In this document: positions 1-64,000 of the stretch, in pieces
Numbering within the stretch: the stretch's first letter is position 1
How the letters are laid out: each line of letters begins with the position of its first letter
Virus record (IMG/VR): IMGVR_UViG_3300032241_000811
Location: 45,581-109,580 of that record
DNA length: 64,000 nucleotides
DNA from: a virus
Reading direction: 5' to 3' (one strand)
Made by a program: the position numbers and the translations under genes
Notes under the pieces: generated by a model
Database searches by the model: none
Told to the model about the DNA's origin: nothing
Seen by the model: only the letters and a program-made list of their open reading frames with translations

Positions 1-797
1 TCAGCAATCGTGACATATTCCAGGCTTCCATAATCATCGCTCATATTTTTCACTGATACGTTGAAAGCTAGAAGCAAACAAATAGCTAACGGATCAAAAA
101 CTGCGATAATAATTATTATAACAAAACGGATGGCTTTGTCAACTACTTTCGTATCATCAGAGCCATAAATTAGTTCTGCAACATATTTGATAGGTCCAAC
201 TTCTGCTTCAACCTTTTTATTTTCAGATTCAAGCTTGATCTTTTCAACTTTGAGGCTGGATAGTGTTTCAACTTCCTTTTGCTTTTGATCTATAAGTGCC
301 TTGCGGTTTGCCTTTTGCTGTTCATTGATTGTTATGGAAGTTGTTGCACGCCCCTTTTCAATCAGCTTATTTACTGAGTTATCAATGACTGCAATCTGCT
401 TGTCTATATCATCCACAACACCTTGTTGGATTGAAATCTTTCCATCTACAATCTGAATCTGTTCAGATACGCCTGTGTTGACGGCTAACTGTTGATCAAT
501 ATGTGCGCGGGATAGAAATCCAAATATGCCCATGCTGGTGATAAGCATCAACACAATGATTGCAGAGAAAAGATAAACGCGAGTCAGTAGAGGCGCAATC
601 TTCCAGTTGTTATACAACCAAGAGACAGCGACAAGTTTACCTGTCTCTAATGCTGTGCCCATGATCAGAATCGACCAGAATGCTCCTGCAAACAGCGTTG
701 TCAAACCCACAACAGAATAATATGCTGCAACACCAGAAATGGTAATGCCGGATAGAAATGTAAGTATAGGAAGTAGTTTATTTGTGGTCTGTTTCAT
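1..797 (-). CDS. Multi-pass membrane protein with central coiled coil (partial, runs off window start)
   Basis: Not in ORF track; ATG at 797 reads MKQTTNKLLPILTFLSGITISGVAAYYSVVG... with hydrophobic N-terminal helices, a Q/K/E-rich coiled coil and a hydrophobic C-terminal segment; CATAAATA late-promoter variant at 803-810. Confidence 0.75.
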   Translation of the reverse strand, partial: MKQTTNKLLPILTFLSGITISGVAAYYSVVGLTTLFAGAFWSILIMGTALETGKLVAVSWLYNNWKIAPLLTRVYLFSAIIVLMLITSMGIFGFLSRAHIDQQLAVNTGVSEQIQIVDGKISIQQGVVDDIDKQIAVIDNSVNKLIEKGRATTSITINEQQKANRKALIDQKQKEVETLSSLKVEKIKLESENKKVEAEVGPIKYVAELIYGSDDTKVVDKAIRFVIIIIIAVFDPLAICLLLAFNVSVKNMSDDYGSLEYVTIA

Positions 798-805
798 AGA
801 CCTAT

Positions 806-3391
806 TTATGCGAAGAAGTCCTCCAGTGATGAAACCTTTTCTGTCTTCCATCCGATAGCATTCAAAATGATACGAACAGGCTCGACAAACGCCTTTTCAT
901 ATTGGGTTTCATAGTCTATGTAGTTATCTAAACCAAACTCTTTTGGCAAAGATTGAGGAAATGCAATGATGTCTGACTGTATAGCATTGGGCTCCTTGAG
1001 ATAGATATACTTGATCTTCTCACCTTCATTGATGCGATTATACCGCTTTGTCAGATTTTTTTCCTTGAGCAAATGATTATAGAGCAATGAGCCACGCACA
1101 TGGATTGGTGTTCCCTTGTCATAGATGCGTGTCTTGTGGCTATACTCAGATAACCCATTCACGCCACGAGGAAATGAAATCTCAGGCGGCGATGTCTTGC
1201 TAAACTGTTTGCGATAGTCATCAATGAATGCAATCACATCTTCTTCTGTACCATTCAGAATGATATCAACAATCTTTTTGAGTTTGTCTCGGCAGTCAGA
1301 TGGAGTTGAGGATTTTACCATTTCTAAACCCATGACCTTAACCTTGGGCTTTGCATAGTCAACACCTTCATTATTATGCACATTGAGGATATAGCGTTTC
1401 TTTGCCGTCCAGATACCCTTGTCAGCAAGAGCCTCTCGCTTCATCTTCATTTTTTGCGCATAGGCATTGATATACTCAGCAAGGTTAGAATAAGACTTGT
1501 CAATAAACTGTTGTATCTTAGCTTCGCAAACACGGTCCATGAAGGCGATGATATATTTTGTGTCAGCATTTGGTTTCTCTTCAGTAATAGTTCTGCTGAC
1601 CAAATCAGCAAGCGATAGGTAAATACTATCCGTATCTGATGCAATAACATAGTCCTTGTCCTCGGTGTTTTTCAGAATCTTATTCATATATAGATTCATT
1701 TCGTTTTCAATCCATCTAATGGCTAACTGCCCAGATGTGGTAATAGCAGATGCAAGTCGGATATCAAAGAAACGGAAATATTCAGAACCCAATGCACCAT
1801 AAGCTGAGTTCAATGAAACTTTCTTGGCCAATTGCAGATTGTTATATCGTGCAATTCGCTTCTCTACTTCAAATCGCTTGGCTGGGTCTGTTTCTTTTTC
1901 AAGTTCTTTCTTTGCTTCTATGGACTTTTTCTTATAAACAGCACGGTCATTATACATAGCTTCCATCAACTCAGCAAGGAAGCCCTGCTTAGACTTGTCA
2001 AAGAACTGTGCATTTGGAGATAGCGTTGCATTGATTGTTTCCAACGCGCTGAGTTCAATCTCTTTATTCAACAGTTTATTCACATTCACACCTTGAGATA
2101 AGATGCGGTGGTGTGTGTCAGTATACTTTTCTGGTGGTATAAACGTATCTGGCGAAATGTTCCACTGCATAATCAAATGTGGATAGAGTGAATTGAGGTC
2201 AAAGCTTGCAACCCACTTATGCATACCCAGTATAGGGTCTTTGACATATGCGCCAATGTAAGCAGAATCCTTTGAGTGTGTAGTCAAAGGAGGAATTACA
2301 ATGTTCTTGGATTTGAGATGATTATAGATGATTACATCCCACATCCTGACTTGTGTGAATACATCATCATAATTGCACTTGTTATCATAAGCCAAAGTCA
2401 AGGATAACTCAATCAACTTGAGTTTGTCATCTAGGCGACCGACAAGTTCAACGTCTTTGATGTTATACTCAATGAACTTCTGGTAGTTTTCTTTATAGAG
2501 ATTGTGCAGATTGCCATATTCTTCATATGACATCTTTCTCTCATTCAGTTCCAAATGGCAGATGGCATCAAGCTTATAGGACTCTTGTGAGTTGCCGCCA
2601 GGCGCAAACTTCTTATAGAGTTCAAGATAATCCAGAATAGCAATGCCAATAGGCTCATAAGATGTTTGCTTACGCCCCATAAGAACTACTGTGCGCTCAG
2701 ATAGTTTGTTCCAAGGTGAGATACGATTGGCCATATCATCGCCGAGCAAAATACGAATACGATTGATGAGATAGGGAATATCAAAGAACTTGACGTTCCA
2801 TCCTGTGATGATGTCTGGATAATCGCCAGACCATTCGTCAATAAATCTCTTGAGCAAGTCTGTTTCAGACCAGCATTTGATATAATGCACATCGGGGCGA
2901 GGATTGTCAAAGTCCCCACAGCCAAGCGCAATGAACTTGCCTTGGTTGTTCTTGAATGTGATTGCTGTGATGGGTTCTGCCGCTGTTGCAGGCTCAGGGA
3001 AACCATTTTCAGAACCAACCTCGATGTCAATGTTGGTAATGTTGATTAGGTTGATATCCCAATCAATATGTCTTTCTGGAAATGTTTCAGCAATATACTG
3101 GTACTCATAACGCTGCATACCATAGATGGTGAAGTTTTGCACATCTTGATACTGCTTGACAAATTCACGACATTCATAGATTGTCCCAGGATTTACCTCT
3201 GAAACATATTCTCCATGAATAGTCGTGAACTTTGTAGGCTGATTTGATCTGAGAAATAATGTAGGCTGAAATGACAGCCTCTTTCTTACTTTTGTGTTAC
3301 CATTCTCAACTCCCCGATAGAGGATTTTTGAGCCAAATGTTTGGACATTAGTATAAAAGAAAGAAGATGAAGCTGCTTTGTCATTCGTCAT
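806..3391 (-). CDS. 43: Family B DNA polymerase (T4 gp43)
   Basis: DIEV exonuclease I, FDLNSLYP, KVSLNSAYG, ASDTDS motifs; C-terminal clamp-binding SLEDFF. Confidence 0.98.
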   Translation of the reverse strand: MTNDKAASSSFFYTNVQTFGSKILYRGVENGNTKVRKRLSFQPTLFLRSNQPTKFTTIHGEYVSEVNPGTIYECREFVKQYQDVQNFTIYGMQRYEYQYIAETFPERHIDWDINLINITNIDIEVGSENGFPEPATAAEPITAITFKNNQGKFIALGCGDFDNPRPDVHYIKCWSETDLLKRFIDEWSGDYPDIITGWNVKFFDIPYLINRIRILLGDDMANRISPWNKLSERTVVLMGRKQTSYEPIGIAILDYLELYKKFAPGGNSQESYKLDAICHLELNERKMSYEEYGNLHNLYKENYQKFIEYNIKDVELVGRLDDKLKLIELSLTLAYDNKCNYDDVFTQVRMWDVIIYNHLKSKNIVIPPLTTHSKDSAYIGAYVKDPILGMHKWVASFDLNSLYPHLIMQWNISPDTFIPPEKYTDTHHRILSQGVNVNKLLNKEIELSALETINATLSPNAQFFDKSKQGFLAELMEAMYNDRAVYKKKSIEAKKELEKETDPAKRFEVEKRIARYNNLQLAKKVSLNSAYGALGSEYFRFFDIRLASAITTSGQLAIRWIENEMNLYMNKILKNTEDKDYVIASDTDSIYLSLADLVSRTITEEKPNADTKYIIAFMDRVCEAKIQQFIDKSYSNLAEYINAYAQKMKMKREALADKGIWTAKKRYILNVHNNEGVDYAKPKVKVMGLEMVKSSTPSDCRDKLKKIVDIILNGTEEDVIAFIDDYRKQFSKTSPPEISFPRGVNGLSEYSHKTRIYDKGTPIHVRGSLLYNHLLKEKNLTKRYNRINEGEKIKYIYLKEPNAIQSDIIAFPQSLPKEFGLDNYIDYETQYEKAFVEPVRIILNAIGWKTEKVSSLEDFFA

Positions 3392-3394
3392 TAT

Positions 3395-3727
3395 TTACCT
3401 TGGTAGAATCAGTTTGTTACTGTTTTGTGGAAGAACTAAACCACCAAATAGGGACTTATACTGGTTCAGAAACTCCGGGATGGGGTTCATTATACAGACA
3501 ATATGGCTGTTGTCAATAGTAAAGTCCTTGTCGTCAGAAAATTCTGCCCAAGGCAAGAAACCAATATTGGGTGTCTTGGGATCAGCCTTTGACACACCAG
3601 CATAGACGACACGAATCGGCTGCCGAATGGTAGTTGTCCTATCGCTCTTAGCCACAACTTCGGCTAAGAGTTCATCACGATTGGACATCTTGATAAGCTT
3701 GATCTTGTTTGTTTCTGTAGTCATCAT
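3395..3727 (-). CDS. Conserved T4-like hypothetical protein (possible Sm-like fold)
   Basis: 110 aa, tightly packed before gp43, beta-rich pattern. Confidence 0.6.
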   Translation of the reverse strand: MMTTETNKIKLIKMSNRDELLAEVVAKSDRTTTIRQPIRVVYAGVSKADPKTPNIGFLPWAEFSDDKDFTIDNSHIVCIMNPIPEFLNQYKSLFGGLVLPQNSNKLILPR

Positions 3728-3733
3728 ATCACC

Positions 3734-3919
3734 TCAAACATCTAACTGGAGAAGCCAATCAAATACCCCGACAGTCATCCACTTCTCTGGAATGTAAGTC
3801 AAACGGTGCCCGCTCTCAGACTTATAGACATACTTATTGTCATAGTCTATGACCTTGACGATCTTCTCCCACTTGCCGTCATATTCGCGCTGCTTGAACT
3901 GAGTTTCGAGGATTTTCAT
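3734..3919 (-). CDS. Hypothetical protein
   Basis: 61 aa, AGGAG SD upstream. Confidence 0.6.
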   Translation of the reverse strand: MKILETQFKQREYDGKWEKIVKVIDYDNKYVYKSESGHRLTYIPEKWMTVGVFDWLLQLDV

Positions 3920-3928
3920 TTTTATCTC

Positions 3929-4159
3929 CTAGTTATTGAATGCGTTTGGTGTTTTCAGTTTCTCGGCGGTTGTGACAGTCACATTACCATTCTCATTATT
4001 GAGTAGAAACAATGGTGTCAACCCTGCGTTTTTATATTCGTCTGCCATCTTGATGATCTTTTGCAGGTTGCTGCCTTTTTCAGGACCAAGAATATCAAGC
4101 CCTTCTTGAATCATCTGTTGTGAAATCACTATCAGATTATCTTCTTCACCAGAAATCAC
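3929..4159 (-). CDS. Hypothetical protein
   Basis: 76 aa in packed early cluster. Confidence 0.55.
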   Translation of the reverse strand: MISGEEDNLIVISQQMIQEGLDILGPEKGSNLQKIIKMADEYKNAGLTPLFLLNNENGNVTVTTAEKLKTPNAFNN

Positions 4160-4439
4160 GATCTACCTCTTTTTCTTCTGCTATCTTTTCGTTTACTAGC
4201 TTGGTAATACATTCATCACATATAGGGCCCAACTCATATCTGTCAGGAGAAGCATTCAACTCATACTTTTTCATATCAGCTACTCTTGAACCATAGTAGC
4301 CTTGAATGTAGTGCTTGCCCTCTGATAGATATACATCTGCTGCACAACCATAAAACTGGTCTGTATTGTAGCTGCCAGGAAATACTTCCTGTGTATAAGT
4401 TTCACCACAAGTCTTGCATATGATACGAGGTGTGATCAT
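4146..4439 (-). CDS. Hypothetical protein with CxxC pairs (possible zinc binding)
   Basis: CKTC and CDEC motifs; ATGA overlap with upstream gene. Confidence 0.55.
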   Translation of the reverse strand: MITPRIICKTCGETYTQEVFPGSYNTDQFYGCAADVYLSEGKHYIQGYYGSRVADMKKYELNASPDRYELGPICDECITKLVNEKIAEEKEVDRDFW

Positions 4440-4882
4440 TTTCTCTTTTCAAACTCATCAATGTATTGCGTCAATGCTGTCTTGACACCCAGGCCAATCA
4501 AAGAATCCCTCACATCAATAGGCAAGTCAAGAGTGAGAGTCAACGAGCCATCATCGTTCTCAACAGTTGATACAATCAGATCATCCGGTTCTGAAACAGG
4601 ATTATACATCTCCTCAAAGATGTGCTTCTTGTTGAACCAATACTCACCCTTTGGTCCCTTGATAAGATAGTCACCATTCATTGCGGTCATATGCCCTTCT
4701 AGTGTGATGATCGTGAGAGCAGACATATCCAGAGGATCAATAGGGTTGATGCGATGCACAGCCTTGTCTTCATAGATTGCTCTATGAACCCAATCAGGAA
4801 TGTTACCTTGATTATCTATCTCCAAGGTATCTATCTGCCAAGCATCCACAGGGATGGGCTTCTTGATGTATTTACCTACCAT
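4436..4882 (-). CDS. Small phage protein of the KKP..EA / TLEG / GD.LI.G..GE family (PGDYG-like)
   Basis: KYIKKPIPVDAWQ, ITLEGHMTAMNGDYLIKGPKGEYW motifs. Confidence 0.6.
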   Translation of the reverse strand: MVGKYIKKPIPVDAWQIDTLEIDNQGNIPDWVHRAIYEDKAVHRINPIDPLDMSALTIITLEGHMTAMNGDYLIKGPKGEYWFNKKHIFEEMYNPVSEPDDLIVSTVENDDGSLTLTLDLPIDVRDSLIGLGVKTALTQYIDEFEKRK

Positions 4883-4894
4883 GATTGTCCTTTA

Positions 4895-5158
4895 TTACAT
4901 CTGAGACTTGTCGCCCTGAGCCATGCCAGAAAGAATGTCCTTAGGGGCCGCAGGAATGCACTGATAGTAAACTGTGCCGTTATTCGTTCCAATAGAGTTC
5001 TGTTCTTTACCAGCAATCTGATCACCATAGTATTTGCACTTCTTTTCAGTGCTATCATCTGGCGTGTTTGGAAAATACAACTTGTTATTGACTGTACCGT
5101 TTTGCAGAATTGTAGTGACAACTAAAATCCAAATCATAATCATATACCTTTCATACAA
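4895..5158 (-). CDS. Small exported/membrane-anchored protein
   Basis: Hydrophobic N-terminus, two Cys. Confidence 0.5.
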   Translation of the reverse strand: MYERYMIMIWILVVTTILQNGTVNNKLYFPNTPDDSTEKKCKYYGDQIAGKEQNSIGTNNGTVYYQCIPAAPKDILSGMAQGDKSQM

Positions 5159-5360
5159 GTAGTTTGAGTTTGGGAGATAAGCGACTCAGTTGAAGAAGTG
5201 CTTCTTCCTTTTGATCGCGCATAAGAAGTTCTTGAATGTGGTCCAAGGAATCAGTCCACTTTTCATTTATCTTATATCCTCGGCTTTCCAGTTCATCAAT
5301 AAGTTCATTATCTGAAAATTCATCCAGATCAACCTTAACCTCTGCTGATACATGAGCCAT
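5151..5360 (-). CDS. Hypothetical early protein
   Basis: 69 aa directly downstream of promoter at 5398-5426. Confidence 0.6.
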   Translation of the reverse strand: MAHVSAEVKVDLDEFSDNELIDELESRGYKINEKWTDSLDHIQELLMRDQKEEALLQLSRLSPKLKLLV

Positions 5361-5397
5361 GGTGACTTCTTTTCTCCATTCAAGTTATTAATATGAC

Positions 5398-5426
5398 ACT
5401 ATAGCAAAAGCTTGATGGTAAGTCAA
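5398..5426 (-). promoter_or_regulatory. Sigma70-type promoter TTGACT-N17-TATAGT
   Basis: Exact 17-bp spacer; overlaps inverted repeat AAAGCTTGA/TCAAGCTTT. Confidence 0.75.
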
Positions 5427-5434
5427 GCTTTATT

Positions 5435-5584
5435 TTATTGCCCTCTACCAGATGGTCTTCTGGAAGGCTTCCTCATAGCTGCACTGGAAGGCTTTTTTGG
5501 TGTTTCCAGTTTGGGCTTTCTGACCTTGCTAAGACGAGCAGCGGCTTCAGAAATGTAATCACGAATGGATTTATTATTAGGCAT
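5435..5584 (-). CDS. Small basic protein, 49 aa (MPNNKSIRDYISEAAARLSKVRKPK...)
   Basis: Below ORF-track cutoff; AGGAGA SD upstream, fills the intergenic gap. Confidence 0.6.
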   Translation of the reverse strand: MPNNKSIRDYISEAAARLSKVRKPKLETPKKPSSAAMRKPSRRPSGRGQ

Positions 5585-5596
5585 TGAGTATCTCCT

Positions 5597-6484
5597 TTAT
5601 GCTATCAACGATTCTATCTTGTCTTGCAAGTCTTGTACACCAGTGAACTTATGCCCAATGAACTTGCATTTCAACTTGTCATAACTGCCGTAGAAAAAGC
5701 ATGTTATGTCAGGGTCTTTACTAAATGACATGAATGTTTTGTTTGGGTTCATCAGGTTCTCTCTGGTATGTGTAAAGCAGAATGGTCCTGAGTCTCGCCC
5801 AATAATCACATCACAGAATGTGGATATGTATCCAATCTCATTCAAATCGGTTCTATTCAGCTTATTGATTTCAGTTGTGGATATGATGTTATTCTGCTTG
5901 TGTTCAAACCGCTTTGTCACGATAAACATCTTGTCTTGATGCTTCTCAGCGATGAACCTTATCATTTCAGACATATCACTATTGAACTCTGGTATCTGCT
6001 TACTCATACCTGGACCGTTAGATATTAGAATCTTTTTTCGCTTTTCAATGCGATCAAACTCTTTTGCATTGTCAATGGCATAATAAGAATAGTCAGTAGT
6101 TGGCAGCCAGAACTCATCTTGCGGCTTGGGCATCAGATTAAGATGAAACATATTGTTCAGCAGTCTTATGATTTCGCAGTAGAACTTGTAATAGAAGTTC
6201 CATGTAACTTCTGCTTGATTGAATACCTTTAAGTAAGTTCCCAGCCAAGTATTGACAAGCACTGCATCAGGCCCATAAAGTATTGTTGCATGATCTGATA
6301 TAGCACTGGTGTTGAATGGACCCTGTGGAATATTCAAGTCTCTGACAACCCAATATCCATTCAGATGTGCATAAGAAAACTCAGAATTTGGTAACTGGCT
6401 CATCAAGTCACGCACCAATGGCTTGGTGTAATGCAAATCACCATTATGATAGTGATTGTAGAATATGATCTTCTGCCCCATCAT
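5597..6484 (-). CDS. Putative glycosyltransferase (GT9-like GT-B fold)
   Basis: N-terminal HNGD and C-terminal VIIGRDSGP resemble GT9 motifs; in sugar island. Confidence 0.5.
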   Translation of the reverse strand: MMGQKIIFYNHYHNGDLHYTKPLVRDLMSQLPNSEFSYAHLNGYWVVRDLNIPQGPFNTSAISDHATILYGPDAVLVNTWLGTYLKVFNQAEVTWNFYYKFYCEIIRLLNNMFHLNLMPKPQDEFWLPTTDYSYYAIDNAKEFDRIEKRKKILISNGPGMSKQIPEFNSDMSEMIRFIAEKHQDKMFIVTKRFEHKQNNIISTTEINKLNRTDLNEIGYISTFCDVIIGRDSGPFCFTHTRENLMNPNKTFMSFSKDPDITCFFYGSYDKLKCKFIGHKFTGVQDLQDKIESLIA

Positions 6485-6873
6485 ACGCCTTTATATAACT
6501 TCACTGAGTTTTCTTTGAGTGCCTTGCCGTTGACAATGGCATCATCAAGTATCTGGTTGATTGCTTGCACCAGCTTGGGGCGCTTGACTTTGAAGCATTG
6601 GTCGATCTTCTGCTTGATGTCTGCAATATCTTCTGGTGTTGTTGCTTCCTTGATCTTATCTTCAAGCATCCAAGTCCTGATGTGAAGAATAATCAGCTTC
6701 TCTATTACCTCACCGATATTGTCGGTATTATTGTATTCCATTGCTCTTACAAACTGTGCTTTTTCAGTAAAGCTGTCAAAATCTGTAGCAAGATAAGTGC
6801 TTATTCGGTTCATCAACAACAGGTCGATGTATTCACCAATCACAAGGTTCTCATTCATATTCACATACTCCAT
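6481..6873 (-). CDS. DUF4254-like helical protein
   Basis: IGEVIEKLIILHIRTWMLED...KRPKLVQAIN; family typically lies beside nucleotide-sugar genes. Confidence 0.5.
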   Translation of the reverse strand: MEYVNMNENLVIGEYIDLLLMNRISTYLATDFDSFTEKAQFVRAMEYNNTDNIGEVIEKLIILHIRTWMLEDKIKEATTPEDIADIKQKIDQCFKVKRPKLVQAINQILDDAIVNGKALKENSVKLYKGV

Positions 6874-8039
6874 AAAATCTCACCAAGCATGTCCATATCC
6901 GCATTATGAACAAACTGGTTATTACCTATATATACACCATTTTCATGTAGGATGTCAACATTAAAATTGCCATTCTTATCTGATTCTATCTTGTAACCAG
7001 ATTCTTTCAGATAAGGCTGCCTCAAAAGGTTTCCGCCAACAATCGGTCTGTACTCAATGGAGTTTTCATTCAGAGTCTTTATCAAGTCTTGCTTTATCTC
7101 CTTGCTGCGGCAGATCAATGGAAAGCAGAACGAACTGTTATTGGGTGTGTTGTTGACTGGATAGAATAAGTCTTGACGCCCCTCAACTATATTATAGAAC
7201 ACTTCATGGTTATCTCTGCGAGTTTTTATAAAGCAATCAAGCTTCTTCAACTGTGATAACCCAAGCACAGCAGCAAGTTCTGTATTGCGGAAGTTATATC
7301 CGTCAAGCACAAACAAGAACTGTTTTTCAATGTCAGGATATTTTCTGTTATAAAAATGAGGAGCCAAGGCGTTGCGTGACATACCATGTGAACGCATCAT
7401 ACGCATTGCATTATATAACTCGGTGTCATTGGTTGTAATCATACCACCTTCAATGGTTGACATATGATGCCCAAAGTAGAAAGAGAAAGTTGCGCCAGTG
7501 CTTCTTGAACCAACCAAATCTCCATGATGATCTACGCAGCCGTGTGATTCACAAACATCATCAATATAGATAGCATTGGGCAGAATCTTCTTGAATAGAT
7601 GCACTGGTGCTGGAATGCCCAATAGATGTGTGACAAACACAGCCTTGATGTCAGTATGCTTCTCAGAAATGTATTTGAGATTGTGCAGATCAAAAGAATA
7701 GTTATGCAGATCAATGTCACAAAATATAGGCTGCAACCCCAACTGTATGATAGGGTTGATGTTCGTCACCCAGGTGCAAGCAGGAACAACAACCTTGTCA
7801 CCCTTGTTGAGGCGCTTGGTTGCTATCAATGCAGCAATCAGCAAAAAGTTTGCGGTGCTACCAGAAGATACAAACAAAGAGTGTTTGCCGCCCAACCACC
7901 AAGACCATTCGCGTTCAAATTCTTCAACTTTCTTGCCCTGTGTGAACTTGTCTGTTGTCAAAACAAACTTTGCTAGTTTCAGCCTGTCCATGAATGACAA
8001 GCTGTTCTTTTGCAGGGGCCAATCAAACTCTGATTTCAT
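6861..8039 (-). CDS. DegT/DnrJ-family PLP enzyme, His-type (ColD/RfbH-like sugar 3-dehydratase)
   Basis: VSSGSTAN, DDVCESHG, FSFYFGHHMSTIEGG with His at the usual Schiff-base Lys position. Confidence 0.8.
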   Translation of the reverse strand: MKSEFDWPLQKNSLSFMDRLKLAKFVLTTDKFTQGKKVEEFEREWSWWLGGKHSLFVSSGSTANFLLIAALIATKRLNKGDKVVVPACTWVTNINPIIQLGLQPIFCDIDLHNYSFDLHNLKYISEKHTDIKAVFVTHLLGIPAPVHLFKKILPNAIYIDDVCESHGCVDHHGDLVGSRSTGATFSFYFGHHMSTIEGGMITTNDTELYNAMRMMRSHGMSRNALAPHFYNRKYPDIEKQFLFVLDGYNFRNTELAAVLGLSQLKKLDCFIKTRRDNHEVFYNIVEGRQDLFYPVNNTPNNSSFCFPLICRSKEIKQDLIKTLNENSIEYRPIVGGNLLRQPYLKESGYKIESDKNGNFNVDILHENGVYIGNNQFVHNADMDMLGEILWSM

Positions 8040-8970
8040 TTGTATCTCTGTTGTTCAAATACCAGTCTATTGTCATTCTCAGACCTTGACGCAGATCAAC
8101 TTTTGGTTTCCATCCAAGAGCATCCATCTTTGATGTGTCTAATGCTCTGCGTGGTGTGCCATTTGGTTTTGATGTATCCCAAACAATCTGACCTTGATAG
8201 CCAAAGATGTCTGCTACAGTTTCGGCAAGTTCCTTGATCGTCACTTCATGGTTTGGTCCAATGTTGATAGGACCAGGGTCATCATAGTTGTTCATCAAGA
8301 AGATGCAAGCATCAGCAAGGTCATCACTATATAGAAACTCTCTGGTTGGTGTGCCATCTCCAAAACAGGTTATTGTCTGATAGTTATTTTCCTTTGCAGC
8401 AATGAAGCGATTGATGAATGAAGGAATCACATGGCACTTCTCTGGATCAAAGTTATCGTGAATGCCATATAGATTATTTGGCATGACTGAGACTGTCTTG
8501 AAGCCATACTGCTCTGTATATTTCTGGCACATTGTCAGACCAATGATCTTTGACAGCGCATAGCCTATGTTAGTAGGTTCCATTGGACCTGTGAGCAGGT
8601 CTGTTTCCTTGATTGGAACAGGAGCAAACTTGGGGTAGATGCAAGCTGAACCCAAGAATAATAGCTTCTTGGCTCCTGATACATATGCTGAATCAATCAC
8701 ATTTGTCTGTATAAGCAGATTGTCTCTGATGTATTCTGCTGGGTGCTTTTGATTATGCCCAATGCCACCAACCTTTGCTGCTGCTAGAAACACATAGTCA
8801 GGCTTCTCTGCTCTGAAAAGTTCAAATGTTTCTTGCTGATTGCGAAAGTCGCATCTTTGACGCCCAACACCTACGATGTTTGTATAGCCTTGCTGTCTCA
8901 GTTGTCGGTCAATAGCAGAACCAACAAGACCATTAGCCCCTGCTATCAAAATCTTCTCATTACTGTCCAT
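8023..8970 (-). CDS. fcl: GDP-L-fucose synthase / ColC-like epimerase-reductase
   Basis: [38 protein letters not shown]. Confidence 0.92.
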
Positions 8971-9976
8971 AGAGACACATCTCCTTTACAAGGTCTTTGA
9001 ATGAATACTGTGGCTTCCAACCAAGTGCTTTACGCGCCTTTGTGGAATCACCCAATAGCGTTTCAACTTCTGATGGTCTGAAGTATCTTTCATTGATGCG
9101 AATACGAACTTCACCAGTCTGATCAACACCAACTTCATTCAATCCTTCACCCTGCCATGTGATATTCATGCCAAAATATGGTGCAGCTTCATTGACGAAA
9201 TCCCTGACTGAATACTGCTCACCAGTAGCTATGACATAATCATCTGGCTCTGGTTGTTGCAGCATCAGCCACATTGCTTCAACAAAGTCTTTTGCATGAC
9301 CCCAATCTCGCTTTGCATTGAGATTACCAAGTTCCAAGACTTTTTGATAACCAGAACTGATGCGAGACAGCCCCTTGACAATCTTGCGTGTCACGAATGT
9401 TTCACCGCGTCTTGGTGATTCGTGATTGAATAGAATGCCTGATGAGCAGTGCATACCATATGCTTCACGATAGTTCTTTACAATCCAGAAGCCATAAATC
9501 TTAGCCACACCATATGGCGATCTCGGATAGAACGGTGTCTTTTCTGTCTGTGGCGTTTCTTGCACCAGCCCATAGAGTTCAGATGTTGAAGCCTGATAGA
9601 TACGAACCTGCTTCTCCAGGCCCAATAGCCTCACAGCTTCCAAAACACGCAGCGTTCCCAAAGCATCTACTTGACCAGTATACTCTGGAATCTCAAATGA
9701 TACTTTGACATGGGACTGTGCGCCCAGATTGTAAATCTCTGTGGGTTGTATATCCTTGATGATACGAATCAGGCTTGAACCATCAGTCAAGTCACCATAA
9801 TGCAGTTTCAGCTTATGATAGATATGGTCGATGCGATCTGTATTGATCAGAGAAGCACGGCGCACAATGCCATGCACTTCATATCCCTTTTCAAGCAACA
9901 ACTCAGCCAAGAATGAACCGTCTTGCCCGGTGATGCCTGTTATCAGTGCTACATTTCTGGGTCTTATCGCTGTCAT
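8960..9976 (-). CDS. gmd: GDP-mannose 4,6-dehydratase
   Basis: [43 protein letters not shown]. Confidence 0.97.
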
Positions 9977-10878
9977 TGTATCATTATCCTTGTATAAACA
10001 TTTGTGTCAAACCATCTTGTGAATCGGTCCAAGTTGGTAAATCTATTTCCTATTGAACTATGAAATAAAGGCTGTTGGTATATTTGGTTGTATACACTAT
10101 CATTACTGTCTACCAACTCTATTGCTTTAATAAAATCTTCATCACTGGCAAAGTTATGCCTATTGAGAAATGCCAATGGATTGAAATCAACTTCAATTGT
10201 TGGGCTGCCCCAATAGATCGGAATAGTTCCTCCCATATACGCTTCATATAGCTTTTCAGTAGCATAGCCAGGATAGCTGCTGTTTTCATAACAGATGTTG
10301 AACTTATAATCTTTTAGCCATTCCATTTTTGCCTTGGGCGCATTGTCACCATATTCCAATACATGCCCTATATTATTGAACAACGGACCGCCGCTGTCAA
10401 CCTTTTTATATTCGGAAAGCTTATGAAACATATTGTTGCGCATTTGGCAACTAGGATTGCGCACCAAAAAAGAGCAGAACTTAGTCTTTGAGTTTACATC
10501 TTCTGGGCTTCTAATATGACTTTGAGACATATTAGGCCATCCTTTCACCTTGTTATGCCAATCATAGATCACATACAAAGGTAGTCTGTAGTGTGTTTCA
10601 TCCTCAATGTGATCAAAAGAAATAAAGCAATGTGCATCATAGTTCCAGGGTCTTTGGTTCTCACCAGTGTAGAATACCTTGACGACTTTGTTCTTGTCTA
10701 TGTTGAGATTGTTATGCCCAAAGTTACTATCACCAAAGATAACAACCTGAGGATTGTTTTGATCAACAGTAACAGCAAACTTGCTACTCAACACATTTAA
10801 GAAGAACGTGGCGATCTGATTATTGGTATCAGTAAAGCCAAGGCGCAACGGCTTCTTCATCATCTGGAAAATATCCAA
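9973..10878 (-). CDS. GT10 alpha-1,3/4-fucosyltransferase-like protein
   Basis: YTGEN, DSGG and [21 protein letters not shown]10 signature; IPIYWG. Confidence 0.88.
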
Positions 10879-11483
10879 TCTTCTTGAACAATTTCTTTTG
10901 TTGATGGGTCATGGTGCTTATAGATCGTATTGACAAGCACATTTGGCTTAAAACCCATGTCTTGCAGAAACTTTGATACTTCATCCTTGAGTGGCGAGCC
11001 TTTGTTGTATTCAACCAAAGACAGTTCAATCATGATGTGCTTTGCTTTTTCAAATGTCTTGGGTCCGCCCTTGATGATGTCAAGTTCAGACCCCTGTGTA
11101 TCCATCTTGATCAACTCAAACTCTTTCTGCTTTTCAAACTTCTTGAGTATGACTTCATCCAAAAGCTTTGTCTGTGTCTTTGAATAATCGTTTTCATTGA
11201 AATACGGAGTATTCTCAAGATAATATGAAACACCAGTTGAAATGAAGTCCTTTGTATTGAAGAACAGCTTGACCTCTTTATGTTCGTCGGAGAGACAAGC
11301 AATCTCATATGGAATGCCAACCCTGCTGAGATGATTGTCACACCAAGGGTTTGCTTCAATCATGAAGATGTCTATGTTGGGAAAGACATACTTTACAGTA
11401 TGGGAGAACCGACCCACATTTGCGCCTATGTCAAGCACACTCAGAATGTTATTGTGGTCGATGAAGTCAATGATTTTCTGCAT
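10860..11483 (-). CDS. FkbM-family SAM methyltransferase
   Basis: LDIGANVG and LIKMDTQGSE. Confidence 0.9.
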   Translation of the reverse strand: MQKIIDFIDHNNILSVLDIGANVGRFSHTVKYVFPNIDIFMIEANPWCDNHLSRVGIPYEIACLSDEHKEVKLFFNTKDFISTGVSYYLENTPYFNENDYSKTQTKLLDEVILKKFEKQKEFELIKMDTQGSELDIIKGGPKTFEKAKHIMIELSLVEYNKGSPLKDEVSKFLQDMGFKPNVLVNTIYKHHDPSTKEIVQEDWIFSR

Positions 11484-11503
11484 AATAAAACTCCGTTACT
11501 GTA

Positions 11504-12454
11504 TTATATAGTGGCGCTGCCGTATAGTGCTTCAACCTTATCCTTGAGTGCAGGCACACGATCATATTGATGCACTATGCAGAATGGTTCATTGTGATCA
11601 TTATAGACTATTCCCTCTTCATCAAAGTGTGGCTGAATGTCTTTATATGCTGCAAGATACTCATCGACCGCTGATGGTTTATGTTGAGCAAGCAAGCCAA
11701 TGTCACCCTTACCTGCATTGATTGCTTGCAGGGTTGCACCAAGTTGTGCAGCCCAGGCATCCACATTTGACAATCTACGCACACCGCTCAGATATGGTTG
11801 TTGATTGATGAGGAAGTTGAACACCGCTTGGTCAACAACAGGAATAGGTCTGTTGATAGACATCTGGAAAATCTGCAACAGAAGGTCTTTGATATATCTG
11901 TATTCACCTGCAAGAACACCAACATTACAAATCATAGCATCTTTCAGATGATTATGAAAGTATGGTCCAAATGCTTCATAGAGGTTTCTATTGTTCCATG
12001 GTTCGTCTTTATAGAGCAAGCCTTCTGCTGAAACAATATACTCATGCCCCATTGAATTATTGATGCGCAGATACTCAGAAGGGTTCAACTGAAACACCAC
12101 ATCGCGGGTGTCTGTTGCTATCACATATGCAAACTGCCCACGGGTAGGCAACTTCTCCAAAAAGTTCCACATATAGAAGAAACGCTCAACATGTGGTGCG
12201 CCATTGCTTTGTGCCTTGAAGCTGCCGTCTTGCTGCTGTGTGCCATAGAGCGAGAGTGTTACACCTTCTGCTACCAGCTTGTCTATTGTCTCTTTTGATA
12301 TGTTGGTTGCTACAAGAGCGATCATACCCTTGAAGCCAGATTTCTTGATTGAGTTGACCCAACACTTCAAATGGTCCCATGTATAGTTGGATGCACCACC
12401 GATGATGATGTCGGGAAAGTTGTTTTCATTGTCTGTCATTATGTGTTCTTCCAT
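11504..12454 (-). CDS. Putative GT-A fold glycosyltransferase
   Basis: TDTRDVVFQ, CNVGV, DQAVFN, VHQYDR motifs. Confidence 0.7.
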   Translation of the reverse strand: MEEHIMTDNENNFPDIIIGGASNYTWDHLKCWVNSIKKSGFKGMIALVATNISKETIDKLVAEGVTLSLYGTQQQDGSFKAQSNGAPHVERFFYMWNFLEKLPTRGQFAYVIATDTRDVVFQLNPSEYLRINNSMGHEYIVSAEGLLYKDEPWNNRNLYEAFGPYFHNHLKDAMICNVGVLAGEYRYIKDLLLQIFQMSINRPIPVVDQAVFNFLINQQPYLSGVRRLSNVDAWAAQLGATLQAINAGKGDIGLLAQHKPSAVDEYLAAYKDIQPHFDEEGIVYNDHNEPFCIVHQYDRVPALKDKVEALYGSATI

Positions 12455-13209
12455 GGTAAGTTGCCTTTATAGTTTTCAAGTTGTATTTTGTTTCCGTTGT
12501 CAAAGAACTCTTTATTGACAGACTTGGGATTGCCATCTAGTCTATAGCAAAGAGTATGCTTGCATGTGGTGTTCCACTTTGATCTGTCTTTTATTGCATA
12601 GAAATACCTGCGATCTTCACCCCAAGGTCCACTATGCCAAAGATGACAGGTTTGCTTGATAAAGTTTCGTGTAAATGCAAAAGAAGATGTATCAACCAAA
12701 TATTGAGGATTATCATGAGTGAAATAGATGGGCCACTTACCCAGGCTCTCACAGTTATCTTCTGCTACAAATTTCTTATCAAGAGAGTATGCAGACCTAA
12801 AAGAGTGTGCCCAATCCAATCCTTCACTCTCAATCAAGTCAATCAGTGTCTCCACATGGTTATCTTGATACCAGTTATCTTCATCAAGAAAGAACACATA
12901 GTCTGAGTTGACAAGATGAGGATAAGCAGCGTATATTCTCTGCCCATTGAAACCATTTGCACCAGTGTTCCATGGAGTAACCGTTGTAATGACCTTTCTA
13001 TAATCTTCTGGTTTACGGTCTTTACGGCTATCAATAGCTTCTATGACATTATCAATGACTGAATCAAAGTGTTCAGGACCATCAGATACAACAAGGTGCT
13101 TGACACCTTCATAAGTTTGATTGAGGATGGATTGAACAGCATCTTGCAGCTTTGCAGAGCCAACTGTTGGGGTGATGACTGTGACTGATTTGAGTATCTT
13201 GAGTTTCAT
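12439..13209 (-). CDS. GT2-family glycosyltransferase
   Basis: VITPT, VSDG, FLDEDN, GEDRRY. Confidence 0.85.
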   Translation of the reverse strand: MKLKILKSVTVITPTVGSAKLQDAVQSILNQTYEGVKHLVVSDGPEHFDSVIDNVIEAIDSRKDRKPEDYRKVITTVTPWNTGANGFNGQRIYAAYPHLVNSDYVFFLDEDNWYQDNHVETLIDLIESEGLDWAHSFRSAYSLDKKFVAEDNCESLGKWPIYFTHDNPQYLVDTSSFAFTRNFIKQTCHLWHSGPWGEDRRYFYAIKDRSKWNTTCKHTLCYRLDGNPKSVNKEFFDNGNKIQLENYKGNLPWKNT

Positions 13210-13241
13210 ATTATATCATTCCATAATGGCAGGACATAGGT

Positions 13242-13270
13242 ATTATATGCCCTGATTCAAGTGTTGTCAA
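13242..13270 (-). promoter_or_regulatory. Consensus sigma70 promoter TTGACA-N17-TATAAT
   Basis: Perfect hexamers, 17-bp spacer, upstream of the GT2-to-GT9 run. Confidence 0.85.
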
Positions 13271-13272
13271 GT

Positions 13273-13310
13273 AAAAAAATAGGAGAGGTCGTTTCTGACC
13301 CCTCCTATTT
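13273..13310 (-). terminator. Intrinsic terminator after hsp20 operon
   Basis: AAATAGGAG.GGTC / GACC.CTCCTATTT stem followed by T-run on minus strand. Confidence 0.75.
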
Positions 13311-13328
13311 AGTAGAGTAATTTATCGG

Positions 13329-13475
13329 TTAGTATGAACTTCGTTTCTCATAAGACATACGATCCCATTCCCTTTGTAGCATTTCAAGGTGAACTATATC
13401 GACGGCTTGTGATAGAAAGTTGTTCATTCTTTCCTGTTCAGTCGGAAAAAACTTTTTGATATACTTTTTTATCAT
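13329..13475 (-). CDS. 48-aa protein coupled to hsp20 (DUF3563-like)
   Basis: Not in track; TAATG overlap with hsp20 stop; MIKKYIKKFFPTEQERMNNFLSQAVDIVHLEMLQREWDRMSYEKRSSY. Confidence 0.6.
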   Translation of the reverse strand: MIKKYIKKFFPTEQERMNNFLSQAVDIVHLEMLQREWDRMSYEKRSSY

Positions 13476-13939
13476 TAGTTTGCCTCATCTTCTTCGGTAA
13501 GAAGTTCTTTCTTGGTAGCGACTGTGTTTACAGGCACCTTCTTTGGCTTCTTCTCTTCCGGAATGAAGCGTTCAAGCCAAATCTTGAGCATACCATTGAT
13601 AAGGTCTGCATTCTTGACTTCAACAGAATCAGCAAGAGTGAACTTGCGAGTGAAGGCACGGTCTGCAATACCCTTGAAGATATAGTCGCTGTTATCCTTT
13701 GCTGTGATGATTCCTGTGATTGTCAAGATACCATCCTGAATTTCAACATCGATGTCTTGCTGGCCAAAGCCAGCGACAGCAATCTCAACGACATAGTGAT
13801 TGTCATTGACCTTGCGGATATTGTATGGGGGATAAGTTGGAATCTTTGGAAGGGTTTCAGTCAGTTCGTTCAGCTTCTTGAACATATCGTCAAAGCCGAC
13901 AGTGGACTTATAAAAGTTGAATGGATCAAATGTATTCAT
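13475..13939 (-). CDS. Small heat-shock protein Hsp20 (IbpA-like)
   Basis: YPPYNI, EIAVAGF, KGIADRAF, NGMLKI; likely start ATG 13939 after AAGGAG. Confidence 0.93.
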   Translation of the reverse strand: MNTFDPFNFYKSTVGFDDMFKKLNELTETLPKIPTYPPYNIRKVNDNHYVVEIAVAGFGQQDIDVEIQDGILTITGIITAKDNSDYIFKGIADRAFTRKFTLADSVEVKNADLINGMLKIWLERFIPEEKKPKKVPVNTVATKKELLTEEDEAN

Positions 13940-14035
13940 GTATATTCTCCTTGTTAAGCGAGTTATGATTTCCTCTCCCATGATGGCAAGAGGTTTGTGC
14001 GCGAGATACGCAATACCTTATTCCCGCGCACAATA
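13940..14035 (-). promoter_or_regulatory. Structured hsp20 leader with ROSE-like SD-occluding hairpin
   Basis: CUCGCUU-AAC-AAGGAG with bulged G, preceded by two further hairpins. Confidence 0.6.
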
Positions 14036-14038
14036 GTA

Positions 14039-14067
14039 TATATAACACATCTCTACAGAAATGTCAA
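14039..14067 (-). promoter_or_regulatory. Sigma70-type promoter TTGACA-N17-TATATA (hsp20)
   Basis: 17-bp spacer. Confidence 0.7.
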
Positions 14068-14083
14068 GTGTTTATGAGATTTT

Positions 14084-14440
14084 TTATGATGATGGGCTGC
14101 CGTCTGAAAAGTTTGCTGAGCCGCTAGAGATAATATGCCCATCATAAGCATCACCAACGCGAGCCAGACCCCTTCCTTCTACTGTTACATGAGCAGAAGC
14201 AGTTGATAATGCAGGAGCGTGTGCAGAGCAGAAGCATCCAAATGGATGGGAAAGCATGGCATCGCCTCGTCTGACAACACCTATTCCATTTATTGTGACA
14301 GTGGAAGAGCCTGCATCTGTTGCTTGAACAGAGGGGGCTAGGCAAGAAGGTGGATCAGTTGGTGGACCGCATGGTGGTGCTGGATTTCCATCGGGAGATT
14401 GAACAGAATCAAATCCACTCTTTCTTGCTACAGCAGGCAT
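14084..14440 (-). CDS. PAAR-domain spike tip protein (gp5.4-like)
   Basis: MPAVAR, GSSTVTING..VRRGD, GLARVGD motifs; Cys/His residues. Confidence 0.85.
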   Translation of the reverse strand: MPAVARKSGFDSVQSPDGNPAPPCGPPTDPPSCLAPSVQATDAGSSTVTINGIGVVRRGDAMLSHPFGCFCSAHAPALSTASAHVTVEGRGLARVGDAYDGHIISSGSANFSDGSPSS

Positions 14441-15075
14441 TATTTTATCCCAGTTGAACCCAGCCCTCCAACTCTATCGGTTTTCTGCGTGGGTTTTGTT
14501 TTTGTTTCTTCTATCGTATAGACTTCAGACTTGACAAGTTCAGCCTGAGCAATACGATCACCATTATTTATTGTAAAATCGGTTTCTGAAATGTTTGTCA
14601 GCAAAACAAAAATCTCATTCACATAGTCTGAATCAATGACGCCTTCAAGATTGGCCAAGACAATACCATTATTATATGACAGACCAGACCTTGGATGAAA
14701 GCGAACTGAGTATCCTTCTGGTATGTCAAAGAACAATCCAGTCGGCACCAAAATTCTATCACCAGGCATAATGCGTATATTACCATAATGCAATGGGCGA
14801 GAGAAAGGCGCACAATATTGGTTTATGCCCTCATATACATGCTTGCCTTCTGCTTGAAACGATAGATCAAAGCAAGCAGACTGCTTTGTAGCAAATGATG
14901 GCAGCTTGATGTTGTCGTTTATCCTATAGATTTTCAAAGAACGAGGCTTGTAGATAAGTTCCTGTAAAGGTATGTGTTTGACTTCACCAGTATATGTGAT
15001 GTTAGTATTTTTTAGGATTTCAGTTAGTTCTATTGTTTTCTTCTTTGTAGATGTCTTGATAGGTTTCTTTGCCAT
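14440..15075 (-). CDS. dut: Trimeric dUTPase
   Basis: SACFDL, PRSGL, GVIDSDY, GDRIAQ, RVGGLGSTG; start likely ATG 15075 (TAATG overlap). Confidence 0.95.
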   Translation of the reverse strand: MAKKPIKTSTKKKTIELTEILKNTNITYTGEVKHIPLQELIYKPRSLKIYRINDNIKLPSFATKQSACFDLSFQAEGKHVYEGINQYCAPFSRPLHYGNIRIMPGDRILVPTGLFFDIPEGYSVRFHPRSGLSYNNGIVLANLEGVIDSDYVNEIFVLLTNISETDFTINNGDRIAQAELVKSEVYTIEETKTKPTQKTDRVGGLGSTGIK

Positions 15076-16103
15076 TATGAAATTCCCAGCCATTCTTTGT
15101 TGTTGAGGTACCAATCACTCACTTGCTTGATGCGATTGGTAAAGGTGATCTTTGGTTGCCATCCCAGCGACTTCATCAAGTCTCCAGACAGTGCATAGCG
15201 CAAGTCATGCCCAGGACGAGATGAATGAAAGTCAACCATTTCATATTTGAGTTCCTTGCCCTGCGCCTCTGCTACCATTTTTGCAAGAGATAGATTATCA
15301 ATTTCTTCTGCACCTACGATATTAAACTTGGGAATGTATGCTCCACCAAAGTCTGGTGGTGTCTTGGGCTTGTTCTGCACCAAGAACATTACGGCATCAG
15401 CAACATCCTTTGCGTGAATGTAGAAGCGTGAGCCTGCTTTAGTCTTTGTCTTGTCAGCATGAATGGTTACAGGTTCACCCAGATGCACCTTGCGTATGCA
15501 CATTGGAATGAACTTCTCTGGTGTCTGCCGTTCGCCAAACACATTCATCGTGTGTGTAATCATAATAGGCAGCTTGTATGTATTCTCAAAAGCAACACAC
15601 ATTTCTTCACCAGCAGCTTTGGTAGCAGCATATGGATTAGAGGAGTTATATCTTGCTCTCTCATCATATCTGACACCAAGAGGTGCAGGTCCAAAGACTT
15701 CATCTGTGCTGAAATAAAGTAACGAATCTAGGTTATCAAGCTGTCTGGCATAGTTCAAGAGATTGACTGTGCCTACCACATTGTCTTGCACAAACTCCAT
15801 TGGGTTCTGAATTGATCTATCCACATGCGATCCAGCAGCAACATGCAGAATGATGTCGGGCTTGCCAATGAGGTTTGCTGTGTGGGCGTTTATTTCAGCG
15901 CGAAGGTCATGAAACACAACCTTTACTCGCTTTCTTTGTTCAGGAGAATATCCTTCAAGTATCTGACTCAGGCGATTGAGATTGCCTGAAAAGTCAAGAC
16001 GATCAAGTGTAATCACATTATAGTCGGTGGTGGCGATAATGGCATCAACAATATGATGCCCAATAAAGCCTGGTCCGCCTGTCAATAATACATTCTTTGT
16101 CAT
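15075..16103 (-). CDS. dTDP-glucose 4,6-dehydratase-like SDR
   Basis: TGGPGFIG, SHVDRSI, STDEVFG, YAATK, RPGHDLRY. Confidence 0.9.
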   Translation of the reverse strand: MTKNVLLTGGPGFIGHHIVDAIIATTDYNVITLDRLDFSGNLNRLSQILEGYSPEQRKRVKVVFHDLRAEINAHTANLIGKPDIILHVAAGSHVDRSIQNPMEFVQDNVVGTVNLLNYARQLDNLDSLLYFSTDEVFGPAPLGVRYDERARYNSSNPYAATKAAGEEMCVAFENTYKLPIMITHTMNVFGERQTPEKFIPMCIRKVHLGEPVTIHADKTKTKAGSRFYIHAKDVADAVMFLVQNKPKTPPDFGGAYIPKFNIVGAEEIDNLSLAKMVAEAQGKELKYEMVDFHSSRPGHDLRYALSGDLMKSLGWQPKITFTNRIKQVSDWYLNNKEWLGIS

Positions 16104-16118
16104 AACAAAAACTTTCTG

Positions 16119-16568
16119 TTAGTAAGTCTTGGGATACTTTGCTTTTACAGCATTGATCTTTGCAACTATATCCTGATACTCAGCAGAGTCAATACCCTTG
16201 CCAATAGCACCCAACTGGTCACCAATAGATGGATATTCAGCACGGCGCAGAGCATAATAGTCAGGCATGTAAGGTTTTACGATCTCTTCCTTTGCAACAT
16301 CACGAGTTCTTGGTTGCCCTGTCATATTATCAATATCGTCTACTGTTTTTGGTGCAGCAGCCCATTGTGCTTCTCTTGCATCAATCTGTGCAGCAACATT
16401 AGCTTCAGCAGTAGCTAGAGATTCCCCTACTGGTGCAAACTGAGGTATATAGATAGCCCAGTTTGGATATGTGTTACCCTTGTAAGTGACATTGAGAAAA
16501 GCAATGTCTCTTGTCTCAGGTGCTGGTGGTGTTTGAACACCGATTAGTTCAAGTGTAATATCAGCCAT
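16119..16568 (-). CDS. Hypothetical protein with RRAEYPSIGDQL...VKAKYPK tail (tail-fibre-associated type)
   Basis: C-terminal motif common in small phage fibre-associated proteins. Confidence 0.55.
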   Translation of the reverse strand: MADITLELIGVQTPPAPETRDIAFLNVTYKGNTYPNWAIYIPQFAPVGESLATAEANVAAQIDAREAQWAAAPKTVDDIDNMTGQPRTRDVAKEEIVKPYMPDYYALRRAEYPSIGDQLGAIGKGIDSAEYQDIVAKINAVKAKYPKTY

Positions 16569-16606
16569 TTTATTTATAATCTCCTATTATATTTCTGTAT
16601 TTATTA

Positions 16607-17959
16607 TTACGGTTTTACGATGTACCATAGGTCTTGTTGAGCATTTTCAATTCTCAAGCCTACGGAATCAGAAAACTTGTTAGCAGCCTTGTTGACATGC
16701 TCTAGCCGAGCAAAGCCATGACCAAACATCAATCCTCCGGACTTGAGTTTCTTCCAATAGTTAGCGCAATCTTTGAGTATCTGGTCATATTCAGAACGAC
16801 CATCAACAAAGACAAAATTGAGTGAGTTATCTTCAAACTGTACCAGAGCATCATCAGAAGATGCCTTGATGAACGTGAAGTTTTGCCGCTTTTCTGTCTT
16901 GCGCAGAAGTTCTTTATAGTGTTCTTCAACAGGCGGAACATGCCCATCATAATCCACATATGACACATAAGGATCAACACCATATAGCTTTAGATTTGTC
17001 ATGGATGACAGCAAGTGTTCTGTTGTGATACCATCTGCTGTGCCTATTTCAAGCCCTGTTATGAGTTGCTGTGTTCCCCATTTCTCTGTTACAAGTTTTG
17101 GAATATCTTGACCTGGAAGCCAACGATCAAAGCCACCCTTTGGATTGTTGATGCCACCTGGCAATCTTGAGAACCAACGATGATCAACAAACTTCTTATC
17201 ATCAATTGTCAATACGCCTGAGGGCTTGATGTTGGTGTAATACTTGTTGAGATTGACATCAGGGTGTGCTGTATACTTGCCCGTGGCGATGTCCATATGC
17301 AGACATTGCACATCTGTATTGACAAGCAGCTTGACACCGCGCTTACGGATTCTATGAACAAAGAAGTTATCTTCGCCAACGAAAGGAATGTCCTCAATAT
17401 CCTTTGCGACAACGCAGAAAGGAAGTTCAGGTTCTTCTTGCTTCATCTTGCGCAGAAGATCAACAGGGATCAACATACAATCCATACCAGTCTGCCATGC
17501 TTCAAGAATCTGCCCAGGATCGACATTAGGTACAACGATATGATTGTCCTTCTTGACAGAAATCATTGCGTGGCTGCACTTGATGTAATACACACCAGTT
17601 ACTACTGAGCCTGGATTCTCTTCTGCTGTTTTGTGAAGTATCTTGAAAGCATCATAAGGCACCACAGTATCGTCACCGATAAAGAACATATACTTTGCGT
17701 CTGAGTCATTGATGACACGCTCAATCAGGTAGTTACGCGCAACGTCAACCATCTCACCAATGACATCAATATAAGCAAAGCTATGCCCCATGACATCAAC
17801 ATGGTTCAAACCATATCCATTGAAAGTCTGTGCTGGGGTATCTTCTTTGGTTCTGCGAGGCTGAGCGATGATCACATAAGGGAATATCTGCTCTGCTTCT
17901 TTCTTGATGTCTCTCAAAGTCTGAATAATCTTTTCACGGCTATACATGGTAAAACTCAC
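16607..17959 (-). CDS. GT2-like glycosyltransferase fused to class I methyltransferase
   Basis: VARN, FIGDD, GEDNFF in N half; LEIGTADG, YGVDP, VFVDG, LKSGG in C half. Confidence 0.8.
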   Translation of the reverse strand: MSFTMYSREKIIQTLRDIKKEAEQIFPYVIIAQPRRTKEDTPAQTFNGYGLNHVDVMGHSFAYIDVIGEMVDVARNYLIERVINDSDAKYMFFIGDDTVVPYDAFKILHKTAEENPGSVVTGVYYIKCSHAMISVKKDNHIVVPNVDPGQILEAWQTGMDCMLIPVDLLRKMKQEEPELPFCVVAKDIEDIPFVGEDNFFVHRIRKRGVKLLVNTDVQCLHMDIATGKYTAHPDVNLNKYYTNIKPSGVLTIDDKKFVDHRWFSRLPGGINNPKGGFDRWLPGQDIPKLVTEKWGTQQLITGLEIGTADGITTEHLLSSMTNLKLYGVDPYVSYVDYDGHVPPVEEHYKELLRKTEKRQNFTFIKASSDDALVQFEDNSLNFVFVDGRSEYDQILKDCANYWKKLKSGGLMFGHGFARLEHVNKAANKFSDSVGLRIENAQQDLWYIVKP

Positions 17960-17981
17960 CTCTCATAATAATGTTGGTAAC

Positions 17982-18010
17982 AGTATATATGTGTTTTTAT
18001 TTTGTGTCAA
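17982..18010 (-). promoter_or_regulatory. Sigma70-type promoter TTGACA-N17-TATACT
   Basis: 17-bp spacer, overlaps regA 3' end. Confidence 0.75.
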
Positions 18011-18413
18011 GTGGTGTCTTGAGTTTTCCAATGTTATATTTTGCAACAAGATTCCACTCTGATTTTTCCTTATGTGCAATGATCTTTATCTGGCTGATCG
18101 GAGCCACTGGGTCTTTGCTTTTTTCAGCGTCTACCAGCTTGACAAGTTCCCATTCGCTCAATAGATTTGCAATGGTATTTCTGCGAGACTTATCTTCATC
18201 TGAGAAGTCGGATTGCTTGCCATCAAGGATGAATAGTTCCTTGAAATGAATGATGTAATACTTGCCCTGCTTGTGTAGTATATGGCACGACTGATACAGG
18301 GTCTTTTCTTTTTTTGATGCCACACCAATACGAGAAAGAGTTTCTTTTACTTTCAGAAAGTCGTCTGGTTTATCTAGTGTCACCTCCAACAGATTTTCTA
18401 TTAGATTTTGCAT
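17997..18413 (-). CDS. regA: Translational repressor RegA
   Basis: DDFLKVKETLSRIGVAS, LYQSCHILHKQGKYYIIHFKELF. Confidence 0.97.
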   Translation of the reverse strand: MQNLIENLLEVTLDKPDDFLKVKETLSRIGVASKKEKTLYQSCHILHKQGKYYIIHFKELFILDGKQSDFSDEDKSRRNTIANLLSEWELVKLVDAEKSKDPVAPISQIKIIAHKEKSEWNLVAKYNIGKLKTPLDTK

Positions 18414-18795
18414 TATTGACGCCACCTTTATTCGTTAGTCTTTTTATTTCGTTTAGCTGGTCGTCTGAAAGGATGTTTATAGCCTCTCTGGCCTTTTCAT
18501 TGGAATAACCGAAGTATTCTTTGACAGCATTCAACCCATCAGTATCCTCCCGCTTCTGCCACTTCTGAAAAGGTCTTTTATACGACCTAATGGTATTTAG
18601 CAGATATTGGAACTGCAAAAGATTGTCGGTGTCTGGCAACTTGTTCATCTCATTGACGAGCATAACACAGTCATAATGAAACGACAAAGCACGATTGACA
18701 ACGAAAGGGTTGTAGTCCCTCTCATTGTCTTTCGTGATCACATGCTGCTTTGTTTGCAGTATAGCCGGTAAGACTTCTTTGAATATGTCAGACAT
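18370..18795 (-). CDS. 62: Clamp loader small subunit gp62
   Basis: YNPFVVNRALS, EYFGYSNEKA; synteny 44-62-regA; start likely ATG 18795. Confidence 0.92.
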   Translation of the reverse strand: MSDIFKEVLPAILQTKQHVITKDNERDYNPFVVNRALSFHYDCVMLVNEMNKLPDTDNLLQFQYLLNTIRSYKRPFQKWQKREDTDGLNAVKEYFGYSNEKAREAINILSDDQLNEIKRLTNKGGVNNAKSNRKSVGGDTR

Positions 18796-19228
18796 TATTA
18801 ACCTTTTCATCAGAAGGAAGATTTTCCAATAGATACCTTAAAGCATTTCTAACGCCTTCAATATTGTCTCCTAGATATCCTATACCAGAGTTACACTGTT
18901 TACATAACCATCCACGAAAGTATGCTTCTCCTTTAGAATCGTAGTGGTGATCAAAAGATAGATTGACGTTGCTTTGTTTTTTTCTGCCACAGCACTCACA
19001 AGCATCAGGCATTTCACGCACTGTAACGTCTAACTTCAGTGCTTTGAGTTCAGTAAAGTATTTGTTCTTACAATCGGTACATCTTGTATCTGGCCAAGTT
19101 CCTAATCTTATAGGAAACAAAGAAACAGCTTTTTCTACACCACAAAGGCTACACGTTCTTTGTGGTTCTTTTTTATTAGTTTCTATTCCCAAGAATCTTT
19201 CTAATGTTGACACTAATACCTCAGACAT
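18788..19228 (-). mobile_element. Free-standing endonuclease VII-type (His-Me finger) homing endonuclease
   Basis: CECCG, FDHHY, FRGWLCKQCNSGIG; inserted between gp44 and gp62; AT-richer. Confidence 0.8.
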
Positions 19229-20159
19229 ACTCACAATCAACCATCATCTCAGTCAGCATAGCTACAAGATTTATCTCTTGGTCAGCAACAAAAGCTGACT
19301 GGTACTGATACTTTGATATGATAACCACAGCTTGAGGAATGCTTTGCGGCTTGATGTATTCAGCAAGACTGTCATAGATTTTTCTGAATATGCTTGATGC
19401 ATCAATGTCCGAGTTTGTGGTTACCCACTTCCTCATCTCATTAAAGTTCTTATCCTTCAAGGATGAAACCAACTCAGCAAGCTTCTTCACATCAGACAAC
19501 TGAGCAACAGTGCTTGCATCAATGGTTCCAGAAACGCTGAACCGCTGCAACTCATTTATGGTTCTGCGATAGTCGGGAAAATACTTCTCAACAATCTTGG
19601 CCAGAGAAGCCTTATCATAGGTTATCTTCTCTTCTTTGAGAATAGACTGAAGCCTTTTGAATAGCTGAGTAGCCATCTCTTTCTTCTCATCGTTCTTGAG
19701 CGAGAACTCCAGAACAGTGCAACGAGAGTGTAGAGCATCAATCAGGCGAGACTTGAAGTTGCAGGTAAAGATGAATGTGCAGTTATCTGCAAACTCCTCA
19801 ATGACACCGCGCAGGCCTGCTTGAGCATCTGGTGTAAGATGGTCTGCTTCGTCTAGGATGATCACCTTCTTGCCTCCAGTAAGAGATACTGTAGAAGCAT
19901 AGCCAATGATCTTGGTGCGCAGCGTGTCAATACCACGCTCTTCCGAAGAGTTGATAAACAGATAGTTGACACCAATCTCCTCACACATGGCCAGTGCAAT
20001 GGTTGTCTTACCGACACCAGCAGAGCCAGTGAGCATGAGATTTGGAATCTCTTTTCTGTTTACATATTCTTGGAAAGGCTGCTTGAGACGCTCAGGCAGA
20101 ATACAGTCATTTACTGTTGTCGGGCGGTAACGCTCCACCCAGAGGAAGGATTTTTTCAT
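19221..20159 (-). CDS. 44: Clamp loader AAA+ subunit gp44
   Basis: WVERYRP, GSAGVGKT, ILDEAD, LHSRC. Confidence 0.97.
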   Translation of the reverse strand: MKKSFLWVERYRPTTVNDCILPERLKQPFQEYVNRKEIPNLMLTGSAGVGKTTIALAMCEEIGVNYLFINSSEERGIDTLRTKIIGYASTVSLTGGKKVIILDEADHLTPDAQAGLRGVIEEFADNCTFIFTCNFKSRLIDALHSRCTVLEFSLKNDEKKEMATQLFKRLQSILKEEKITYDKASLAKIVEKYFPDYRRTINELQRFSVSGTIDASTVAQLSDVKKLAELVSSLKDKNFNEMRKWVTTNSDIDASSIFRKIYDSLAEYIKPQSIPQAVVIISKYQYQSAFVADQEINLVAMLTEMMVDCEYV

Positions 20160-20361
20160 CTATATCATCCGTCATTTGTTGAAATAATGTCTTGGCACCT
20201 TTGCCACCCAAGTTCTGCATGTATATGCGCAGAGCAGTGGTTGTCATAATAGATGCCAATAGTAGCAGATCATTCTGATTATCGCACATCATGATCTGTC
20301 TGTCAATAGGCCGCATGAGTTCCATCATACGGACTATTTGCTTTTCTTTATCTGGCGGCAT
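20107..20361 (-). CDS. Hypothetical protein
   Basis: 84 aa between gp45 and gp44. Confidence 0.55.
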   Translation of the reverse strand: MPPDKEKQIVRMMELMRPIDRQIMMCDNQNDLLLLASIMTTTALRIYMQNLGGKGAKTLFQQMTDDIDEKILPLGGALPPDNSK

Positions 20362-20867
20362 TATTTCTTTACTCCCTTTCGGGTGTTGAAACGAGACTTC
20401 ATAAGATGGGCCACCGTCTCATCAATATAATCCAAATCAAAGCGCAACTCACCTCTATAAGGTAGTTCTGATAGTTTTAGATTCTTGAAATAAAGGTTCT
20501 TTGGTTTGATTCCCATAAGTCTTGCTTTCTTGGCAGCAGGATGATCTTCATCATGTCTGGAGAAACCCAACAAAAGTTCTTTACCAAATCGATATAATCG
20601 ATGTGACACAGATGAAAAACTCAATCCTACATACAAGCATTCCATTTTGTTGCCTTTGGACTTTTGAAAGATGGCATATAGACCAGGTTCATCAAAATTT
20701 ACTTGTTTGATGTAGTTTTTATTTTCATCCATGATAAACAGAGATACTTCTCTACCTTTTGTCAAGTATTCCAAACTATAGAACTGCTTCTTGGCTCCTT
20801 TGGTTATCAAAGTTCGAGCATAGTCCCACTTATCTACATACTCTTTACCGTAAAGGTCGATAGCCAT
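20361..20867 (-). CDS. GIY-YIG-like nuclease
   Basis: GLYAIF...LYVG...HRL, later E and FN residues. Confidence 0.6.
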   Translation of the reverse strand: MAIDLYGKEYVDKWDYARTLITKGAKKQFYSLEYLTKGREVSLFIMDENKNYIKQVNFDEPGLYAIFQKSKGNKMECLYVGLSFSSVSHRLYRFGKELLLGFSRHDEDHPAAKKARLMGIKPKNLYFKNLKLSELPYRGELRFDLDYIDETVAHLMKSRFNTRKGVKK

Positions 20868-21152
20868 TTACTTCATGACTCCATCATAGAACTCTTCAAA
20901 GCGGCGGTTGTCTTCCTGCTCTTGGTTGTAGTTGGCCTTGAAATAGACCTTTGCCATACGGCGAATGGTTTTCTTATCAACGCCAGTTCCAGAAGATGCT
21001 GTCTCCAAAGCTTCTTTCTGAAAGTCTCTCTCAGCAGCAGTACGAGTCATACTGTCATTCAAGGACTTGATTGCATTCCGCAACTTATCCTTTTGCTCTG
21101 AGGTGAGTGAGTTGATGCTAACGTAGTTTTGGTTGTGACCGATGCCTGACAT
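20868..21152 (-). CDS. DsbA-like double-stranded DNA-binding protein
   Basis: Helical KLRNAIK...VDKKTIRRMAKVY...FEEFY pattern; start likely ATG 21152. Confidence 0.7.
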   Translation of the reverse strand: MSGIGHNQNYVSINSLTSEQKDKLRNAIKSLNDSMTRTAAERDFQKEALETASSGTGVDKKTIRRMAKVYFKANYNQEQEDNRRFEEFYDGVMK

Positions 21153-21153
21153 A

Positions 21154-21807
21154 TTATTTCGTTTCCAATGCAATAAAGTATTTCAGCTTCTTGTTCTTTG
21201 CAGTTAACTTTGCAAACCCATCAATCTGGATTTCAACATCATAATCATCTGGGATAAGCTTGAGGTTTTCTGTCTTGAATGATACGGTGAAGTCCTTGCT
21301 TTGCGTATCAACAATCTTGATTGAAGCAAAATTGGAAGTATCATTAGCCTTTTCATGCGTCTGCAAATAGATGCCATCAGACTTGCCAATGACAGTGATG
21401 TTGGGCAAGCTGTTAAGTGCAGCAATCTTGAGAAGCTTTTGCAGATTGGCATTTGTCAGAACAAACTGGACATCAACAGACTTCATGACAAGCGCCTTTT
21501 CTGGCGGTGATATGATCGTACTTGGAGACGAGCCAAAATAATTGAGGCTCAACTCACCGTCATTGATAACAACCTTGATTGCATCAAATGTCAGGTCAGG
21601 ATTGTCTAGTGTGGACACATTCCCCAAGAACTGATTCAGGTCATAGATTCCAAAAGAGTTGGGAATGCTTTCGTCAAGTTCTGCTTCAACCAGAATAGAC
21701 TTTTCTGGAGAGATTGTCTTTTGCACATTACCGATATGCAAAACAATTCCAGAGTTGATTGCTGCAAAGTTCTTCAAGATTGAAAGAGTATTTTCGCTAA
21801 GTTTCAT
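21154..21807 (-). CDS. 45: Sliding clamp gp45
   Basis: MKLSENTLSILKNFAAIN, FGIYDLNQFL, YFIALE. Confidence 0.96.
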   Translation of the reverse strand: MKLSENTLSILKNFAAINSGIVLHIGNVQKTISPEKSILVEAELDESIPNSFGIYDLNQFLGNVSTLDNPDLTFDAIKVVINDGELSLNYFGSSPSTIISPPEKALVMKSVDVQFVLTNANLQKLLKIAALNSLPNITVIGKSDGIYLQTHEKANDTSNFASIKIVDTQSKDFTVSFKTENLKLIPDDYDVEIQIDGFAKLTAKNKKLKYFIALETK

Positions 21808-21827
21808 GATATAAAGTTCCTTGTGTT

Positions 21828-22499
21828 TCAGTTTAGATTAGGTATTGTATCACATCTGCCCGGGCCTGTAAAGACTTTTAAGCATTGCTTTATGTCTCCA
21901 CCAAGCATTTCTATCGTTCCTTGATTGAAAAACTCATAGTTCACTGGTTGCCCAATCCAAGCCCATTCGGAATAATGGACATGAGGGTACAATCTTGCCA
22001 TTGCGCTATCTTCATGCTCATCTGCAAGTTCATCTGAAGTGTTCTCAGCAAGCGCAGTTGAATACCATTCTGGATCAGCACCTCTGGTTACACGAACCAC
22101 AAAGCCGCCCATATTCTTGATTGCTTCAATTTCATTTGGAAAACGCACATCAGCAATGACTACATTGTTATACATTCCAATCTTGCGTTCAAGGGAATAT
22201 ATCCAGATGTTGGGGTGAAGCCCATCGCGCATGGCCTCAGTTCCCATGAGTTGCAGGGCCAGGCGCGGTGTAAAGTCTCTGCCAAGCTTATCTGACCACC
22301 ATTCGTCTTTGGTCTCTCTAAACTCTCGGCTCTCTGCTGTATCGCCTTCTAGAAGGTTCCTCTGCCATCCGAAGATAGCAGAGATTGCGTCCTTGAGTGA
22401 ATCAGCAAAAGATAGCTTGGTAAAGCCATGATTCTTGACAAGCAGATCAGCAAAGGTTCCTTTACCACTGTTGATAAAACCTAATATACCAATGATCAT
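21828..22499 (-). CDS. 1: Deoxynucleoside monophosphate kinase (gp1-like)
   Basis: GFINSGKGT, SFADSLK, PRLALQLMGTE, DVRFPNE. Confidence 0.93.
   Translation of the reverse strand: MIIGILGFINSGKGTFADLLVKNHGFTKLSFADSLKDAISAIFGWQRNLLEGDTAESREFRETKDEWWSDKLGRDFTPRLALQLMGTEAMRDGLHPNIWIYSLERKIGMYNNVVIADVRFPNEIEAIKNMGGFVVRVTRGADPEWYSTALAENTSDELADEHEDSAMARLYPHVHYSEWAWIGQPVNYEFFNQGTIEMLGGDIKQCLKVFTGPGRCDTIPNLN
21844..21872 (-). promoter_or_regulatory. Sigma70-type promoter TTTACA-N17-TACAAT (gp45)
   Basis: 17-bp spacer containing GCCCGGGC; within 3' end of dNMP kinase. Confidence 0.55.
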
Positions 22500-22501
22500 G
22501 A

Positions 22502-23404
22502 TCAGAGATTTCCAGTGTGATTGGCAATAGAAGGTAGATTACCAGTAAAGGCAAATGTACCAATGTGTTGTGTCTTCATCCATGGGCAAAGCCAAATCTG
22601 AAAGCCGATCTTTCGTGCATACTGACAGAACATATAATCTTCTGACAGATACCGATGTGATGCAGTCTTTTCCGCTTCAAGAAGATTGGCAAAGTCTTGC
22701 TTGACATTTTCACCAGCAGCAGCACGAGTCATCAGGCGATACACATCATCAAATGTATAGCCATTGTCAATGACAGTCTCAAAGTATGCATGAATATAGC
22801 GAGAGCCGTCAAAGTTTGCTTGCCCAACATGGTCTGGCTTGTAGTTCAGCTTAGGATATGCTTCCCGGAATTTTTCAAACACCTGGCGCTTGACCATCAT
22901 GAAACCAGTACCGATTTCCATGACTTCAAGTGGCTCAGTAACCTTGAACTGTTTGGTTCCAGGAACTGGATTGAATACATAGTCACCAACAAGCCCATCA
23001 AGTTCTCCTGGTGAGATGGCAGGGTTGCGCACCATTGCTGTAGCGATGTTACGCCAGTTGATTGACTTCTTTGGATATGGTGCACCAATGATGTCCTTGT
23101 CAAGGGCGATCAAGGCTAATACATCGTTGGGGTCAAAATGAATGTCTGAGTCGATAAAGAGAAGATGAGTAAACCCAGAGCGGAGAAACTCATCAACAAG
23201 ATAGTTTCGTGCGCGGGTAATCAGGGATTCATTGAAAAGAAACGAGAAGCGGATATCAATACCGTTCTGTATGCACATGCCTTGCAAGTCAAGGCACGAT
23301 TTCATATAGAGGCCTGCATTCTGCCCACCATATTGTGGTGTACAGACAAACAGTTTTGCCTTTCTTAGGTCTTCAAGGGATATTTTTAGTTCCATATTAT
23401 TCAC
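22502..23404 (-). CDS. GT-A fold glycosyltransferase-like protein
   Basis: ESLITRARN, FIDSDI, IGTGFM, LSEDYMFC. Confidence 0.8.
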   Translation of the reverse strand: MNNMELKISLEDLRKAKLFVCTPQYGGQNAGLYMKSCLDLQGMCIQNGIDIRFSFLFNESLITRARNYLVDEFLRSGFTHLLFIDSDIHFDPNDVLALIALDKDIIGAPYPKKSINWRNIATAMVRNPAISPGELDGLVGDYVFNPVPGTKQFKVTEPLEVMEIGTGFMMVKRQVFEKFREAYPKLNYKPDHVGQANFDGSRYIHAYFETVIDNGYTFDDVYRLMTRAAAGENVKQDFANLLEAEKTASHRYLSEDYMFCQYARKIGFQIWLCPWMKTQHIGTFAFTGNLPSIANHTGNL

Positions 23405-23419
23405 TCCTTACATGATAAC

Positions 23420-23467
23420 AAAAAGGGACGCTATAGTATATATAGCATCCCTTTTCAAGGTTGTCAA
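23420..23467 (-). promoter_or_regulatory. Overlapping terminator-like hairpin and sigma70 promoter TTGACA-N17-TATATA
   Basis: AAAAGGGA.GCTATA / TATAGC.TCCCTTTT stem with T-run; -35 at 23462-23467, -10 at 23439-23444. Confidence 0.7.
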
Positions 23468-23476
23468 GAATTATTT

Positions 23477-23689
23477 TTATGAGGCAATACGATAATACAT
23501 CTTGCGCTCACCGTTTACCATACGGTAGTTGCTATAGATGTTATGCCCTTCGTTTACGCGCAGATCATACACACGCTTGTAAACAGACTCCTTGGGTGCG
23601 CCGGTCAGCCTAGCAATCTTAGCAGCGGTGATACCAACACCGCGGTTATTGGAACGCAAAACCTTAGCAACCTTAGACAACTGTGACAT
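23477..23689 (-). CDS. Small winged-helix DNA-binding protein
   Basis: ITAAKIARLTG..KESVYKRVYDLR helix-turn-helix plus wing; start likely ATG 23689 after GGAG. Confidence 0.7.
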   Translation of the reverse strand: MSQLSKVAKVLRSNNRGVGITAAKIARLTGAPKESVYKRVYDLRVNEGHNIYSNYRMVNGERKMYYRIAS

Positions 23690-23713
23690 ATTATATAACT
23701 CCATTATAAAAAA

Positions 23714-23774
23714 TAAACCGCTTCCATTTAGGACAGCGACAACAAGCGCGGTTTACATTACCTGTTGTCACTGT
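23714..23774 (-). ncRNA. Putative H-type pseudoknot in 5' leader
   Basis: 12-bp and 8-bp interleaved complementary segments immediately after promoter. Confidence 0.55.
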
Positions 23775-23783
23775 ATAACGCAT

Positions 23784-23812
23784 ATATTACACTAAGGATG
23801 GCTTAGTGCCAA
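23784..23812 (-). promoter_or_regulatory. Sigma70-type promoter TTGGCA-N17-TAATAT
   Basis: 17-bp spacer with CACTAAG/CTTAGTG dyad. Confidence 0.6.
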
Positions 23813-23823
23813 GCCTTTTTTTA

Positions 23824-25059
23824 TTAGAACGCAACTTCCGTATTGTCAATCGCAGGAGCAGCAGCCGGCTGCGGATTGAGTGTTTCATCAAGCTTGAGGT
23901 AGAGTTCCATGAAGTTGTTCTTGGTATCCACATCAAAGCGGTTCAAGCACAAGCGAATTGCCTTTTCACGATCCTTACCGAAGATGCTATAGGCTTCAGC
24001 GATATGGACAAGACGGCGGGTAGAGATGATATCCGACACAGCGCCTTCATAGAAGGACTTGCGGATCATATCAGCCCAGACAACCAGCTTTTCAGCAAAG
24101 GACGAATCCTCCACACCAGCATTGTTGAGAACATTGTTGATGATCTTGGTCTCAGACTTGATCGGAGGATATTCTTGTTCAAACGTGATTGAGAAACGCT
24201 CAAGAAAAGCTTCGTTCATCACGTTGGTACCGATAAAGCGGCCGTCATCTGAACCCTTGCCCTTGGTGTTAGCTGTAGCAAGGATGTTGAAGCCAGGAGC
24301 AGGGGCGATCACGCGGTTGATCTTCTTGAGATAGATCGGCTTGCCTTCAAGCACAGGCTGCAAGCACATCAGCTTGGCATCACCTAAGTCAACTTCATCA
24401 AGCAACAGTACAGCGCCGCGCTCCATTGCAACAACCACAGGGCCATTCTGCCAGACGGTCTTGCCGTCAATAAGGCGAAAGCCACCCATCAAGTCATCTT
24501 CATCGGTCTCCTTGGTGATGTTAGCACGGACAAGTTCGCGGTTTTCAGAAGCGCAAATCTGCTCAATCATCATTGTTTTACCGTTACCGGAAAGGCCAGT
24601 CACATAAGTCGGATAGAACCGCTTTGACTTGATAATGGAACGAACGTCATTGAAGTGCCCGAAAGGAACATAACCAGTTGCCTTTGAAGGAACAAGATTG
24701 ACAGTAGCAGCAGGAGCCGCAGGTGAAGCAACAGCAGCAGCCATCTGCAATTCATCGGCATTAGCCACAGGGATAGACTGGTTCGACACAGGCACGACCG
24801 AAGCAATCTCAGCAGCAGGCATAGCATTGGAACGCTTCTGGCGCTTTACAGCAGGTACAGCAATAGAAACACCCTTGACATCACCCAGCGCATACACACC
24901 GCGACCAATACGGGTCGAAGGGTCGTTCACAAGCCAAGCAGGCCACTTGACATTGTGCTTGCCGCACACATCAACAATTTGCTGGCGAGACAGGCTGGGT
25001 ACATCGCCAAATTCCTTGTTTACCGCAGCGAGAAAGTCAGAGCGGGAAGAGGTCGTCAT
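23824..25059 (-). CDS. MoxR/CbbQ/CobS-like AAA+ ATPase
   Basis: GLSGNGKT, LLLDEVD, ATANTKG, AFLERF, ISTRRL. Confidence 0.92.
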   Translation of the reverse strand: MTTSSRSDFLAAVNKEFGDVPSLSRQQIVDVCGKHNVKWPAWLVNDPSTRIGRGVYALGDVKGVSIAVPAVKRQKRSNAMPAAEIASVVPVSNQSIPVANADELQMAAAVASPAAPAATVNLVPSKATGYVPFGHFNDVRSIIKSKRFYPTYVTGLSGNGKTMMIEQICASENRELVRANITKETDEDDLMGGFRLIDGKTVWQNGPVVVAMERGAVLLLDEVDLGDAKLMCLQPVLEGKPIYLKKINRVIAPAPGFNILATANTKGKGSDDGRFIGTNVMNEAFLERFSITFEQEYPPIKSETKIINNVLNNAGVEDSSFAEKLVVWADMIRKSFYEGAVSDIISTRRLVHIAEAYSIFGKDREKAIRLCLNRFDVDTKNNFMELYLKLDETLNPQPAAAPAIDNTEVAF

Positions 25060-25089
25060 AGTGTATCATTTCCTTTCGATTATGGAATA

Positions 25090-25118
25090 ATTATAGCATA
25101 GTTTATCTGGAATGTCAA
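25090..25118 (-). promoter_or_regulatory. Consensus sigma70 promoter TTGACA-N17-TATAAT
   Basis: Perfect hexamers, 17-bp spacer. Confidence 0.85.
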
Positions 25119-27418
25119 GCAGCAATTAGCTTGATAAACCGTTGTAATAACACGCGATTTACAGTCTTTTTTTCACAATGTTCCAAGAACATCTTGGCCA
25201 TCTTGTTTTTAGTCATGGTGGAATTGATTTCCAGTGGCTTGTTTACAATGTTCAAAGTCTTGGAATTGATTACATAGTTTTCATCATAGCCAGCACTGGT
25301 AACGGCAAGAAAGCCATTGTCAAGCCAAAGTTTCCGTTGCTTTTCAAAAAAAGCATCATCATAGTTCATATTGTTCCGATAAGCATCATTAAAAACAAAC
25401 TTGAAGTTTTTAGAACTTTCAAGGAAGAAACCAACAAGATTGGTACCAGTCCGATCCTTGAGGATTTTCAGCAAAGTCGGAGTCATCACACGATGGCTAA
25501 TTGTAATTGGAATATCTTCCTTGTAGTATGACGAATGACTTATATATGCTTTTTGATGCCCAATTTCATATGTCTTTTTAGTCACATCATCGGTGATGTG
25601 GAACTTGCGGTACTTTACGTCAGGGTTTGTATTAGATTTGTGGCCAAAAACATTTTGGTTGCCGTCACTGTTACCGTCAGTCAAGAAGATGGTATTGACA
25701 ATCTGGACTTTGCTACGCGCCTGGAAAGCCTTGATAACAAGTTCTGAAGCAAGAATAGCTTCATTCAAAGGCGTGGAGCCCATGCTTTCAGTATGCCAAA
25801 TCTGGCCGCTGGCAAAACACCAGATGTAATACATAGCCTTGTTGAAGTCGGCAAGGTTCATGCGAGAGGACAATAAATTGCGCAAGCGGAAAGTGGACAT
25901 TTCAATATCGCCATCTTTATGCGACCAGCACGGACCTTCCTTGTCATAATTGTCATGTGTAGTGCCATTCTTGAAAGAATAGACTTCAAAAGGAATGTTC
26001 ACACGTTTACAGAACCAGACAAGCGAGAATAGTTGCTTGATGGTGTTTTTCAGACAAGTATCCATTGAACCAGACCAGTCAATAATCATGACAAAGCCAT
26101 GAGACTTGCCAGAGGCAATCATTGCATTGCGCTTGAACAAGTCATCATTATAGCGGTATGAATGAAGCTTGTTGGTGTCAATCACACCAGTTTTGGAAAC
26201 AGAGGTGCGTGAGTATTCGTCAGCAGCCTTGCGCATCTCAAATTCCTTGACCATAAAGGAAATGGCTGCATTCTCAGAAGACTTGAAGTTATTCAATTCA
26301 GTCCGCACGGCATCAAACCATGCAGGCTTGCTTTGATACTTCATGCGGAAGTCACCGTCAATAGCAGCTAGGACTTGCTTATAATCAACAAGGATTGTAC
26401 CAAGATTTGCATGGGGCAAAGTTGCGTAGATGTACTCAGTTTCTGGATTTGCAATCAGGTCAGCCTGCTTTTCCTGCCAAGCTTGTTCAGTCTTGGGAGC
26501 ATCGGGTTCAGGCTTTGCAAAAGTGCCTTCGCCGCCGTCATGATCTCCAGCCTGCTTCTTATCAGAGGAATCATCTTCGCCGGCATCTTCAGGCTTTTCA
26601 GGCTTTTCACCTTCATCACCGGCGCCAGGCGAGTCATCTTCGCCAGCATCATCGGAAGCATCAGCATCGGATGATTCCTCGCCGTCAGAGTCATCATCAT
26701 TTTCCTCTTCTTCCTGATCATCAAAGTCATAATCGGAATCGGAAGAGGACGAATCAGTCTCATATTCCTCATCATCATCATCGGATGAAAAGTCATCAAG
26801 GTTTTGACTGAGGGATTGCTGTTCCTGTTTTTGTTCTTTAGCGTAGGCGTAAATTTCTTCGGTCAGCGCAAGGACTTCATCAAAGGTCTCAGCCGTTTCA
26901 ATACGCTTGACAAAGGCGCGTTCCACAGGGGTGTTGAAATTGACGCCAGACATTGCGCCAGCCTTGAAATGAATATTGACGCGGTCGATGAAAGTCAAAC
27001 CGTTCACATCGGTGTTGACAGTGCCTAAGAAGTTCTTTTCAAGGAGTTCATTATAACCCTTGATATAGTTGCGGCGTGCGCCAGGGAAGCGGCGCTTTTG
27101 GCGCTTGTCAATACGGGCATCTTCAATAATATTGAGGAAGCCCTTGAGGGATTGAATATTGCCGTTTAGGCGCTTGTTCATATCAATCAGCTTTGCTGGA
27201 AAGTCAGCGGGTGTGTCAAGAGCATGGCCAACTTCATGGACGATCATCATATCGTAAAGGTCGCTGGACATTTCACGCCAGACAGGTAGAATAAGCACTC
27301 GCTTTGCAACATCAAAGGAAGCGGTCTTGGCACCGTGCTGGTGCTGCACTATAATGTTTTCAGTGGCTAGCAGCTTGGCTAGCAGGGACTTTTGGTTGTT
27401 ATTGGTTACTTGTTCCAT
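25115..27418 (-). CDS. HEXXH metallopeptidase-like domain + acidic linker + vWA domain (CobT-like)
   Basis: HEVGH, NIIEDARI, D/E-rich linker, DWSGS MIDAS, STP, LTDG; start likely ATG 27418. Confidence 0.88.
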   Translation of the reverse strand: MEQVTNNNQKSLLAKLLATENIIVQHQHGAKTASFDVAKRVLILPVWREMSSDLYDMMIVHEVGHALDTPADFPAKLIDMNKRLNGNIQSLKGFLNIIEDARIDKRQKRRFPGARRNYIKGYNELLEKNFLGTVNTDVNGLTFIDRVNIHFKAGAMSGVNFNTPVERAFVKRIETAETFDEVLALTEEIYAYAKEQKQEQQSLSQNLDDFSSDDDDEEYETDSSSSDSDYDFDDQEEEENDDDSDGEESSDADASDDAGEDDSPGAGDEGEKPEKPEDAGEDDSSDKKQAGDHDGGEGTFAKPEPDAPKTEQAWQEKQADLIANPETEYIYATLPHANLGTILVDYKQVLAAIDGDFRMKYQSKPAWFDAVRTELNNFKSSENAAISFMVKEFEMRKAADEYSRTSVSKTGVIDTNKLHSYRYNDDLFKRNAMIASGKSHGFVMIIDWSGSMDTCLKNTIKQLFSLVWFCKRVNIPFEVYSFKNGTTHDNYDKEGPCWSHKDGDIEMSTFRLRNLLSSRMNLADFNKAMYYIWCFASGQIWHTESMGSTPLNEAILASELVIKAFQARSKVQIVNTIFLTDGNSDGNQNVFGHKSNTNPDVKYRKFHITDDVTKKTYEIGHQKAYISHSSYYKEDIPITISHRVMTPTLLKILKDRTGTNLVGFFLESSKNFKFVFNDAYRNNMNYDDAFFEKQRKLWLDNGFLAVTSAGYDENYVINSKTLNIVNKPLEINSTMTKNKMAKMFLEHCEKKTVNRVLLQRFIKLIAA

Positions 27419-27444
27419 ATGACCGTTCTCTTGATTTATGCTTA

Positions 27445-27473
27445 CTTTTAGCACGGCTGGACATGCTTTGCAA
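27445..27473 (-). promoter_or_regulatory. Sigma70-type promoter TTGCAA-N17-TAAAAG
   Basis: 17-bp spacer, TGC before -10 as in other promoters here. Confidence 0.55.
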
Positions 27474-27477
27474 TAGA

Positions 27478-27506
27478 TAAAAGCGCATAACAGGTATGCG
27501 CTTTTT
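27478..27506. terminator. Bidirectional-looking hairpin AAAAGCGCATA/TATGCGCTTTT
   Basis: 11-bp perfect inverted repeat with T-runs. Confidence 0.6.
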
Positions 27507-27517
27507 GCAGAGGTGTG

Positions 27518-27559
27518 TAAGTCATTGATTTCCTTGACTATTTTACCAAGTCATTGATT
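27518..27559. repeat. Two direct copies of AAGTCATTGATTT matching IHF consensus WATCAANNNNTTR
   Basis: 27518-27530 and 27547-27559. Confidence 0.6.
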
Positions 27560-27606
27560 TGTCAGGGTTTTCTGTAAAGATATAAGTTGTATTGACTAAA
27601 AAGAAC

Positions 27607-27675
27607 ACTAAATAGTTGTAGGTCGCGGATAGCAGTCCCACCTACTCTAATGCAGAAAGGAGTGCCGCTATTAGA
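27607..27675 (+). other. Plus-strand late-promoter variant followed by two hairpins and an SD without a matching ORF
   Basis: ACTAAATA, GTAGGT/ACCTAC stem, TCTAAT/ATTAGA stem enclosing AAAGGAG. Confidence 0.45.
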
Positions 27676-27686
27676 TATCAAAATAA

Positions 27687-29312
27687 TCACGGCTTGTAAT
27701 ATATATATATCGGCTCATATTTCAGTTTCATTTTTTTACCCCCTGCTGATGTAACTTCAACACAGTTTTTCATCATACCTTCTGTGACAGAAACTTCTTC
27801 TGTTTCTTCACCAAATACAGTGTTTTTTGTAACAATCTCTTTTTCACCTGTTTCCACAAATCTGTTACCACCGGGCATAGGTGCAAGAGTCATTTTTATT
27901 GTCGTGATGTATTTCATTCCGAGTTCTTTTAGTATATTGCAAGAATCTTCTTCCAAAGAAAGAAGTTTTCCGTCAAGTGCAATGTCAGCAATATTCCAAG
28001 CCAAGTATCTATCGTTTCGTAAATACTCAACTGCGGTTTCCAAAGTGGGTCTTAGAAATCCATCTCGCCAAGAATCATAAGTTGAAAACTTATGGCACGA
28101 TTGTTCTTTGTCGTCAGAATAAACTTCCTTATTGAAATAAGGCGGAGATGTGAAAACAAAATCTAGTTTTCCTTTATATTTTTGAAATTCAGGTTGGGTG
28201 CGCATCATTTCAGAACCACATTGGTATATTTCATATATATGTGATTTAGGAAATAAACTATTGCTTTCTCTTATATTTTGATTGAAAAAATCTGCTACTT
28301 CGTGATACTTTGTTCTTCCTGTAGTAGTATTATGATCAGTATTAGGATCAGTACCAATATAATGTATTTGTTTTTTATCGTTCATAGCCATTGCACCAAT
28401 GAGACGGCCTGCCCAGCCTGCGGAAGGATCCCAAATAATAGCGGTGTCTTGATTCTTGATTGGATTTATAAACTTTTCATATATAAATCTAGCTGTAAGA
28501 GGTGGATATTGCACAGCATATTGGCAGAACGATACTCTGAAAGCTTTCAAGCCAATAGGGAATACTTTTTGCCCCAACTTGAACCAGCGAATGCTATACT
28601 TGTTTGTCTTTGTCTTATCCACATTGACCTTGTGCTTTGCAGGCACATCAAAGTCAGCAGTTACAAAGAGGTTCTGTCTCTTAGCAAGTGCTTGATTATA
28701 GCCAGTATAGTTACCATCTTCTTTGACAGGGCAAAGCCAATAACTGTAGCCATAGTTCTCTTCAATGTTGTTCTCGGTGAACCACAAGAAAAAGTTCTCT
28801 GGTGTCGTTACTGTATAGTTTATATTGCCGGCTTGCAGTATCTCACCGACAGAAATAGGTGAGGAATAATGATAGAACGAATCACGTTTGAAGTGTCGCG
28901 TTGCATAAGTGACAAAGGTATCAAGCAGTGAATCATCTGCAAAGTAGGTATAGATAGACCTTGCTTCACCCTTTGATGAATAAGAGATTCCTGTTTTCAT
29001 CATAGTTGGAAACCAAGAGTTCACTGCATTACCAACAATAGATGTATTGCGCACAACATCCTTTTGAACCTCAAGTTCATGAACAGGAAAGGTTGTCATC
29101 TCAGTGAAGTTGTCAATGATGTCCTTCTTGCTATAGCCTACTCTGGGCGGCAAGCCTTTGTTGTCCCAAAGGTCTACCACCTTCTTGCGCATATCTATGA
29201 CCCATTGACGGAAATCTGATTGACTCATCCACAGCAATTCGTCAAATGTCTTGTTTACCTCGCTGTTGATCAGTTCATCATTTCTACCATAGAACCAGTT
29301 CTTCTCAGTCAT
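27687..29312 (-). CDS. Amino (N6A/N4C) DNA methyltransferase-like protein
   Basis: WDPSAGWAGRL SAM-binding motif followed by FTSPPYF catalytic motif. Confidence 0.82.
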   Translation of the reverse strand: MTEKNWFYGRNDELINSEVNKTFDELLWMSQSDFRQWVIDMRKKVVDLWDNKGLPPRVGYSKKDIIDNFTEMTTFPVHELEVQKDVVRNTSIVGNAVNSWFPTMMKTGISYSSKGEARSIYTYFADDSLLDTFVTYATRHFKRDSFYHYSSPISVGEILQAGNINYTVTTPENFFLWFTENNIEENYGYSYWLCPVKEDGNYTGYNQALAKRQNLFVTADFDVPAKHKVNVDKTKTNKYSIRWFKLGQKVFPIGLKAFRVSFCQYAVQYPPLTARFIYEKFINPIKNQDTAIIWDPSAGWAGRLIGAMAMNDKKQIHYIGTDPNTDHNTTTGRTKYHEVADFFNQNIRESNSLFPKSHIYEIYQCGSEMMRTQPEFQKYKGKLDFVFTSPPYFNKEVYSDDKEQSCHKFSTYDSWRDGFLRPTLETAVEYLRNDRYLAWNIADIALDGKLLSLEEDSCNILKELGMKYITTIKMTLAPMPGGNRFVETGEKEIVTKNTVFGEETEEVSVTEGMMKNCVEVTSAGGKKMKLKYEPIYIYYKP

Positions 29313-30306
29313 TTGCTATATTTCTTTCCATAAGATTTTCAAATATGTCATAGTATTCATCTGGTGTTTTTACCACACTCAGAAACTTTGTTTTGGCTTC
29401 CAAAAGCCTTTGATTGAAGTTATCACTATACGATATATAGGAAACTTTGTCAACAAAATCTTCATATGAATTGACTCTTTGCCATTCTGAGGAAACAAAT
29501 ATATTGTTGGTGTCGTAGTTTTGCCACACCAAAGGTATCATATCACAAGCTATTGCTTCAATGTAGCGTGATGTTGTTGCTTCTGGATTCATCCAGTTGA
29601 AACATAGTGTGCATTTGGATGCTTTCAGTGTGGGTATGATGTTCTTCATCTTTCCCCATTTTTGATTTCTTTCAAAGCCATAGAAGCGCCCAATGAAATA
29701 AGACTTGATGTTTTCGTTCTTGTGTATCTGTTTCAGTATTGTGTGGCGAACATCACCAGATGATTTGCCATCTATTGTCTTTCGCTTATCAGAACCCCAA
29801 TAGGCAAAGTCGTATGTCTTTTCGGTATTCTCATATAGCGTCTGTATATTCTTGATGAAGTGGTATTTCATTCCGTGAACATTGCCAAAGTCTATTTCAT
29901 CAATGACACGATAATCTATATCAAGACCAGGAAATACTTTTGTCTGATACAATTCAATGTCATCGCGCCGATCAGATCGTAGAATGATAACTCTCTTGCC
30001 GTTGATATACGGCTTTATTTGTTCAAGCTGGCTGTTTGACCGCTTCAAGTCAAGTGTATGAATGGCACCAGGAATGTGATAAGTAAACTCTGCTTCAGAT
30101 GGTATAACTATGATGTCTGCGTTTTTGATTGCTTCTATATTGCGAACGGGCTTCTGGTTGAATCCAAAGTTGTAATGGTAATACTCATGCTCAGTATGCT
30201 TCATGACATAACGAAGCATCAAGGCATAAAACGAATCCATTATGTGGTCAAGTGGTGTGACATAGTTATCACCAGAACGAAGCCTTGCAAAACAGATTTT
30301 CATCAT
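29305..30306 (-). CDS. GT-B fold protein resembling DNA beta-glucosyltransferase
   Basis: MKICFAR start, YDFAYWGS..R, TSRYIEAIACDMIPL; ATGA-coupled start at 30306. Confidence 0.55.
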   Translation of the reverse strand: MMKICFARLRSGDNYVTPLDHIMDSFYALMLRYVMKHTEHEYYHYNFGFNQKPVRNIEAIKNADIIVIPSEAEFTYHIPGAIHTLDLKRSNSQLEQIKPYINGKRVIILRSDRRDDIELYQTKVFPGLDIDYRVIDEIDFGNVHGMKYHFIKNIQTLYENTEKTYDFAYWGSDKRKTIDGKSSGDVRHTILKQIHKNENIKSYFIGRFYGFERNQKWGKMKNIIPTLKASKCTLCFNWMNPEATTSRYIEAIACDMIPLVWQNYDTNNIFVSSEWQRVNSYEDFVDKVSYISYSDNFNQRLLEAKTKFLSVVKTPDEYYDIFENLMERNIAND

Positions 30307-31094
30307 GCTCCTACATTCCAAAATAGACAAGTATCGCCAGACTTGCCGTAAATACTTTGATAATCTTTCATTATGTGCCAAGCCTTTGCATCATATGTGG
30401 GCGCAGAAGGAAACGGAGGCACATGTTCTTTTTTTACAGGCTTATCAAACTTGTAGGGAGACTTATGATAATACGCCCTACCTATATCTTCTTCTTTCAT
30501 TGTATGCCCTACAGAAACTACATGTACCATAGCCTTTGGAAATGCAAGCTGCAATGATCTTGTAAGTGTGCCTGATGAACCTACTGACCATACTTCTGTT
30601 GGTTCAATAGGCAATGATCTTGCAACTTTGATAAGACAACCAATAGCAGTATCATGTCTGACACCAATCGGCACTAACAGTTTGTTATCAGGGTCCTCTG
30701 CTACATAATCTCTTGCGCGTTTTTCAGTAACAGGAAGCATACCCATCTTGACCCAGCGCATATCTGCACCAAGTTCTATTGCTTTCTTCTGATATGGATG
30801 AAGCTTATCCATAGACCTTTCAGCCATGAATATGACAGCTTTCTTGCCATACTTGGAGCAGACATAGGGCAATGACATCTGTGCATAGCCGGTTGCTGGT
30901 GATGATCCATAAACGATTTCATTTTGCTTTGCATTGCGTATCAGATAATCAGCAGCGCGAGCCTTTGAACCTACTTCAAGCATATCATCACGAACAACAT
31001 GGATACCTTCGTGTTCAACAATAACAGGTGGGGGATTTGGGTCTTGCCAATCACCGATCAAATCTAGATAATAATCCGCTGTGTTGAAAAACAT
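30303..31094 (-). CDS. Fold-type II PLP-dependent enzyme
   Basis: VVRDD...GSKAR Schiff-base Lys, VGSSGTL phosphate loop, TYDAKAW, FWNVG. Confidence 0.8.
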   Translation of the reverse strand: MFFNTADYYLDLIGDWQDPNPPPVIVEHEGIHVVRDDMLEVGSKARAADYLIRNAKQNEIVYGSSPATGYAQMSLPYVCSKYGKKAVIFMAERSMDKLHPYQKKAIELGADMRWVKMGMLPVTEKRARDYVAEDPDNKLLVPIGVRHDTAIGCLIKVARSLPIEPTEVWSVGSSGTLTRSLQLAFPKAMVHVVSVGHTMKEEDIGRAYYHKSPYKFDKPVKKEHVPPFPSAPTYDAKAWHIMKDYQSIYGKSGDTCLFWNVGA

Positions 31095-31095
31095 A

Positions 31096-32811
31096 CTATG
31101 TTACTAACCTGCTGAAATTTTGAACCTTCTCAAAACGATATACACGATCAAACTTGTCTACAAGCTGATCGGTCTTGTGTGATATAATAAACGTATTTGT
31201 TCCGTCTGTCAAGTCTTTTATGATCTTGAGGAACTCATCTGTGCCATTTGCATCCAAGGAGCCATCAAGTATTTCATCAAGCAAAAGCAGATTGGTGTTT
31301 ACTGAGTTTTTGAGTTTTGCAATATGACGCCAAGTGAATAGCAAAGCAAGGTCAATCCTTGTTTTCTCGCCTTCGGAAAAGTTGGCATAGCTAAACTCAT
31401 CACGGTATCTGGACTTGATTACTTCCTCAAAGTTCTCATTCACATTGAAATTGACAAAGAACCCCATCTGCGACAGGTATTTGTTGACAACTTTGTTGAT
31501 GATCGGAATGTATTGCTTGATGATCTTTGTCTTGATGCCACCATCTTTGAGTAACTGTGTGGCCACATCAATCATTTGTTTGTTGAGCAGGAAGTTGTTC
31601 TTTGCTCTTTCCTTTGCTGCAATCTCATTCTCGGTTGTAGCCAGTTCTTTTTCGTTCTCTTGAATGAGTGTGTCTGAGTTCTTGATCTTGTCTATAGCAT
31701 CCTCAGTATCATTTATGGATGAAACCAAGTGCATCATCATGGACTTGTTCTTGCTGATTTCAGTATTGATATTCTGAATGCGCTTCACATACTTTTCTTT
31801 TTCGGTTATGCTGCTAAGTAGCGCATTGCTGTCAATCTCTTTAGCTTGTGCTTCTACACATTGCTTACTAATCTCTTCTGCAAGTTCAAGCACTCTCTTT
31901 GATTTGAAGTTTGCATCTATGGTTTGCTTGCATGTTGGGCATGTTTCTGAATGCTTGATGAAGTCTTTTTCTACATCAAGTCTCTTTGTATCTGCATCAA
32001 GAGTAGCAACATACTTTATCATCTGCTCATACCGTTTCTTGTCATCATCAAGGTTCAACACCTTGTTGACTAACTGTTCCTTTTCATCAATTATGATTTG
32101 CACAGCAGCAAGCAATGTCTTTTTTTGCTCATTCAGTGATGCAAGCTGTTCTTCAAGATCCTTGAGTTTGTCCTCATTGTTCTTGCGCAGGCTTGTCAAA
32201 GTCTTTTCAATGAACTTCTTCTTTTCTTCTCTTGAACCCAGTTCAATGCGGTTGCGCTCAATCAAGTCCTTGTTCTCTTGAAACCTCTGCTTCATCAATA
32301 GAGACATCACTGAAAAGATTTGAATGTCAAGCAAATCTTCAATAATGGTTCTTCTGTCAGCAGGCGACAATTGCATGAAAGGCACAAATGATGCAGAACC
32401 CAATATGACGATCTGTGAGAATGACTTCATGTTCATCTTGAGGATATATTTCTCAAGGTATTCCTGATAGTCTTTTGAAGCTGAGTCCTGGTTCAATAAC
32501 TCATCATCAACATAGATTTCAAATATGTTGGGCTTGATGCCACGAATGATCTTGTATTGCTTGCCATGTGTTTCAAACTCAATCTCAACAACACAGTCTT
32601 TGTTGTTCACACTATTGACTAATGCAGGCTTATTGATCTTGCGAAACGGCTTGCCAAACAAAACAAAAGTCAGAGCATCAAGTATGGTTGACTTACCATG
32701 CCCGTTGGCTCCAACTATAAATGATGTTTGTGCTTTGTTTAGTTCTATCTCGGTAAAAGCATTACCGGTAGATAAAAAATTCTTCCATCTAATAACTTTG
32801 AGTACAATCAT
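31096..32811 (-). CDS. 46: Recombination endonuclease ATPase subunit gp46 (Rad50/SbcC-like)
   Basis: GANGHGKST, CPTC hook, FSEGE, LLLDE. Confidence 0.97.
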   Translation of the reverse strand: MIVLKVIRWKNFLSTGNAFTEIELNKAQTSFIVGANGHGKSTILDALTFVLFGKPFRKINKPALVNSVNNKDCVVEIEFETHGKQYKIIRGIKPNIFEIYVDDELLNQDSASKDYQEYLEKYILKMNMKSFSQIVILGSASFVPFMQLSPADRRTIIEDLLDIQIFSVMSLLMKQRFQENKDLIERNRIELGSREEKKKFIEKTLTSLRKNNEDKLKDLEEQLASLNEQKKTLLAAVQIIIDEKEQLVNKVLNLDDDKKRYEQMIKYVATLDADTKRLDVEKDFIKHSETCPTCKQTIDANFKSKRVLELAEEISKQCVEAQAKEIDSNALLSSITEKEKYVKRIQNINTEISKNKSMMMHLVSSINDTEDAIDKIKNSDTLIQENEKELATTENEIAAKERAKNNFLLNKQMIDVATQLLKDGGIKTKIIKQYIPIINKVVNKYLSQMGFFVNFNVNENFEEVIKSRYRDEFSYANFSEGEKTRIDLALLFTWRHIAKLKNSVNTNLLLLDEILDGSLDANGTDEFLKIIKDLTDGTNTFIISHKTDQLVDKFDRVYRFEKVQNFSRLVT

Positions 32812-32825
32812 TACAAACCTTTGTA

Positions 32826-33905
32826 TTAGTCTATCTGTTCAAGTGACAATGCTTCCTGATAGACTTCTCGCATGTAAATTTTCATCTTATCACTTTCCAC
32901 AGGCAATGTCAAGCCCTCAATATAGGAATCAAGTATTGTCACCGTGTCTTGTGCTTCATCCACAAACTCTTCTGTTTTGGTATCAGTAAACAATGAAGCA
33001 TCTTCAACAACAGATATATCTGCTGGTGACTCTTTATATAGCTTGTCCATGAGCATGTCAAAGGCAAATGGGTTTGACTTGTTGACACACACAATCTTCA
33101 CATAGCAATCTTTATACTTGGAATAATCAGTCTCGTTTATTGTTTCTATGATGTCAGTATTCTTGACATCATCATAAGCAAGCATATGAAAAATACGGAA
33201 AGGATTGCGGACAAAATCGATTGTATTAGATACGGTATCGTATATTGAGAAGCCACGAGAATCGTTATGGTCTGACCAAACATGCTCGCCAAAAGCACCC
33301 ACATAATGAATGTTATCACGGACAGACCTATGGTGATAATGCCCTGTAAAAACATAGTCAAACCTCTGATACATTTTGTGATTAGAGCCATGATCTGATA
33401 ATAATCCTTTCTGCATTTCAAAACCATCCAACTCAAGATGAGCGCAGCATATTCTTGCTTTTGACTGCTCCATCGCTTCATAAGACGCAAGTTCGTTTGC
33501 TTTGGTGATCCAAGGCAATAGAAAGAACTGGCAGCCATCTATCTCAATATGCTGTGGTGTAGAATAGACATTGATGTTCTTATAGCGATTGCCTACAAAC
33601 TCTTCAAGCGCATTTACCTTGTAAGTGTCTTTATAGTATTCATCATGATTGCCTGCGATGATGTGCATCATGCAAAGATCATTCAAAGGCTCAAGGAAGT
33701 CTTCACGCAGCCTAGCATGAGTCAAGACATTGATATACTTTCTGCGGTCAACAAGGTCGCCCAGATGTATGATGTGCTTGATGCCATGCTCACGTATATA
33801 AGGTAGGAAAAACTCATTCATTGACTTCTTGAAGTAATCAAGAAATACGGGGCTGTCATTTCTGACGCCCCAATGAGTATCAGCGATTATTGCAATCTTT
33901 GTCAT
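32826..33905 (-). CDS. 47: Recombination endonuclease nuclease subunit gp47 (Mre11/SbcD-like)
   Basis: DTHWG, LGDLVDRRK, GNHD, GHYH. Confidence 0.97.
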   Translation of the reverse strand: MTKIAIIADTHWGVRNDSPVFLDYFKKSMNEFFLPYIREHGIKHIIHLGDLVDRRKYINVLTHARLREDFLEPLNDLCMMHIIAGNHDEYYKDTYKVNALEEFVGNRYKNINVYSTPQHIEIDGCQFFLLPWITKANELASYEAMEQSKARICCAHLELDGFEMQKGLLSDHGSNHKMYQRFDYVFTGHYHHRSVRDNIHYVGAFGEHVWSDHNDSRGFSIYDTVSNTIDFVRNPFRIFHMLAYDDVKNTDIIETINETDYSKYKDCYVKIVCVNKSNPFAFDMLMDKLYKESPADISVVEDASLFTDTKTEEFVDEAQDTVTILDSYIEGLTLPVESDKMKIYMREVYQEALSLEQID

Positions 33906-34105
33906 TATGATTTGGACTTTTTTTTTCTCTCTGTCTGATTAGCTGCTTGCAACTCTGCATCAAACTTCTTCAATGCTTTACCTATGTGGTAGCTGATTGT
34001 GTCAAGGCGCTTTCTATAGTTAGCCCTGATATAGACATTTTCCTTGCTATTCAATAGCAACTTGATGAGATGTTCCACCTGAAATGGAATTTCTTGTTCT
34101 TGCAT
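33905..34105 (-). CDS. Hypothetical protein
   Basis: 66 aa between gp55 and gp47. Confidence 0.6.
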   Translation of the reverse strand: MQEQEIPFQVEHLIKLLLNSKENVYIRANYRKRLDTISYHIGKALKKFDAELQAANQTERKKKSKS

Positions 34106-34718
34106 TTGATTTTATTTCAACCTCTTTCTTTACTATACTTTCATCATCATAAAACTTGTCAAGACCTTCCTTGACGATCTTTCTTTTGGCCTTTTTGAGT
34201 TCTTCCTTTTTCTCATACTTGCTCATAAAGTCATTTATGTTATCATACATTGGCGCTGTTAGCAAGTGATTATTATCACTATCTGTCAAAAGACTATCTT
34301 TACCATAGTTCACAATGTTTTCCTGGAAGTTCTTGTAAATGGTATATCTCTGTCTTTCTTCCTTGCTGATACGCCTTAGGAAGGCATAATACACTATTTG
34401 CGTGAAATATGCAAATGGATTATCATACTTTTCAGGATTGAAATCATTGAAATACATAATGCAGTTTTCAATACCATCCGAAATCATTTCATCACGAAAC
34501 GAATAGCTGATAAAGCAAGGCTTGTTGGATAACTTTGATGCTATACGGTATATACAGTCACCAATATAGTTGGACAGCTTGGGGTCAGGTAATCCTTTCT
34601 GTCTGTATTCCTCAACCTTCTTCTTGTGTTTCAGTATTTCATCGTAGAATGTCTTGTTATTGACATAGTGGACGACTTCTTTTTTTGCTTTAGTAATATT
34701 TTTTTCTACCTGACTCAT
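34047..34718 (-). CDS. 55: Late sigma factor gp55
   Basis: HYVNNK, YSFRDEMISDGIENC, NPFAYFTQI. Confidence 0.96.
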   Translation of the reverse strand: MSQVEKNITKAKKEVVHYVNNKTFYDEILKHKKKVEEYRQKGLPDPKLSNYIGDCIYRIASKLSNKPCFISYSFRDEMISDGIENCIMYFNDFNPEKYDNPFAYFTQIVYYAFLRRISKEERQRYTIYKNFQENIVNYGKDSLLTDSDNNHLLTAPMYDNINDFMSKYEKKEELKKAKRKIVKEGLDKFYDDESIVKKEVEIKSNARTRNSISGGTSHQVAIE

Positions 34719-34790
34719 CTTTTCTCCTTGACAAACTCAACAAACTTGTGTAAAAGGGCTATGTGCCGCCTTCAATGAATAGCTTTGGAC

Positions 34791-35087
34791 CTAGACCTTG
34801 GTTAGTGTCTGAAGCTTCCTCAACTGTTTATCTATGACTTCCTTGCGATTGGGCCACTTGATCATTGGCTTATCAGGATCTCTAGATAGGTTCTCCAGCA
34901 AAGGTGTGAAAATCTTATTTAGTGCTTGAAGCCTTGCTTTCAAGTCATCCACTTGTTCCTGTAAAGAAGAATATTCTTTATTGGTCTCAACAATCTCATC
35001 TTCATGAGCAAATGTAAATCCAAAGTCATTGTCTTCTTCTGCAAGTGTCAGGTAGTTATTCTTATTTGTGGTAGGGTTATTAGCCAT
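34791..35087 (-). CDS. Hypothetical protein (coiled coil, IKWPNR motif)
   Basis: 98 aa. Confidence 0.65.
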   Translation of the reverse strand: MANNPTTNKNNYLTLAEEDNDFGFTFAHEDEIVETNKEYSSLQEQVDDLKARLQALNKIFTPLLENLSRDPDKPMIKWPNRKEVIDKQLRKLQTLTKV

Positions 35088-35089
35088 GA

Positions 35090-35557
35090 TTAATTCAAGT
35101 TCCTCTTGTCTTTGGTTTTCTTCATCTTCTCCAAATAGCTTTCAAGCATTTCAAGGGTTTCTTCTGGAGATATATGCCCCATATCATCAACATCTTCTGA
35201 ATTGGATATGAAATTGACTCCAGCAGACTGTTCATTATCTTCAAAGTGGCTGAGTGTCTGACTGTAATACCTCATCACATCCTTAGATGGATTGCCAGCA
35301 AGTAACACATCTGTTTCCTTCAAATCAAAGTTCTGTGCATCGCATAGCTTATAGAATACCCACTGCATAAAAGCAATGGAGATATAGCCTGGATTTTTTG
35401 ATGTTGCATAGACGATCTTCAAAGGATCAATGATCTTGTATCTCTTTGATGTCTTGTTATGCTCAACCTTTGCAATGATATCTTCACCGCTTGACAGCCT
35501 TAAAAACATGATCTGTTGCTTGGTTGCTTTATTTTGTTGAAGGGGATGTGTTTTCAT
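35090..35557 (-). CDS. Conserved T4-like protein downstream of uvsW (Sm-like N-terminus)
   Basis: LRLSSGEDIIA motif; synteny. Confidence 0.65.
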   Translation of the reverse strand: MKTHPLQQNKATKQQIMFLRLSSGEDIIAKVEHNKTSKRYKIIDPLKIVYATSKNPGYISIAFMQWVFYKLCDAQNFDLKETDVLLAGNPSKDVMRYYSQTLSHFEDNEQSAGVNFISNSEDVDDMGHISPEETLEMLESYLEKMKKTKDKRNLN

Positions 35558-37067
35558 TACTATTCAATCCAATCTTATAGAGTTTGAACTTGAACTTTTC
35601 TTCGCTGAACATCTTGATGCGTTCTGCCAAGTGTTTCAAGGTGTAGTTCTCATGCTTCCTATATCTCAAATCATCTGCTATGTCAAACAATATAGCAGTT
35701 GTTTTGGTTTCACTGATACGCAAACCACGACCGATGGATTGCAGATTGCGTATGCGTGACTTGCTGGGAGAAGCAAATATGATGTTATGCAAGTTCTTTA
35801 TATTTATGCCCGTTGAAAAAGTGCCAAATGAAGCAACAATGATTGCGTCTTTTTCTAACTCAACAACTTTGCGGATATTCTCTCTGATTTCTACATCAGT
35901 GCCGCCATGCACATAGAATACCTTTCTGTCTTGCCCAGCAAGCTTTTTGGATATCATATCATTCAGTATGCTTCCATGCTTGTCAACGTATTGGTATAGT
36001 ATGAGTGTGTTACCAGATAAGGATAATGCGAGATTAGAAATGAATTTGTTTCTTGATTCATTGAGAATGATGTATTCAATCTCTTGTTGATATGTAAAGT
36101 CTTTAGCTGCCTGACATACAGAATCAGGATGTCTAAGTAATAAGCACTTGATTTGGAAGTCAGCCAAGTGTTTAGCATCCATGAGTTCTTTTGTTGTAGT
36201 GACTTTTCGTACAGTTCCAAATAGTCCTTCAAGGACCATTTTGTTTGTCTTTGTTCCATCTAGTGTTCCTGTTGTACCAATGCGATAATTTGCATTTGTG
36301 GTCCCCACCATTATATCAATCAATGACTTTGCCTTGAACTGGTGCGCTTCATCACCAATGACAAAATCAAACTGATTGAAGAAACTCTTGGGCATTTTGT
36401 AGAGAGACTGCCATGTAGAAATGGTAATAGGTTTATCTGTCAGCTTTTCCTTGCCCTGATATATTCTGTGAATGTAGCTGTCCACGTCCCATTTGTTGAG
36501 TGATGAGTAATCCTTGAAGTCTGAGTATAGCTGTTCAACAAGAGAAATTGTTGGAACAATGATTAGACCCTTCTTGAGAGACTTTCTGTTGACAAGATAA
36601 GTTGCGATCAGATATAGTATCAGAGACTTGCCTGAACCTGTGGGGCTGAGTAGCAAAGCACGCCGGGTGCGCATAGAATGAACAAAAGCTTCTAGCTGAT
36701 AGTCTCTGGGTTCATACTTGGGATTGAGTTGTTTGACAAACTCTTTGCCTTCTTCAAGAGAAAACTCTTCATCATAATCTTCATTGTCATAAGACCATTC
36801 ATAGTTGTTTTCTTCACAGTATTTTGCAATCTCAGGAACAAGCCCACGATATATCTGTCTCTTGTTGATGTCAAATAGACGTATTTTACCATCCCATAGC
36901 CTTGCCTTATACTGAGGCGTAAACTGATACCCAGGAACTTGGAATGTAAACTTTTCTCTAAGTTCATAAGCAACACCATCACTGCATTCAACAACGACAA
37001 AGACTTCATTCAGATTGTGTATGATGATTTTGGTATCAGATTCCACCAGTGAACTTCTCCCAATCAA
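35529..37067 (-). CDS. uvsW: SF2 helicase UvsW
   Basis: WDGKIRLF, SPTGSGKS, DEAH, QSIGRGLR. Confidence 0.96.
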   Translation of the reverse strand: MIGRSSLVESDTKIIIHNLNEVFVVVECSDGVAYELREKFTFQVPGYQFTPQYKARLWDGKIRLFDINKRQIYRGLVPEIAKYCEENNYEWSYDNEDYDEEFSLEEGKEFVKQLNPKYEPRDYQLEAFVHSMRTRRALLLSPTGSGKSLILYLIATYLVNRKSLKKGLIIVPTISLVEQLYSDFKDYSSLNKWDVDSYIHRIYQGKEKLTDKPITISTWQSLYKMPKSFFNQFDFVIGDEAHQFKAKSLIDIMVGTTNANYRIGTTGTLDGTKTNKMVLEGLFGTVRKVTTTKELMDAKHLADFQIKCLLLRHPDSVCQAAKDFTYQQEIEYIILNESRNKFISNLALSLSGNTLILYQYVDKHGSILNDMISKKLAGQDRKVFYVHGGTDVEIRENIRKVVELEKDAIIVASFGTFSTGINIKNLHNIIFASPSKSRIRNLQSIGRGLRISETKTTAILFDIADDLRYRKHENYTLKHLAERIKMFSEEKFKFKLYKIGLNSNENTSPSTK

Positions 37068-37485
37068 TTATGGAGCGAACCTGGAATGTGCGGTTGTTTA
37101 GTTCTTTCAAGACTGACTTGCAGAACTCAACGATTTCATCATGCATGGCTTTCTTCAATAGGATATCATTCAACTCCCTATCAGAATCAAGATAAGTTGA
37201 TATGTCTGCACGTAGAACCTTCTTCATCATAGGCTCAAGCTTATACTTAGCTAAGTCATCTGGGTTGTTCAAATCACCGTTATAATATTCCCACTTGACT
37301 CTTCTGAGATGATTGTAGTCACTCAAAGTCTTTTTCACAACCAAATTATGATGTGTCATTATACGCAGATACTTGGAATGCATAAGTGGTATTCTAGCCA
37401 GTTCTTTACCAGGCTCAGTTGTGTCAATGACAGAATCTTTTGACCATTCTTCCATCAATGTTTCAATGCTCACAGGTGGTTTCAT
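37036..37485 (-). CDS. uvsY: Recombination mediator UvsY
   Basis: WSKDSVID, IPLMHSKY, IDWEKF; synteny. Confidence 0.9.
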   Translation of the reverse strand: MKPPVSIETLMEEWSKDSVIDTTEPGKELARIPLMHSKYLRIMTHHNLVVKKTLSDYNHLRRVKWEYYNGDLNNPDDLAKYKLEPMMKKVLRADISTYLDSDRELNDILLKKAMHDEIVEFCKSVLKELNNRTFQVRSIIDWEKFTGGI

Positions 37486-37521
37486 AATATAAGACAATGC
37501 TCCAAACAAAAAATGTAATCT

Positions 37522-37550
37522 ACTATACAGGAAATATTCCTGTTTGTCAA
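37522..37550 (-). promoter_or_regulatory. Sigma70-type promoter TTGACA-N17-TATAGT (uvsY)
   Basis: 17-bp spacer with ACAGGAA/TTCCTGT dyad. Confidence 0.75.
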
Positions 37551-37553
37551 GAA

Positions 37554-38072
37554 CTAAATGCGTTCAATTTCAAAATAATCGTAGCGCAAGCCGAGTTCCG
37601 CTGTGATTGTATTTTCAGCAGAGTCAGAGACATTGAATGTCACACCGCTGAGTGAGACAGGATTGCAGTTGAAAAACTTGAAGCGAATGTTTGGATTATT
37701 AGCATTGGTATTGACAGTCAACATACCGTCATAGTAGATAGCAGCATCCTTGTTTTTATACTTTGCATAGTCTTTGAACCCTGTGGGCGCAGCTACGCTT
37801 CTCAGCCAGTCATATGTTTCTTCCCATACACGCAAATCTTCATCAACAATGAATGTGATTGTCATTGGGTCATATGTCAGCTTCCAACCTGCACGGAATG
37901 TATCTGAGAATGGGGTCGGCATTGTTACAGGACCTGTAGAGACACCAGGCATTGTTACAGTCTGGCAGAAATACTTTGCAAATGACAGATTAGGAATCGT
38001 AAAGGTATACTTTGTAGCCTGTAGAAAGCTGGGGTTCTGCGGCACCCTTGTAACAAAATTTTCTGTTGTCAT
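37554..38072 (-). CDS. 3: Tail tube terminator / completion protein gp3
   Basis: YFCQTVTMPG, FIVDEDL; synteny after gp23. Confidence 0.85.
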   Translation of the reverse strand: MTTENFVTRVPQNPSFLQATKYTFTIPNLSFAKYFCQTVTMPGVSTGPVTMPTPFSDTFRAGWKLTYDPMTITFIVDEDLRVWEETYDWLRSVAAPTGFKDYAKYKNKDAAIYYDGMLTVNTNANNPNIRFKFFNCNPVSLSGVTFNVSDSAENTITAELGLRYDYFEIERI

Positions 38073-38110
38073 TGATTGTAAGTCCTTTGCTGTGACTATT
38101 TATTTGAAAT

Positions 38111-38142
38111 AAAAAAAAGAGGGGAAATGAATCCCCTCTTTT
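38111..38142 (-). terminator. Intrinsic terminator after gp23
   Basis: AAAAGAGGGGA/TCCCCTCTTTT stem plus T8. Confidence 0.9.
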
Positions 38143-38174
38143 CAGTTAGTATAACAACTTGTTATAGTTATTGA

Positions 38175-39521
38175 TTAGGTCAAGTTGCGAACGCGGAAGA
38201 TACGATAATACTGATTGGTGCGATCAGCGATAACACCAAGACCAGGAGAAGCGTAGTCATAGCCACGAGCAAATGGGTTTGCCACCATGCCATAACGGGT
38301 CTTGAAACCAATCTTTGGCTGGAAGGTATCCTGACCGATGGCACGTACCATCTGGAGAGGAACGTATGGGCAATAGAACAGACCAGCGTCATAAGGAGAA
38401 GTACCCTTATAACCAACGGTGCAGAGTTCGTCGCCGTTAGCAGATCCACCGAAGTATGGGTCGATATAGACCTTGATACGTCCGTGCATTGTACCAGCGA
38501 AGGTGTTGCCTGTATCGTCAACAACGAGATTGACGTTTAGAGCAGGTGTGTAGTCGAGAACACCAGCCATTGCGAGGGCGCTTGCTACGTCTGAAGAAAC
38601 GAGCAAGATATTGCCCTTACCACGACGAGTTGCCTTGGCGATAGCGTTGCATTCACGTTCAATTTGGAATACAAGACCCTTGAACTTTTCAACAGACCAA
38701 CGGCCGTTTGAGTCAGTGTCAAGGTCGAATGTGCCAGGAGTTGTAACGCCATACTGAGCGCCAACGACAGCAGAGGTATAAACAGTTCTTACAACTTCTC
38801 TGTTGATTTCAGCGAGGATTTCAGTTGAGAGAATGTTTGCAAGTTCTGTTTCAGCATCAAGACCATGAACTGCCTTCAAGTCTTGTGCAAGTTCCATTGT
38901 GTACTCAGCCTTCAGAGCGCGTGAACGTGCTGTGACTGTTACCTTTTCAATGCTGAAAGCCATTTCAGCGAAAGCGTTTGAACCGCTGTCACCAAGAGAT
39001 TCAGCTTGAGTTGTTGACATACCGTTAGCTGTGGTATATGCACCAGTGTTTGCTGTGTTAGAAACAGGGTTGTTGCCAACCATGCCGTTTGTAGAACCGT
39101 TAGCACCCAGAGCGTTCTGGGCAGTAAAAGCGTCATTGACTTCGTTGAAGAAGGTTTCAGCGCCAGACTGATTTGTGTAACGTGAGCGCATAGCGAAGAT
39201 CAAGCCGGTTGGACCGGTCATTGGCTGAACGCCAGCGATATCATAAGCAATCAAGTTTGGCAGCGCACGGCGTACCAAGCTGATCAAGATTGGGTCGTAA
39301 GCAGCGATAGCTGAGTTACCACCAGCAGCCTGACCGAGACCACCACCGTAGTTGGTTGGTGCTGATTCGTTCAACTGACGGCCTTCTTCAGCCATAGCAC
39401 GTTCCTGGTTTTCCAGGATCATAGCTGTAACTGCACGGCGATATGGATCCTTAATCTTTATAACGCCATCGTGGTCAAGAACAGGTGACCACTTATTTTC
39501 GAGTTCTTCTGTTAGATACAT
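38175..39521 (-). CDS. 23: Major capsid protein gp23
   Basis: GVQPMTGPTGLIFAMR, ELAQDLKAVHGLDAE, FQPKIGFKTRYG; LNE cleavage site. Confidence 0.99.
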   Translation of the reverse strand: MYLTEELENKWSPVLDHDGVIKIKDPYRRAVTAMILENQERAMAEEGRQLNESAPTNYGGGLGQAAGGNSAIAAYDPILISLVRRALPNLIAYDIAGVQPMTGPTGLIFAMRSRYTNQSGAETFFNEVNDAFTAQNALGANGSTNGMVGNNPVSNTANTGAYTTANGMSTTQAESLGDSGSNAFAEMAFSIEKVTVTARSRALKAEYTMELAQDLKAVHGLDAETELANILSTEILAEINREVVRTVYTSAVVGAQYGVTTPGTFDLDTDSNGRWSVEKFKGLVFQIERECNAIAKATRRGKGNILLVSSDVASALAMAGVLDYTPALNVNLVVDDTGNTFAGTMHGRIKVYIDPYFGGSANGDELCTVGYKGTSPYDAGLFYCPYVPLQMVRAIGQDTFQPKIGFKTRYGMVANPFARGYDYASPGLGVIADRTNQYYRIFRVRNLT

Positions 39522-39576
39522 TTTTATTTTTTCCTTCTAAAAATTATAGAGTTACTTCTATAGCATTCTTATATGT

Positions 39577-39584
39577 TATTTATA
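39577..39584 (-). promoter_or_regulatory. T4 late promoter TATAAATA (gp23)
   Basis: Exact consensus. Confidence 0.85.
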
Positions 39585-39591
39585 ATTTCCG

Positions 39592-40971
39592 TTAGTTTGG
39601 GAGTGTCTTTCCGAGAGTCTTGACGTAAGCAGCCATTGGGCCAGTCAACTCTTCAGAAATCATGCCTCTTCCATCAGAAACGGTTTCAGCAGAGTCAAGA
39701 ACCTTTCCGCTCTTGACAGATGTTGTGAAATAGTTTTCTCTCAAAACGCTGAGTTTCTGTGCATATTCATTGACGTTTGCGTATTCAATGCCTTCTGCAA
39801 GTGTCTTCAGCTTCTCAGTTTGTGTGTCTGTCAGACCTTCGCAAGCGTTGGCTAGAACTTCATTTGCAGTTGATTCACTTAGCATCTTGTTCAAAGCAAC
39901 ATTGTGGTCAATCTCTTCATTCAACTTGTTCTTGAGTGAAAAGATTTCTTTGCCCATTTCTTCAACAACAGAGACCTTATCTTCTGGAATGTCAATGTAG
40001 TGTTCAGCGAACAAGCTACGTAGACCAGAGATGAAGTCCTCAGTCAATTCAGAGCGGAGACCAGCTTCAATTGCGATTTCATTTTCAGAAGCCCACTGCT
40101 CAACGACATAGTTGAGGTAGTCATCTACATTTGATGACAGGCTTTCTTCAATAGTGTTTACTTCTTCTTCAAGAGTAGCAGCATATGCTTCTTCAAGGAC
40201 AACAACTTCTTCTGCAAGCTTTGCTTTTACAGCAGCTTCAAAAATGGTAGCAGCCTTGGCTTTGAAGTCCTCAGAGAGTTCTTCACCAGCAAACAGAGCA
40301 TCCATGGCTTCTTGCATGTCTACTTCATAGCTTGCAGCAACATCTTCTTCGGTTACAAACTCAAAGTTTTCTTCAATAGCAGCTATGATCTGGTCATCGC
40401 TGTATCCTTCAACCATCATGCCTTCAATAAAGGCTTCGAGTTGTTCTTCCAACTCTTCCTCTTCTTCTTCCTTGCGCTTATGAGCCTTGGCTTCTTCGAG
40501 TTCTTCCTCTTCTTCCTTCTTGCGAGACTTGACCATCTTCATGGCTTCTTCGAGTTCTTCCTCTTCTTCCTTCTTGCGAGACTTGACCATCTTCATGGCT
40601 TCTTCAAGTTCTTCCTCTTCTTCCTTCTTGGCACGGCGCTTTGCTTCTTGAAGTCTTTCAGAATACTTCTTCATTGGCTCAGCGGGGCGAGCACCTTGCT
40701 TTGGCTTGCTCTTGTCTTCCTTGATTTCAGAAGAAGCAGCAGCACCGAAATTATCACCTTCACCAGGTGCCTTTGGGGCTACAGCTACAAGCTTGGCTCC
40801 ATCCTTGGGCGCAGTCGCTCCTGGATTAGAGAATGGCTCTTCCTTATACTTTGAGCCTGGGCGCAAAGTAGCCAAGTTTGGATTTGTTTTCTTTGCATCG
40901 CGGTCTGGTGCAGAATCGTTTGATTCGTTCATCAGAACTGCCTTTGCAACTTCAGTAAGTGACTTACCCAT
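39592..40971 (-). CDS. 22: Prohead scaffold gp22
   Basis: Acidic coiled coil, FKAKAATIFEAAV, YLNYVVEQW; between gp21 and gp23. Confidence 0.93.
   Translation of the reverse strand: MGKSLTEVAKAVLMNESNDSAPDRDAKKTNPNLATLRPGSKYKEEPFSNPGATAPKDGAKLVAVAPKAPGEGDNFGAAASSEIKEDKSKPKQGARPAEPMKKYSERLQEAKRRAKKEEEEELEEAMKMVKSRKKEEEEELEEAMKMVKSRKKEEEEELEEAKAHKRKEEEEEELEEQLEAFIEGMMVEGYSDDQIIAAIEENFEFVTEEDVAASYEVDMQEAMDALFAGEELSEDFKAKAATIFEAAVKAKLAEEVVVLEEAYAATLEEEVNTIEESLSSNVDDYLNYVVEQWASENEIAIEAGLRSELTEDFISGLRSLFAEHYIDIPEDKVSVVEEMGKEIFSLKNKLNEEIDHNVALNKMLSESTANEVLANACEGLTDTQTEKLKTLAEGIEYANVNEYAQKLSVLRENYFTTSVKSGKVLDSAETVSDGRGMISEELTGPMAAYVKTLGKTLPN
40489..40630. repeat. 54-bp tandem repeat (about 2.6 copies) in gp22
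   Basis: Encodes KKEEEEELEEAMKMVKSR units. Confidence 0.9.
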
Positions 40972-40996
40972 TGTTAGAATACTCCTTGTTTATTTT

Positions 40997-41004
40997 TATT
41001 TATA
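40997..41004 (-). promoter_or_regulatory. T4 late promoter TATAAATA (gp22)
   Basis: Exact consensus. Confidence 0.8.
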
Positions 41005-41008
41005 TAAC

Positions 41009-41653
41009 CTAAAGTTTTGAGACGTAACTCTTGAAAATTCTGAGTGCAACATCTTCAATTTCTGATTGGCTAGCTTCTTTTAGCATCTGACGAGCGCGTT
41101 CCTGATGAACCGGTGTCCAACCTTGGTTGGTCATGATCCATTCAGTGCCTTCCATAATACCATGCACAAATGCGTCAGGTGCAGAAGGATCAGCAACAAT
41201 GTCTGCTGCTGTAGCCAAATGAAAATCGTCTTGGACAAGTTGATAGCCATTCTGCGGCTTCAGAGACCCTACGCCTCTAGTGCTAACACCTAGGCTAGCA
41301 CCACCATCCAACAAACTCTTTACAATCTTACCATTTGGAGTATCTAATATCTTGGCTTTACCGACGAAGTTGTTACCTTCGGGAGTCAAGTCTACAATCA
41401 TATGCGACACACGGTCGAGATTGATTGTGGGTGAATCTGGGTGTCCAAGTTCACCAAATGCTCTGTTCTTTTGAACATAATCTTTATTATAGCGTTCTAC
41501 TTCTTTTTGTAGAACGTGTCTTGGGTATACACGGCCATTGCGGTTCTTCTTTTCGGCTTGAATGAAGATACCATGAATGAAATGTTCCTTCTTACCGTTT
41601 CTTTCCTCGGTAAGATACTTCACATCTAAAACTTCTTCTTTTATCAGCTTCAT
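41009..41653 (-). CDS. 21: Prohead protease gp21
   Basis: NRNGRVYP, GELGHP, GVSTRGVGS, DIVADPSAP. Confidence 0.97.
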   Translation of the reverse strand: MKLIKEEVLDVKYLTEERNGKKEHFIHGIFIQAEKKNRNGRVYPRHVLQKEVERYNKDYVQKNRAFGELGHPDSPTINLDRVSHMIVDLTPEGNNFVGKAKILDTPNGKIVKSLLDGGASLGVSTRGVGSLKPQNGYQLVQDDFHLATAADIVADPSAPDAFVHGIMEGTEWIMTNQGWTPVHQERARQMLKEASQSEIEDVALRIFKSYVSKL

Positions 41654-41672
41654 TTCTTCTATCTCTTTCTTA

Positions 41673-41990
41673 TTACTTTAGACCCATTGCGTGTCTTCTG
41701 CGAATGGAACGAGCCCTTTTCATTAGTATTCTTCTCATCTTTGATCTGCGTTTGATCTTGCCTCTGCGTTGCCCCATTTTACGATGGCGTCTTTCAGCAA
41801 AAGACATTCTCTTCAATCTATTATGAACCAACTTGAAACCAGGAACATTAGAGACACGTTTACGTCTCTGCACTTTACCATTTCTAATACGGGCGCGAAT
41901 GACCTTTATTCTTGGCCCTTTAGACTTGGTATAGGCTTCAGATATGATTTCATCAATCTGTTCCTCAGTTAGTTCGTCTAGCAATCCCAT
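41673..41990 (-). CDS. Prohead core protein (gp68-like), acidic N-terminus and Arg/Lys-rich body
   Basis: Position before gp21; IISE-A putative cleavage site; start likely ATG 41990. Confidence 0.65.
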   Translation of the reverse strand: MGLLDELTEEQIDEIISEAYTKSKGPRIKVIRARIRNGKVQRRKRVSNVPGFKLVHNRLKRMSFAERRHRKMGQRRGKIKRRSKMRRILMKRARSIRRRHAMGLK

Positions 41991-42742
41991 GCTCTGCGTG
42001 ACCAATAGTTTGCTTTTGTCTTGTCAGTCAGATTACCCTGCCCAGAAGAACGCGCACAATATGAACGCTTTCTTGCTGGCTGATCTTTCTTGATGCTTAG
42101 TGTCTTGTCACCAAAGTTGACCTTCTTGACATTACCAGTTGAAGAGTCCTTGACATAGACTTTTGACTTCTTGACATCACCCTTCATAGGTTTGTTCAAA
42201 GGAACTTCACGACCCTGATACTTTGCTTCATTCATTGCGCATGGGCACTTGCCGCTCATGCACTCATTCATTTCCAGTTGCTCTTTGATTGAACGCTTTG
42301 CATCTTCACCATATGTTGCTGAGCCAAGACCTGCTTGTTCGTTACGTGCAGCCCAGATGTTGTCAACCATATTAGGATACTTGCGCCCAGCACGAGCAGC
42401 ACGAGCCTTTGCTTTTGCTTTATCAGATGGAGAAAGCTTCTTGTGGTCTTTTACAGGATTTGGCTTGTCCCAGACTGGCTTATCTTCTTTAAGCTTTTCA
42501 TGGTCCATTATACCTTCATCATCTTCTGTGATGCCTGCACGAACTTTAGAAGCAGCAGTAGGATATCTCTTGTGCATCTGCTGTCGTTCGGTTTCTTCAT
42601 TGACGAACATCTTTGCAGACAAAGCTTTTTTCATTTCAACCAATTTCTTGGCTGCAATGTCAGCTATGTTCTGCTCAAACAACTTAGAAGCAGAATCGTA
42701 ATTTTTTTCCAAAACACTCTTGATGAAAGTCTTGTTTGTCAT
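41978..42742 (-). CDS. Modular prohead/internal protein
   Basis: gp67-like N-terminus, several xxE sites, basic modules, C-terminal KKVNFGD...YWSRRAW domain. Confidence 0.6.
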   Translation of the reverse strand: MTNKTFIKSVLEKNYDSASKLFEQNIADIAAKKLVEMKKALSAKMFVNEETERQQMHKRYPTAASKVRAGITEDDEGIMDHEKLKEDKPVWDKPNPVKDHKKLSPSDKAKAKARAARAGRKYPNMVDNIWAARNEQAGLGSATYGEDAKRSIKEQLEMNECMSGKCPCAMNEAKYQGREVPLNKPMKGDVKKSKVYVKDSSTGNVKKVNFGDKTLSIKKDQPARKRSYCARSSGQGNLTDKTKANYWSRRAWDC

Positions 42743-42745
42743 GGC

Positions 42746-43237
42746 TTAGGTTACTCTATTGAATGCATATGGATCAGCAGTTTGACCAGCATCATAGTCT
42801 CTTGAATCTTTTTTAAGTTCAAGGAATATTGTTGCAAAGTCGCCATTTGACATGCTTGATGTAGTGATAAGAATAGTTCCGTCTGTATTTGCTTCATTAT
42901 TCCACATTACAGCGCCATCGCCCATGCTTTGAAAATCGTAGTCAAAAGAACCGGCGCCTGCTGTGAAGATTTCAGTGTTGCTATCTCCATCCCACTGTAA
43001 CTTGAGCGCACCATTACCTGTAATATTACCAAAGGCGCGCTTGACTGCTGTTCTATAAACGCTTTTTGGATGAGTATTGGTTTTCATGATATATCCATTT
43101 GCGTTCAGTGCATAAGCAAGTGTAGACACATTGACAAGCACTTCGTTTGTGTTTTGTGAACCACTGCCTAGAATAACATATTTGAGCAATGCTCTCTTAT
43201 TGCTATCAACTAATCTTTGTTCTTTTATCGTTGCCAT
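42746..43237 (-). CDS. Conserved beta-rich protein of the head module
   Basis: 163 aa; position among prohead genes. Confidence 0.6.
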   Translation of the reverse strand: MATIKEQRLVDSNKRALLKYVILGSGSQNTNEVLVNVSTLAYALNANGYIMKTNTHPKSVYRTAVKRAFGNITGNGALKLQWDGDSNTEIFTAGAGSFDYDFQSMGDGAVMWNNEANTDGTILITTSSMSNGDFATIFLELKKDSRDYDAGQTADPYAFNRVT

Positions 43238-43241
43238 CTTT

Positions 43242-45248
43242 TTAATACCTTACTGCAAAATTTAGTATCTTGTTGAAAGAAGAGGCACTTTCATTAAGCA
43301 TTGTTTCCATCTTCTTTTTGTTTGTCTTGTTCATGGATTCGTGAACTGTAACAAGTTTTCTAGCTACTGTGTTATTTATTTTAATCTGCTGTTCACCGAA
43401 TTGAACTGTGCTTTCATTCAGATTATTATAGACAATATTCTTGATTGTCTTATAGACATTTTCTTGAACCGGAAACATAGCCTGGGATGCTTTCAGATTT
43501 ACTTGTCGTTCGCGTTCTGCTCTTGCAGCATCCGTACGCGCATCTGTTGGACCAACATATTGTGGTTGTGCGCGCCCTGCTGCTGTAAATTGATAGTCTT
43601 GTCTTTCTGTTCCTGGAACACTTGAGCCTGTGCTTGAGCCTGATTGACCTCCACCAGATCCTCCGCCGCCCAATGCTGTATCCAAAGCTTTATACTTTGC
43701 ATAGTTTTTCAAGAAGTTCTTTGCTCTTGCAAGGTTACTCAATTTTTGCCCGGCTGCAACTTCCGCTTCTGGATTCGCCGGACTTCTAACATTAAGGATA
43801 TCGCTCTCTGCGGCGGCTTTCCCGGCATCTGATGCTGCTTTTTCTGTTCCTGTAACGGCAGCGTTTTCTGCATCAGTTGCAACAGACAAAGCTTTTTCAC
43901 CGCCTGCGGCTGCTGCCTCTTCTGGAGCCGCCGCGGTACCTGCACCTAAAACTTCAGGCGCTGCCGCAGCCAATGCCGCAGCGCCGGCTGCGGTAAGAGC
44001 CGCGCCCGCTGGCGATGACATAAATGGATGTTGTTGTTTTGCTTGTGCATCATATGCCCTTTGTTTTGCCAACTCTTGTGCATATGATGTTTTTTGGCCA
44101 AGCACTTTATTTACAGCATAGTTTCCCCCTGCTGCAATATAATCTCCGCCCATATAGTTGGCAAGATTTCTCACACCGGCATCAACAGTGTCTAACACAC
44201 CTTCATCAATCTGGTTCTCTGAAATACCTACACCATGAAACTCTGGTGTTACAGAAGGGGATGGAGCAGGTGTGGTAGGACCAGCTTTAGGTTTCATTAC
44301 TGGTTTTCTAGGAACTGTCGGACCCGTCAGCCCCAGCTTTGCTTTTTGTCTGTTTGCATATGAGCCTGGTAACTTTTCAACAGCAGCGGCAAGAGCAGAA
44401 GAAACTGGTCCCATGCCTGCCTTTTGACGGTATTGTGATACTCTTTGTGCAAACGATCCAGCAACATCTGATACACCTCTTTTGATTTGCTTTTGTGTAT
44501 CAGAACCCATTGACTTTGAAACGCCTGCACCAACTTTACCTAGTGCCTTGGAGAGTGGCGATCTTCTCGCGGAAGCATCATCACCCTTTTCCATACTCTT
44601 TGCGAGAAGCCTTGCATAGACTTGCTTTTTTCTTTCATTGGAAGCTTCTGGAGCAGAGAATAGCCCGCCTGTTCTGGGCTTATTCATTCGTGACTTGTTC
44701 TTTTGTGTATAATAATAATCATCATCATTCATATCTTTCTTAGCTTCGTGCAGAGAATGTGTTGATGTCTGAATGCCAGTAAATGGAATGGTCACATACT
44801 TGTCAAGTGCTTGTGAGTAATACAGCACAACTTTTTGATTATCAGGGAACACACGAATCGCCTTTCTCTTCAGAATAATAACAGAAGGAATGTTCTTATC
44901 CTTTGGCATAGCCTTGTCTGCACGAGGATCAGCCTTGGATAAAAAGTCTGGAGTAGTTTCTTCCTTCAATCCAGATACTTTTTCTTTAGTTACTGACTGT
45001 CTGATCTTCTGATAAATCTGTGGTGAATCCAATACCTCAGACATCAAAGCATCCAATAGAGAGATTAGCATACGCTTGTCTTGAGGTGTCATACTATCAA
45101 CACCCTTTTCCAATGCTCGTTTCAGAGCAGGAAGTTTCTTTGCATCAAACAGACCAGCACGAACCAGGGTGGTAAGTTTACTTTCTTCCTTATCCCCTTT
45201 GTGTGTGATAGAGTCGTATTCTTCTCTAATCTGTTTGATGTTGCGCAT
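43242..45248 (-). CDS. Large prohead/internal protein with inserted basic and Ala-rich segments
   Basis: ILKRKAIRVFPDNQKVVLYYS domain; many (L/I/V)xE sites. Confidence 0.65.
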   Translation of the reverse strand: MRNIKQIREEYDSITHKGDKEESKLTTLVRAGLFDAKKLPALKRALEKGVDSMTPQDKRMLISLLDALMSEVLDSPQIYQKIRQSVTKEKVSGLKEETTPDFLSKADPRADKAMPKDKNIPSVIILKRKAIRVFPDNQKVVLYYSQALDKYVTIPFTGIQTSTHSLHEAKKDMNDDDYYYTQKNKSRMNKPRTGGLFSAPEASNERKKQVYARLLAKSMEKGDDASARRSPLSKALGKVGAGVSKSMGSDTQKQIKRGVSDVAGSFAQRVSQYRQKAGMGPVSSALAAAVEKLPGSYANRQKAKLGLTGPTVPRKPVMKPKAGPTTPAPSPSVTPEFHGVGISENQIDEGVLDTVDAGVRNLANYMGGDYIAAGGNYAVNKVLGQKTSYAQELAKQRAYDAQAKQQHPFMSSPAGAALTAAGAAALAAAAPEVLGAGTAAAPEEAAAAGGEKALSVATDAENAAVTGTEKAASDAGKAAAESDILNVRSPANPEAEVAAGQKLSNLARAKNFLKNYAKYKALDTALGGGGSGGGQSGSSTGSSVPGTERQDYQFTAAGRAQPQYVGPTDARTDAARAERERQVNLKASQAMFPVQENVYKTIKNIVYNNLNESTVQFGEQQIKINNTVARKLVTVHESMNKTNKKKMETMLNESASSFNKILNFAVRY

Positions 45249-45254
45249 GATATA

Positions 45255-45419
45255 TTACTTGTTTGTCTTTTGTGCAAAGTAGCTTTGAGCGACCTGAATC
45301 TTGCGTTCTTCAAGATTTACCACTGCCTTTTCTGTCAAAGCAGAAGAAAGGTTCTTGCGCATTTCATCAAGGTTGCCCTCAAGAATGTTATTCAATGCTT
45401 TCTTGATAGTTGTTGTCAT
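45255..45419 (-). CDS. gp67-like prohead core protein, 54 aa
   Basis: Not in track; MTTTIKKALNNILEGNLDEMRKNLSSALTEKAVVNLEERKIQVAQSYF; GGAG SD; AATAAATA at 45444-45451. Confidence 0.7.
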   Translation of the reverse strand: MTTTIKKALNNILEGNLDEMRKNLSSALTEKAVVNLEERKIQVAQSYFAQKTNK

Positions 45420-45449
45420 CTTTGTTTACTCCAAATGGTATTGTATTTA

Positions 45450-46397
45450 TTATACATCTTCAATTAGCACGCCGCGAATCAATGCGACTGTCAAGCCTTG
45501 ATCTCTACCCAAAACAGAACTGTCAACCATATCAGGACCGGACAGTATTTCCACTTTGGCGCCTCTTGGCAATAGAGTTTCCATGCTGTTGTTTACCTTG
45601 TTTGTAGTCAAGCCTGAAACATAGATTGCCTGTTGTCCCTTTTGAACTTCAAGCTGCAATATAGTTTTGGGTGCTTGTGGGTCTTGTGAAACCTCATTAT
45701 AGACATCAAGCAGATTATGATAATCCAATGTTGTTGAAGCATAACCTCTGAACTGGTAAACACTACCAGCTTTTAGCTTTGTTGCATCATATCTATCTGA
45801 TAGACCTACATACGTGGGATAATCAAATGGTGCTGATGTACCTTGAAATGCAGCATCAAGAGTATCAACAATGGCACCAATCTGTTGTGCATCATCAGGT
45901 GTCTGTGTAGCATCAATACCCTTATAAAGGAAGGAGTTGACTGGACCAAAAGATGTGTTGACAAAATTCTGTATGGCACTCAACTCATCGCTGCTGAATA
46001 GCCCGTTATTATAGTATTGTGACAATGCATTATGGATTTGATCAGCTTCCTGAGCCTGCTGCATTGTCATTGCAGAATCAATCTTCTGTTGCTTGTTTAC
46101 AACCTTACTGGCCTTATTGATTTGAACAGCAGCTTTTTTGTTTATCTCTGGGTCTTTGTCAGGCTTTGCCATCAGATTGGCAGAAGCATTAGCCACTTCT
46201 TGTTTACCCTTGTAAGGAACAAGCTTGTTGTTTTGAACGGTATAAGTAACTTTTCCAGTAGAATCTGAATATCGCCCAAATCCAACATAAGTCAGATTGA
46301 GTTTCTTTGCTTCTTTAGCAGCCTCAGACGAAGGTTCAGTCTGTGCTGATGCAGCAAGGGATTCGTTGAGATAATCTTTGTATTTCTTTATAGCCAT
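45450..46397 (-). CDS. ADP-ribosyltransferase-like (VIP2/Alt-type) internal protein
   Basis: VNSFLY, YVG, FRGYASTT, ILQLEV..GQQAIYV, METLLPRG; N-terminal KKYKDYLNE. Confidence 0.7.
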   Translation of the reverse strand: MAIKKYKDYLNESLAASAQTEPSSEAAKEAKKLNLTYVGFGRYSDSTGKVTYTVQNNKLVPYKGKQEVANASANLMAKPDKDPEINKKAAVQINKASKVVNKQQKIDSAMTMQQAQEADQIHNALSQYYNNGLFSSDELSAIQNFVNTSFGPVNSFLYKGIDATQTPDDAQQIGAIVDTLDAAFQGTSAPFDYPTYVGLSDRYDATKLKAGSVYQFRGYASTTLDYHNLLDVYNEVSQDPQAPKTILQLEVQKGQQAIYVSGLTTNKVNNSMETLLPRGAKVEILSGPDMVDSSVLGRDQGLTVALIRGVLIEDV

Positions 46398-46399
46398 TA

Positions 46400-48103
46400 T
46401 TATACCAACTCCAATGAATCATTTATAAATCTCATGTTGGAACTGTCAAACAAAGGATCTTCATTCATCTTGTTGCTGCCATCTTTTATGTTAGGTGGAG
46501 CGCCCTGTTGTGCTGATGCTTGTTCTTCTCCAGGTGTAGGAGGAACTTGATTGACAGGCATTTGTGGATCAGCTTGTTCTATAGGATTGCCATTGGCATC
46601 TGTCTGTATTGGATTGCCATTCTCATCTGTCGGCTGGCTCTGTGCAGCCTCCATAGTCATCTCTTCTTGTAGTTTTTCAATTTCTTCATCGTCAAGCTGT
46701 AGAATATTGTGGCGAACCCAAGCCATTGAATAGTAACGACCAACATAAGGATCAACCATCTGCAAAACGGACATACGGTTTAAAAGTAATTCTGATTCTT
46801 TCAGTTCGGTAAAGTTGTTGTCTTTCTTGAAGTCATAATAGATGTCTTCCTTGAAAGCTTTCCATTCTTCTTCTGTACAGACTTTCTTGAGGACAAGCTG
46901 GACACGCATCACATCATCAAAGAGTGTTGAGAACTTGTTTCTCAGACGATTGACAAACTTAGAAAACTTCAGTTCGTCTCTGGTGATTTCTGTGCTGCGC
47001 CCTAATGAGAAGCCTTGCTGTGGTTCAAGTCTTGAGACTGGAACACTCAAAGCCTTATACAGCTTCTTTTCAAAATACTTTACATCTTCCAACTCACCCA
47101 GGTTCATACCGCCAGGCAGAGTTGTGATTTCAGTACCTTTACCACCTTCACGGCGAGGCAACCAGAAATCTTCAAGCATGGACAAATGCTTTCTGTCATC
47201 CTTGATTTCACCTGTGTTGCTGTCATATACAAGCTTGTTACGATACTTGACCATCACATCTCGCAGGTATTGTTCAGCTTTGATTGTTGGCATGTTACCA
47301 ACGTCAATATAGAATACACGGCGTTCTGGTGCGCGAGACAGTCTGTAGATAACTGTAGCATCTTCAACCATACGTAACTGGTTGAGCGGCTTGATAGCCT
47401 TGTGCAGATATGAGAGAACCATTGCTCTCTTGGAGTCCATCAGACCTGAGTTGACATTTACAACAGCGTCAATAGCAATCTTGGTGCCCAACTGAGAGTG
47501 AGCGCCAATCATACCTCTTTCATTGTAGAGGTAGTATTCTTTCATTGCTTTGATGATTTCCATACCGCTGTTTGGATCTTTTGCCTTTTGCACTTCGCGG
47601 ATTTTGCGAATACGGCGCGGGTCAATATATCTGAGTTCTTGAATGCCTTTGTTAGGAGACTTTTCATCTATAACGACATGATAGAATAATCTTCCATCAA
47701 CATACCATCTGCGAAAGAGTTCATGCCCCATGTTGCCAAAGTCCAATAGCTTTAGGACAACATCAAATTCATCTCTGATTCTTTTCTTGATTGCGTCTGG
47801 CTGATTGAGTTCATCCGTGACGATCTTGACGCCTTGTTCTTCATCGTCATTGACAATAGCTTCATTTACGATTTCATCCACAGCAGTTTCAAGTTCGGGC
47901 TGCATGGACATTTCACGATAGCGAGTGATAAGTTCTATTTCGTTTCGGACAACGCCGTCTAAGTCTACATATGTGCCATAGTAGGCACCCGACTGTATGG
48001 TTACGGCACCATCATCGGTTGTCGGCAGTGCGAAAGATTTGTTCTTTTCGTCCTGTTCTAGATTTTTCTTGCGGTTTATCTCAAACCCGAAGATTTGGAC
48101 CAT
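46400..48103 (-). CDS. 20: Portal protein gp20
   Basis: WYVDGR, IYRLSRAPERRVFYIDVGN, EDFWLPRREG. Confidence 0.98.
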   Translation of the reverse strand: MVQIFGFEINRKKNLEQDEKNKSFALPTTDDGAVTIQSGAYYGTYVDLDGVVRNEIELITRYREMSMQPELETAVDEIVNEAIVNDDEEQGVKIVTDELNQPDAIKKRIRDEFDVVLKLLDFGNMGHELFRRWYVDGRLFYHVVIDEKSPNKGIQELRYIDPRRIRKIREVQKAKDPNSGMEIIKAMKEYYLYNERGMIGAHSQLGTKIAIDAVVNVNSGLMDSKRAMVLSYLHKAIKPLNQLRMVEDATVIYRLSRAPERRVFYIDVGNMPTIKAEQYLRDVMVKYRNKLVYDSNTGEIKDDRKHLSMLEDFWLPRREGGKGTEITTLPGGMNLGELEDVKYFEKKLYKALSVPVSRLEPQQGFSLGRSTEITRDELKFSKFVNRLRNKFSTLFDDVMRVQLVLKKVCTEEEWKAFKEDIYYDFKKDNNFTELKESELLLNRMSVLQMVDPYVGRYYSMAWVRHNILQLDDEEIEKLQEEMTMEAAQSQPTDENGNPIQTDANGNPIEQADPQMPVNQVPPTPGEEQASAQQGAPPNIKDGSNKMNEDPLFDSSNMRFINDSLELV

Positions 48104-48122
48104 TTACTCTCACTCCTATGAA

Positions 48123-48156
48123 ATGGAGTGGACATGGGTTGACATATCCACTCCAT
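48123..48156 (-). terminator. Strong hairpin between gp19 and gp20 (terminator/attenuator)
   Basis: ATGGAGTGGA/TCCACTCCAT inverted repeat; only short T-run. Confidence 0.6.
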
Positions 48157-48175
48157 CAGAAAACATTACAATATA

Positions 48176-48766
48176 TTAGCTAGCAAAGTTGGCAATAGTG
48201 ACAGAACTAGATGTAGAATCCGTAGTTGGGTCAATGTCAATAGACTCCCACCATTGATAGCCGAATGTTACAGCAAACTCTTCTATGGTATCGTTTGCAG
48301 CCCAATCAAGATCAATAGGTGATACGTCAATAGGGAAAAGACCAACAAACTTGTATGTCTTGATGACACTGCCATCTTTACCATACTGTGTAACATATGC
48401 GTCCTTCTGATAGTCTGTTGGGCTTGTAAGAGAACGCAAGTTGCCAACGTGTGAATTGAGTTTGCTCATCCACTTTTCAAAAGTATTACGTACCTGGAAG
48501 TTTTCATCATTGATAATAGAAACCGTCCAGTCAGCAAATGATCTATTACCAGAAAACTTCAGTTCGCGTCCAAAGTAGAACAGAGGAACGTGATTGACCA
48601 TTGAACCAGGAAGTTGACCAGTGCGGCACATAAAGTTGAAAGTCACATCGGCGCCAGATGTTGCGCCGATGTTTGTTGTTAGACCTGGAATAGAGCAAGA
48701 GAAAAGATTGGGGCGTGCGCCGTCTCCCGTCATGCGTGATCTAAAGTCTGATACGTTGAATGCCAT
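48176..48766 (-). CDS. 19: Tail tube protein gp19
   Basis: GARPNLF, GRELKFSG.R, FPIDVSPIDLDW. Confidence 0.96.
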   Translation of the reverse strand: MAFNVSDFRSRMTGDGARPNLFSCSIPGLTTNIGATSGADVTFNFMCRTGQLPGSMVNHVPLFYFGRELKFSGNRSFADWTVSIINDENFQVRNTFEKWMSKLNSHVGNLRSLTSPTDYQKDAYVTQYGKDGSVIKTYKFVGLFPIDVSPIDLDWAANDTIEEFAVTFGYQWWESIDIDPTTDSTSSSVTIANFAS

Positions 48767-48793
48767 TTTAGTATGAACTCCTTCTTATAATTC

Positions 48794-48801
48794 TATTTAT
48801 A
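48794..48801 (-). promoter_or_regulatory. T4 late promoter TATAAATA (gp19)
   Basis: Exact consensus. Confidence 0.85.
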
Positions 48802-48816
48802 TGCTTTTCTCAACCG

Positions 48817-50529
48817 TTAGAACTGTCCAACGATTTCGTCAAATGATACTCCGGTTCTTACGGCAACGAAGTTCAGTTGAATGAAGTTGATACTTCTGGC
48901 AGGCTTGATATAGATGTCGCCAACAAACTGATTAGCGTCAATGACATCTGGTGTATTGTTTGTAGTATCGCAAACAACACGATAGTCATAGATACCTCTA
49001 CGACCTTGTACGTCTCTCAAGAAAGGTTCTACAAGAGATACGAACTGAGCGCGGGTAAACTCGTCATTGAACTCAAACAAGCTGTACTTTGCTGCTCTGG
49101 AAATAGCTTTTTCAAGAACGATAAACAAGCGACGAACATTGATTCTATCAAATGCTGATGGACGATCAAGAAGTGTCTTGTCTCCATAAAGCACTGTGCC
49201 TTCGCCTGGGAATGAAACAACAGGGTTGATACCTGACTTGTAGAGAGTATCACGATCTGTCTTGTTTGGATTCCAAGCAAGCTTGACAACATTCTTGATC
49301 TGACCGCGGTTGAAACCAGCTGGTGAATACCAAGGATCGCGGTCATTGTCAGTACGAACACAGAGACCAGCGATGTCACCGTTGAGAGGAACCCAACGAT
49401 AGATGTTGTTATACTTGTCAAACTGATATTTCCAGCCTGAGTCCATAACAGCATAAGAAGAAGATGGAAGCAAGTTTCTGTACGCAACAGCATTATCAGC
49501 CTCATATCCAAATTGATTGATTACATTTGAAGAAAGAGGAGAAATGAATGCTACACAATCATTACGTGACTCTACAACATTGTTGATGACGTAGGTTGCG
49601 ACATTATATGAAGCGGCACCTGTCAGAACAAGAGAGACATCAACTTCTTCTGCGTTCGTGAAGCGATCATATGCGGTAACAATTTGTGCATCTGTTACAT
49701 TAGCTGCAAGACCATTTGCTAGAACATATGAATAGTTTGCGTCTGAACCAAATGTTGTATTTGCACCAGTTGAGCCCCAATTTACATTGTTGGCAGCATG
49801 GTTGATGATGTAGATATACTTAGACTGATCATTGATGACGTTTACATAGTAGTTTGAAGAACCATCATCGTTCTTAGCGTCAAATGCCTTAGAGACATAT
49901 GAATATTTTTCAAGAACTGTATTAGGAGTAGCAAACTTACCCTTTTCGTCAATGACAAGGATGTGCATTTCGTCATTGGCGCCACCACGAGAACCAACAT
50001 AGTTAGAAGTAGAAGGTGCACCATTGAACTGATTTGCATAGTTAATTGTGCTGCTTCCCCATGCTGTCCAAGCCTGTGAGTTTGCAGAGTTGGCAAAAAT
50101 TTCAATACGCAGACCGTTGCCCAGATCACCAGGATAACGAGCAGCGATAGAACCGTTGAGAGCAAGGCTGGCTGTGAAAGGATTGTTCCAGTTATAGTTA
50201 TAATCAGCTTGATTGGCAATAAAAACGCCATTTGATCCGCTAGTTGCGTTCAAATCAGCAGCAGAATTAGCTGCACGGACAACAAGCAAATCACTGCCAT
50301 ATGACAAGAAGTTAGCTGCTGTGAACCAAGAAGCGATGGAATTTGCATCGCCGTATGGCTTACCGAAAGTGTTTACAAGTTCAACTTCATTACTGATCGT
50401 GACGATTGTGTTGGCTGGGCCCCATCCAAACTGTGATGCGATAGCACCAGTTGTCGTTCCTACAGCAGGAACAATAGTTGTCAGGTCGTATTCAGCTACA
50501 GAAACGCCTGGTGAAAGAGAAAAACTCAT
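48817..50529 (-). CDS. 18: Tail sheath protein gp18
   Basis: LSPGV, WYSPAG.NRG, FDRINVRRLF, IKPARSINFI. Confidence 0.98.
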   Translation of the reverse strand: MSFSLSPGVSVAEYDLTTIVPAVGTTTGAIASQFGWGPANTIVTISNEVELVNTFGKPYGDANSIASWFTAANFLSYGSDLLVVRAANSAADLNATSGSNGVFIANQADYNYNWNNPFTASLALNGSIAARYPGDLGNGLRIEIFANSANSQAWTAWGSSTINYANQFNGAPSTSNYVGSRGGANDEMHILVIDEKGKFATPNTVLEKYSYVSKAFDAKNDDGSSNYYVNVINDQSKYIYIINHAANNVNWGSTGANTTFGSDANYSYVLANGLAANVTDAQIVTAYDRFTNAEEVDVSLVLTGAASYNVATYVINNVVESRNDCVAFISPLSSNVINQFGYEADNAVAYRNLLPSSSYAVMDSGWKYQFDKYNNIYRWVPLNGDIAGLCVRTDNDRDPWYSPAGFNRGQIKNVVKLAWNPNKTDRDTLYKSGINPVVSFPGEGTVLYGDKTLLDRPSAFDRINVRRLFIVLEKAISRAAKYSLFEFNDEFTRAQFVSLVEPFLRDVQGRRGIYDYRVVCDTTNNTPDVIDANQFVGDIYIKPARSINFIQLNFVAVRTGVSFDEIVGQF

Positions 50530-50593
50530 TTTTTATACTCCTATACGATAATTGAAGTTATGGACATTATGAACTATTTAGAAAAAACACGAT

Positions 50594-52258
50594 TTATAGC
50601 TTTGGATTCCAGTTTAGGTCGCTAAATGGGTATCTCTTGTCTATATCTTCAAACCAAACCGTGCCTCTGTCGTCAACTTCCATCTTAGGTCTATACTCTT
50701 CCAACCCGTCTACTATGATCGGTGCTGGTGTTATATCATTGTCCATCAGGTTTAACTGCTCTTGCTGGAGTGTTTTTCTGATGTCATTCTTGATGTTTTC
50801 TTTGAAATAACGCTGTGCAGTAAGCCAGCCAAAGTGTACCAGAGTCATTGCCATATCATCATGGTTTCCTTCTTCAGCCCTGAAAGACTTTTTATCAGCA
50901 GAGAATGTTGTAAGTTCCATGATGGTATCAGCATCATTGATGATGAGTTTGTCTGATTCAATCAGTGTCTTGAGGTTTGAGCAACCAATCATCTTTGTCT
51001 GGTTTGATGTTTTCAGACCATAAGCAATACGTCTCTTGAAACCAGGTGTCTGCTGCTGCCCCTGCTTACCTTTCATTTCAATCTTGATAAGGTTTTCATA
51101 GGCCAGTTCAAAGTGCAGAATCTCAGAGACTTGCAGACCAATGCTATTGATTTCTACAAGCACAAAAGCTTCATTATAGAAGTTGCCATAAGTCGCTATC
51201 ACAGCAGGATAGAGCATTGGTGGTATCTTGTTGTTTCTATACTTTGCGACTTGTCGGTATGGTATTTCAGTCACATCAAATACAGAAAACGCAGAATAGT
51301 CAAGGTTCTGCCCTTCTGCAACATCAACAGTAATAGTATATGTGTGATCCTTGATAGGCTCTTCATAGATTTCCAGAAAGCCATCTTTGCGTATTGGGTT
51401 CTTGAACTTCATGGTAAGAAGCTTGGCAGAACTGATAAGTGTATTTGTAGAACCAAGGAACTCGCATTCAAACTCTTGATCAAACTGTTCCTGGCTGGTG
51501 TTACGAATGGTTTCTTCTTTCCATTTTTGATCACGCCCTGGAACCATTGACCAGTGAACTTCAATGGGAACATACAAACTCTTGTGTTCAATCGCTTCGG
51601 TCCACATACGATAAAAGAGGTTCATGCCCTTTGGAGTAGAAACAATGATCACCTTGGTTGTTGAACCTGAAGTGATTGTAGGATATGTTGACATGAAGAA
51701 TGCTTCTGCGATGTTGTTTGGCACGTGGGCAAACTCATCAAGGAAGATGACATTGAATGAACGACCACGAACAGAACTGCCTGTTGTTGAGTCTGCCATT
51801 GCTCTTGATCCATTAGCCAGTTCAATAGAACCCTTGTTCCATTCTTTCACACCCTGTTGCAGGAATCTAGGCAAATGCTCATATGCAAGTTGCAGTCGCC
51901 CCAATAGTTCACGAGCCAATGAAGCTTTGTTGGCTAGAATAGCGACATTGACGTTTTCATTGAAGATAATGTAGTGTAGAATAAAAGCAACCGATGTGGT
52001 TGATTTACCGACCTGTCGAGGAAGCTTGCAGATAGAGAAACGATTATTATGGAACTTGTTCATCATTTCTTTCTGGAAGTCCCACATGTTGAATTTGACA
52101 AGACCTTTATCAAGGCTGATGATGTGAATAAAGTTTGTCGCAAAGTATACGGGGTCTACCATACACTTTTTGTATTCGTTTATCTCAACAGCAGTAAACT
52201 GATGAACATAATCGTCTCTGGGCAGGTTTGGATTGTTTTGATAGCCTTTATTATTCAT
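50594..52258 (-). CDS. 17: Terminase large subunit gp17
   Basis: PRQVGKST, IFLDEFAH, VDVAEG, HDD. Confidence 0.98.
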   Translation of the reverse strand: MNNKGYQNNPNLPRDDYVHQFTAVEINEYKKCMVDPVYFATNFIHIISLDKGLVKFNMWDFQKEMMNKFHNNRFSICKLPRQVGKSTTSVAFILHYIIFNENVNVAILANKASLARELLGRLQLAYEHLPRFLQQGVKEWNKGSIELANGSRAMADSTTGSSVRGRSFNVIFLDEFAHVPNNIAEAFFMSTYPTITSGSTTKVIIVSTPKGMNLFYRMWTEAIEHKSLYVPIEVHWSMVPGRDQKWKEETIRNTSQEQFDQEFECEFLGSTNTLISSAKLLTMKFKNPIRKDGFLEIYEEPIKDHTYTITVDVAEGQNLDYSAFSVFDVTEIPYRQVAKYRNNKIPPMLYPAVIATYGNFYNEAFVLVEINSIGLQVSEILHFELAYENLIKIEMKGKQGQQQTPGFKRRIAYGLKTSNQTKMIGCSNLKTLIESDKLIINDADTIMELTTFSADKKSFRAEEGNHDDMAMTLVHFGWLTAQRYFKENIKNDIRKTLQQEQLNLMDNDITPAPIIVDGLEEYRPKMEVDDRGTVWFEDIDKRYPFSDLNWNPKL

Positions 52259-52472
52259 TCAACTTATCTTTTATCCAGTCGTCTGGAGTCTTGTTATATC
52301 TTTTCATCCATGCGTTATGTAGAGCCTTGGGTGTCATATCATGTTCTTTGGCAATCCGTTGCATGATTGTGTCAATGCCGTCATAGCTTGTCACTTTGTT
52401 CTTTTCAAGAGCAGAAGCAAGTTCAGCACAGCAGTCTTTTTCTTCTTTTAGAAACTGTCTAAGTGTTTTCAT
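52251..52472 (-). CDS. Small internal-protein-like gene between gp16 and gp17
   Basis: Likely start MKTLRQFLKEE resembles T4 internal protein capsid-targeting sequence. Confidence 0.65.
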   Translation of the reverse strand: MKTLRQFLKEEKDCCAELASALEKNKVTSYDGIDTIMQRIAKEHDMTPKALHNAWMKRYNKTPDDWIKDKLNE

Positions 52473-52908
52473 TCTTTTCTTCCTTGATCTTCTTGAGCAG
52501 ATCCGCTGTAGTTCCAACAAACACAGCTTTTTCTACTGTGACAGTGCTTCCCTGTGCAGCTTTCGGCTCTTCTGTTTTTAGCAAGTCCTTGTTCTTCTTT
52601 TGCAGTTCAAACAAGTCTTTGGTGGCAGCAGCAACAGTGTTTATCATAGTTGATAGCACTTCATATGCTCTTGGGCTTTCGGACTCTTTAGCCAAGTCTG
52701 TCAGGCTTTCCATGGCATCATTGCCTTTGGTGATCAAGTCTCTGAAAGTCTTTCGTGCAAGAAGATAGTCGGCCTCTGTATCACTATTTTCATGAGGTGT
52801 ATTGGGAACGGCTATCTCTTGTGTTGTCTTTTTTTCTGGAGGAATAATCTCAACGGCATTTTCAATACCTAGTGCCGTTGAGATAGCCTCGTCTCGCTTT
52901 GATGTCAT
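52459..52908 (-). CDS. 16: Terminase small subunit gp16
   Basis: ADYLLAR, ESPRAYEV, FVGTTADL. Confidence 0.93.
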   Translation of the reverse strand: MTSKRDEAISTALGIENAVEIIPPEKKTTQEIAVPNTPHENSDTEADYLLARKTFRDLITKGNDAMESLTDLAKESESPRAYEVLSTMINTVAAATKDLFELQKKNKDLLKTEEPKAAQGSTVTVEKAVFVGTTADLLKKIKEEKNENT

Positions 52909-52933
52909 TATTACATATTACTTTCTATTAGTA

Positions 52934-54505
52934 TTAGTCCCAGTATTGATCGTCATCTGAAATGAAGAGATCCATCTTGTACGCTACTTTTACATGAACG
53001 TCACCTGATCTGTTGCCATACGGATATTCACGGAAGAAGATGCCTTCTGGGCCCCAGGAATAGAATAGATCAGAGTTGTTCTGATCATCTCCGTTATGAC
53101 TGTTACCAAACCAGCGATGATAGTCATAACTGTAAGTATCAAAAGTAACAGTGCCGCTCGGAGAAATATAATTGCCGTGATTGTTGTATCCACCAAACTC
53201 CGGATCAAGTTCAAAGCTATTCTGTGTATCTGCTGTATTCTCATATGGGCGAGTAATCTTGACAGTCCAATCAATACGACCAGATGTCACACCATTTGAT
53301 AGAGTCGGTCTAAAGAATGGTAGGTCGTCTTTCCAACTGAACCATTGAATCATATTTGTCGATGTTGACTTGCCTGGATCATACGCTTCAAGAGCAATTG
53401 AAGTACCCGGCTTGTTCCAGGTAATGGTGATCTGATCGCCTACAGCGCAAGTAGTAACGGCAGAAACAAGAGGAATAAACCAATTGTCTCCATAGTAGCT
53501 TAAATCGTTATATTCATATGTGCTTTGATAAGCATCAGGTGCAGATGCAATAGCTATTGTCTGCCCATTAACAGTAATTTGCCCACCAGAATAATATGCG
53601 TATTCAGCAAGTTGAGGATACAGAGTTCTGCTGACAGCAACATATGTTAGACCAGAAGTTACTACAGCAGCATTAGCATTGATTGTGAAGTTTTGATCGT
53701 CAATTCTTACTGTAATTGGTTTACCGTCAAATGTAATATTGTACGTACTACCAGAAACATTGGTAATAGATGTAATAGAACGAGCGTCATCTGCTAGATG
53801 CTGATTGTTATTGTTGATCCAATTGATTGGCTTGTCATCAAACACGATGCCAGACTTCGTTGGATTTGCGACTAACTTTGATGCAAGAGTTGAGTCTGTG
53901 ATGTTGATCTGAACTACATTGCTATTTGATGTAGGCTGTGTTGCTCTCCAGTCTTCAGAAACATATACGCCGTTCCATACAGCAGTAGTACCGTGTACCC
54001 AAGATATGATGGTGATTCTATCGCCCATATTGATAGTAGGATTGTTGGCTACAGTGACAGTGTAGATGTTACCATTTACTGTCATATTATTAAAACCGTA
54101 ATTATACTGCTGGCTGTAGTCGCCGTTGATGAAGATACGGTTGTTATATCCATAATTGTGATATGAGTCATAAACGATTGCGATGTCTGGATACACAGTG
54201 GCATCTACGGTGAAAGTGCCGTCAGTAGTAGAGGCAGTGGCAACTACATCAACCCAGCGATGCCCGCGTGGAGTAAACGTGAACTCCTTGACACCAGTTA
54301 CAGTATGATAACCGTATCTTGAATTATCTGAAGTGATCTTGAAAGCATCGCCTTCAAGAGCAAGGTCTTTCCAAGCAGTTACACCGTCACCGATCTTGAT
54401 TCTTCCAGAATCTAGAACATAAGCGATTTCACCTTGCCCGAGAACTGGATTAGCTGCTTCCCAGTTTGCGGCGGTGTCGCGTCTTAGTTGAATCTTCGTT
54501 GCCAT
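52934..54505 (-). CDS. Fibre/adhesin with Mtd/hyaluronidase-like N-terminal domain
   Basis: KIQLRRDTAANW...VLGQGE...KIGDGVTAW; Asn/Tyr/Thr-rich beta body. Confidence 0.75.
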   Translation of the reverse strand: MATKIQLRRDTAANWEAANPVLGQGEIAYVLDSGRIKIGDGVTAWKDLALEGDAFKITSDNSRYGYHTVTGVKEFTFTPRGHRWVDVVATASTTDGTFTVDATVYPDIAIVYDSYHNYGYNNRIFINGDYSQQYNYGFNNMTVNGNIYTVTVANNPTINMGDRITIISWVHGTTAVWNGVYVSEDWRATQPTSNSNVVQINITDSTLASKLVANPTKSGIVFDDKPINWINNNNQHLADDARSITSITNVSGSTYNITFDGKPITVRIDDQNFTINANAAVVTSGLTYVAVSRTLYPQLAEYAYYSGGQITVNGQTIAIASAPDAYQSTYEYNDLSYYGDNWFIPLVSAVTTCAVGDQITITWNKPGTSIALEAYDPGKSTSTNMIQWFSWKDDLPFFRPTLSNGVTSGRIDWTVKITRPYENTADTQNSFELDPEFGGYNNHGNYISPSGTVTFDTYSYDYHRWFGNSHNGDDQNNSDLFYSWGPEGIFFREYPYGNRSGDVHVKVAYKMDLFISDDDQYWD

Positions 54506-54535
54506 TTATTTCTCCTATAGATTTCTTTTTATTTA

Positions 54536-55399
54536 TTAGATTTGATTTGCACCGCCGCCGTCAATGAGGCTGGCTGAATGTTTATTGTTAAATGATACAC
54601 CACCGTCAAGGGCTGCTTCATAAGCGCCAAATACAGATTCACCGGATCCACCATCAAAACCAATATCATATTTGCTGAATACAGCAGTAGATGTTCCTCC
54701 ATCAGCATCAATATCAAGAGCATTTACATTGAATAAGGGTCTATGTAAATTGTCATAAACATTGCCTTTTGTAGTAAACTTGATATCACCACCAAGAGTT
54801 AGATTTCTTCCTGATGTAATATCCCCACCCGCCGTAATATCATTATTGGCTATAACACTTTGTCTAGATACGATTGTCACATCAGATATAAGCTTAGATG
54901 TAACTCCGTCTAGAGTTACTGCATAAGAATAATTGTTATTTGGAGTTGCTGTATTTTTGATTACAAAGAACTGATATGTTTCTGGATATGATAAGCTTCC
55001 TTGTACATAATATGTTGAATCAGAGATTTGTTCCGATAATACAAACATACTATTGTTGGCAAGAACAACAGGGCTCATAAAGTTACCAAAAGATATATCT
55101 CCATTAGCCGCAGAAACTAAACCAGGTGTCACCAGATTACCATATTGATCAATAGTAGTTTGAACACCAGGTGCTGTGTTTATTGTAAAGTTTGCGCCTT
55201 TATAAGTTGATATCCTAATGTCATTACCAAAAATGCCAATGGAACCGTTAGGGTCTGTATAGTTGCCAATTTTCAATAAAGCAGTATTAGACTGATACAG
55301 TTCATCAAAGTTCTCATTGACTTTTGTAAATGCCGTGCGTAAACCATCACCCCTGCCATCATTAGCTATAATACCTGTGTTTATGTGTTGTTTTGACAT
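54536..55399 (-). CDS. Fibre/adaptor with gp9/gp10-like N-terminal attachment motif
   Basis: KQHINTG..ANDGRGDGLRTAFTKVNENFDELY; C-terminal DGG repeats. Confidence 0.7.
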   Translation of the reverse strand: MSKQHINTGIIANDGRGDGLRTAFTKVNENFDELYQSNTALLKIGNYTDPNGSIGIFGNDIRISTYKGANFTINTAPGVQTTIDQYGNLVTPGLVSAANGDISFGNFMSPVVLANNSMFVLSEQISDSTYYVQGSLSYPETYQFFVIKNTATPNNNYSYAVTLDGVTSKLISDVTIVSRQSVIANNDITAGGDITSGRNLTLGGDIKFTTKGNVYDNLHRPLFNVNALDIDADGGTSTAVFSKYDIGFDGGSGESVFGAYEAALDGGVSFNNKHSASLIDGGGANQI

Positions 55400-55405
55400 G
55401 GTTCC

Positions 55406-56506
55406 TTACTCTGTGTCTACTGTTAGATTGTTGTTGTCAGCAGTAAATACATCGGAGTCTGCTGATGGTTGATAGTTGTTCAGCGGTGGTTCATAGCCAC
55501 CCTCATCCCATTCATTTATTGTGGTTGTAAATCCAAAGTCATCGCCTGAATTTGCTGTCAAAGGATTTGGTGTAATCTTGATAGCAGAGTATTTGACTGG
55601 TTCAGATTGGAAGCTTAGAATGTTGCACACAGCATTTGTAGACGCTGCGTGTATTTTTGTATTGACAAGAAACTGCCCCTGTGTTCTTTCCAATACCAAT
55701 ATGTTATTGAGTGAGTCCCAAGATGAGACTACACCATATGCTGTCGTTGTTTTTGGATTATTGCCAGCATAGACAGTATCGTATTGCTTGAAGAATGAGT
55801 TGCCCAAAGGCTTTGATGTATTGATCTTGACAACATGGTTTGTAGCAAGAGCAGGGTCTTCGTAGATGTTTGCAAAGACTGTGCGAATGATCTTTGGTGT
55901 CTGCACAGGACCATAATAGTAACCCTTCATGGTGAATGAAAGTGTCCAGTTGACATAACGCACCTGGTCAAAGCCACCTTCATGCTCAATGTTATAGCTT
56001 ACATTATTGAGAATGATTGGCACATCTCTGAGAAAGCCAAGTTGCGGTACCATGTTGGTTGTCACAGTATAGTCTGGATTGAAGTAAGGTAAAATCTGTT
56101 CTGCAATCTGTGTGCCATCATCCACGTTACGAGCATAGATGACAAGTTCAAAGTTGATATCATAAGGCACACCCATATACTGTGTTGCGCCAGTGCTTGA
56201 TGTATTTGCAACAACACCTGATCTTAGCAATGAGTTTTGTTTGCGTGAAGCATCATAGGACATACCAGTGATTTCAAATGACATTCTTGGAAGCAATGTC
56301 TGTATCGCTCTGTTGAAATCAGGATCAGTTCTCAGCCTTGTGAAATACTTTTCCTTTGGTGCATAGACAATAGGCACCTTGATGCGTTCTATTTCTCCGC
56401 CAGTGACTTTGTTGATCTTTTTCAGCGTTATGTTATTGAACATATTGCCAAAGGTAACAACATACTTGCGTGTGAGTTGGTGGTAGAAGTAGGCATTTGA
56501 CAGCAT
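55406..56506 (-). CDS. 15: Tail terminator/sheath stabiliser gp15
   Basis: FGNMFNNI, VPIVYAPKEK, LPRMSFE, EQILPYF. Confidence 0.93.
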   Translation of the reverse strand: MLSNAYFYHQLTRKYVVTFGNMFNNITLKKINKVTGGEIERIKVPIVYAPKEKYFTRLRTDPDFNRAIQTLLPRMSFEITGMSYDASRKQNSLLRSGVVANTSSTGATQYMGVPYDINFELVIYARNVDDGTQIAEQILPYFNPDYTVTTNMVPQLGFLRDVPIILNNVSYNIEHEGGFDQVRYVNWTLSFTMKGYYYGPVQTPKIIRTVFANIYEDPALATNHVVKINTSKPLGNSFFKQYDTVYAGNNPKTTTAYGVVSSWDSLNNILVLERTQGQFLVNTKIHAASTNAVCNILSFQSEPVKYSAIKITPNPLTANSGDDFGFTTTINEWDEGGYEPPLNNYQPSADSDVFTADNNNLTVDTE

Positions 56507-56508
56507 CT

Positions 56509-57375
56509 TTATGGCATCCCAAATGGATTAATATCTGAGAGGTCTATAAATGCTTCAGCCTCAGTCTGAATATCTCTGTTATCGTTTTCGTCAAACTTCA
56601 CATTATCAGCAATTTGGTCTGTGGTGGAAATTGTATAGACTGCATTTGCACCAACAACATTCTGTGATGCTATAAACTCACCATTGACATTGATGACTTG
56701 CAGCATCTTGGTCGATGGCTGCCAATCCTTGACAAGCCCTGTTGCTGTAGCCGTAAGCAAGTCAGAACCCTGATAGACAACTTCACCTTGTGAGAAGTTT
56801 CCACTACCAGGACCCATATTCAAGTCAACAGCATAAGCAGAATCAAACTGAACAGCATCAACTTCACTGACACCTGTTTCAATGTTTTCATTGCTGTAGC
56901 GGAAGACTTCAGCACGGAGTTCATAGACATAAGGGGTTCTATTGCCCAGAGCCTTGAACATCAGTTCATATTCAACATACTTGATTTCAAAAATCTTTTG
57001 CAGAACAGGTACATAAATCAGATCGCCTTCACGCGGTCTGCTTGCGATTGATGTTGGCACATATTTTTCAAATGTTCTACGCGCAACAATGAGATTGGTT
57101 GTCTTGCGAATTTCAAGCCCGAACTTTGAGAAGAAATCACCATCGCCTTCGTACCCTTCCACATTGGCCAGGTACGAATCCAGAGTATATGCTCTCTTGA
57201 ACACATCATTAGGGCTTTCACCGAGTAATGGATCGCGCTTGTCAAATACTTCACGAGGAAGATACTGTATATTATGCCCCATGATCTGTATAGACTCCAC
57301 AAGGATATCCTCATATACTAGCTGATCTGGTGTTTTTCTTGCGCTGTAGTTCTCAAAGTAGACTGATGTGGGCAT
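56509..57375 (-). CDS. 14: Neck protein gp14
   Basis: ESIQIMG..YLPR, SKFGLEIR, RPREGDLIY, NPFG. Confidence 0.93.
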   Translation of the reverse strand: MPTSVYFENYSARKTPDQLVYEDILVESIQIMGHNIQYLPREVFDKRDPLLGESPNDVFKRAYTLDSYLANVEGYEGDGDFFSKFGLEIRKTTNLIVARRTFEKYVPTSIASRPREGDLIYVPVLQKIFEIKYVEYELMFKALGNRTPYVYELRAEVFRYSNENIETGVSEVDAVQFDSAYAVDLNMGPGSGNFSQGEVVYQGSDLLTATATGLVKDWQPSTKMLQVINVNGEFIASQNVVGANAVYTISTTDQIADNVKFDENDNRDIQTEAEAFIDLSDINPFGMP

Positions 57376-57378
57376 GGA

Positions 57379-58116
57379 TTATGAAGCTTTCTTCCAATAC
57401 CAAGTTCCATCTTCTCGGTATTGCTTTTTACGACCAATACAAGCAAGCCTTTGTTTTTCTCTTATTTCAGGATTTGACATCACATTATTTGTCCCTAAGT
57501 ATTTTTCTTTGTTATTCAGCTTACTTGCAGATAGTTTTTGTTTAGTCTCATCACTCATAGGGCCTCTCTTGACGCCTTTGTGTGAATTGGAAATTTTTCG
57601 TTTAGTTTCCTCGCTCATAGTAAATGAAGGCTTCTTATATCCTTCTGGTCTCTTTTGACATCTTTCTATATAATCATTTTTTTCATCTTCAGATAAACTT
57701 TCCCACCATTTTTTCATCCCTTGCTTTGTAGCATCCGATGTTTTTTGTTTCAGAGTAGGATCGTTTTTATATCTTTCTTTCATAATATCTGATATTCTCT
57801 TTCTATATTCTGGTGTTGCAACTCTACCAAAAGATCCTTCGCCTCCTTCTGTTTCATTATACCCTAATGATTTTGTATTGAGAGTTTTTATCCAATACAT
57901 TTCTCTATCATTTAGAGTATTCTTATCCAGATTGCCTTCCAAAAGATATACGCGAAAAGCATCTTCACCATATTTTTTCATTGCTTTATACAAATGGGTG
58001 GATGGATTTCGTCTTGCTAATCTTTTGTGCCCTTCAAAACGGCTATCAATACTTCCTTTTGTTTTGCCTACATACTTTTTTCCGTCAATTTTGTTTTCAA
58101 TACAATAGATGTTCAT
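57379..58116 (-). mobile_element. Free-standing GIY-YIG homing endonuclease with NUMOD3 repeats (Seg-like)
   Basis: NIYCIEN...KYVG, GYNETEGGEG, MSEETKRKIS repeats; AT-rich; between gp13 and gp14. Confidence 0.9.
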
Positions 58117-58140
58117 TTTAGTCCTCTTCGCTTACTATTG

Positions 58141-58148
58141 TATTTATA
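58141..58148 (-). promoter_or_regulatory. T4 late promoter TATAAATA (homing endonuclease)
   Basis: Exact consensus. Confidence 0.8.
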
Positions 58149-58177
58149 CTACATCCTGCTTAGATTATACTAGGGTA

Positions 58178-58918
58178 TCAACCTAAAATGAATTGCGGCG
58201 GCGCTTCAAATTCCAGCCTTATCTGTTCTTCAAGCTTTTCAATTTCTTGTGTTGCTTCATCATAGATTTGCTGCCCATTGAGTGTGATACCACCAGGTAG
58301 CTGCATACCACCAAACTTCTTTAGGTTGTTACCCCAAACCTTCTTGATGTTAGCTGTTGTCAGTCTTTTGAGCATTCTATCATTCCATACTTTGGGGTAA
58401 TCTTCTGGATCAATGATTGTAAAAGCATCTACCACAAGATATTCGCCGGGTGATACCATACCCCAGTCCATGTCAAGAAATAGCTTGTTGGTGTGTCTGT
58501 TGAATCTGACTGGCTGATCACCAGAGAAGAGCATGTCCAAAGTACGGATATGCTGCATTGTCAGCGCATAATTGACATAAGAGACTGAGGTGAAGTCATA
58601 GAGTTCGTGCAAGCGCAACTGATAGCGCAAGTCAAACATATTGATGGTTGCGCTGGTTGTTGATACTGGCCAGATGTTATTGACGCCAATGATATTGTCT
58701 GGGATTGGTATCCAGTTGTTTGTGATGTCTGTTTGTGTTAACAGATACTTCATATAGTATCTTTCGGTACCATCAAAGTGAAACTGCTGGAAATACTGAA
58801 GAGACAGGTCAACACAGTCATCAACCTGATCATCATCCACATTGATCTGAATAACGGGTGCGCCTAGTTGTCTTAGGCACCAGTCTTTATGGTCATCTCT
58901 TGTTGCTGGGATAGTCAT
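58178..58918 (-). CDS. 13: Neck protein gp13
   Basis: LRQLGAPVIQINV, WGNNLKKF.GMQLPGG. Confidence 0.95.
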   Translation of the reverse strand: MTIPATRDDHKDWCLRQLGAPVIQINVDDDQVDDCVDLSLQYFQQFHFDGTERYYMKYLLTQTDITNNWIPIPDNIIGVNNIWPVSTTSATINMFDLRYQLRLHELYDFTSVSYVNYALTMQHIRTLDMLFSGDQPVRFNRHTNKLFLDMDWGMVSPGEYLVVDAFTIIDPEDYPKVWNDRMLKRLTTANIKKVWGNNLKKFGGMQLPGGITLNGQQIYDEATQEIEKLEEQIRLEFEAPPQFILG

Positions 58919-58961
58919 TTGAACAATAATACCTCTTTATCTATATGGGTATTTATGTTTC

Positions 58962-60113
58962 TTATACACCACCGCGGTTTAGAAAATTATGTAGTAAAAC
59001 ACCTTTGGGGAAAGTCAGGCCTGAGTTATTGCGAATGACTTGCCCAACAGCAGCACTATAAGGTACAAAATGAATATCACCATTGGGTGCTAGGACACCA
59101 CCAATATAAGCAATAGATGTAGTATATACCAATGAATAAGTGGATACCACACCAGAAGCAGATATCTTTTGCCCAACAGGAGCACCATAAGGTACAAAAT
59201 GAATATCACCATTGGGTGCTAGGACACCACCAATATAAGCACCTGATGTATTAGTATAAACCAATGAATATGTTGATACAACACCAGAAGCAGATATCTT
59301 TTGCCCAACAGGAGCACCATAAGGTACAAAATGGATATCACCATTGGGGGCTAGGGCACCACCATTATAAGCACCTGATGTATTAGTATATACCAAAGAA
59401 TAAGTGGATACCACACCAGCGGCGGATATCTTTTGCCCGACAGCGGCAAATAAAGGTACAAAATGAATATCTCCATTTGGTGCTAGGGCACCGCCAACAT
59501 AAGCGGATGATGCATTAGTATATACCAATGAATAAGTGGATACCACACCAGACGCAGATATCTTTTGCCCTACTGCGGCACTTCTAGGTACAAAATGGAT
59601 ATCACCATTTGGTGCTAGGACACCACCATCATAACCGTAATTGTTTACTGTGTAAACCAAAGAATATGTGGATACCACACCAGACGCAGATATCTTTTGC
59701 CCAACAGCAGCATTAAAAGGTACAAAATGGATATCACCATTGGGGGCTAGGGCACCACCAACATAAGCACCTGATGTATTAGTATAAACCACAGAATATG
59801 TGGATACCACACCAGACGCAGATATCTTTTGCCCGACAGCGGCAAATATAGGTACAAAATGATTATCTCCATTGGGTGCTAGGACACCGCCAGCATAAGC
59901 GCCTGCTGCAGTATATACCAAAGAATATGTGCTGACAATTTCATTTGTGAACAGTCGCCCAGCCTGCACACCTTCATTTAGGAACTTCTGAAAATTGGTC
60001 CAGCCAGACAAGTCAGTGCCAATGGAGTTGTTATCTCCACTTGGCATAGTTCCTTGAAACTGGTTGACGAGTTCTGCATTGAAACTTGGTGCTATTTTTC
60101 GCGGTGTTGCCAT
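58962..60113 (-). CDS. 7-blade beta-propeller repeat protein 1
   Basis: Seven GG(V/A)LAPNGD.HFVP repeats. Confidence 0.8.
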   Translation of the reverse strand: MATPRKIAPSFNAELVNQFQGTMPSGDNNSIGTDLSGWTNFQKFLNEGVQAGRLFTNEIVSTYSLVYTAAGAYAGGVLAPNGDNHFVPIFAAVGQKISASGVVSTYSVVYTNTSGAYVGGALAPNGDIHFVPFNAAVGQKISASGVVSTYSLVYTVNNYGYDGGVLAPNGDIHFVPRSAAVGQKISASGVVSTYSLVYTNASSAYVGGALAPNGDIHFVPLFAAVGQKISAAGVVSTYSLVYTNTSGAYNGGALAPNGDIHFVPYGAPVGQKISASGVVSTYSLVYTNTSGAYIGGVLAPNGDIHFVPYGAPVGQKISASGVVSTYSLVYTTSIAYIGGVLAPNGDIHFVPYSAAVGQVIRNNSGLTFPKGVLLHNFLNRGGV

Positions 60114-62200
60114 TTGTGTGTTGCCTTATTATAACTTATTTAGCCACGGTGACATAGCAATTGCTGGGGCTAAAGGATGCCCCATAGTTGAGATTTTTTG
60201 CCTAACAGCAGCACTAAAAGGTACAAAATGAATATCTCCATTTGGTGCTAGGGCACCACCAATATAAGCGCCTGATGCATTAGTATAAACCAAAGAATAA
60301 GTGGATACCACACCAGACGCAGATATCTTTTGCCCTACTGCGGCTTGGTCAGGTACAAAATGGATATCACCATTTGGTGCTAGAACACCACCAACATAAG
60401 CAAGTGCTGATGTATATACCAATGAATATGTTGATACAACACCAGAAGCAGATATCTTTTGCCCAACAGCAGCACTATAAGGTACAAAATGGATATCACC
60501 ATTGGGTGCTAGGGCACCACCATTATAAGCGCTTGATGCATTAGTATATACCAAAGAATAAGTGGATACCACACCAGACGCAGATATCTTTTGCCCAACA
60601 GCAGCATAATAAGGTACAAAATGGATATCACCATTTGGTGCTAGGACACCGCCAGCATAAGCGCCTGATGCATTAGTATAAACCACAGAATATGTGGATA
60701 CAACACCAGCAGCGGATATCTTTTGCCCTACTGCGGCACTTCTAGGTACAAAATGGATATAACCATTGGGGGCTAGGACACCGCCAACATAAGCGGATGA
60801 TGCATTAGTATATACCAATGAATATGTGGATACCACACCAGTAGCAGCGGATATCTTTTGCCCTACTGCGGCATTGGCAGGAACAAAATGGATATCACCA
60901 TTGGGGGCTAGGGCACCACCAATATAAGCGCCTGATGCATTAGTATAAACCAAAGAATAAGTGGATACCACACCAGACGCAGATATCTTTTGCCCTACTG
61001 CGGCACTTCTAGGTACAAAATGAATATCACCATTTGGTGCTAGGACACCGCCAGCATAAGCGCCTGATGCAGTATATACCAAAGAATATGTACTCGTAAT
61101 ATCTGTGCTATACAGCTTACCAGCAGAAACGCTCTTTTGCAAAAGGTTTTGGAACTTATACCAAGCAGCAAGGTCTGTGCCAACGCTGCTGTTGTTTGCA
61201 GTCGGCAATGTACCCCAGCCAGTGTTTGCTGTTTCGTTCGCCCAAATCGGTGCTATGTTATGTGTGTTTGCTGTCATGTGTTATCTTTTATTGAAATACG
61301 GTGAGCAGCAGGTGCCAATATCAAATGGGCGTGCTGGAAAGGTATTAAGTATTGCTCCACCAGAGGCAAATTGATTGAAAATATAAATGCTACCATCAGG
61401 TGCCAATAATCCAGCATAGTAATTTCCGGAACCAGAATTAGTAAAAGTATATGTGGATACCACACCAGACGCAGATATCTTTTGCCCTACTGCGGCATAG
61501 TTAGGTACAAAATGAATATCTCCATTTGGTGCTAGGACACCACCAATATAACCGTAATTGTTTATTGTGTAAACCAAAGAATATGTGGATACAACACCAG
61601 TAATAGATACCTTTTGCCCGACAGCGGCAAATGTAGGTACAAAATGAATATCTCCATTTGGCGCTAGAACACCGCCACTGTAAGCAGTAGATGTAGTATA
61701 AACCACAGAATAAGTGGATACCACACCAGCGGCGGATATCTTTTGCCCAACAGCAGCACTATAAGGTACAAAATGAATATCACCATTTGGTGCTAGGGCA
61801 CCGCCAGAATAAGCGCCTGATGCATTAGTATAAACCACAGAATATGTGGATACCACACCAGACGCAGATATCTTTTGCCCAACAGCAGCATAATAAGGTA
61901 CAAAATGGATATCACCATTTGGTGCTAGGGCACCACCATTATAAGCGCTTGATGCATTAGTATATACCAATGAATAAGTGGATACCACACCAGACGCAGA
62001 TATCTTTTGCCCGACAGCGGCAAGTGTAGGTACAAAATGAATATCTCCATTTGGCGCTAGGACACCACCATTATAAGCACCTGATGCATTAGTATATACC
62101 AATGAATAAGTGGATACCACACCAGCAGCGGATATCTTTTGCCCTACAGGAGCATTTCTCGGAACAAAATGAATATCTCCATTTGGTGCTAAGACTCCTC
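59040..62200. repeat. About 20 near-identical 126-132-bp repeat units across three genes
   Basis: Recurring GATATCTTTTGCCC and GGTACAAAATG(A/G)ATATC blocks. Confidence 0.95.
60129..61277 (-). CDS. 7-blade beta-propeller repeat protein 2
   Basis: Seven repeats of same unit. Confidence 0.8.
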   Translation of the reverse strand: MTANTHNIAPIWANETANTGWGTLPTANNSSVGTDLAAWYKFQNLLQKSVSAGKLYSTDITSTYSLVYTASGAYAGGVLAPNGDIHFVPRSAAVGQKISASGVVSTYSLVYTNASGAYIGGALAPNGDIHFVPANAAVGQKISAATGVVSTYSLVYTNASSAYVGGVLAPNGYIHFVPRSAAVGQKISAAGVVSTYSVVYTNASGAYAGGVLAPNGDIHFVPYYAAVGQKISASGVVSTYSLVYTNASSAYNGGALAPNGDIHFVPYSAAVGQKISASGVVSTYSLVYTSALAYVGGVLAPNGDIHFVPDQAAVGQKISASGVVSTYSLVYTNASGAYIGGALAPNGDIHFVPFSAAVRQKISTMGHPLAPAIAMSPWLNKL

Positions 62201-62432
62201 CAGAGTATGCTTGTGTTGATGCAACAGTATATATAAGAGTAAACGTGCTGACAACATCGGTACTAAATGTTTTACCAGCAATAACAGAGAGGCTCATTAT
62301 GTCATGTAAGCCCTGCCAAACAGAAGGGTCTGTTGCTGCGGCACCATCGTCTGCAACAGGAATGACACCGCTGAGTGTTTCATAAAGGTCTGATTGACTT
62401 TGCGCTCCAAGAAAATGTGTATTTGAAAGCAT
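61281..62432 (-). CDS. 7-blade beta-propeller repeat protein 3
   Basis: Six repeats plus a degenerate seventh (GLLAPDGSIYIF). Confidence 0.8.
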   Translation of the reverse strand: MLSNTHFLGAQSQSDLYETLSGVIPVADDGAAATDPSVWQGLHDIMSLSVIAGKTFSTDVVSTFTLIYTVASTQAYSGGVLAPNGDIHFVPRNAPVGQKISAAGVVSTYSLVYTNASGAYNGGVLAPNGDIHFVPTLAAVGQKISASGVVSTYSLVYTNASSAYNGGALAPNGDIHFVPYYAAVGQKISASGVVSTYSVVYTNASGAYSGGALAPNGDIHFVPYSAAVGQKISAAGVVSTYSVVYTTSTAYSGGVLAPNGDIHFVPTFAAVGQKVSITGVVSTYSLVYTINNYGYIGGVLAPNGDIHFVPNYAAVGQKISASGVVSTYTFTNSGSGNYYAGLLAPDGSIYIFNQFASGGAILNTFPARPFDIGTCCSPYFNKR

Positions 62433-63559
62433 TACCCGACAACCATAAGTGTATATTGATTAGTGGAAGGCGCAACCACAAACTCCAACTGAATGGTATT
62501 TGCGCTGGTGTACTTGATATCAGGATAGACAAAGTATCCTGTTGACCATTCACGAACCGCAGGCATCACAAAAGTCTTATTCAAGCTGTGTGTGACATTG
62601 AAAGCATTTGCTGATGAGTTGCCCACGTTTGCTGTAAATGATGACAAACCACCAGTAGAGATAGCAACACCATTGACGAGAACAGAAGCAGCGTTGATCG
62701 AACCGGCAACATCAAGCTTATATGTTGGGGTGTCGTTACGCCCGATAGATACATTACCTGAGTTTGGATTGACAACAAAGTTTGCTGTATTGACATTGGC
62801 TTTTGTCAGTGTGCCAGAAGTTTGTTCTGAAAAGAGAATATATCTGACTGCGTTTACAGAATCAACATAGATATTTGTGTTGGAGTAAGTTGCTACAGTA
62901 TTAGCCCAACCATTAGAGGCAGCACCTACTGATTGAGCATAAGTGTTGGAGTAACCAAATACAGTATTAGCCCAACCATTAGCAGCAGCACCTACTGTTT
63001 GAGCATATGCGTTGGCACCACCACCAACAGATGTATCTCCATTGATGTATATGGTGTTATTACCAAATACACCACTTGCTGATACAGAGACCGATCCCGT
63101 ACCTAGAATAGAAAGGCTACCATTTGGGCTGGTGTTTGTTCCTACCACATACACATTGGTATTGAGTGGTGTAGATTGAGCATATATTTTGATAAACGCT
63201 GAATTTGCATTAGCATAGGCTAGATTAGCCACACCAAAAGCAGCACCAGCATTAGATTGGGCTCCATTAGCTTGAGTGAACGCGGCACCAATGGAGACAT
63301 TCAATGATGACCCAACATTCTGAATGTAAGGAACAACATTCAAACCTGCGACTATCATGCCAGTAGATATATTGGCTTGCCCAGCTACATCTAGTTTATA
63401 ACCAGGATTACTTGTGCCAATACCAAGATTACCGTTCTGGTCAATTCTTGCGACTTCTGATCCTGCTGTAGAGACAGTCATTGTATTGCCGCCATTGGCC
63501 CTGATAACCGTTGTCCCGGTTACATCTAAATGTATATTTGCGACTTTAAGAATAGCCAT
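62432..63559 (-). CDS. Fibre-type structural protein
   Basis: GNLGIGT..P.YKLDVAG repeats, Ala/Asn coiled coil, C-terminal THSLN domain. Confidence 0.75.
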   Translation of the reverse strand: MAILKVANIHLDVTGTTVIRANGGNTMTVSTAGSEVARIDQNGNLGIGTSNPGYKLDVAGQANISTGMIVAGLNVVPYIQNVGSSLNVSIGAAFTQANGAQSNAGAAFGVANLAYANANSAFIKIYAQSTPLNTNVYVVGTNTSPNGSLSILGTGSVSVSASGVFGNNTIYINGDTSVGGGANAYAQTVGAAANGWANTVFGYSNTYAQSVGAASNGWANTVATYSNTNIYVDSVNAVRYILFSEQTSGTLTKANVNTANFVVNPNSGNVSIGRNDTPTYKLDVAGSINAASVLVNGVAISTGGLSSFTANVGNSSANAFNVTHSLNKTFVMPAVREWSTGYFVYPDIKYTSANTIQLEFVVAPSTNQYTLMVVG

Positions 63560-63584
63560 ATTGTTTTATCCTGATCCTTTTATA

Positions 63585-63592
63585 TATTTATA
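63585..63592 (-). promoter_or_regulatory. T4 late promoter TATAAATA
   Basis: Exact consensus upstream of fibre gene and propeller genes. Confidence 0.8.
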
Positions 63593-63601
63593 AGCGTTTC
63601 T

Positions 63602-64000
63602 TTAGAACATTATAATATTGCCTGAAATAACAATATCACCATTGGCGAGTATCTGAGCAGCAGTACCAAAAGAAGCAATATTCGTAGAAGTGGAAATATT
63701 AGTGGTATTGACACCGCCTGTTACTGTTAAAGCACCTACTAATGTTCCTGTGCTATTGGCTAAAAACTTAGTATTAGAATAACCGAATACTGTGTTTGTC
63801 CAGCCGTTTGCAGCAGCCCCTACAGTCTGTGCATAGGTATTAGAATAACCAAAAACAGTATTGGTCCAACCATTAGATGCTGCTCCAACAGTCTGTGCAT
63901 AGGTATTAGAAGCAGACCAAGCTGTGTTAATGTATCCATTTGAGGCAGCCCCTACTGTTTGGGCATATGTATTAGAATAACCAAAAACAGTATTGGTCCA
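63602..64000 (-). CDS. Fibre-type protein, 3' end (partial) with 66-bp repeats
   Basis: YAQTVGAA(S/A)NGWTNTVFGYSNT repeats; stop at 63602. Confidence 0.75.
   Translation of the reverse strand, partial: WTNTVFGYSNTYAQTVGAASNGYINTAWSASNTYAQTVGAASNGWTNTVFGYSNTYAQTVGAAANGWTNTVFGYSNTKFLANSTGTLVGALTVTGGVNTTNISTSTNIASFGTAAQILANGDIVISGNIIMF

Follow-up and report, generated by a model that had tools for sequence, protein, structure and literature searches.

To our knowledge, the entry points into phage DNA hypermodification known so far are limited to hydroxymethyl pyrimidines, oxidised methyl pyrimidines, deazaguanine and, most recently, carboxymethylcytosine. The thymidine hypermodification clusters of phages M6 and ViI combine one installing enzyme with exchangeable tailoring enzymes (PLP enzyme, acetyltransferase, oxidoreductase) and appear as multi-domain fusions in metagenomes (PMC8989533, PMC5889632). 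They include a dUMP hydroxymethylase, a 5-hmdU DNA kinase and the amino-acid:DNA transferase aGPT-Pplase. Their PLP enzymes M6 gp52, for which decarboxylase activity on DNA has been published, and ViI gp226 decarboxylate amino acids linked to DNA bases, polymeric DNA being the substrate (PMC8989533). CmoX of Synechococcus phage S-B43 is reported to transfer a carboxymethyl group from carboxy-SAM to C5 of cytosine, and is thus an earlier example of a phage enzyme of methyltransferase type which adds a non-methyl handle to DNA for further hypermodification; the paper mentions no PLP enzyme, glycosyltransferase or dioxygenase as partner (PMC12783734). In the literature we found neither a DNA modification system combining a methyltransferase with a PLP enzyme, with or without an AspH-like dioxygenase, nor any aminocarboxypropyl transfer to DNA.

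The locus described here resides in a window of 64,000 nucleotides (positions 45,581 to 109,580 of IMG/VR record IMGVR_UViG_3300032241_000811) from an uncultured T4-like water phage, whose record comprises 109.6 kb and is 63% complete. On the minus strand the transcription order reads gp47, gp46, A, B, C (Table 1). The gp46 stop codon precedes the start of A by a single nucleotide (TAG-t-ATG), A and B share an ATGA overlap with GGAG in front, and B and C overlap by 8 nt (ATGACTGA). A, B and C are thus translationally coupled to gp47-gp46, and the three-gene run and its coordinates as reported in the initial annotation hold. The length of B is counted from its first ATG, while the mechanical open reading frame extends to a TTG at 30381. 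The hairpin 3' of C was read directly from the letters and is not contained in the output of a consensus scan. Comparison of the 3.4-kb stretch with the records of cultured phages gave no match at the level of nucleotide similarity, and an NCBIfam search returned nothing useful.

Table 1. Positions of genes, domains and motifs at the locus, numbered within the window.
Feature	Position	Strand	Evidence
gp47, SbcD-like recombination nuclease subunit, opens the coupled run	32826..33905	-	Metallophos 3.3e-11; phrog_100 4.9e-92
gp46, SbcC-like recombination nuclease subunit	31096..32811	-	phrog_77 7e-159
A, 263-aa fold-type II (PALP) PLP enzyme, M6 gp52 / ViI gp226 family	30303..31094	-	phrog_7093 1.3e-42
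A, Lys44 codon (motif GSKxR), presumed PLP Schiff-base lysine	30963..30965	-	invariant in alignment A3
B, 333-aa GT-B glycosyltransferase; nearest solved structure T4 DNA beta-glucosyltransferase	29305..30306	-	
C, 541 aa	27687..29312	-	
C, N-terminal domain, residues 1 to ~265	28518..29312	-	virus-only, highly conserved
C, SPPY amino-methyltransferase-fold domain, residues ~266-541	27687..28517	-	
C, motif I, D295-P-S-x-G-W-x-G-R303, SAM-binding loop	28404..28430	-	D295, P296, S297, G299, W300, G302 and R303 invariant in 34 sequences (alignment A1)
C, motif IV, S389-P-P-Y392	28137..28148	-	invariant within FTSPPY, 34 sequences
Terminator-like hairpin (agcgcata-cctgt-tatgcgct) with T-run, between C and the peptidase gene	about 27479..27502	-	sequence reading

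The product of A falls into the PLP enzyme family of gp52 and gp226 (phrog_7093). Both its label as a PLP enzyme and the claimed tie to the PLP enzymes of phage thymidine hypermodification are borne out by this assignment and by homology to Orf44 of the M6-like phage PAE1, the counterpart of gp52 (25% identity over residues 71-263, E 7e-13 in BLASTP). Matching phage records comprise 51 from Pseudomonas and nine from Bordetella phages. Closer relatives are the PALP parts of methylase-linked proteins from Erythrobacter and Microcystis phages (41-43% identity). A itself scores 17.6 bits against Pfam PALP, for which the curated cut-off is 35; relatives which exceed this value are Mae-JY30 (46.3 bits), R6L gp1 (40.6) and fusion proteins (44-46). 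The sequence context of the invariant Lys44, VVRDD...GSKxR, resembles VKRED...SFSKIRG in the gp52 counterpart, and Lys44 presumably is the equivalent of K36 in gp52 (PMC8989533). Among the sequences of the PDB, A finds two weak and unrelated matches only (E 0.0066 and 0.062), and the profile of alignment A3 finds none.

Over its full length, B is structurally related to T4 beta-glucosyltransferase (BGT; PDB 1bgt, 1j39, 1nzd). It adopts the two-domain GT-B fold with BGT as nearest structure, BGT is its top match by sequence as well as by fold, and among structural families the two DNA glucosyltransferases of T4 take the first two ranks. The likeness to BGT put forward in the initial annotation is thereby confirmed, and the GT-B fold, whose absence was to count against the proposal, is present. 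BGT represents the closest described system, followed by T4 alpha-glucosyltransferase, at an identity of only about 14%; against Pfam Glyco_trans_1_2 B scores 20.6 bits, which is under the curated cut-off. Nucleotide-sugar binding in BGT involves R269, E272 and the S189/R191 region. The counterparts of R269 and E272 in B are R246 and E249, both invariant in alignment A2, and the YWGS motif of B aligns with YGGS of BGT. A candidate for a catalytic base of the BGT Asp100 type is contained in the invariant RSDRxD motif (R109-D114) which follows strand 104-109. In contrast to the acceptor route of T4 BGT, searches of this record and of complete relatives for a ThyA-type hydroxymethylase or a Tet_JBP enzyme revealed no source of 5-hydroxymethylcytosine or 5-hydroxymethyluracil, although an oxygenase of another type may provide one.

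C has 1379 homologues conserved over their full length. Its label as an amino-methyltransferase is justified by the class I methyltransferase fold assigned in the fold search and by the invariant motif I and SPPY motif. Against Pfam N6_N4_Mtase C scores 20.6 bits (curated cut-off 26.7), and by sequence it has no match in the PDB. Matches in the fold searches fall chiefly into the C-terminal methyltransferase domain; for the N-terminal domain, in which many residues are invariant in alignment A1, these searches gave no known fold, and its neighbours in the Atlas are viral proteins only. The (D/N/S)PPY-motif systems close to C are the gamma-class/Eco57I-type N6-adenine DNA methylases and the Trm11/TrmN/Trm14 m2G tRNA methyltransferases. 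In contrast to these, C carries the additional virus-only domain of 265 residues. The prediction of an A-C complex, run without controls, scored 0.00, a value which weighs neither for nor against binding.

Across hundreds of T4-like phage contigs, the slot bounded by gp46 and the peptidase gene has C as its conserved core; all 80 fetched loci hold C in this position. A is essentially confined to settings in which C is encoded too. Among 55 A-anchored loci with full flanks, 50 hold C, and as to the other five, two encode C elsewhere on the contig while three are not assessable or small fragments. Only 18 of 62 C-anchored loci contain A, and 55 of these 62 carry one or more of A, AspH and GNAT. 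An AspH-like dioxygenase, a GNAT and YunG are commoner partners of A and C than B is, all of which are absent at the locus of this phage. The A-B-C order is seen in two diverged lineages, the C proteins of the second being only 32-34% identical, and a cassette C-AspH-A-B-x-GT_PLOD occurs outside the gp46 context. No AspH-like gene was seen in any A-B-C locus, nor is there one in the present 63%-complete record.

Unlike T4 BGT, B alternates between two partners: 19 of 54 B loci contain A and C, while another 34 of the 54 lack both and have a DruA-like gene next to B. We compared the N-terminal domain of C with this DruA-like protein, which replaces A and C beside B, but a relationship received a profile-profile probability of 0.2 only. 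Pelagibacter phage HTVC008M encodes B with neither A nor C at the locus or detectable by tblastn, and the genes flanking B in this phage are not homologous to A or C. Oxygenases of the 2OG-FeII_Oxy_5 type are abundant in HTVC008M and absent from our record and from genome G001. The trio does not form one fixed unit. Of the single cassette proposed in the initial annotation, the coupling of A, B and C at this locus and its recurrence stand, whereas the arrangement is not obligatory: C is the core, A depends on C and B is optional. Given this independence of B from A and C, its acceptor need not be their product.

In other viruses, methyltransferase domains of the C type and PLP domains of the A type occur fused within single proteins, as do AspH-like dioxygenase, GNAT and YunG domains. 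The cases comprise fusions of methyltransferase, AspH and PALP (P0241, P0254), of methyltransferase and PALP (P0243, P0244, P0255, P0292), the reverse order of PALP and methyltransferase (P0298, P0380), PALP with ParB_N and a C-like methyltransferase (P0353), and GNAT with YunG and PALP (P0282). Erythrobacter phage R6L gp1 likewise is a methylase-PALP fusion. The AspH and GNAT genes of the slot are homologous to domains of these fusion proteins. Those fusion domains which are homologous to C match PF01555 and Eco57I; a beta-class N6_N4 DNA methylase is also among the fused parts.

We read A, B and C as components of a modular, methyltransferase-led pathway which most likely places a group larger than methyl on a base of the phage's own DNA, and assign this reading a probability of roughly 55%. 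In a first step C would bind SAM and alkylate the exocyclic amino group of a base. Instead of methyl it may transfer the 3-amino-3-carboxypropyl arm of SAM, because its partners, a PLP enzyme, an enzyme of the amino-acid beta-hydroxylase type and an N-acetyltransferase, need an amino-acid-like handle which a methyl group does not offer. A would then decarboxylate or otherwise tailor the side chain on the polymer, and B would use a nucleotide sugar to glycosylate the product or some other acceptor, with the outcome that the DNA is protected from host nucleases. It speaks against the scheme that AspH-like genes, which would be a plausible source of a hydroxyl for B, are not seen in the A-B-C loci. 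The most specific version of this scheme, which we advance tentatively and at clearly less than even odds, regards C as a DNA aminocarboxypropyl transferase acting on an exocyclic nitrogen of adenine, cytosine or guanine, with A decarboxylating the arm to aminopropyl and B glycosylating it, and without any hydroxymethyl intermediate.

The logic of such a module resembles that of the M6/ViI clusters, from which it differs in its constant partner, here an SPPY methyltransferase-fold enzyme, and in the preparing enzymes. The ThyA-type hydroxymethylase family Thymidylat_synt had no match in our own record, HTVC008M, G001 or G002, and in G003 a sub-threshold one only (12 bits, E 0.0055). Queries with aGPT-Pplase and 5-hmdU DNA kinase from PAE1 found nothing in this record or the complete relatives, these being single-sequence searches without positive control. 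The previous statement that no hydroxymethylase or TET/JBP enzyme is visible holds for the entire 109.6-kb record and for complete relatives, where Tet_JBP had no match, the control for this family also matching nothing anywhere. Since the preparing genes of M6/ViI were not found and an SPPY enzyme is the constant partner, the modified base is probably not thymine; likewise, the side chain probably does not derive from a free amino acid. The undescribed base-modification pathway postulated in the initial annotation is consistent with this evidence, including the lack of a known hydroxymethyl-base source, while DNA as its target, as well as the group transferred, is something we infer. Its suggestion of dUTPase and a nucleotide-sugar island as possible suppliers finds no support, as nothing ties either to the cassette.

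If the target were instead RNA (tRNA or rRNA) or a protein component of the translation machinery, C would resemble Trm11/TrmN or PrmC, while the AspH-like enzymes would hydroxylate proteins and the GT_PLOD-like ones would glycosylate them. Protein modification is indeed the known setting of the AspH and PLOD-type glycosyltransferase families, the fusion proteins carry the JGI name TrmN6, and peptide deformylase as well as a JmjC_2 cupin (the latter in HTVC008M) share the gp46-to-peptidase slot. We nevertheless judge this alternative unlikely, since the A relatives studied so far act on DNA, B has its best structural families in DNA glucosyltransferases and the fusions involve ParB_N, beta-class N6_N4 DNA methylase parts and Eco57I-type matches. 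For the N-terminal domain of C, neither the fold search, in which only about 180 residues (the methyltransferase domain) aligned, nor the Atlas neighbours revealed a THUMP-like match.

Slightly less credible still is that C is an ordinary N6-adenine/N4-cytosine DNA methyltransferase protecting against restriction, with A, a small-molecule PLP enzyme, and B, using some other acceptor, as unrelated neighbours in a variable slot. The invariant core of C is the same with or without A at the locus, and C may therefore simply methylate; its motif I and SPPY are canonical and many of its homologues bear the precomputed label PF01555. In addition, A and B are missing from most C loci, the slot also houses such plainly unrelated genes as the deformylase, and B is found without A and C. 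Plain methylases, however, need no PLP, dioxygenase or acetyltransferase enzymes, whereas C is accompanied by or fused with such enzymes. A almost never occurs without C, the fusions of A-type PALP with C-type methyltransferase recur in both orders, AspH and GNAT of the slot have homologous domains in the same fusions, and the only studied relatives of A work on DNA-bound side chains.

A pre-replication route, in which C and A modify a dNMP, the gp1-type dNMP kinase phosphorylates it for incorporation and B glycosylates afterwards as in the hydroxymethylcytosine route of T4, appears quite improbable: although this kinase is coupled to a GT-A-like gene about 4 kb downstream and the same pair directly follows A in another lineage (54% and 35% identity), it accompanies C with and without A like an ordinary syntenic gene beside gp45/gp44, which also disposes of its earlier nomination as specific supplier, G002 carries C without such a kinase, the substrate of M6 gp52 and ViI gp226 is polymeric DNA, and the ParB_N fusions suggest action at the DNA level.

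The methyltransferase-led modification of DNA which we favour would, if real, constitute a new entry point into hypermodification and probably yield new modified bases; if the aminocarboxypropyl version is true, these would form a new class of hypermodified base made without a hydroxymethyl intermediate. With more than 1300 homologues of C in aquatic T4-like phages, the C-led route would be widespread, its products being tailored by a PLP enzyme, a dioxygenase, an acetyltransferase and glycosyltransferases. It would explain resistance of these phages to restriction or to sequencing chemistry, and would provide fresh enzymes for DNA labelling.

The source record, a 109.6-kb IMG/VR virus (a T4-like phage, completeness estimate 63%), harbours on the minus strand the gene order gp55 (late sigma factor), gp47, gp46, A, B, C, CobT-like “peptidase” and CobS. 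At the A-B-C locus its closest cultured relative is Pelagibacter phage HTVC008M. The three genes which the initial annotation had placed directly after gp46, encoding a PLP enzyme (A), a glucosyltransferase-like protein (B) and an SPPY amino-methyltransferase-fold protein (C), are indeed present (see the table), and their junctions confirm the postulated translational coupling: the ATG of A lies one base after the gp46 stop codon, A and B overlap at ATGA, with GGAG upstream, and the overlap between B and C measures 8 nt. A start of B at this ATG or at the next one agrees with homologs of 325 to 336 aa; the mechanically called reading frame begins at a TTG 25 codons upstream, within A. The hairpin terminating the gp47-to-C run was missed by a consensus terminator scan. 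The “peptidase” downstream of C contains a long acidic, Asp/Glu/Ser-rich low-complexity insert (residues ~215-300).

Coordinates of the features in the window and in fetched loci of other phages
Feature	Position	Strand	Remark
gp47	window 32826-33905	minus	
gp46	window 31096-32811	minus	
A	window 30303-31094	minus	263 aa
B	window 29305-30306	minus	333 aa, ATG at 30306
B, mechanical ORF	window 29305-30381	minus	TTG start
C	window 27687-29312	minus	541 aa
Hairpin	window 27479-27502	minus	agcgcata-cctgt-tatgcgct, then T-run
CobT-like “peptidase”	window 25115-27454	minus	
GT-A-like gene and gp1-type dNMP kinase	window 21828-23404	minus	
GT-A-like gene and kinase after A	L129 7318-9058		other lineage
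C-like, AspH-like, A, B run	L139 25-6405		IMGVR_UViG_3300020470_004276
DruA-like protein	L204 6983-8257		
DruA-like protein	L183 7027-8280		
Region with DruA-like protein	L001 8028-9711		HTVC008M

The Pfam scores behind the three family labels all fall below the curated cut-offs; each label was then checked independently and stood. The confident AlphaFold model of B (pLDDT 94) retrieves T4 beta-glucosyltransferase (BGT) as top Foldseek match (E 2.6e-9, TM 0.63), followed by T4 alpha-glucosyltransferase. BGT is also the sole match in the PDB sequence search, both with B (E 0.015) and with its family profile (E 5e-4), and the invariant R246 and E249 of B align with R269 and E272 of BGT. Hence, the reservation that the 333-aa protein might lack a GT-B fold can be dropped. 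C has 1379 homologs with conservation from end to end, both motif I (DPSxGWxGR) and FTSPPY being among its invariant residues; the N-terminal stretch of 265 residues is strongly conserved, with neighbours only in viruses.

A matches phrog_7093 at 1e-42, and tblastn retrieves 64 phage records, M6-like Pseudomonas phages and Bordetella phages showing about 25% identity. Direct comparison with Orf44 of the M6-like phage PAE1 gives an E value of 7e-13; Orf44 is flanked by aGPT-Pplase and radical-SAM genes, the same placement as that of M6 gp52. Both M6 gp52 and ViI gp226 have been purified; they contain PLP and decarboxylate glycine or serine linked to thymine in DNA (PMC8989533). Lys44 of A is invariant within a GSKxR motif. 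Among cultured phages, A comes closest (41-43% identity) to a Microcystis phage gene adjoining ParB/methylase genes and to the PALP part of Erythrobacter phage R6L gp1. The latter, a “DNA modification methylase” of 810 aa, combines an N6_N4_Mtase with a PALP domain.

All 80 loci fetched with C as anchor place it in the interval between gp46 and the peptidase gene, together with A in 19 and B in 11 cases. Where at least 2.5 kb of upstream sequence is available (62 loci), A is found in 18, an AspH-like dioxygenase in 32 and a GNAT protein in 27; only 7 lack all three. Conversely, C accompanies A in 50 of 55 loci with full flanks (AspH in 30, B in 10). In two of the five A loci without adjoining C, the gene is present at another place on the contig; of the remaining three, two are fragments (9-16% complete) and one is a contig outside the scope of the C search. 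Among 54 fully flanked B loci, 19 contain A and C, 34 a DruA-like protein without A or C, and one neither. In summary, C forms the core and A is dependent on it, B being an optional addition that has two alternative partners. The A-B-C order recurs in a second lineage with a shortened C of 360 aa, whose identity is no more than 32-34%. The second arrangement of B is seen in HTVC008M (gp46, B, JmjC_2 cupin, DruA-like protein, peptidase). The DruA-like protein (404-464 aa, Pfam DruA E 1e-20) replaces A and C and harbours an invariant QPxGxNYxGGKLL stretch. The most complete form of the pathway encountered is that of one locus away from gp46 (L139), where a C-like methyltransferase, an AspH-like dioxygenase, A and B are encoded in an overlapping run which continues with a 99-aa ORF, a PLOD-type glycosyltransferase (E 2.5e-32) and an HD-domain protein.

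A profile of A, searched against 1.8 billion representative proteins, yielded 1411 relatives, many of them long and multi-domain. They combine methyltransferase, AspH and PALP (P0241, 1081 aa; P0254, 1138 aa), methyltransferase and PALP (P0243, P0244, P0255, P0292), PALP and methyltransferase (P0298, P0380), AspH, YunG and PALP (P0249), YunG and PALP (several proteins) or PALP, ParB_N and a C-like methyltransferase (P0353); no fusion containing B was seen among the multi-domain relatives examined. The fused methyltransferase domains are homologous to that of C (26-30% identity, E down to 2e-28), the AspH domains to the AspH genes of the gp46-to-peptidase interval (33-38% identity), and the GNAT of this interval is 36% identical to the N-terminus of P0282. 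These homologies make the fusions a strong argument for a single pathway comprising C, A, AspH, GNAT and YunG. Together, neighbourhoods and fusions show C to be functionally linked to A and to the remaining tailoring enzymes.

DNA is the probable target, judging from the studied members of A's family, from B's resemblance to the two T4 DNA glucosyltransferases, from ParB_N, N6_N4 and Eco57I-type portions of the fusion proteins and from the adjacency to gp46/gp47. An RNA or protein target is unlikely. A PLP enzyme requires a primary amine beside a carboxylate, and an N-acetyltransferase requires an amine. Since the recurrent partners, including one of the amino-acid beta-hydroxylase type, need an amino-acid-like handle, a methyl group would not suffice. 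Simple methylation by C, beside A and B genes that have nothing to do with it, is rather improbable. The most economical chemistry for a hypermodification led by C, which we put forward tentatively and with the odds against it, would be that C transfers SAM's aminocarboxypropyl arm onto the target and A then decarboxylates it. B might add a sugar last, its acceptor being ambiguous since B has a DruA-like protein as alternative partner and AspH is missing from the A-B-C loci.

A route at the nucleotide level before replication, via the nearby gp1-type kinase, is very improbable. In the window, 2 nt separate this kinase from an upstream GT-A-like gene of 300 aa (weak Anp1, 25 bits), the pair immediately preceding gp45/gp44, and in another lineage (L129-131, L158), where C is far off on the contig, such a pair (54% and 35% identity) directly follows A. 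The kinase is, however, syntenic whether or not A is present, which speaks against its earlier suggested role as supplier to the cassette.

The phage's own record, HTVC008M and complete relatives, among them G001 (174 kb, 100% complete, same A-B-C order), yielded no ThyA-type hydroxymethylase, so that its reported absence holds beyond the window; the related genome G003 gave a sub-threshold match only (12 bits). Tet_JBP gave no match, but neither did its control. Relatives of the M6-type aGPT-Pplase and 5-hmdU kinase were sought by single-sequence searches and not found. An AspH-like gene is absent from the present partial record (63% complete); G001 has one, distant from the cassette. HTVC008M encodes at least ten 2OG-FeII_Oxy_5 paralogs, one between gp47 and gp46; the window's record and G001 contain none. 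A literature search found no paper on a methyltransferase plus PLP system acting on DNA. Because hydroxymethylase, aGPT-Pplase and 5-hmdU kinase were not found, the known thymidine route appears, judged by gene content, not to be that used here; since the hydroxymethylase, kinase and transferase set defining that pathway was looked for and not found, the cassette is not counted as a member. What it shares with thymidine hypermodification clusters is the combination of an installing enzyme with a changing tailoring set.

What the first reader, a model, noticed from the sequence alone, without database searches (positions are those of the whole stretch)
58962..62432. Three-gene beta-propeller array with constant framework and shuffled hypervariable loops
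Seen: three adjacent 382-383-aa genes have divergent N- and C-termini but share 20 nearly identical blades (21st degenerate). Amino-acid variation is concentrated in the two residues after HFVP (IF, FN, RS, LF, YG, YS, AN, YY, DQ, FS, RN, TL, TF, NY), the loop after VYT (NTSGA, NASSA, VNNYG, TSIA, SALA, TSTA...) and the residue in YxGG. Identical nucleotide cassettes recur in different genes (RS cassette at ~59568, ~60726, ~60993; YY cassette at ~60594 and ~61878; NNYG loop at ~59631 and ~61551) while synonymous variants assort in patchwork. Inference: ongoing inter-blade, inter-gene recombination homogenises the scaffold and reshuffles binding loops, an antibody-like combinatorial receptor-binding module expressed late with a fibre gene, possibly assembling as a heterotrimer.
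Basis: partly seen in the sequence, partly recalled or inferred. Interest (0 to 1): 0.85.

Follow-up and report, generated by a model that had tools for sequence, protein, structure and literature searches.

The report
Phage propeller-gene triplet, shuffled binding loops
An uncultured T4-like phage carries three adjacent genes for seven-bladed propeller proteins whose 21 blades keep a nearly identical frame by copying DNA among themselves while a few residues on one face vary freely; this is most likely a self-diversifying host-recognition kit, and the same triplet is common in uncultured phages.

Summary
Three co-oriented genes (61281-62432, 60129-61277, 58962-60113, minus strand) each encode seven 44-aa blades. 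Twenty of the 21 blades are 77-96% identical in DNA among the internal blades.

Variation sits in three places: the loop after VYT, the x of YxGG, and the two residues after HFVP.

- **Fold:** AlphaFold2 gives a closed seven-bladed propeller. Its nearest solved structure is virginiamycin B lyase, but the lyase's catalytic histidine aligns with a hypervariable column, so this is a binder rather than a lyase.
- **Concerted evolution:** identical codons occur at 0.72 of same-residue columns, against 0.34 for a codon-bias control and 0.31-0.57 against other genomes. PHI gives p<0.001.
- **Copied cassettes:** the recurrent cassettes lie in exact inter-gene tracts of 33-84 nt.
- **Ongoing conversion:** two 99.4%-identical relatives differ by templated patches.
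- **Distribution:** the triplet recurs in 50 viral contigs from two phage lineages. In relatives it is followed at once by a glycosyltransferase-methyltransferase gene, which in this window lies 41 kb away.

Receptor binding is inferred and a heterotrimer is untested. This scan has met the same family before on other genomes (e1-3686396, e1-3441141). I class it as a new variant of a known kind.

The parts
63585..63592 (-). T4-type late-promoter-like motif TATAAATA, 26 nt upstream of the fibre gene start
   Evidence: all six window matches are on the coding strand and lie in spacers before structural genes. One search shows the sequence.
62432..63559 (-). Fibre-like gene (375 aa). Its stop overlaps the start of propeller gene 1 by 1 nt. 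The C-terminal ~70 aa domain is conserved in relatives.
   Evidence: phrog_2647/8309 on residues 239-375; weak tail-fibre phrog_9942; the C-terminal domain sits directly upstream of the triplet in T4-like relatives.
61281..62432 (-).
60129..61277 (-). Propeller gene 2 (382 aa; blades B1-B7). The AlphaFold2 model has pLDDT 84.6 and shows a closed seven-bladed propeller.
58962..60113 (-). Propeller gene 3 (383 aa; blades A1-A7)
60562..60645 (-). 84-nt exact tract carrying the YY cassette, identical to 61846-61929 (gene 2 blades 4/5 = gene 1 blades 3/4)
59530..59597 (-). 68-nt exact tract carrying the RS cassette, identical to 60955-61022 (gene 3 blade 3 = gene 2 blade 1)
58178..58918 (-). gp13-type neck/head-tail adaptor gene, the downstream boundary of the module
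   Evidence: phrog_211, E 1.3e-40
16607..17959 (-). Glycosyltransferase-methyltransferase homologue (65% identical to the gene that directly follows the triplet in relatives). Here it lies 41 kb away.
   Evidence: Methyltransf_24, E 4.8e-16
15075..16103 (-). NDP-sugar 4,6-dehydratase/epimerase gene near the displaced GT-MT gene; a possible pathway partner
   Evidence: GDP_Man_Dehyd, E 7.5e-50

Best explanation
The three genes encode paralogous seven-bladed beta-propellers of the virginiamycin-B-lyase fold. They have lost the lyase's fixed active site and use that face as a variable ligand-binding surface.

**Structure (modelled, then reasoned from topology).** Each blade has four strands and runs D strand (VVSTYS), long D-A loop, A strand (xGGVL), PNGD turn, B strand (IHFVP), B-C loop (xx), C strand (VGQKI). 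The hypervariable residues are in the D-A loop, at the mouth of strand A, and in the B-C loop. By propeller topology these all lie on the same ('top') face.

**Evolutionary mechanism (shown).** The 132-nt blade units recombine with one another within and between the three genes by short-tract gene conversion. This keeps the scaffold uniform even at synonymous sites. It also moves loop cassettes into new blade contexts. The unique N- and C-terminal tails stay orthologous gene by gene.

**Function (inferred).** The proteins are made late from one transcript with the upstream fibre gene and form the host-recognition end of a fibre. The 21 blade faces would then provide a recombining repertoire of binding determinants. 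A 1:1:1 heterotrimer joined by the N-terminal amphipathic helices is possible but untested.
For: **Fold**
- Pfam Vgb_lyase hits: E 5e-17, 1e-13 and 2e-8.
- AlphaFold2: pLDDT 84.6, pTM 0.83, 7x4 strands with N-terminal velcro closure.
- Foldseek: 2qc5/2z2n, target TM 0.88-0.90, rmsd 2.4 A.

**Binding face**
- The profile alignment puts the Vgb catalytic His (H270, per the PDB 2z2p title) on the x of YxGG, and the residues after WFT on the HFVP-xx pair.
- The same columns are hypervariable in 630 blades from 42 other genomes: 2.7-3.8 bits against <0.5 bits for most scaffold columns; Spearman 0.64.
- These columns are rich in S, N, Y, A, F and R.
- dN/dS is 2.1-2.5 at the hypervariable columns against 0.09-0.16 in the scaffold.

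**Gene conversion**
- Identical-codon fraction is 0.72 within the window, 0.34 in the different-column control, and 0.31-0.57 against other genomes. Positional orthologues are no closer than non-positional blades.
- 63% of informative site pairs are incompatible. PHI p<0.0002, and <=0.001 with one site per codon.
- Cassettes lie in 33-84-nt exact inter-gene tracts.
- Ser at the second HFVP position is AGT in 7 of 7 blades, whereas scaffold Ser codons are mostly TCN.
- L002 and L003 are 99.4% identical overall. In the array they differ by clustered patches (5 of 6 nt; 9 of 14 nt), and each allele has a 32-70-nt exact donor in another blade.

**Function and context**
- The module lies between fibre genes and gp13-14-15, with a late-promoter motif and tight gene spacing.
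- Exactly three 7-blade genes occur in 50 related viral loci, with gene-by-gene orthology of the tails.
- In L005 vs L007 the middle propeller gene is about 20% diverged while flanks are 1-2%.
- In a second phage lineage each paralogue carries an N-terminal domain. The ESM Atlas also finds that domain on viral proteins ending in YadA_head, Peptidase_S74 or Gly_rich_2.
- The propeller is nearly always the C-terminal domain of proteins of 370-2700 aa.
- Cylindrospermopsis phage Cr-LKS4 has it at the end of a 1130-aa protein beside a virion structural protein.
- The best viral structural match is a collagen-repeat protein with this propeller.
- The family is essentially absent from cellular genomes.
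Against: - There is no direct evidence that the proteins are in the virion or bind a host.
- PHROGs has no functional family for them.
- The position just upstream of gp13 is that of T4 wac (neck whiskers), not of the long tail fibres.
- The upstream fibre's conserved C-terminal domain matches a PHROG labelled 'head decoration'.
- The hypervariable columns were chosen after seeing the data. This is mitigated by their agreement with other genomes.
- The contig is a short-read metagenome assembly. Exact repeats reach 98 nt, so some blade joins, and the L002/L003 patches, could be assembly chimeras.
- The strict linkage to a glycosyltransferase-methyltransferase in relatives is not explained by a simple receptor-binding model.
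Confidence: 0.6

Rival explanations
1. The propellers decorate the neck, collar or head. They would act as whisker-like accessory adhesins or environmental sensors (the functional slot of T4 wac/Hoc), not as the primary receptor-binding proteins of the baseplate. The gene-conversion mechanism would be unchanged.
For: - The module sits directly upstream of gp13-gp14-gp15, where T4 has wac.
- The upstream fibre's C-terminal domain hits phrog_2647 'head decoration' (E 1e-10).
- The window's proteins lack the N-terminal anchor domain seen in the second phage lineage.
Against: - The PHROG label probably reflects a generic Ig-like domain.
- Gene order in distant T4-like phages puts many fibre genes in this region.
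- The very high divergence between near-identical phages is more typical of primary host-range determinants.
- In the second lineage the genes lie among tail-fibre and tail-collar genes.
Confidence: 0.2
2. The propellers are enzymes (lyase, lactonase or depolymerase type, like Vgb) that degrade a host surface polymer or small molecule. On this view the loop variation tunes substrate specificity.
For: - Sequence and fold homology to virginiamycin B lyase.
- Phage propellers occur in endosialidases (PMC4901313, discussion).
Against: - No conserved catalytic constellation exists. The columns that align with the Vgb His/Glu residues are the most variable in the family, differing in every blade and genome.
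- The only invariant residues are scaffold Gly, Pro, Asn and Gln.
- An enzyme has one active site per propeller, not seven equivalent variable patches.
Confidence: 0.07
3. There is no ongoing conversion. Blade similarity would reflect purifying selection plus codon bias, or a single recent amplification. The mosaic, and the patch differences between relatives, would be short-read assembly artefacts.
For: - The scaffold is almost as conserved between genomes as within them at the protein level (0.64-0.75 vs 0.78).
- Exact repeats of up to 98 nt could confuse de Bruijn assembly.
- No reads were available to check.
Against: - Same-column codon identity of 0.72 against 0.34 in the codon-bias control is not explained by selection on protein.
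- The 3x7 layout with orthologous tails is older than the split between genomes, yet paralogous blades are closer at synonymous sites than positional orthologues are.
- The same signal appears in 43 independently assembled loci.
- All arrays keep intact reading frames with exactly seven blades.
- An assembly chimera would need two precise in-frame jumps for each patch.
Confidence: 0.08
4. The hypervariability is produced by a diversity-generating retroelement (DGR) or another dedicated mutator.
For: DGRs are the known hypermutation system for phage receptor-binding proteins (PMC10743442).
Against: - There is no reverse transcriptase (PF00078) in the 109.6-kb record, though the record is only 63% complete.
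- All three codon positions and all four bases vary at the hypervariable codons, rather than adenine-templated sites only.
- The variable sites recur in 21 units rather than in one C-terminal variable region.
- The variants have exact donors in other blades.
Confidence: 0.02

Closest known systems
Virginiamycin/streptogramin B lyase (Vgb; Pfam PF24684; PDB 2z2n, 2z2p, 2qc5)
   Same: Homologous seven-bladed propeller. The per-blade motif is shared: GD-x-WFTE...G-x-x-x-EY in Vgb against GDIHFVP...GVVSTYS here. Target TM is 0.88-0.90.
   Different: Vgb has divergent blades and one fixed Mg-dependent active site. Here the blades are near-identical, and the columns equivalent to the catalytic His/Glu are hypervariable. 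The proteins are phage-encoded, occur in threes and have extra N- and C-terminal tails.
WD40 repeats of the Podospora anserina het-d/het-e/NWD NLR gene family (Paoletti, Saupe and Clave 2007, PMC1805685; PMC12222747)
   Same: Propeller repeats evolve in concert within and between paralogous genes. Repeats are exchanged between loci. A few positions per repeat on the interaction face are under diversifying selection. This is the same evolutionary device.
   Different: The fungal case involves intracellular immune receptors, an unrelated WD40 sequence family, variable repeat number and a contribution from RIP. Here the carrier is a lytic-type phage, the repeat number is fixed at seven, the genes form a tandem triplet, and the likely driver is phage recombination.
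gp38 adhesins of T2/T6-type phages (Trojet et al. 2011, PMC3157838)
   Same: A host-specificity module of the T4 superfamily, built from hypervariable segments separated by conserved motifs, with interchangeable specificity determinants.
   Different: gp38 is a small monomeric polyglycine-sandwich protein with four segments. It exchanges between phages, not among 21 internal repeats, and it is not a propeller.
Phage receptor-binding proteins with propeller domains: phi11 Gp45 (five-bladed), PRD1 P2, phiKZ gp131C (seven-bladed) (PMC4901313)
   Same: A propeller serves as the distal, ligand-facing domain of a virion fibre or baseplate protein. In phi11 three propellers sit around a triple-helical stalk.
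   Different: Those are homotrimers of a single gene with divergent blades. They show no concerted evolution and no sequence relationship to this family.
Diversity-generating retroelement targets (Mtd, tentaclins; PMC10743442)
   Same: They achieve targeted diversification of a phage ligand-binding surface on a constant scaffold.
   Different: DGRs use a reverse transcriptase and adenine-specific mutagenesis of one variable region. No reverse transcriptase was found here, and the variants are copied from sister blades.
Collagen-repeat plus propeller proteins of giant viruses (Hokovirus A0A1V0SG21)
   Same: It is the best viral structural match (TMq 0.78, 23% identity). An obligate-trimer stalk carries this type of propeller.
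   Different: It is a single fused gene in a eukaryotic virus, and nothing is known about blade homogenisation there.

Membership tests
Vgb_lyase beta-propeller family (PF24684) | Pfam profile score at or above the gathering cut-off (50 bits) | tested here: met
   Gene 3 scores 62.0 bits and gene 2 scores 50.9 bits. Gene 1 scores 33.8 bits, below the cut-off, but it is clearly paralogous.
Vgb_lyase beta-propeller family (PF24684) | Seven-bladed propeller fold superposable on Vgb | tested here: met
   AlphaFold2 model with pLDDT 84.6. Foldseek hits 2qc5/2z2n with E 7e-19, target TM 0.88-0.90 and rmsd 2.4 A.
Vgb_lyase beta-propeller family (PF24684) | Conserved catalytic residues (His270, with Glu268/His228; the residue numbers other than H270 are recalled from memory) | tested here: not met
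   H270 aligns with the x of YxGG. That is the most variable column of the family, at 3.76 bits with 18 residue types. The proteins are fold members but not lyases.
Phage receptor-binding / tail-fibre distal domain | Encoded in the late structural (fibre/tail) gene block | tested here: met
   The genes lie between fibre-like genes and gp13-14-15, with TATAAATA upstream and tight spacing. In the second lineage they lie among tail-collar and tail-fibre genes.
Phage receptor-binding / tail-fibre distal domain | C-terminal position on modular proteins with exchangeable N-terminal anchors | tested here: met
   The propeller is C-terminal in proteins of 370-2700 aa. The anchor domain is shared with proteins ending in YadA_head, Peptidase_S74 or Gly_rich_2; this is an ESM Atlas lead only.
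Phage receptor-binding / tail-fibre distal domain | Presence in the virion and binding to a host surface receptor | not testable with these tools
   There is no cultured host or phage. Cr-LKS4 g13 is annotated only as hypothetical.
Concertedly evolving propeller repeats with diversifying selection (fungal HNWD type) | Paralogous repeats are closer to each other within a genome than to positional orthologues elsewhere | tested here: met
   Synonymous-codon identity is 0.72 within the window against 0.31-0.57 between genomes. Positional orthologues are equal to non-positional blades. The control is 0.34.
Concertedly evolving propeller repeats with diversifying selection (fungal HNWD type) | Exchange of repeats between different genes of the family | tested here: met
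   Exact tracts of 84 nt and 68 nt link genes 1-2 and 2-3. PHI p<0.001.
Concertedly evolving propeller repeats with diversifying selection (fungal HNWD type) | A few positions per repeat under diversifying selection, grouped on the interaction face | tested here: met
   dN/dS is 2.1-2.5 at seven columns against 0.09-0.16 in the scaffold. The same columns are hypervariable family-wide. The face assignment comes from topology and the Vgb alignment, not from coordinates.
Concertedly evolving propeller repeats with diversifying selection (fungal HNWD type) | Variable repeat number between alleles | tested here: not met
   Seven blades per gene occur in 50 loci. The only exceptions are 13-14-blade genes and split 5+3 forms in a few loci.
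Diversity-generating retroelement target | Cognate reverse transcriptase and adenine-directed template repeat | tested here: not met
   There is no PF00078 match in the 109.6-kb record, which is 63% complete. Variation is not restricted to adenines.

The most novel reading that the evidence does not exclude
The three paralogues assemble 1:1:1 through their N-terminal helices into a three-propeller head on a fibre. The head is modified by the family's dedicated glycosyltransferase-methyltransferase. It works as a germline-encoded, self-diversifying receptor-binding repertoire: the phage's own recombination machinery keeps re-dealing about 21 x 3 loop cassettes among blades. Host range would then shift at rates far above point mutation and without a dedicated mutator. 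That would be a third route to phage receptor-binding diversity, alongside DGRs and invertible tail-fibre segments.
Probability: 0.25. Interest if true: 0.85.

Novelty: new variant of a known kind. Interest (0 to 1): 0.68.

Why it matters
Known phage routes to host-range diversity are point mutation, swapping of fibre modules between phages, DGRs and invertible segments. This family suggests another route: an internal library of near-identical propeller blades that exchange short DNA patches. The scaffold stays constant while binding determinants are recombined.

- **Scale.** The family is large (197 clusters at 50% identity with E<=1e-30), phage-specific and present in at least two phage lineages. 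It is absent from cultured model phages apart from distant fusions in two Cylindrospermopsis phages.
- **Parallel.** It matches the fungal NLR WD40 repeats, which points to a general solution for fast-evolving recognition surfaces.
- **Open question.** The invariant pairing with a glycosyltransferase-methyltransferase hints at virion glycosylation or glycan chemistry that has not been studied.
- **Practical use.** The near-perfect sevenfold scaffold with defined variable positions is a natural template for binder engineering.

Tried and rejected
Context came from the search for related loci instead.
- **DGR** rejected: no reverse transcriptase, and variation is not adenine-specific.
- **Cyanophage origin** not supported: no psbA in the record. 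The host stays unknown.
- **Lyase function** rejected: the catalytic columns are hypervariable.
- **Codon bias as the cause of DNA-level uniformity** rejected by the different-column control.
- **Within-codon linkage as the cause of the PHI signal** rejected by using one site per codon.
- **Cellular origin or prophage** not supported: only six hits in 185,579 species genomes. Four are close relatives on contigs of MAGs assigned to unrelated phyla, three of them contigs under 2.5 kb, and two are weak matches at 25-27% identity.
- **Annotation of the second lineage's N-terminal anchor and of the Cr-LKS4 giant protein**: PHROGs and Pfam gave nothing.
- **Literature**: searches found no description of this phage family. 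The Vgb structure papers are not in the library, so residue roles other than H270 are recalled from memory.
- **Heteromer test**: no multimer prediction tool was available.
- **Compositional break**: none across the array.


Full report
**Setting.** The window is the last 64 kb of a 109.6-kb IMG/VR viral record, estimated 63% complete. All genes are on the minus strand. Pfam and PHROGs identify a distant T4-like myovirus. In transcription order the region reads: a fibre-like gene with 22-aa repeats cut by the contig end (63602-64000); a 375-aa fibre-like gene (62432-63559); the three genes of the finding; gp13 (58178-58918); a GIY-YIG homing endonuclease; gp14; gp15; and a gp9/10-like protein. 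T4-type core proteins are only 30-45% identical to those of cultured cyanophages, pelagiphages and Methylophilales phages. No psbA was found, and the host is unknown.

**The observation.** It holds.
- The genes encode 383, 382 and 383 aa. Tandem Repeats Finder reports a 132-nt period.
- Anchoring on the STY motif gives 7 + 7 + 7 blades of 43-45 aa.
- Internal blades are 77-96% identical in DNA. The first blade of gene 1 is 64-75% identical and its last blade 51-58%.
- Amino-acid variation is concentrated in the loop after VYT, the x of YxGG and the two residues after HFVP, plus a V/A dimorphism in strand A.
- The recurrent cassettes are real, about 12 nt from the quoted positions.

**What the proteins are.**
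- All three hit Pfam Vgb_lyase, two of them above the gathering cut-off.
- An AlphaFold2 model of the middle gene, built on a 50-sequence alignment, has pLDDT 84.6 and pTM 0.83. It shows 28 strands arranged as a closed seven-bladed propeller. The first strand completes the last blade. The model also has two N-terminal helices of lower confidence and a short C-terminal tail.
- The best solved matches are streptogramin/virginiamycin B lyase (E 7e-19, target TM 0.88-0.90, rmsd 2.4 A). These are followed by highly symmetric propellers such as PknD, the designed Pizza proteins and 2ymu.
- In each repeat the long connection (LVYT-loop-AY) must be the D-to-A crossover. The two hypervariable stretches are therefore the D-A loop with the mouth of strand A, and the B-C loop. 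By standard propeller topology both lie on the same face. The conserved PNGD and SASG turns lie on the other face.
- A profile alignment to Vgb puts its catalytic histidine on the x of YxGG, and the residues after WFT on the HFVP-xx pair. H270 is named as catalytic in the title of PDB 2z2p. The variable face is thus the face Vgb uses for its substrate, but no catalytic residue is conserved.
- I conclude that this is a binding propeller, not a lyase.

**A family, not a one-off.**
- A word-indexed search found more than 1,230 relatives. An exhaustive HMMER search found 197 clusters at 50% identity with E<=1e-30 and 1,091 with E<=1e-10. The propeller is almost always at the C-terminus of proteins of 370-2700 aa.
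- Scanning IMG/VR gave 149 relatives in 76 loci. In 50 of these loci there are exactly three tandem genes of seven blades each.
- Two groups exist. One is T4-like phages with ~380-aa proteins, the conserved C-terminal domain of a fibre gene directly upstream, and gp13-14-15 1-6 kb downstream. The other is phages on contigs of about 63 kb, with ~460-aa proteins carrying an extra N-terminal domain and tail-collar and tail-fibre genes nearby.
- The ESM Atlas finds that N-terminal domain on viral proteins ending in YadA_head, Peptidase_S74 or Gly_rich_2 domains. That is the pattern of a shared fibre anchor with exchangeable tips. It is a lead, not a proof.
- Among cultured phages, only two Cylindrospermopsis phages have a relative (37-40% identity). 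In Cr-LKS4 it is the C-terminal end of a 1130-aa protein beside a virion structural protein.
- The best viral structural match is a giant-virus collagen-repeat protein carrying this propeller.
- In 185,579 species genomes there are only six hits. Four are close relatives on contigs of MAGs assigned to unrelated phyla, three of them contigs under 2.5 kb, and two are weak matches at 25-27% identity. The family is therefore phage-specific.

**Concerted evolution.**
- At the protein level the blade consensus is nearly the same in all genomes. Mean blade identity within a genome is 0.61-0.81, with the window at 0.78. The window against other genomes gives 0.64-0.75. Positional orthologues are no closer than any other pair.
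- The informative signal is at synonymous sites. For columns where two blades share the same residue, the fraction with the identical codon is 0.72 within the window. It is 0.31-0.57 against other genomes, again with no advantage for positional orthologues.
- The codon-bias control compares the same residue in a different column of the same genome and gives 0.34.
- Examples: the Gly of VGQ is GGG in 19 of 19 blades, while the second Gly of GG is GGT in 19 of 20. Ser after HFVP-x is always AGT, while scaffold Ser codons are mostly TCN.
- The N- and C-terminal tails do keep gene-by-gene orthology across T4-like relatives. Gene 1 ends ...ARP-x-D-x-GTC-x-SPY[FL]NK, gene 2 ends ...ISTM...SPWLNK, and gene 3 ends ...IRNNSG-x-TFPKG. 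The triplet is therefore older than the divergence of these phages.
- Paralogous blades that are closer at silent sites than orthologous blades are the classical signature of concerted evolution. The effect is present family-wide (mean 0.52 against 0.36) and is strongest in this window.

**Recombination and cassette movement.**
- Of 47 informative sites, 63% of pairs are incompatible with a single tree. The PHI statistic lies below all 5000 site permutations. With one site per codon, p<=0.001.
- Recurrent cassettes lie in exact tracts shared between genes: YY in 84 nt (60562-60645 = 61846-61929), RS in 68 nt (59530-59597 = 60955-61022), and YG in 53 nt.
- The same first loop occurs with different second loops and the reverse also holds. 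For example NASG/NASS and YY/YS occur in all four combinations.
- Direct evidence that this is ongoing comes from relatives. L002 and L003 are 99.4% identical over 10.2 kb. Inside the array they differ by tight clusters: NS to AQ after HFVP (5 of 6 nt) and KID to KISP (9 of 14 nt). Both alleles have exact 32-70-nt donors in other blades of the same array.
- L005 and L007 are 1-2% diverged in the flanks but about 20% diverged in the middle propeller gene, as expected for a host-range determinant.
- There is no reverse transcriptase in the record, and the variable codons change at all positions and to all bases. A DGR is therefore not the source.

**Selection.**
- By Nei-Gojobori counting, the seven hypervariable columns have dN 0.83-0.86 against a scaffold dS of 0.36-0.43, giving a ratio of 2.1-2.5. 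The scaffold ratio is 0.09-0.16.
- The columns were picked after seeing the data. However, the same columns carry 2.7-3.8 bits of entropy in 630 internal blades of 42 other genomes, where most scaffold columns carry less than 0.5 bits. The Spearman correlation with the window is 0.64.
- These columns are rich in Ser, Asn, Tyr, Ala, Phe and Arg and poor in Lys, Glu and Cys. That composition is typical of binding sites.

**Expression.**
- A TATAAATA motif lies 26 nt upstream of the fibre gene's ATG (63585-63592). All six matches in the window are on the coding strand, in spacers before structural genes.
- The fibre stop overlaps the first propeller start by 1 nt. The next gaps are 3, 15 and 43 nt.
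- One late transcript covering the fibre, the three propellers and gp13 is the simplest reading. This is inferred.

**A conserved partner gene.**
- In 61 of 61 related loci with enough downstream sequence, a ~450-aa glycosyltransferase-methyltransferase gene starts 3-75 nt after the third propeller gene. This holds in both phage groups.
- In this window the homologue (65% identity) is displaced to 16607-17959. It lies next to regA and close to an NDP-sugar 4,6-dehydratase/epimerase gene.
- The linkage suggests either that the propellers are glycosylated or that the module acts on glycans. I could not test either idea.

**Caveats.**
- Function and location in the virion are inferred.
- The position upstream of gp13 is that of T4 wac, so a neck or whisker role is a real rival.
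- The heterotrimer idea fits a conserved count of three tightly spaced, position-orthologous genes and short amphipathic N-terminal helices. It also fits the phi11 precedent of three propellers around a helical stalk (PMC4901313). No multimer tool was available to test it.
- The contigs are short-read assemblies with exact repeats of up to 98 nt. Chimeric joins cannot be excluded without reads. Against that, 50 independent loci keep intact 3x7 architectures.

**Comparison with what is known.**
- The fold family is Vgb lyase, but the catalytic test fails.
- The evolutionary device matches the WD40 repeats of the Podospora het-d/het-e/NWD genes: concerted evolution within and between loci, with diversifying selection on a few residues of the interaction face (PMC1805685). 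The differences here are a fixed repeat number and a phage carrier.
- Within phages, the nearest concept is the gp38 adhesin, with hypervariable segments between conserved motifs (PMC3157838).
- Library searches found no description of this phage family.
- The scan has met the same triplet on other genomes, and two follow-up agents reached similar readings. I saw those notes only after my own analysis, and they agree with it.

Noticed in passing
window 16607-17959 (-) and 15075-16103 (-); L001:11654-12982; L053:11100-12467: A glycosyltransferase-methyltransferase fusion gene follows the propeller triplet within 3-75 nt in 61 of 61 related loci. In this window its 65%-identical homologue lies 41 kb away, beside regA and near an NDP-sugar 4,6-dehydratase. 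This suggests glycosylation of the propellers, or joint glycan chemistry.
   Followed up: partly
window 57379-58116 (-), with TATAAATA at 58141-58148: A GIY-YIG/NUMOD3 homing endonuclease is inserted between gp13 and gp14. It has its own late-promoter-like motif. It is absent from this position in most relatives.
   Followed up: no
window 63602-64000 (-): A second fibre-like gene with 22-aa (66-nt) repeats (NTYAQTVGAASNGWTNTVFGYS) runs off the contig end. The assembly probably broke in this repeat.
   Followed up: no
L064/L066:326-9667; L038, L040, L069 third gene: Some relatives carry 13-14-blade (double-propeller) genes of 773-1068 aa upstream of a normal 7-blade gene. Others have the third gene split into 5-blade and 3-blade ORFs. 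Events that change blade copy number therefore do occur.
   Followed up: no
window 58962-59010, 60129-60170, 61281-61320 (C-terminal tails): All three proteins, and the family at large, end in a conserved tail motif [SH][PS][WYF][FL]NK[FLYR], often preceded by Cys. Its role is unknown; it could be a plug, a trimer contact or an attachment site.
   Followed up: no
L005:10060-11060 vs L007: Between two phages that are 1-2% diverged in their flanks, the middle propeller gene is about 20% diverged. This suggests whole-gene replacement on top of the blade-level patches.
   Followed up: partly
window 18788-19240 (-): An endonuclease VII-like ORF sits between the clamp-loader genes and regA. It was not examined further.
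   Followed up: no
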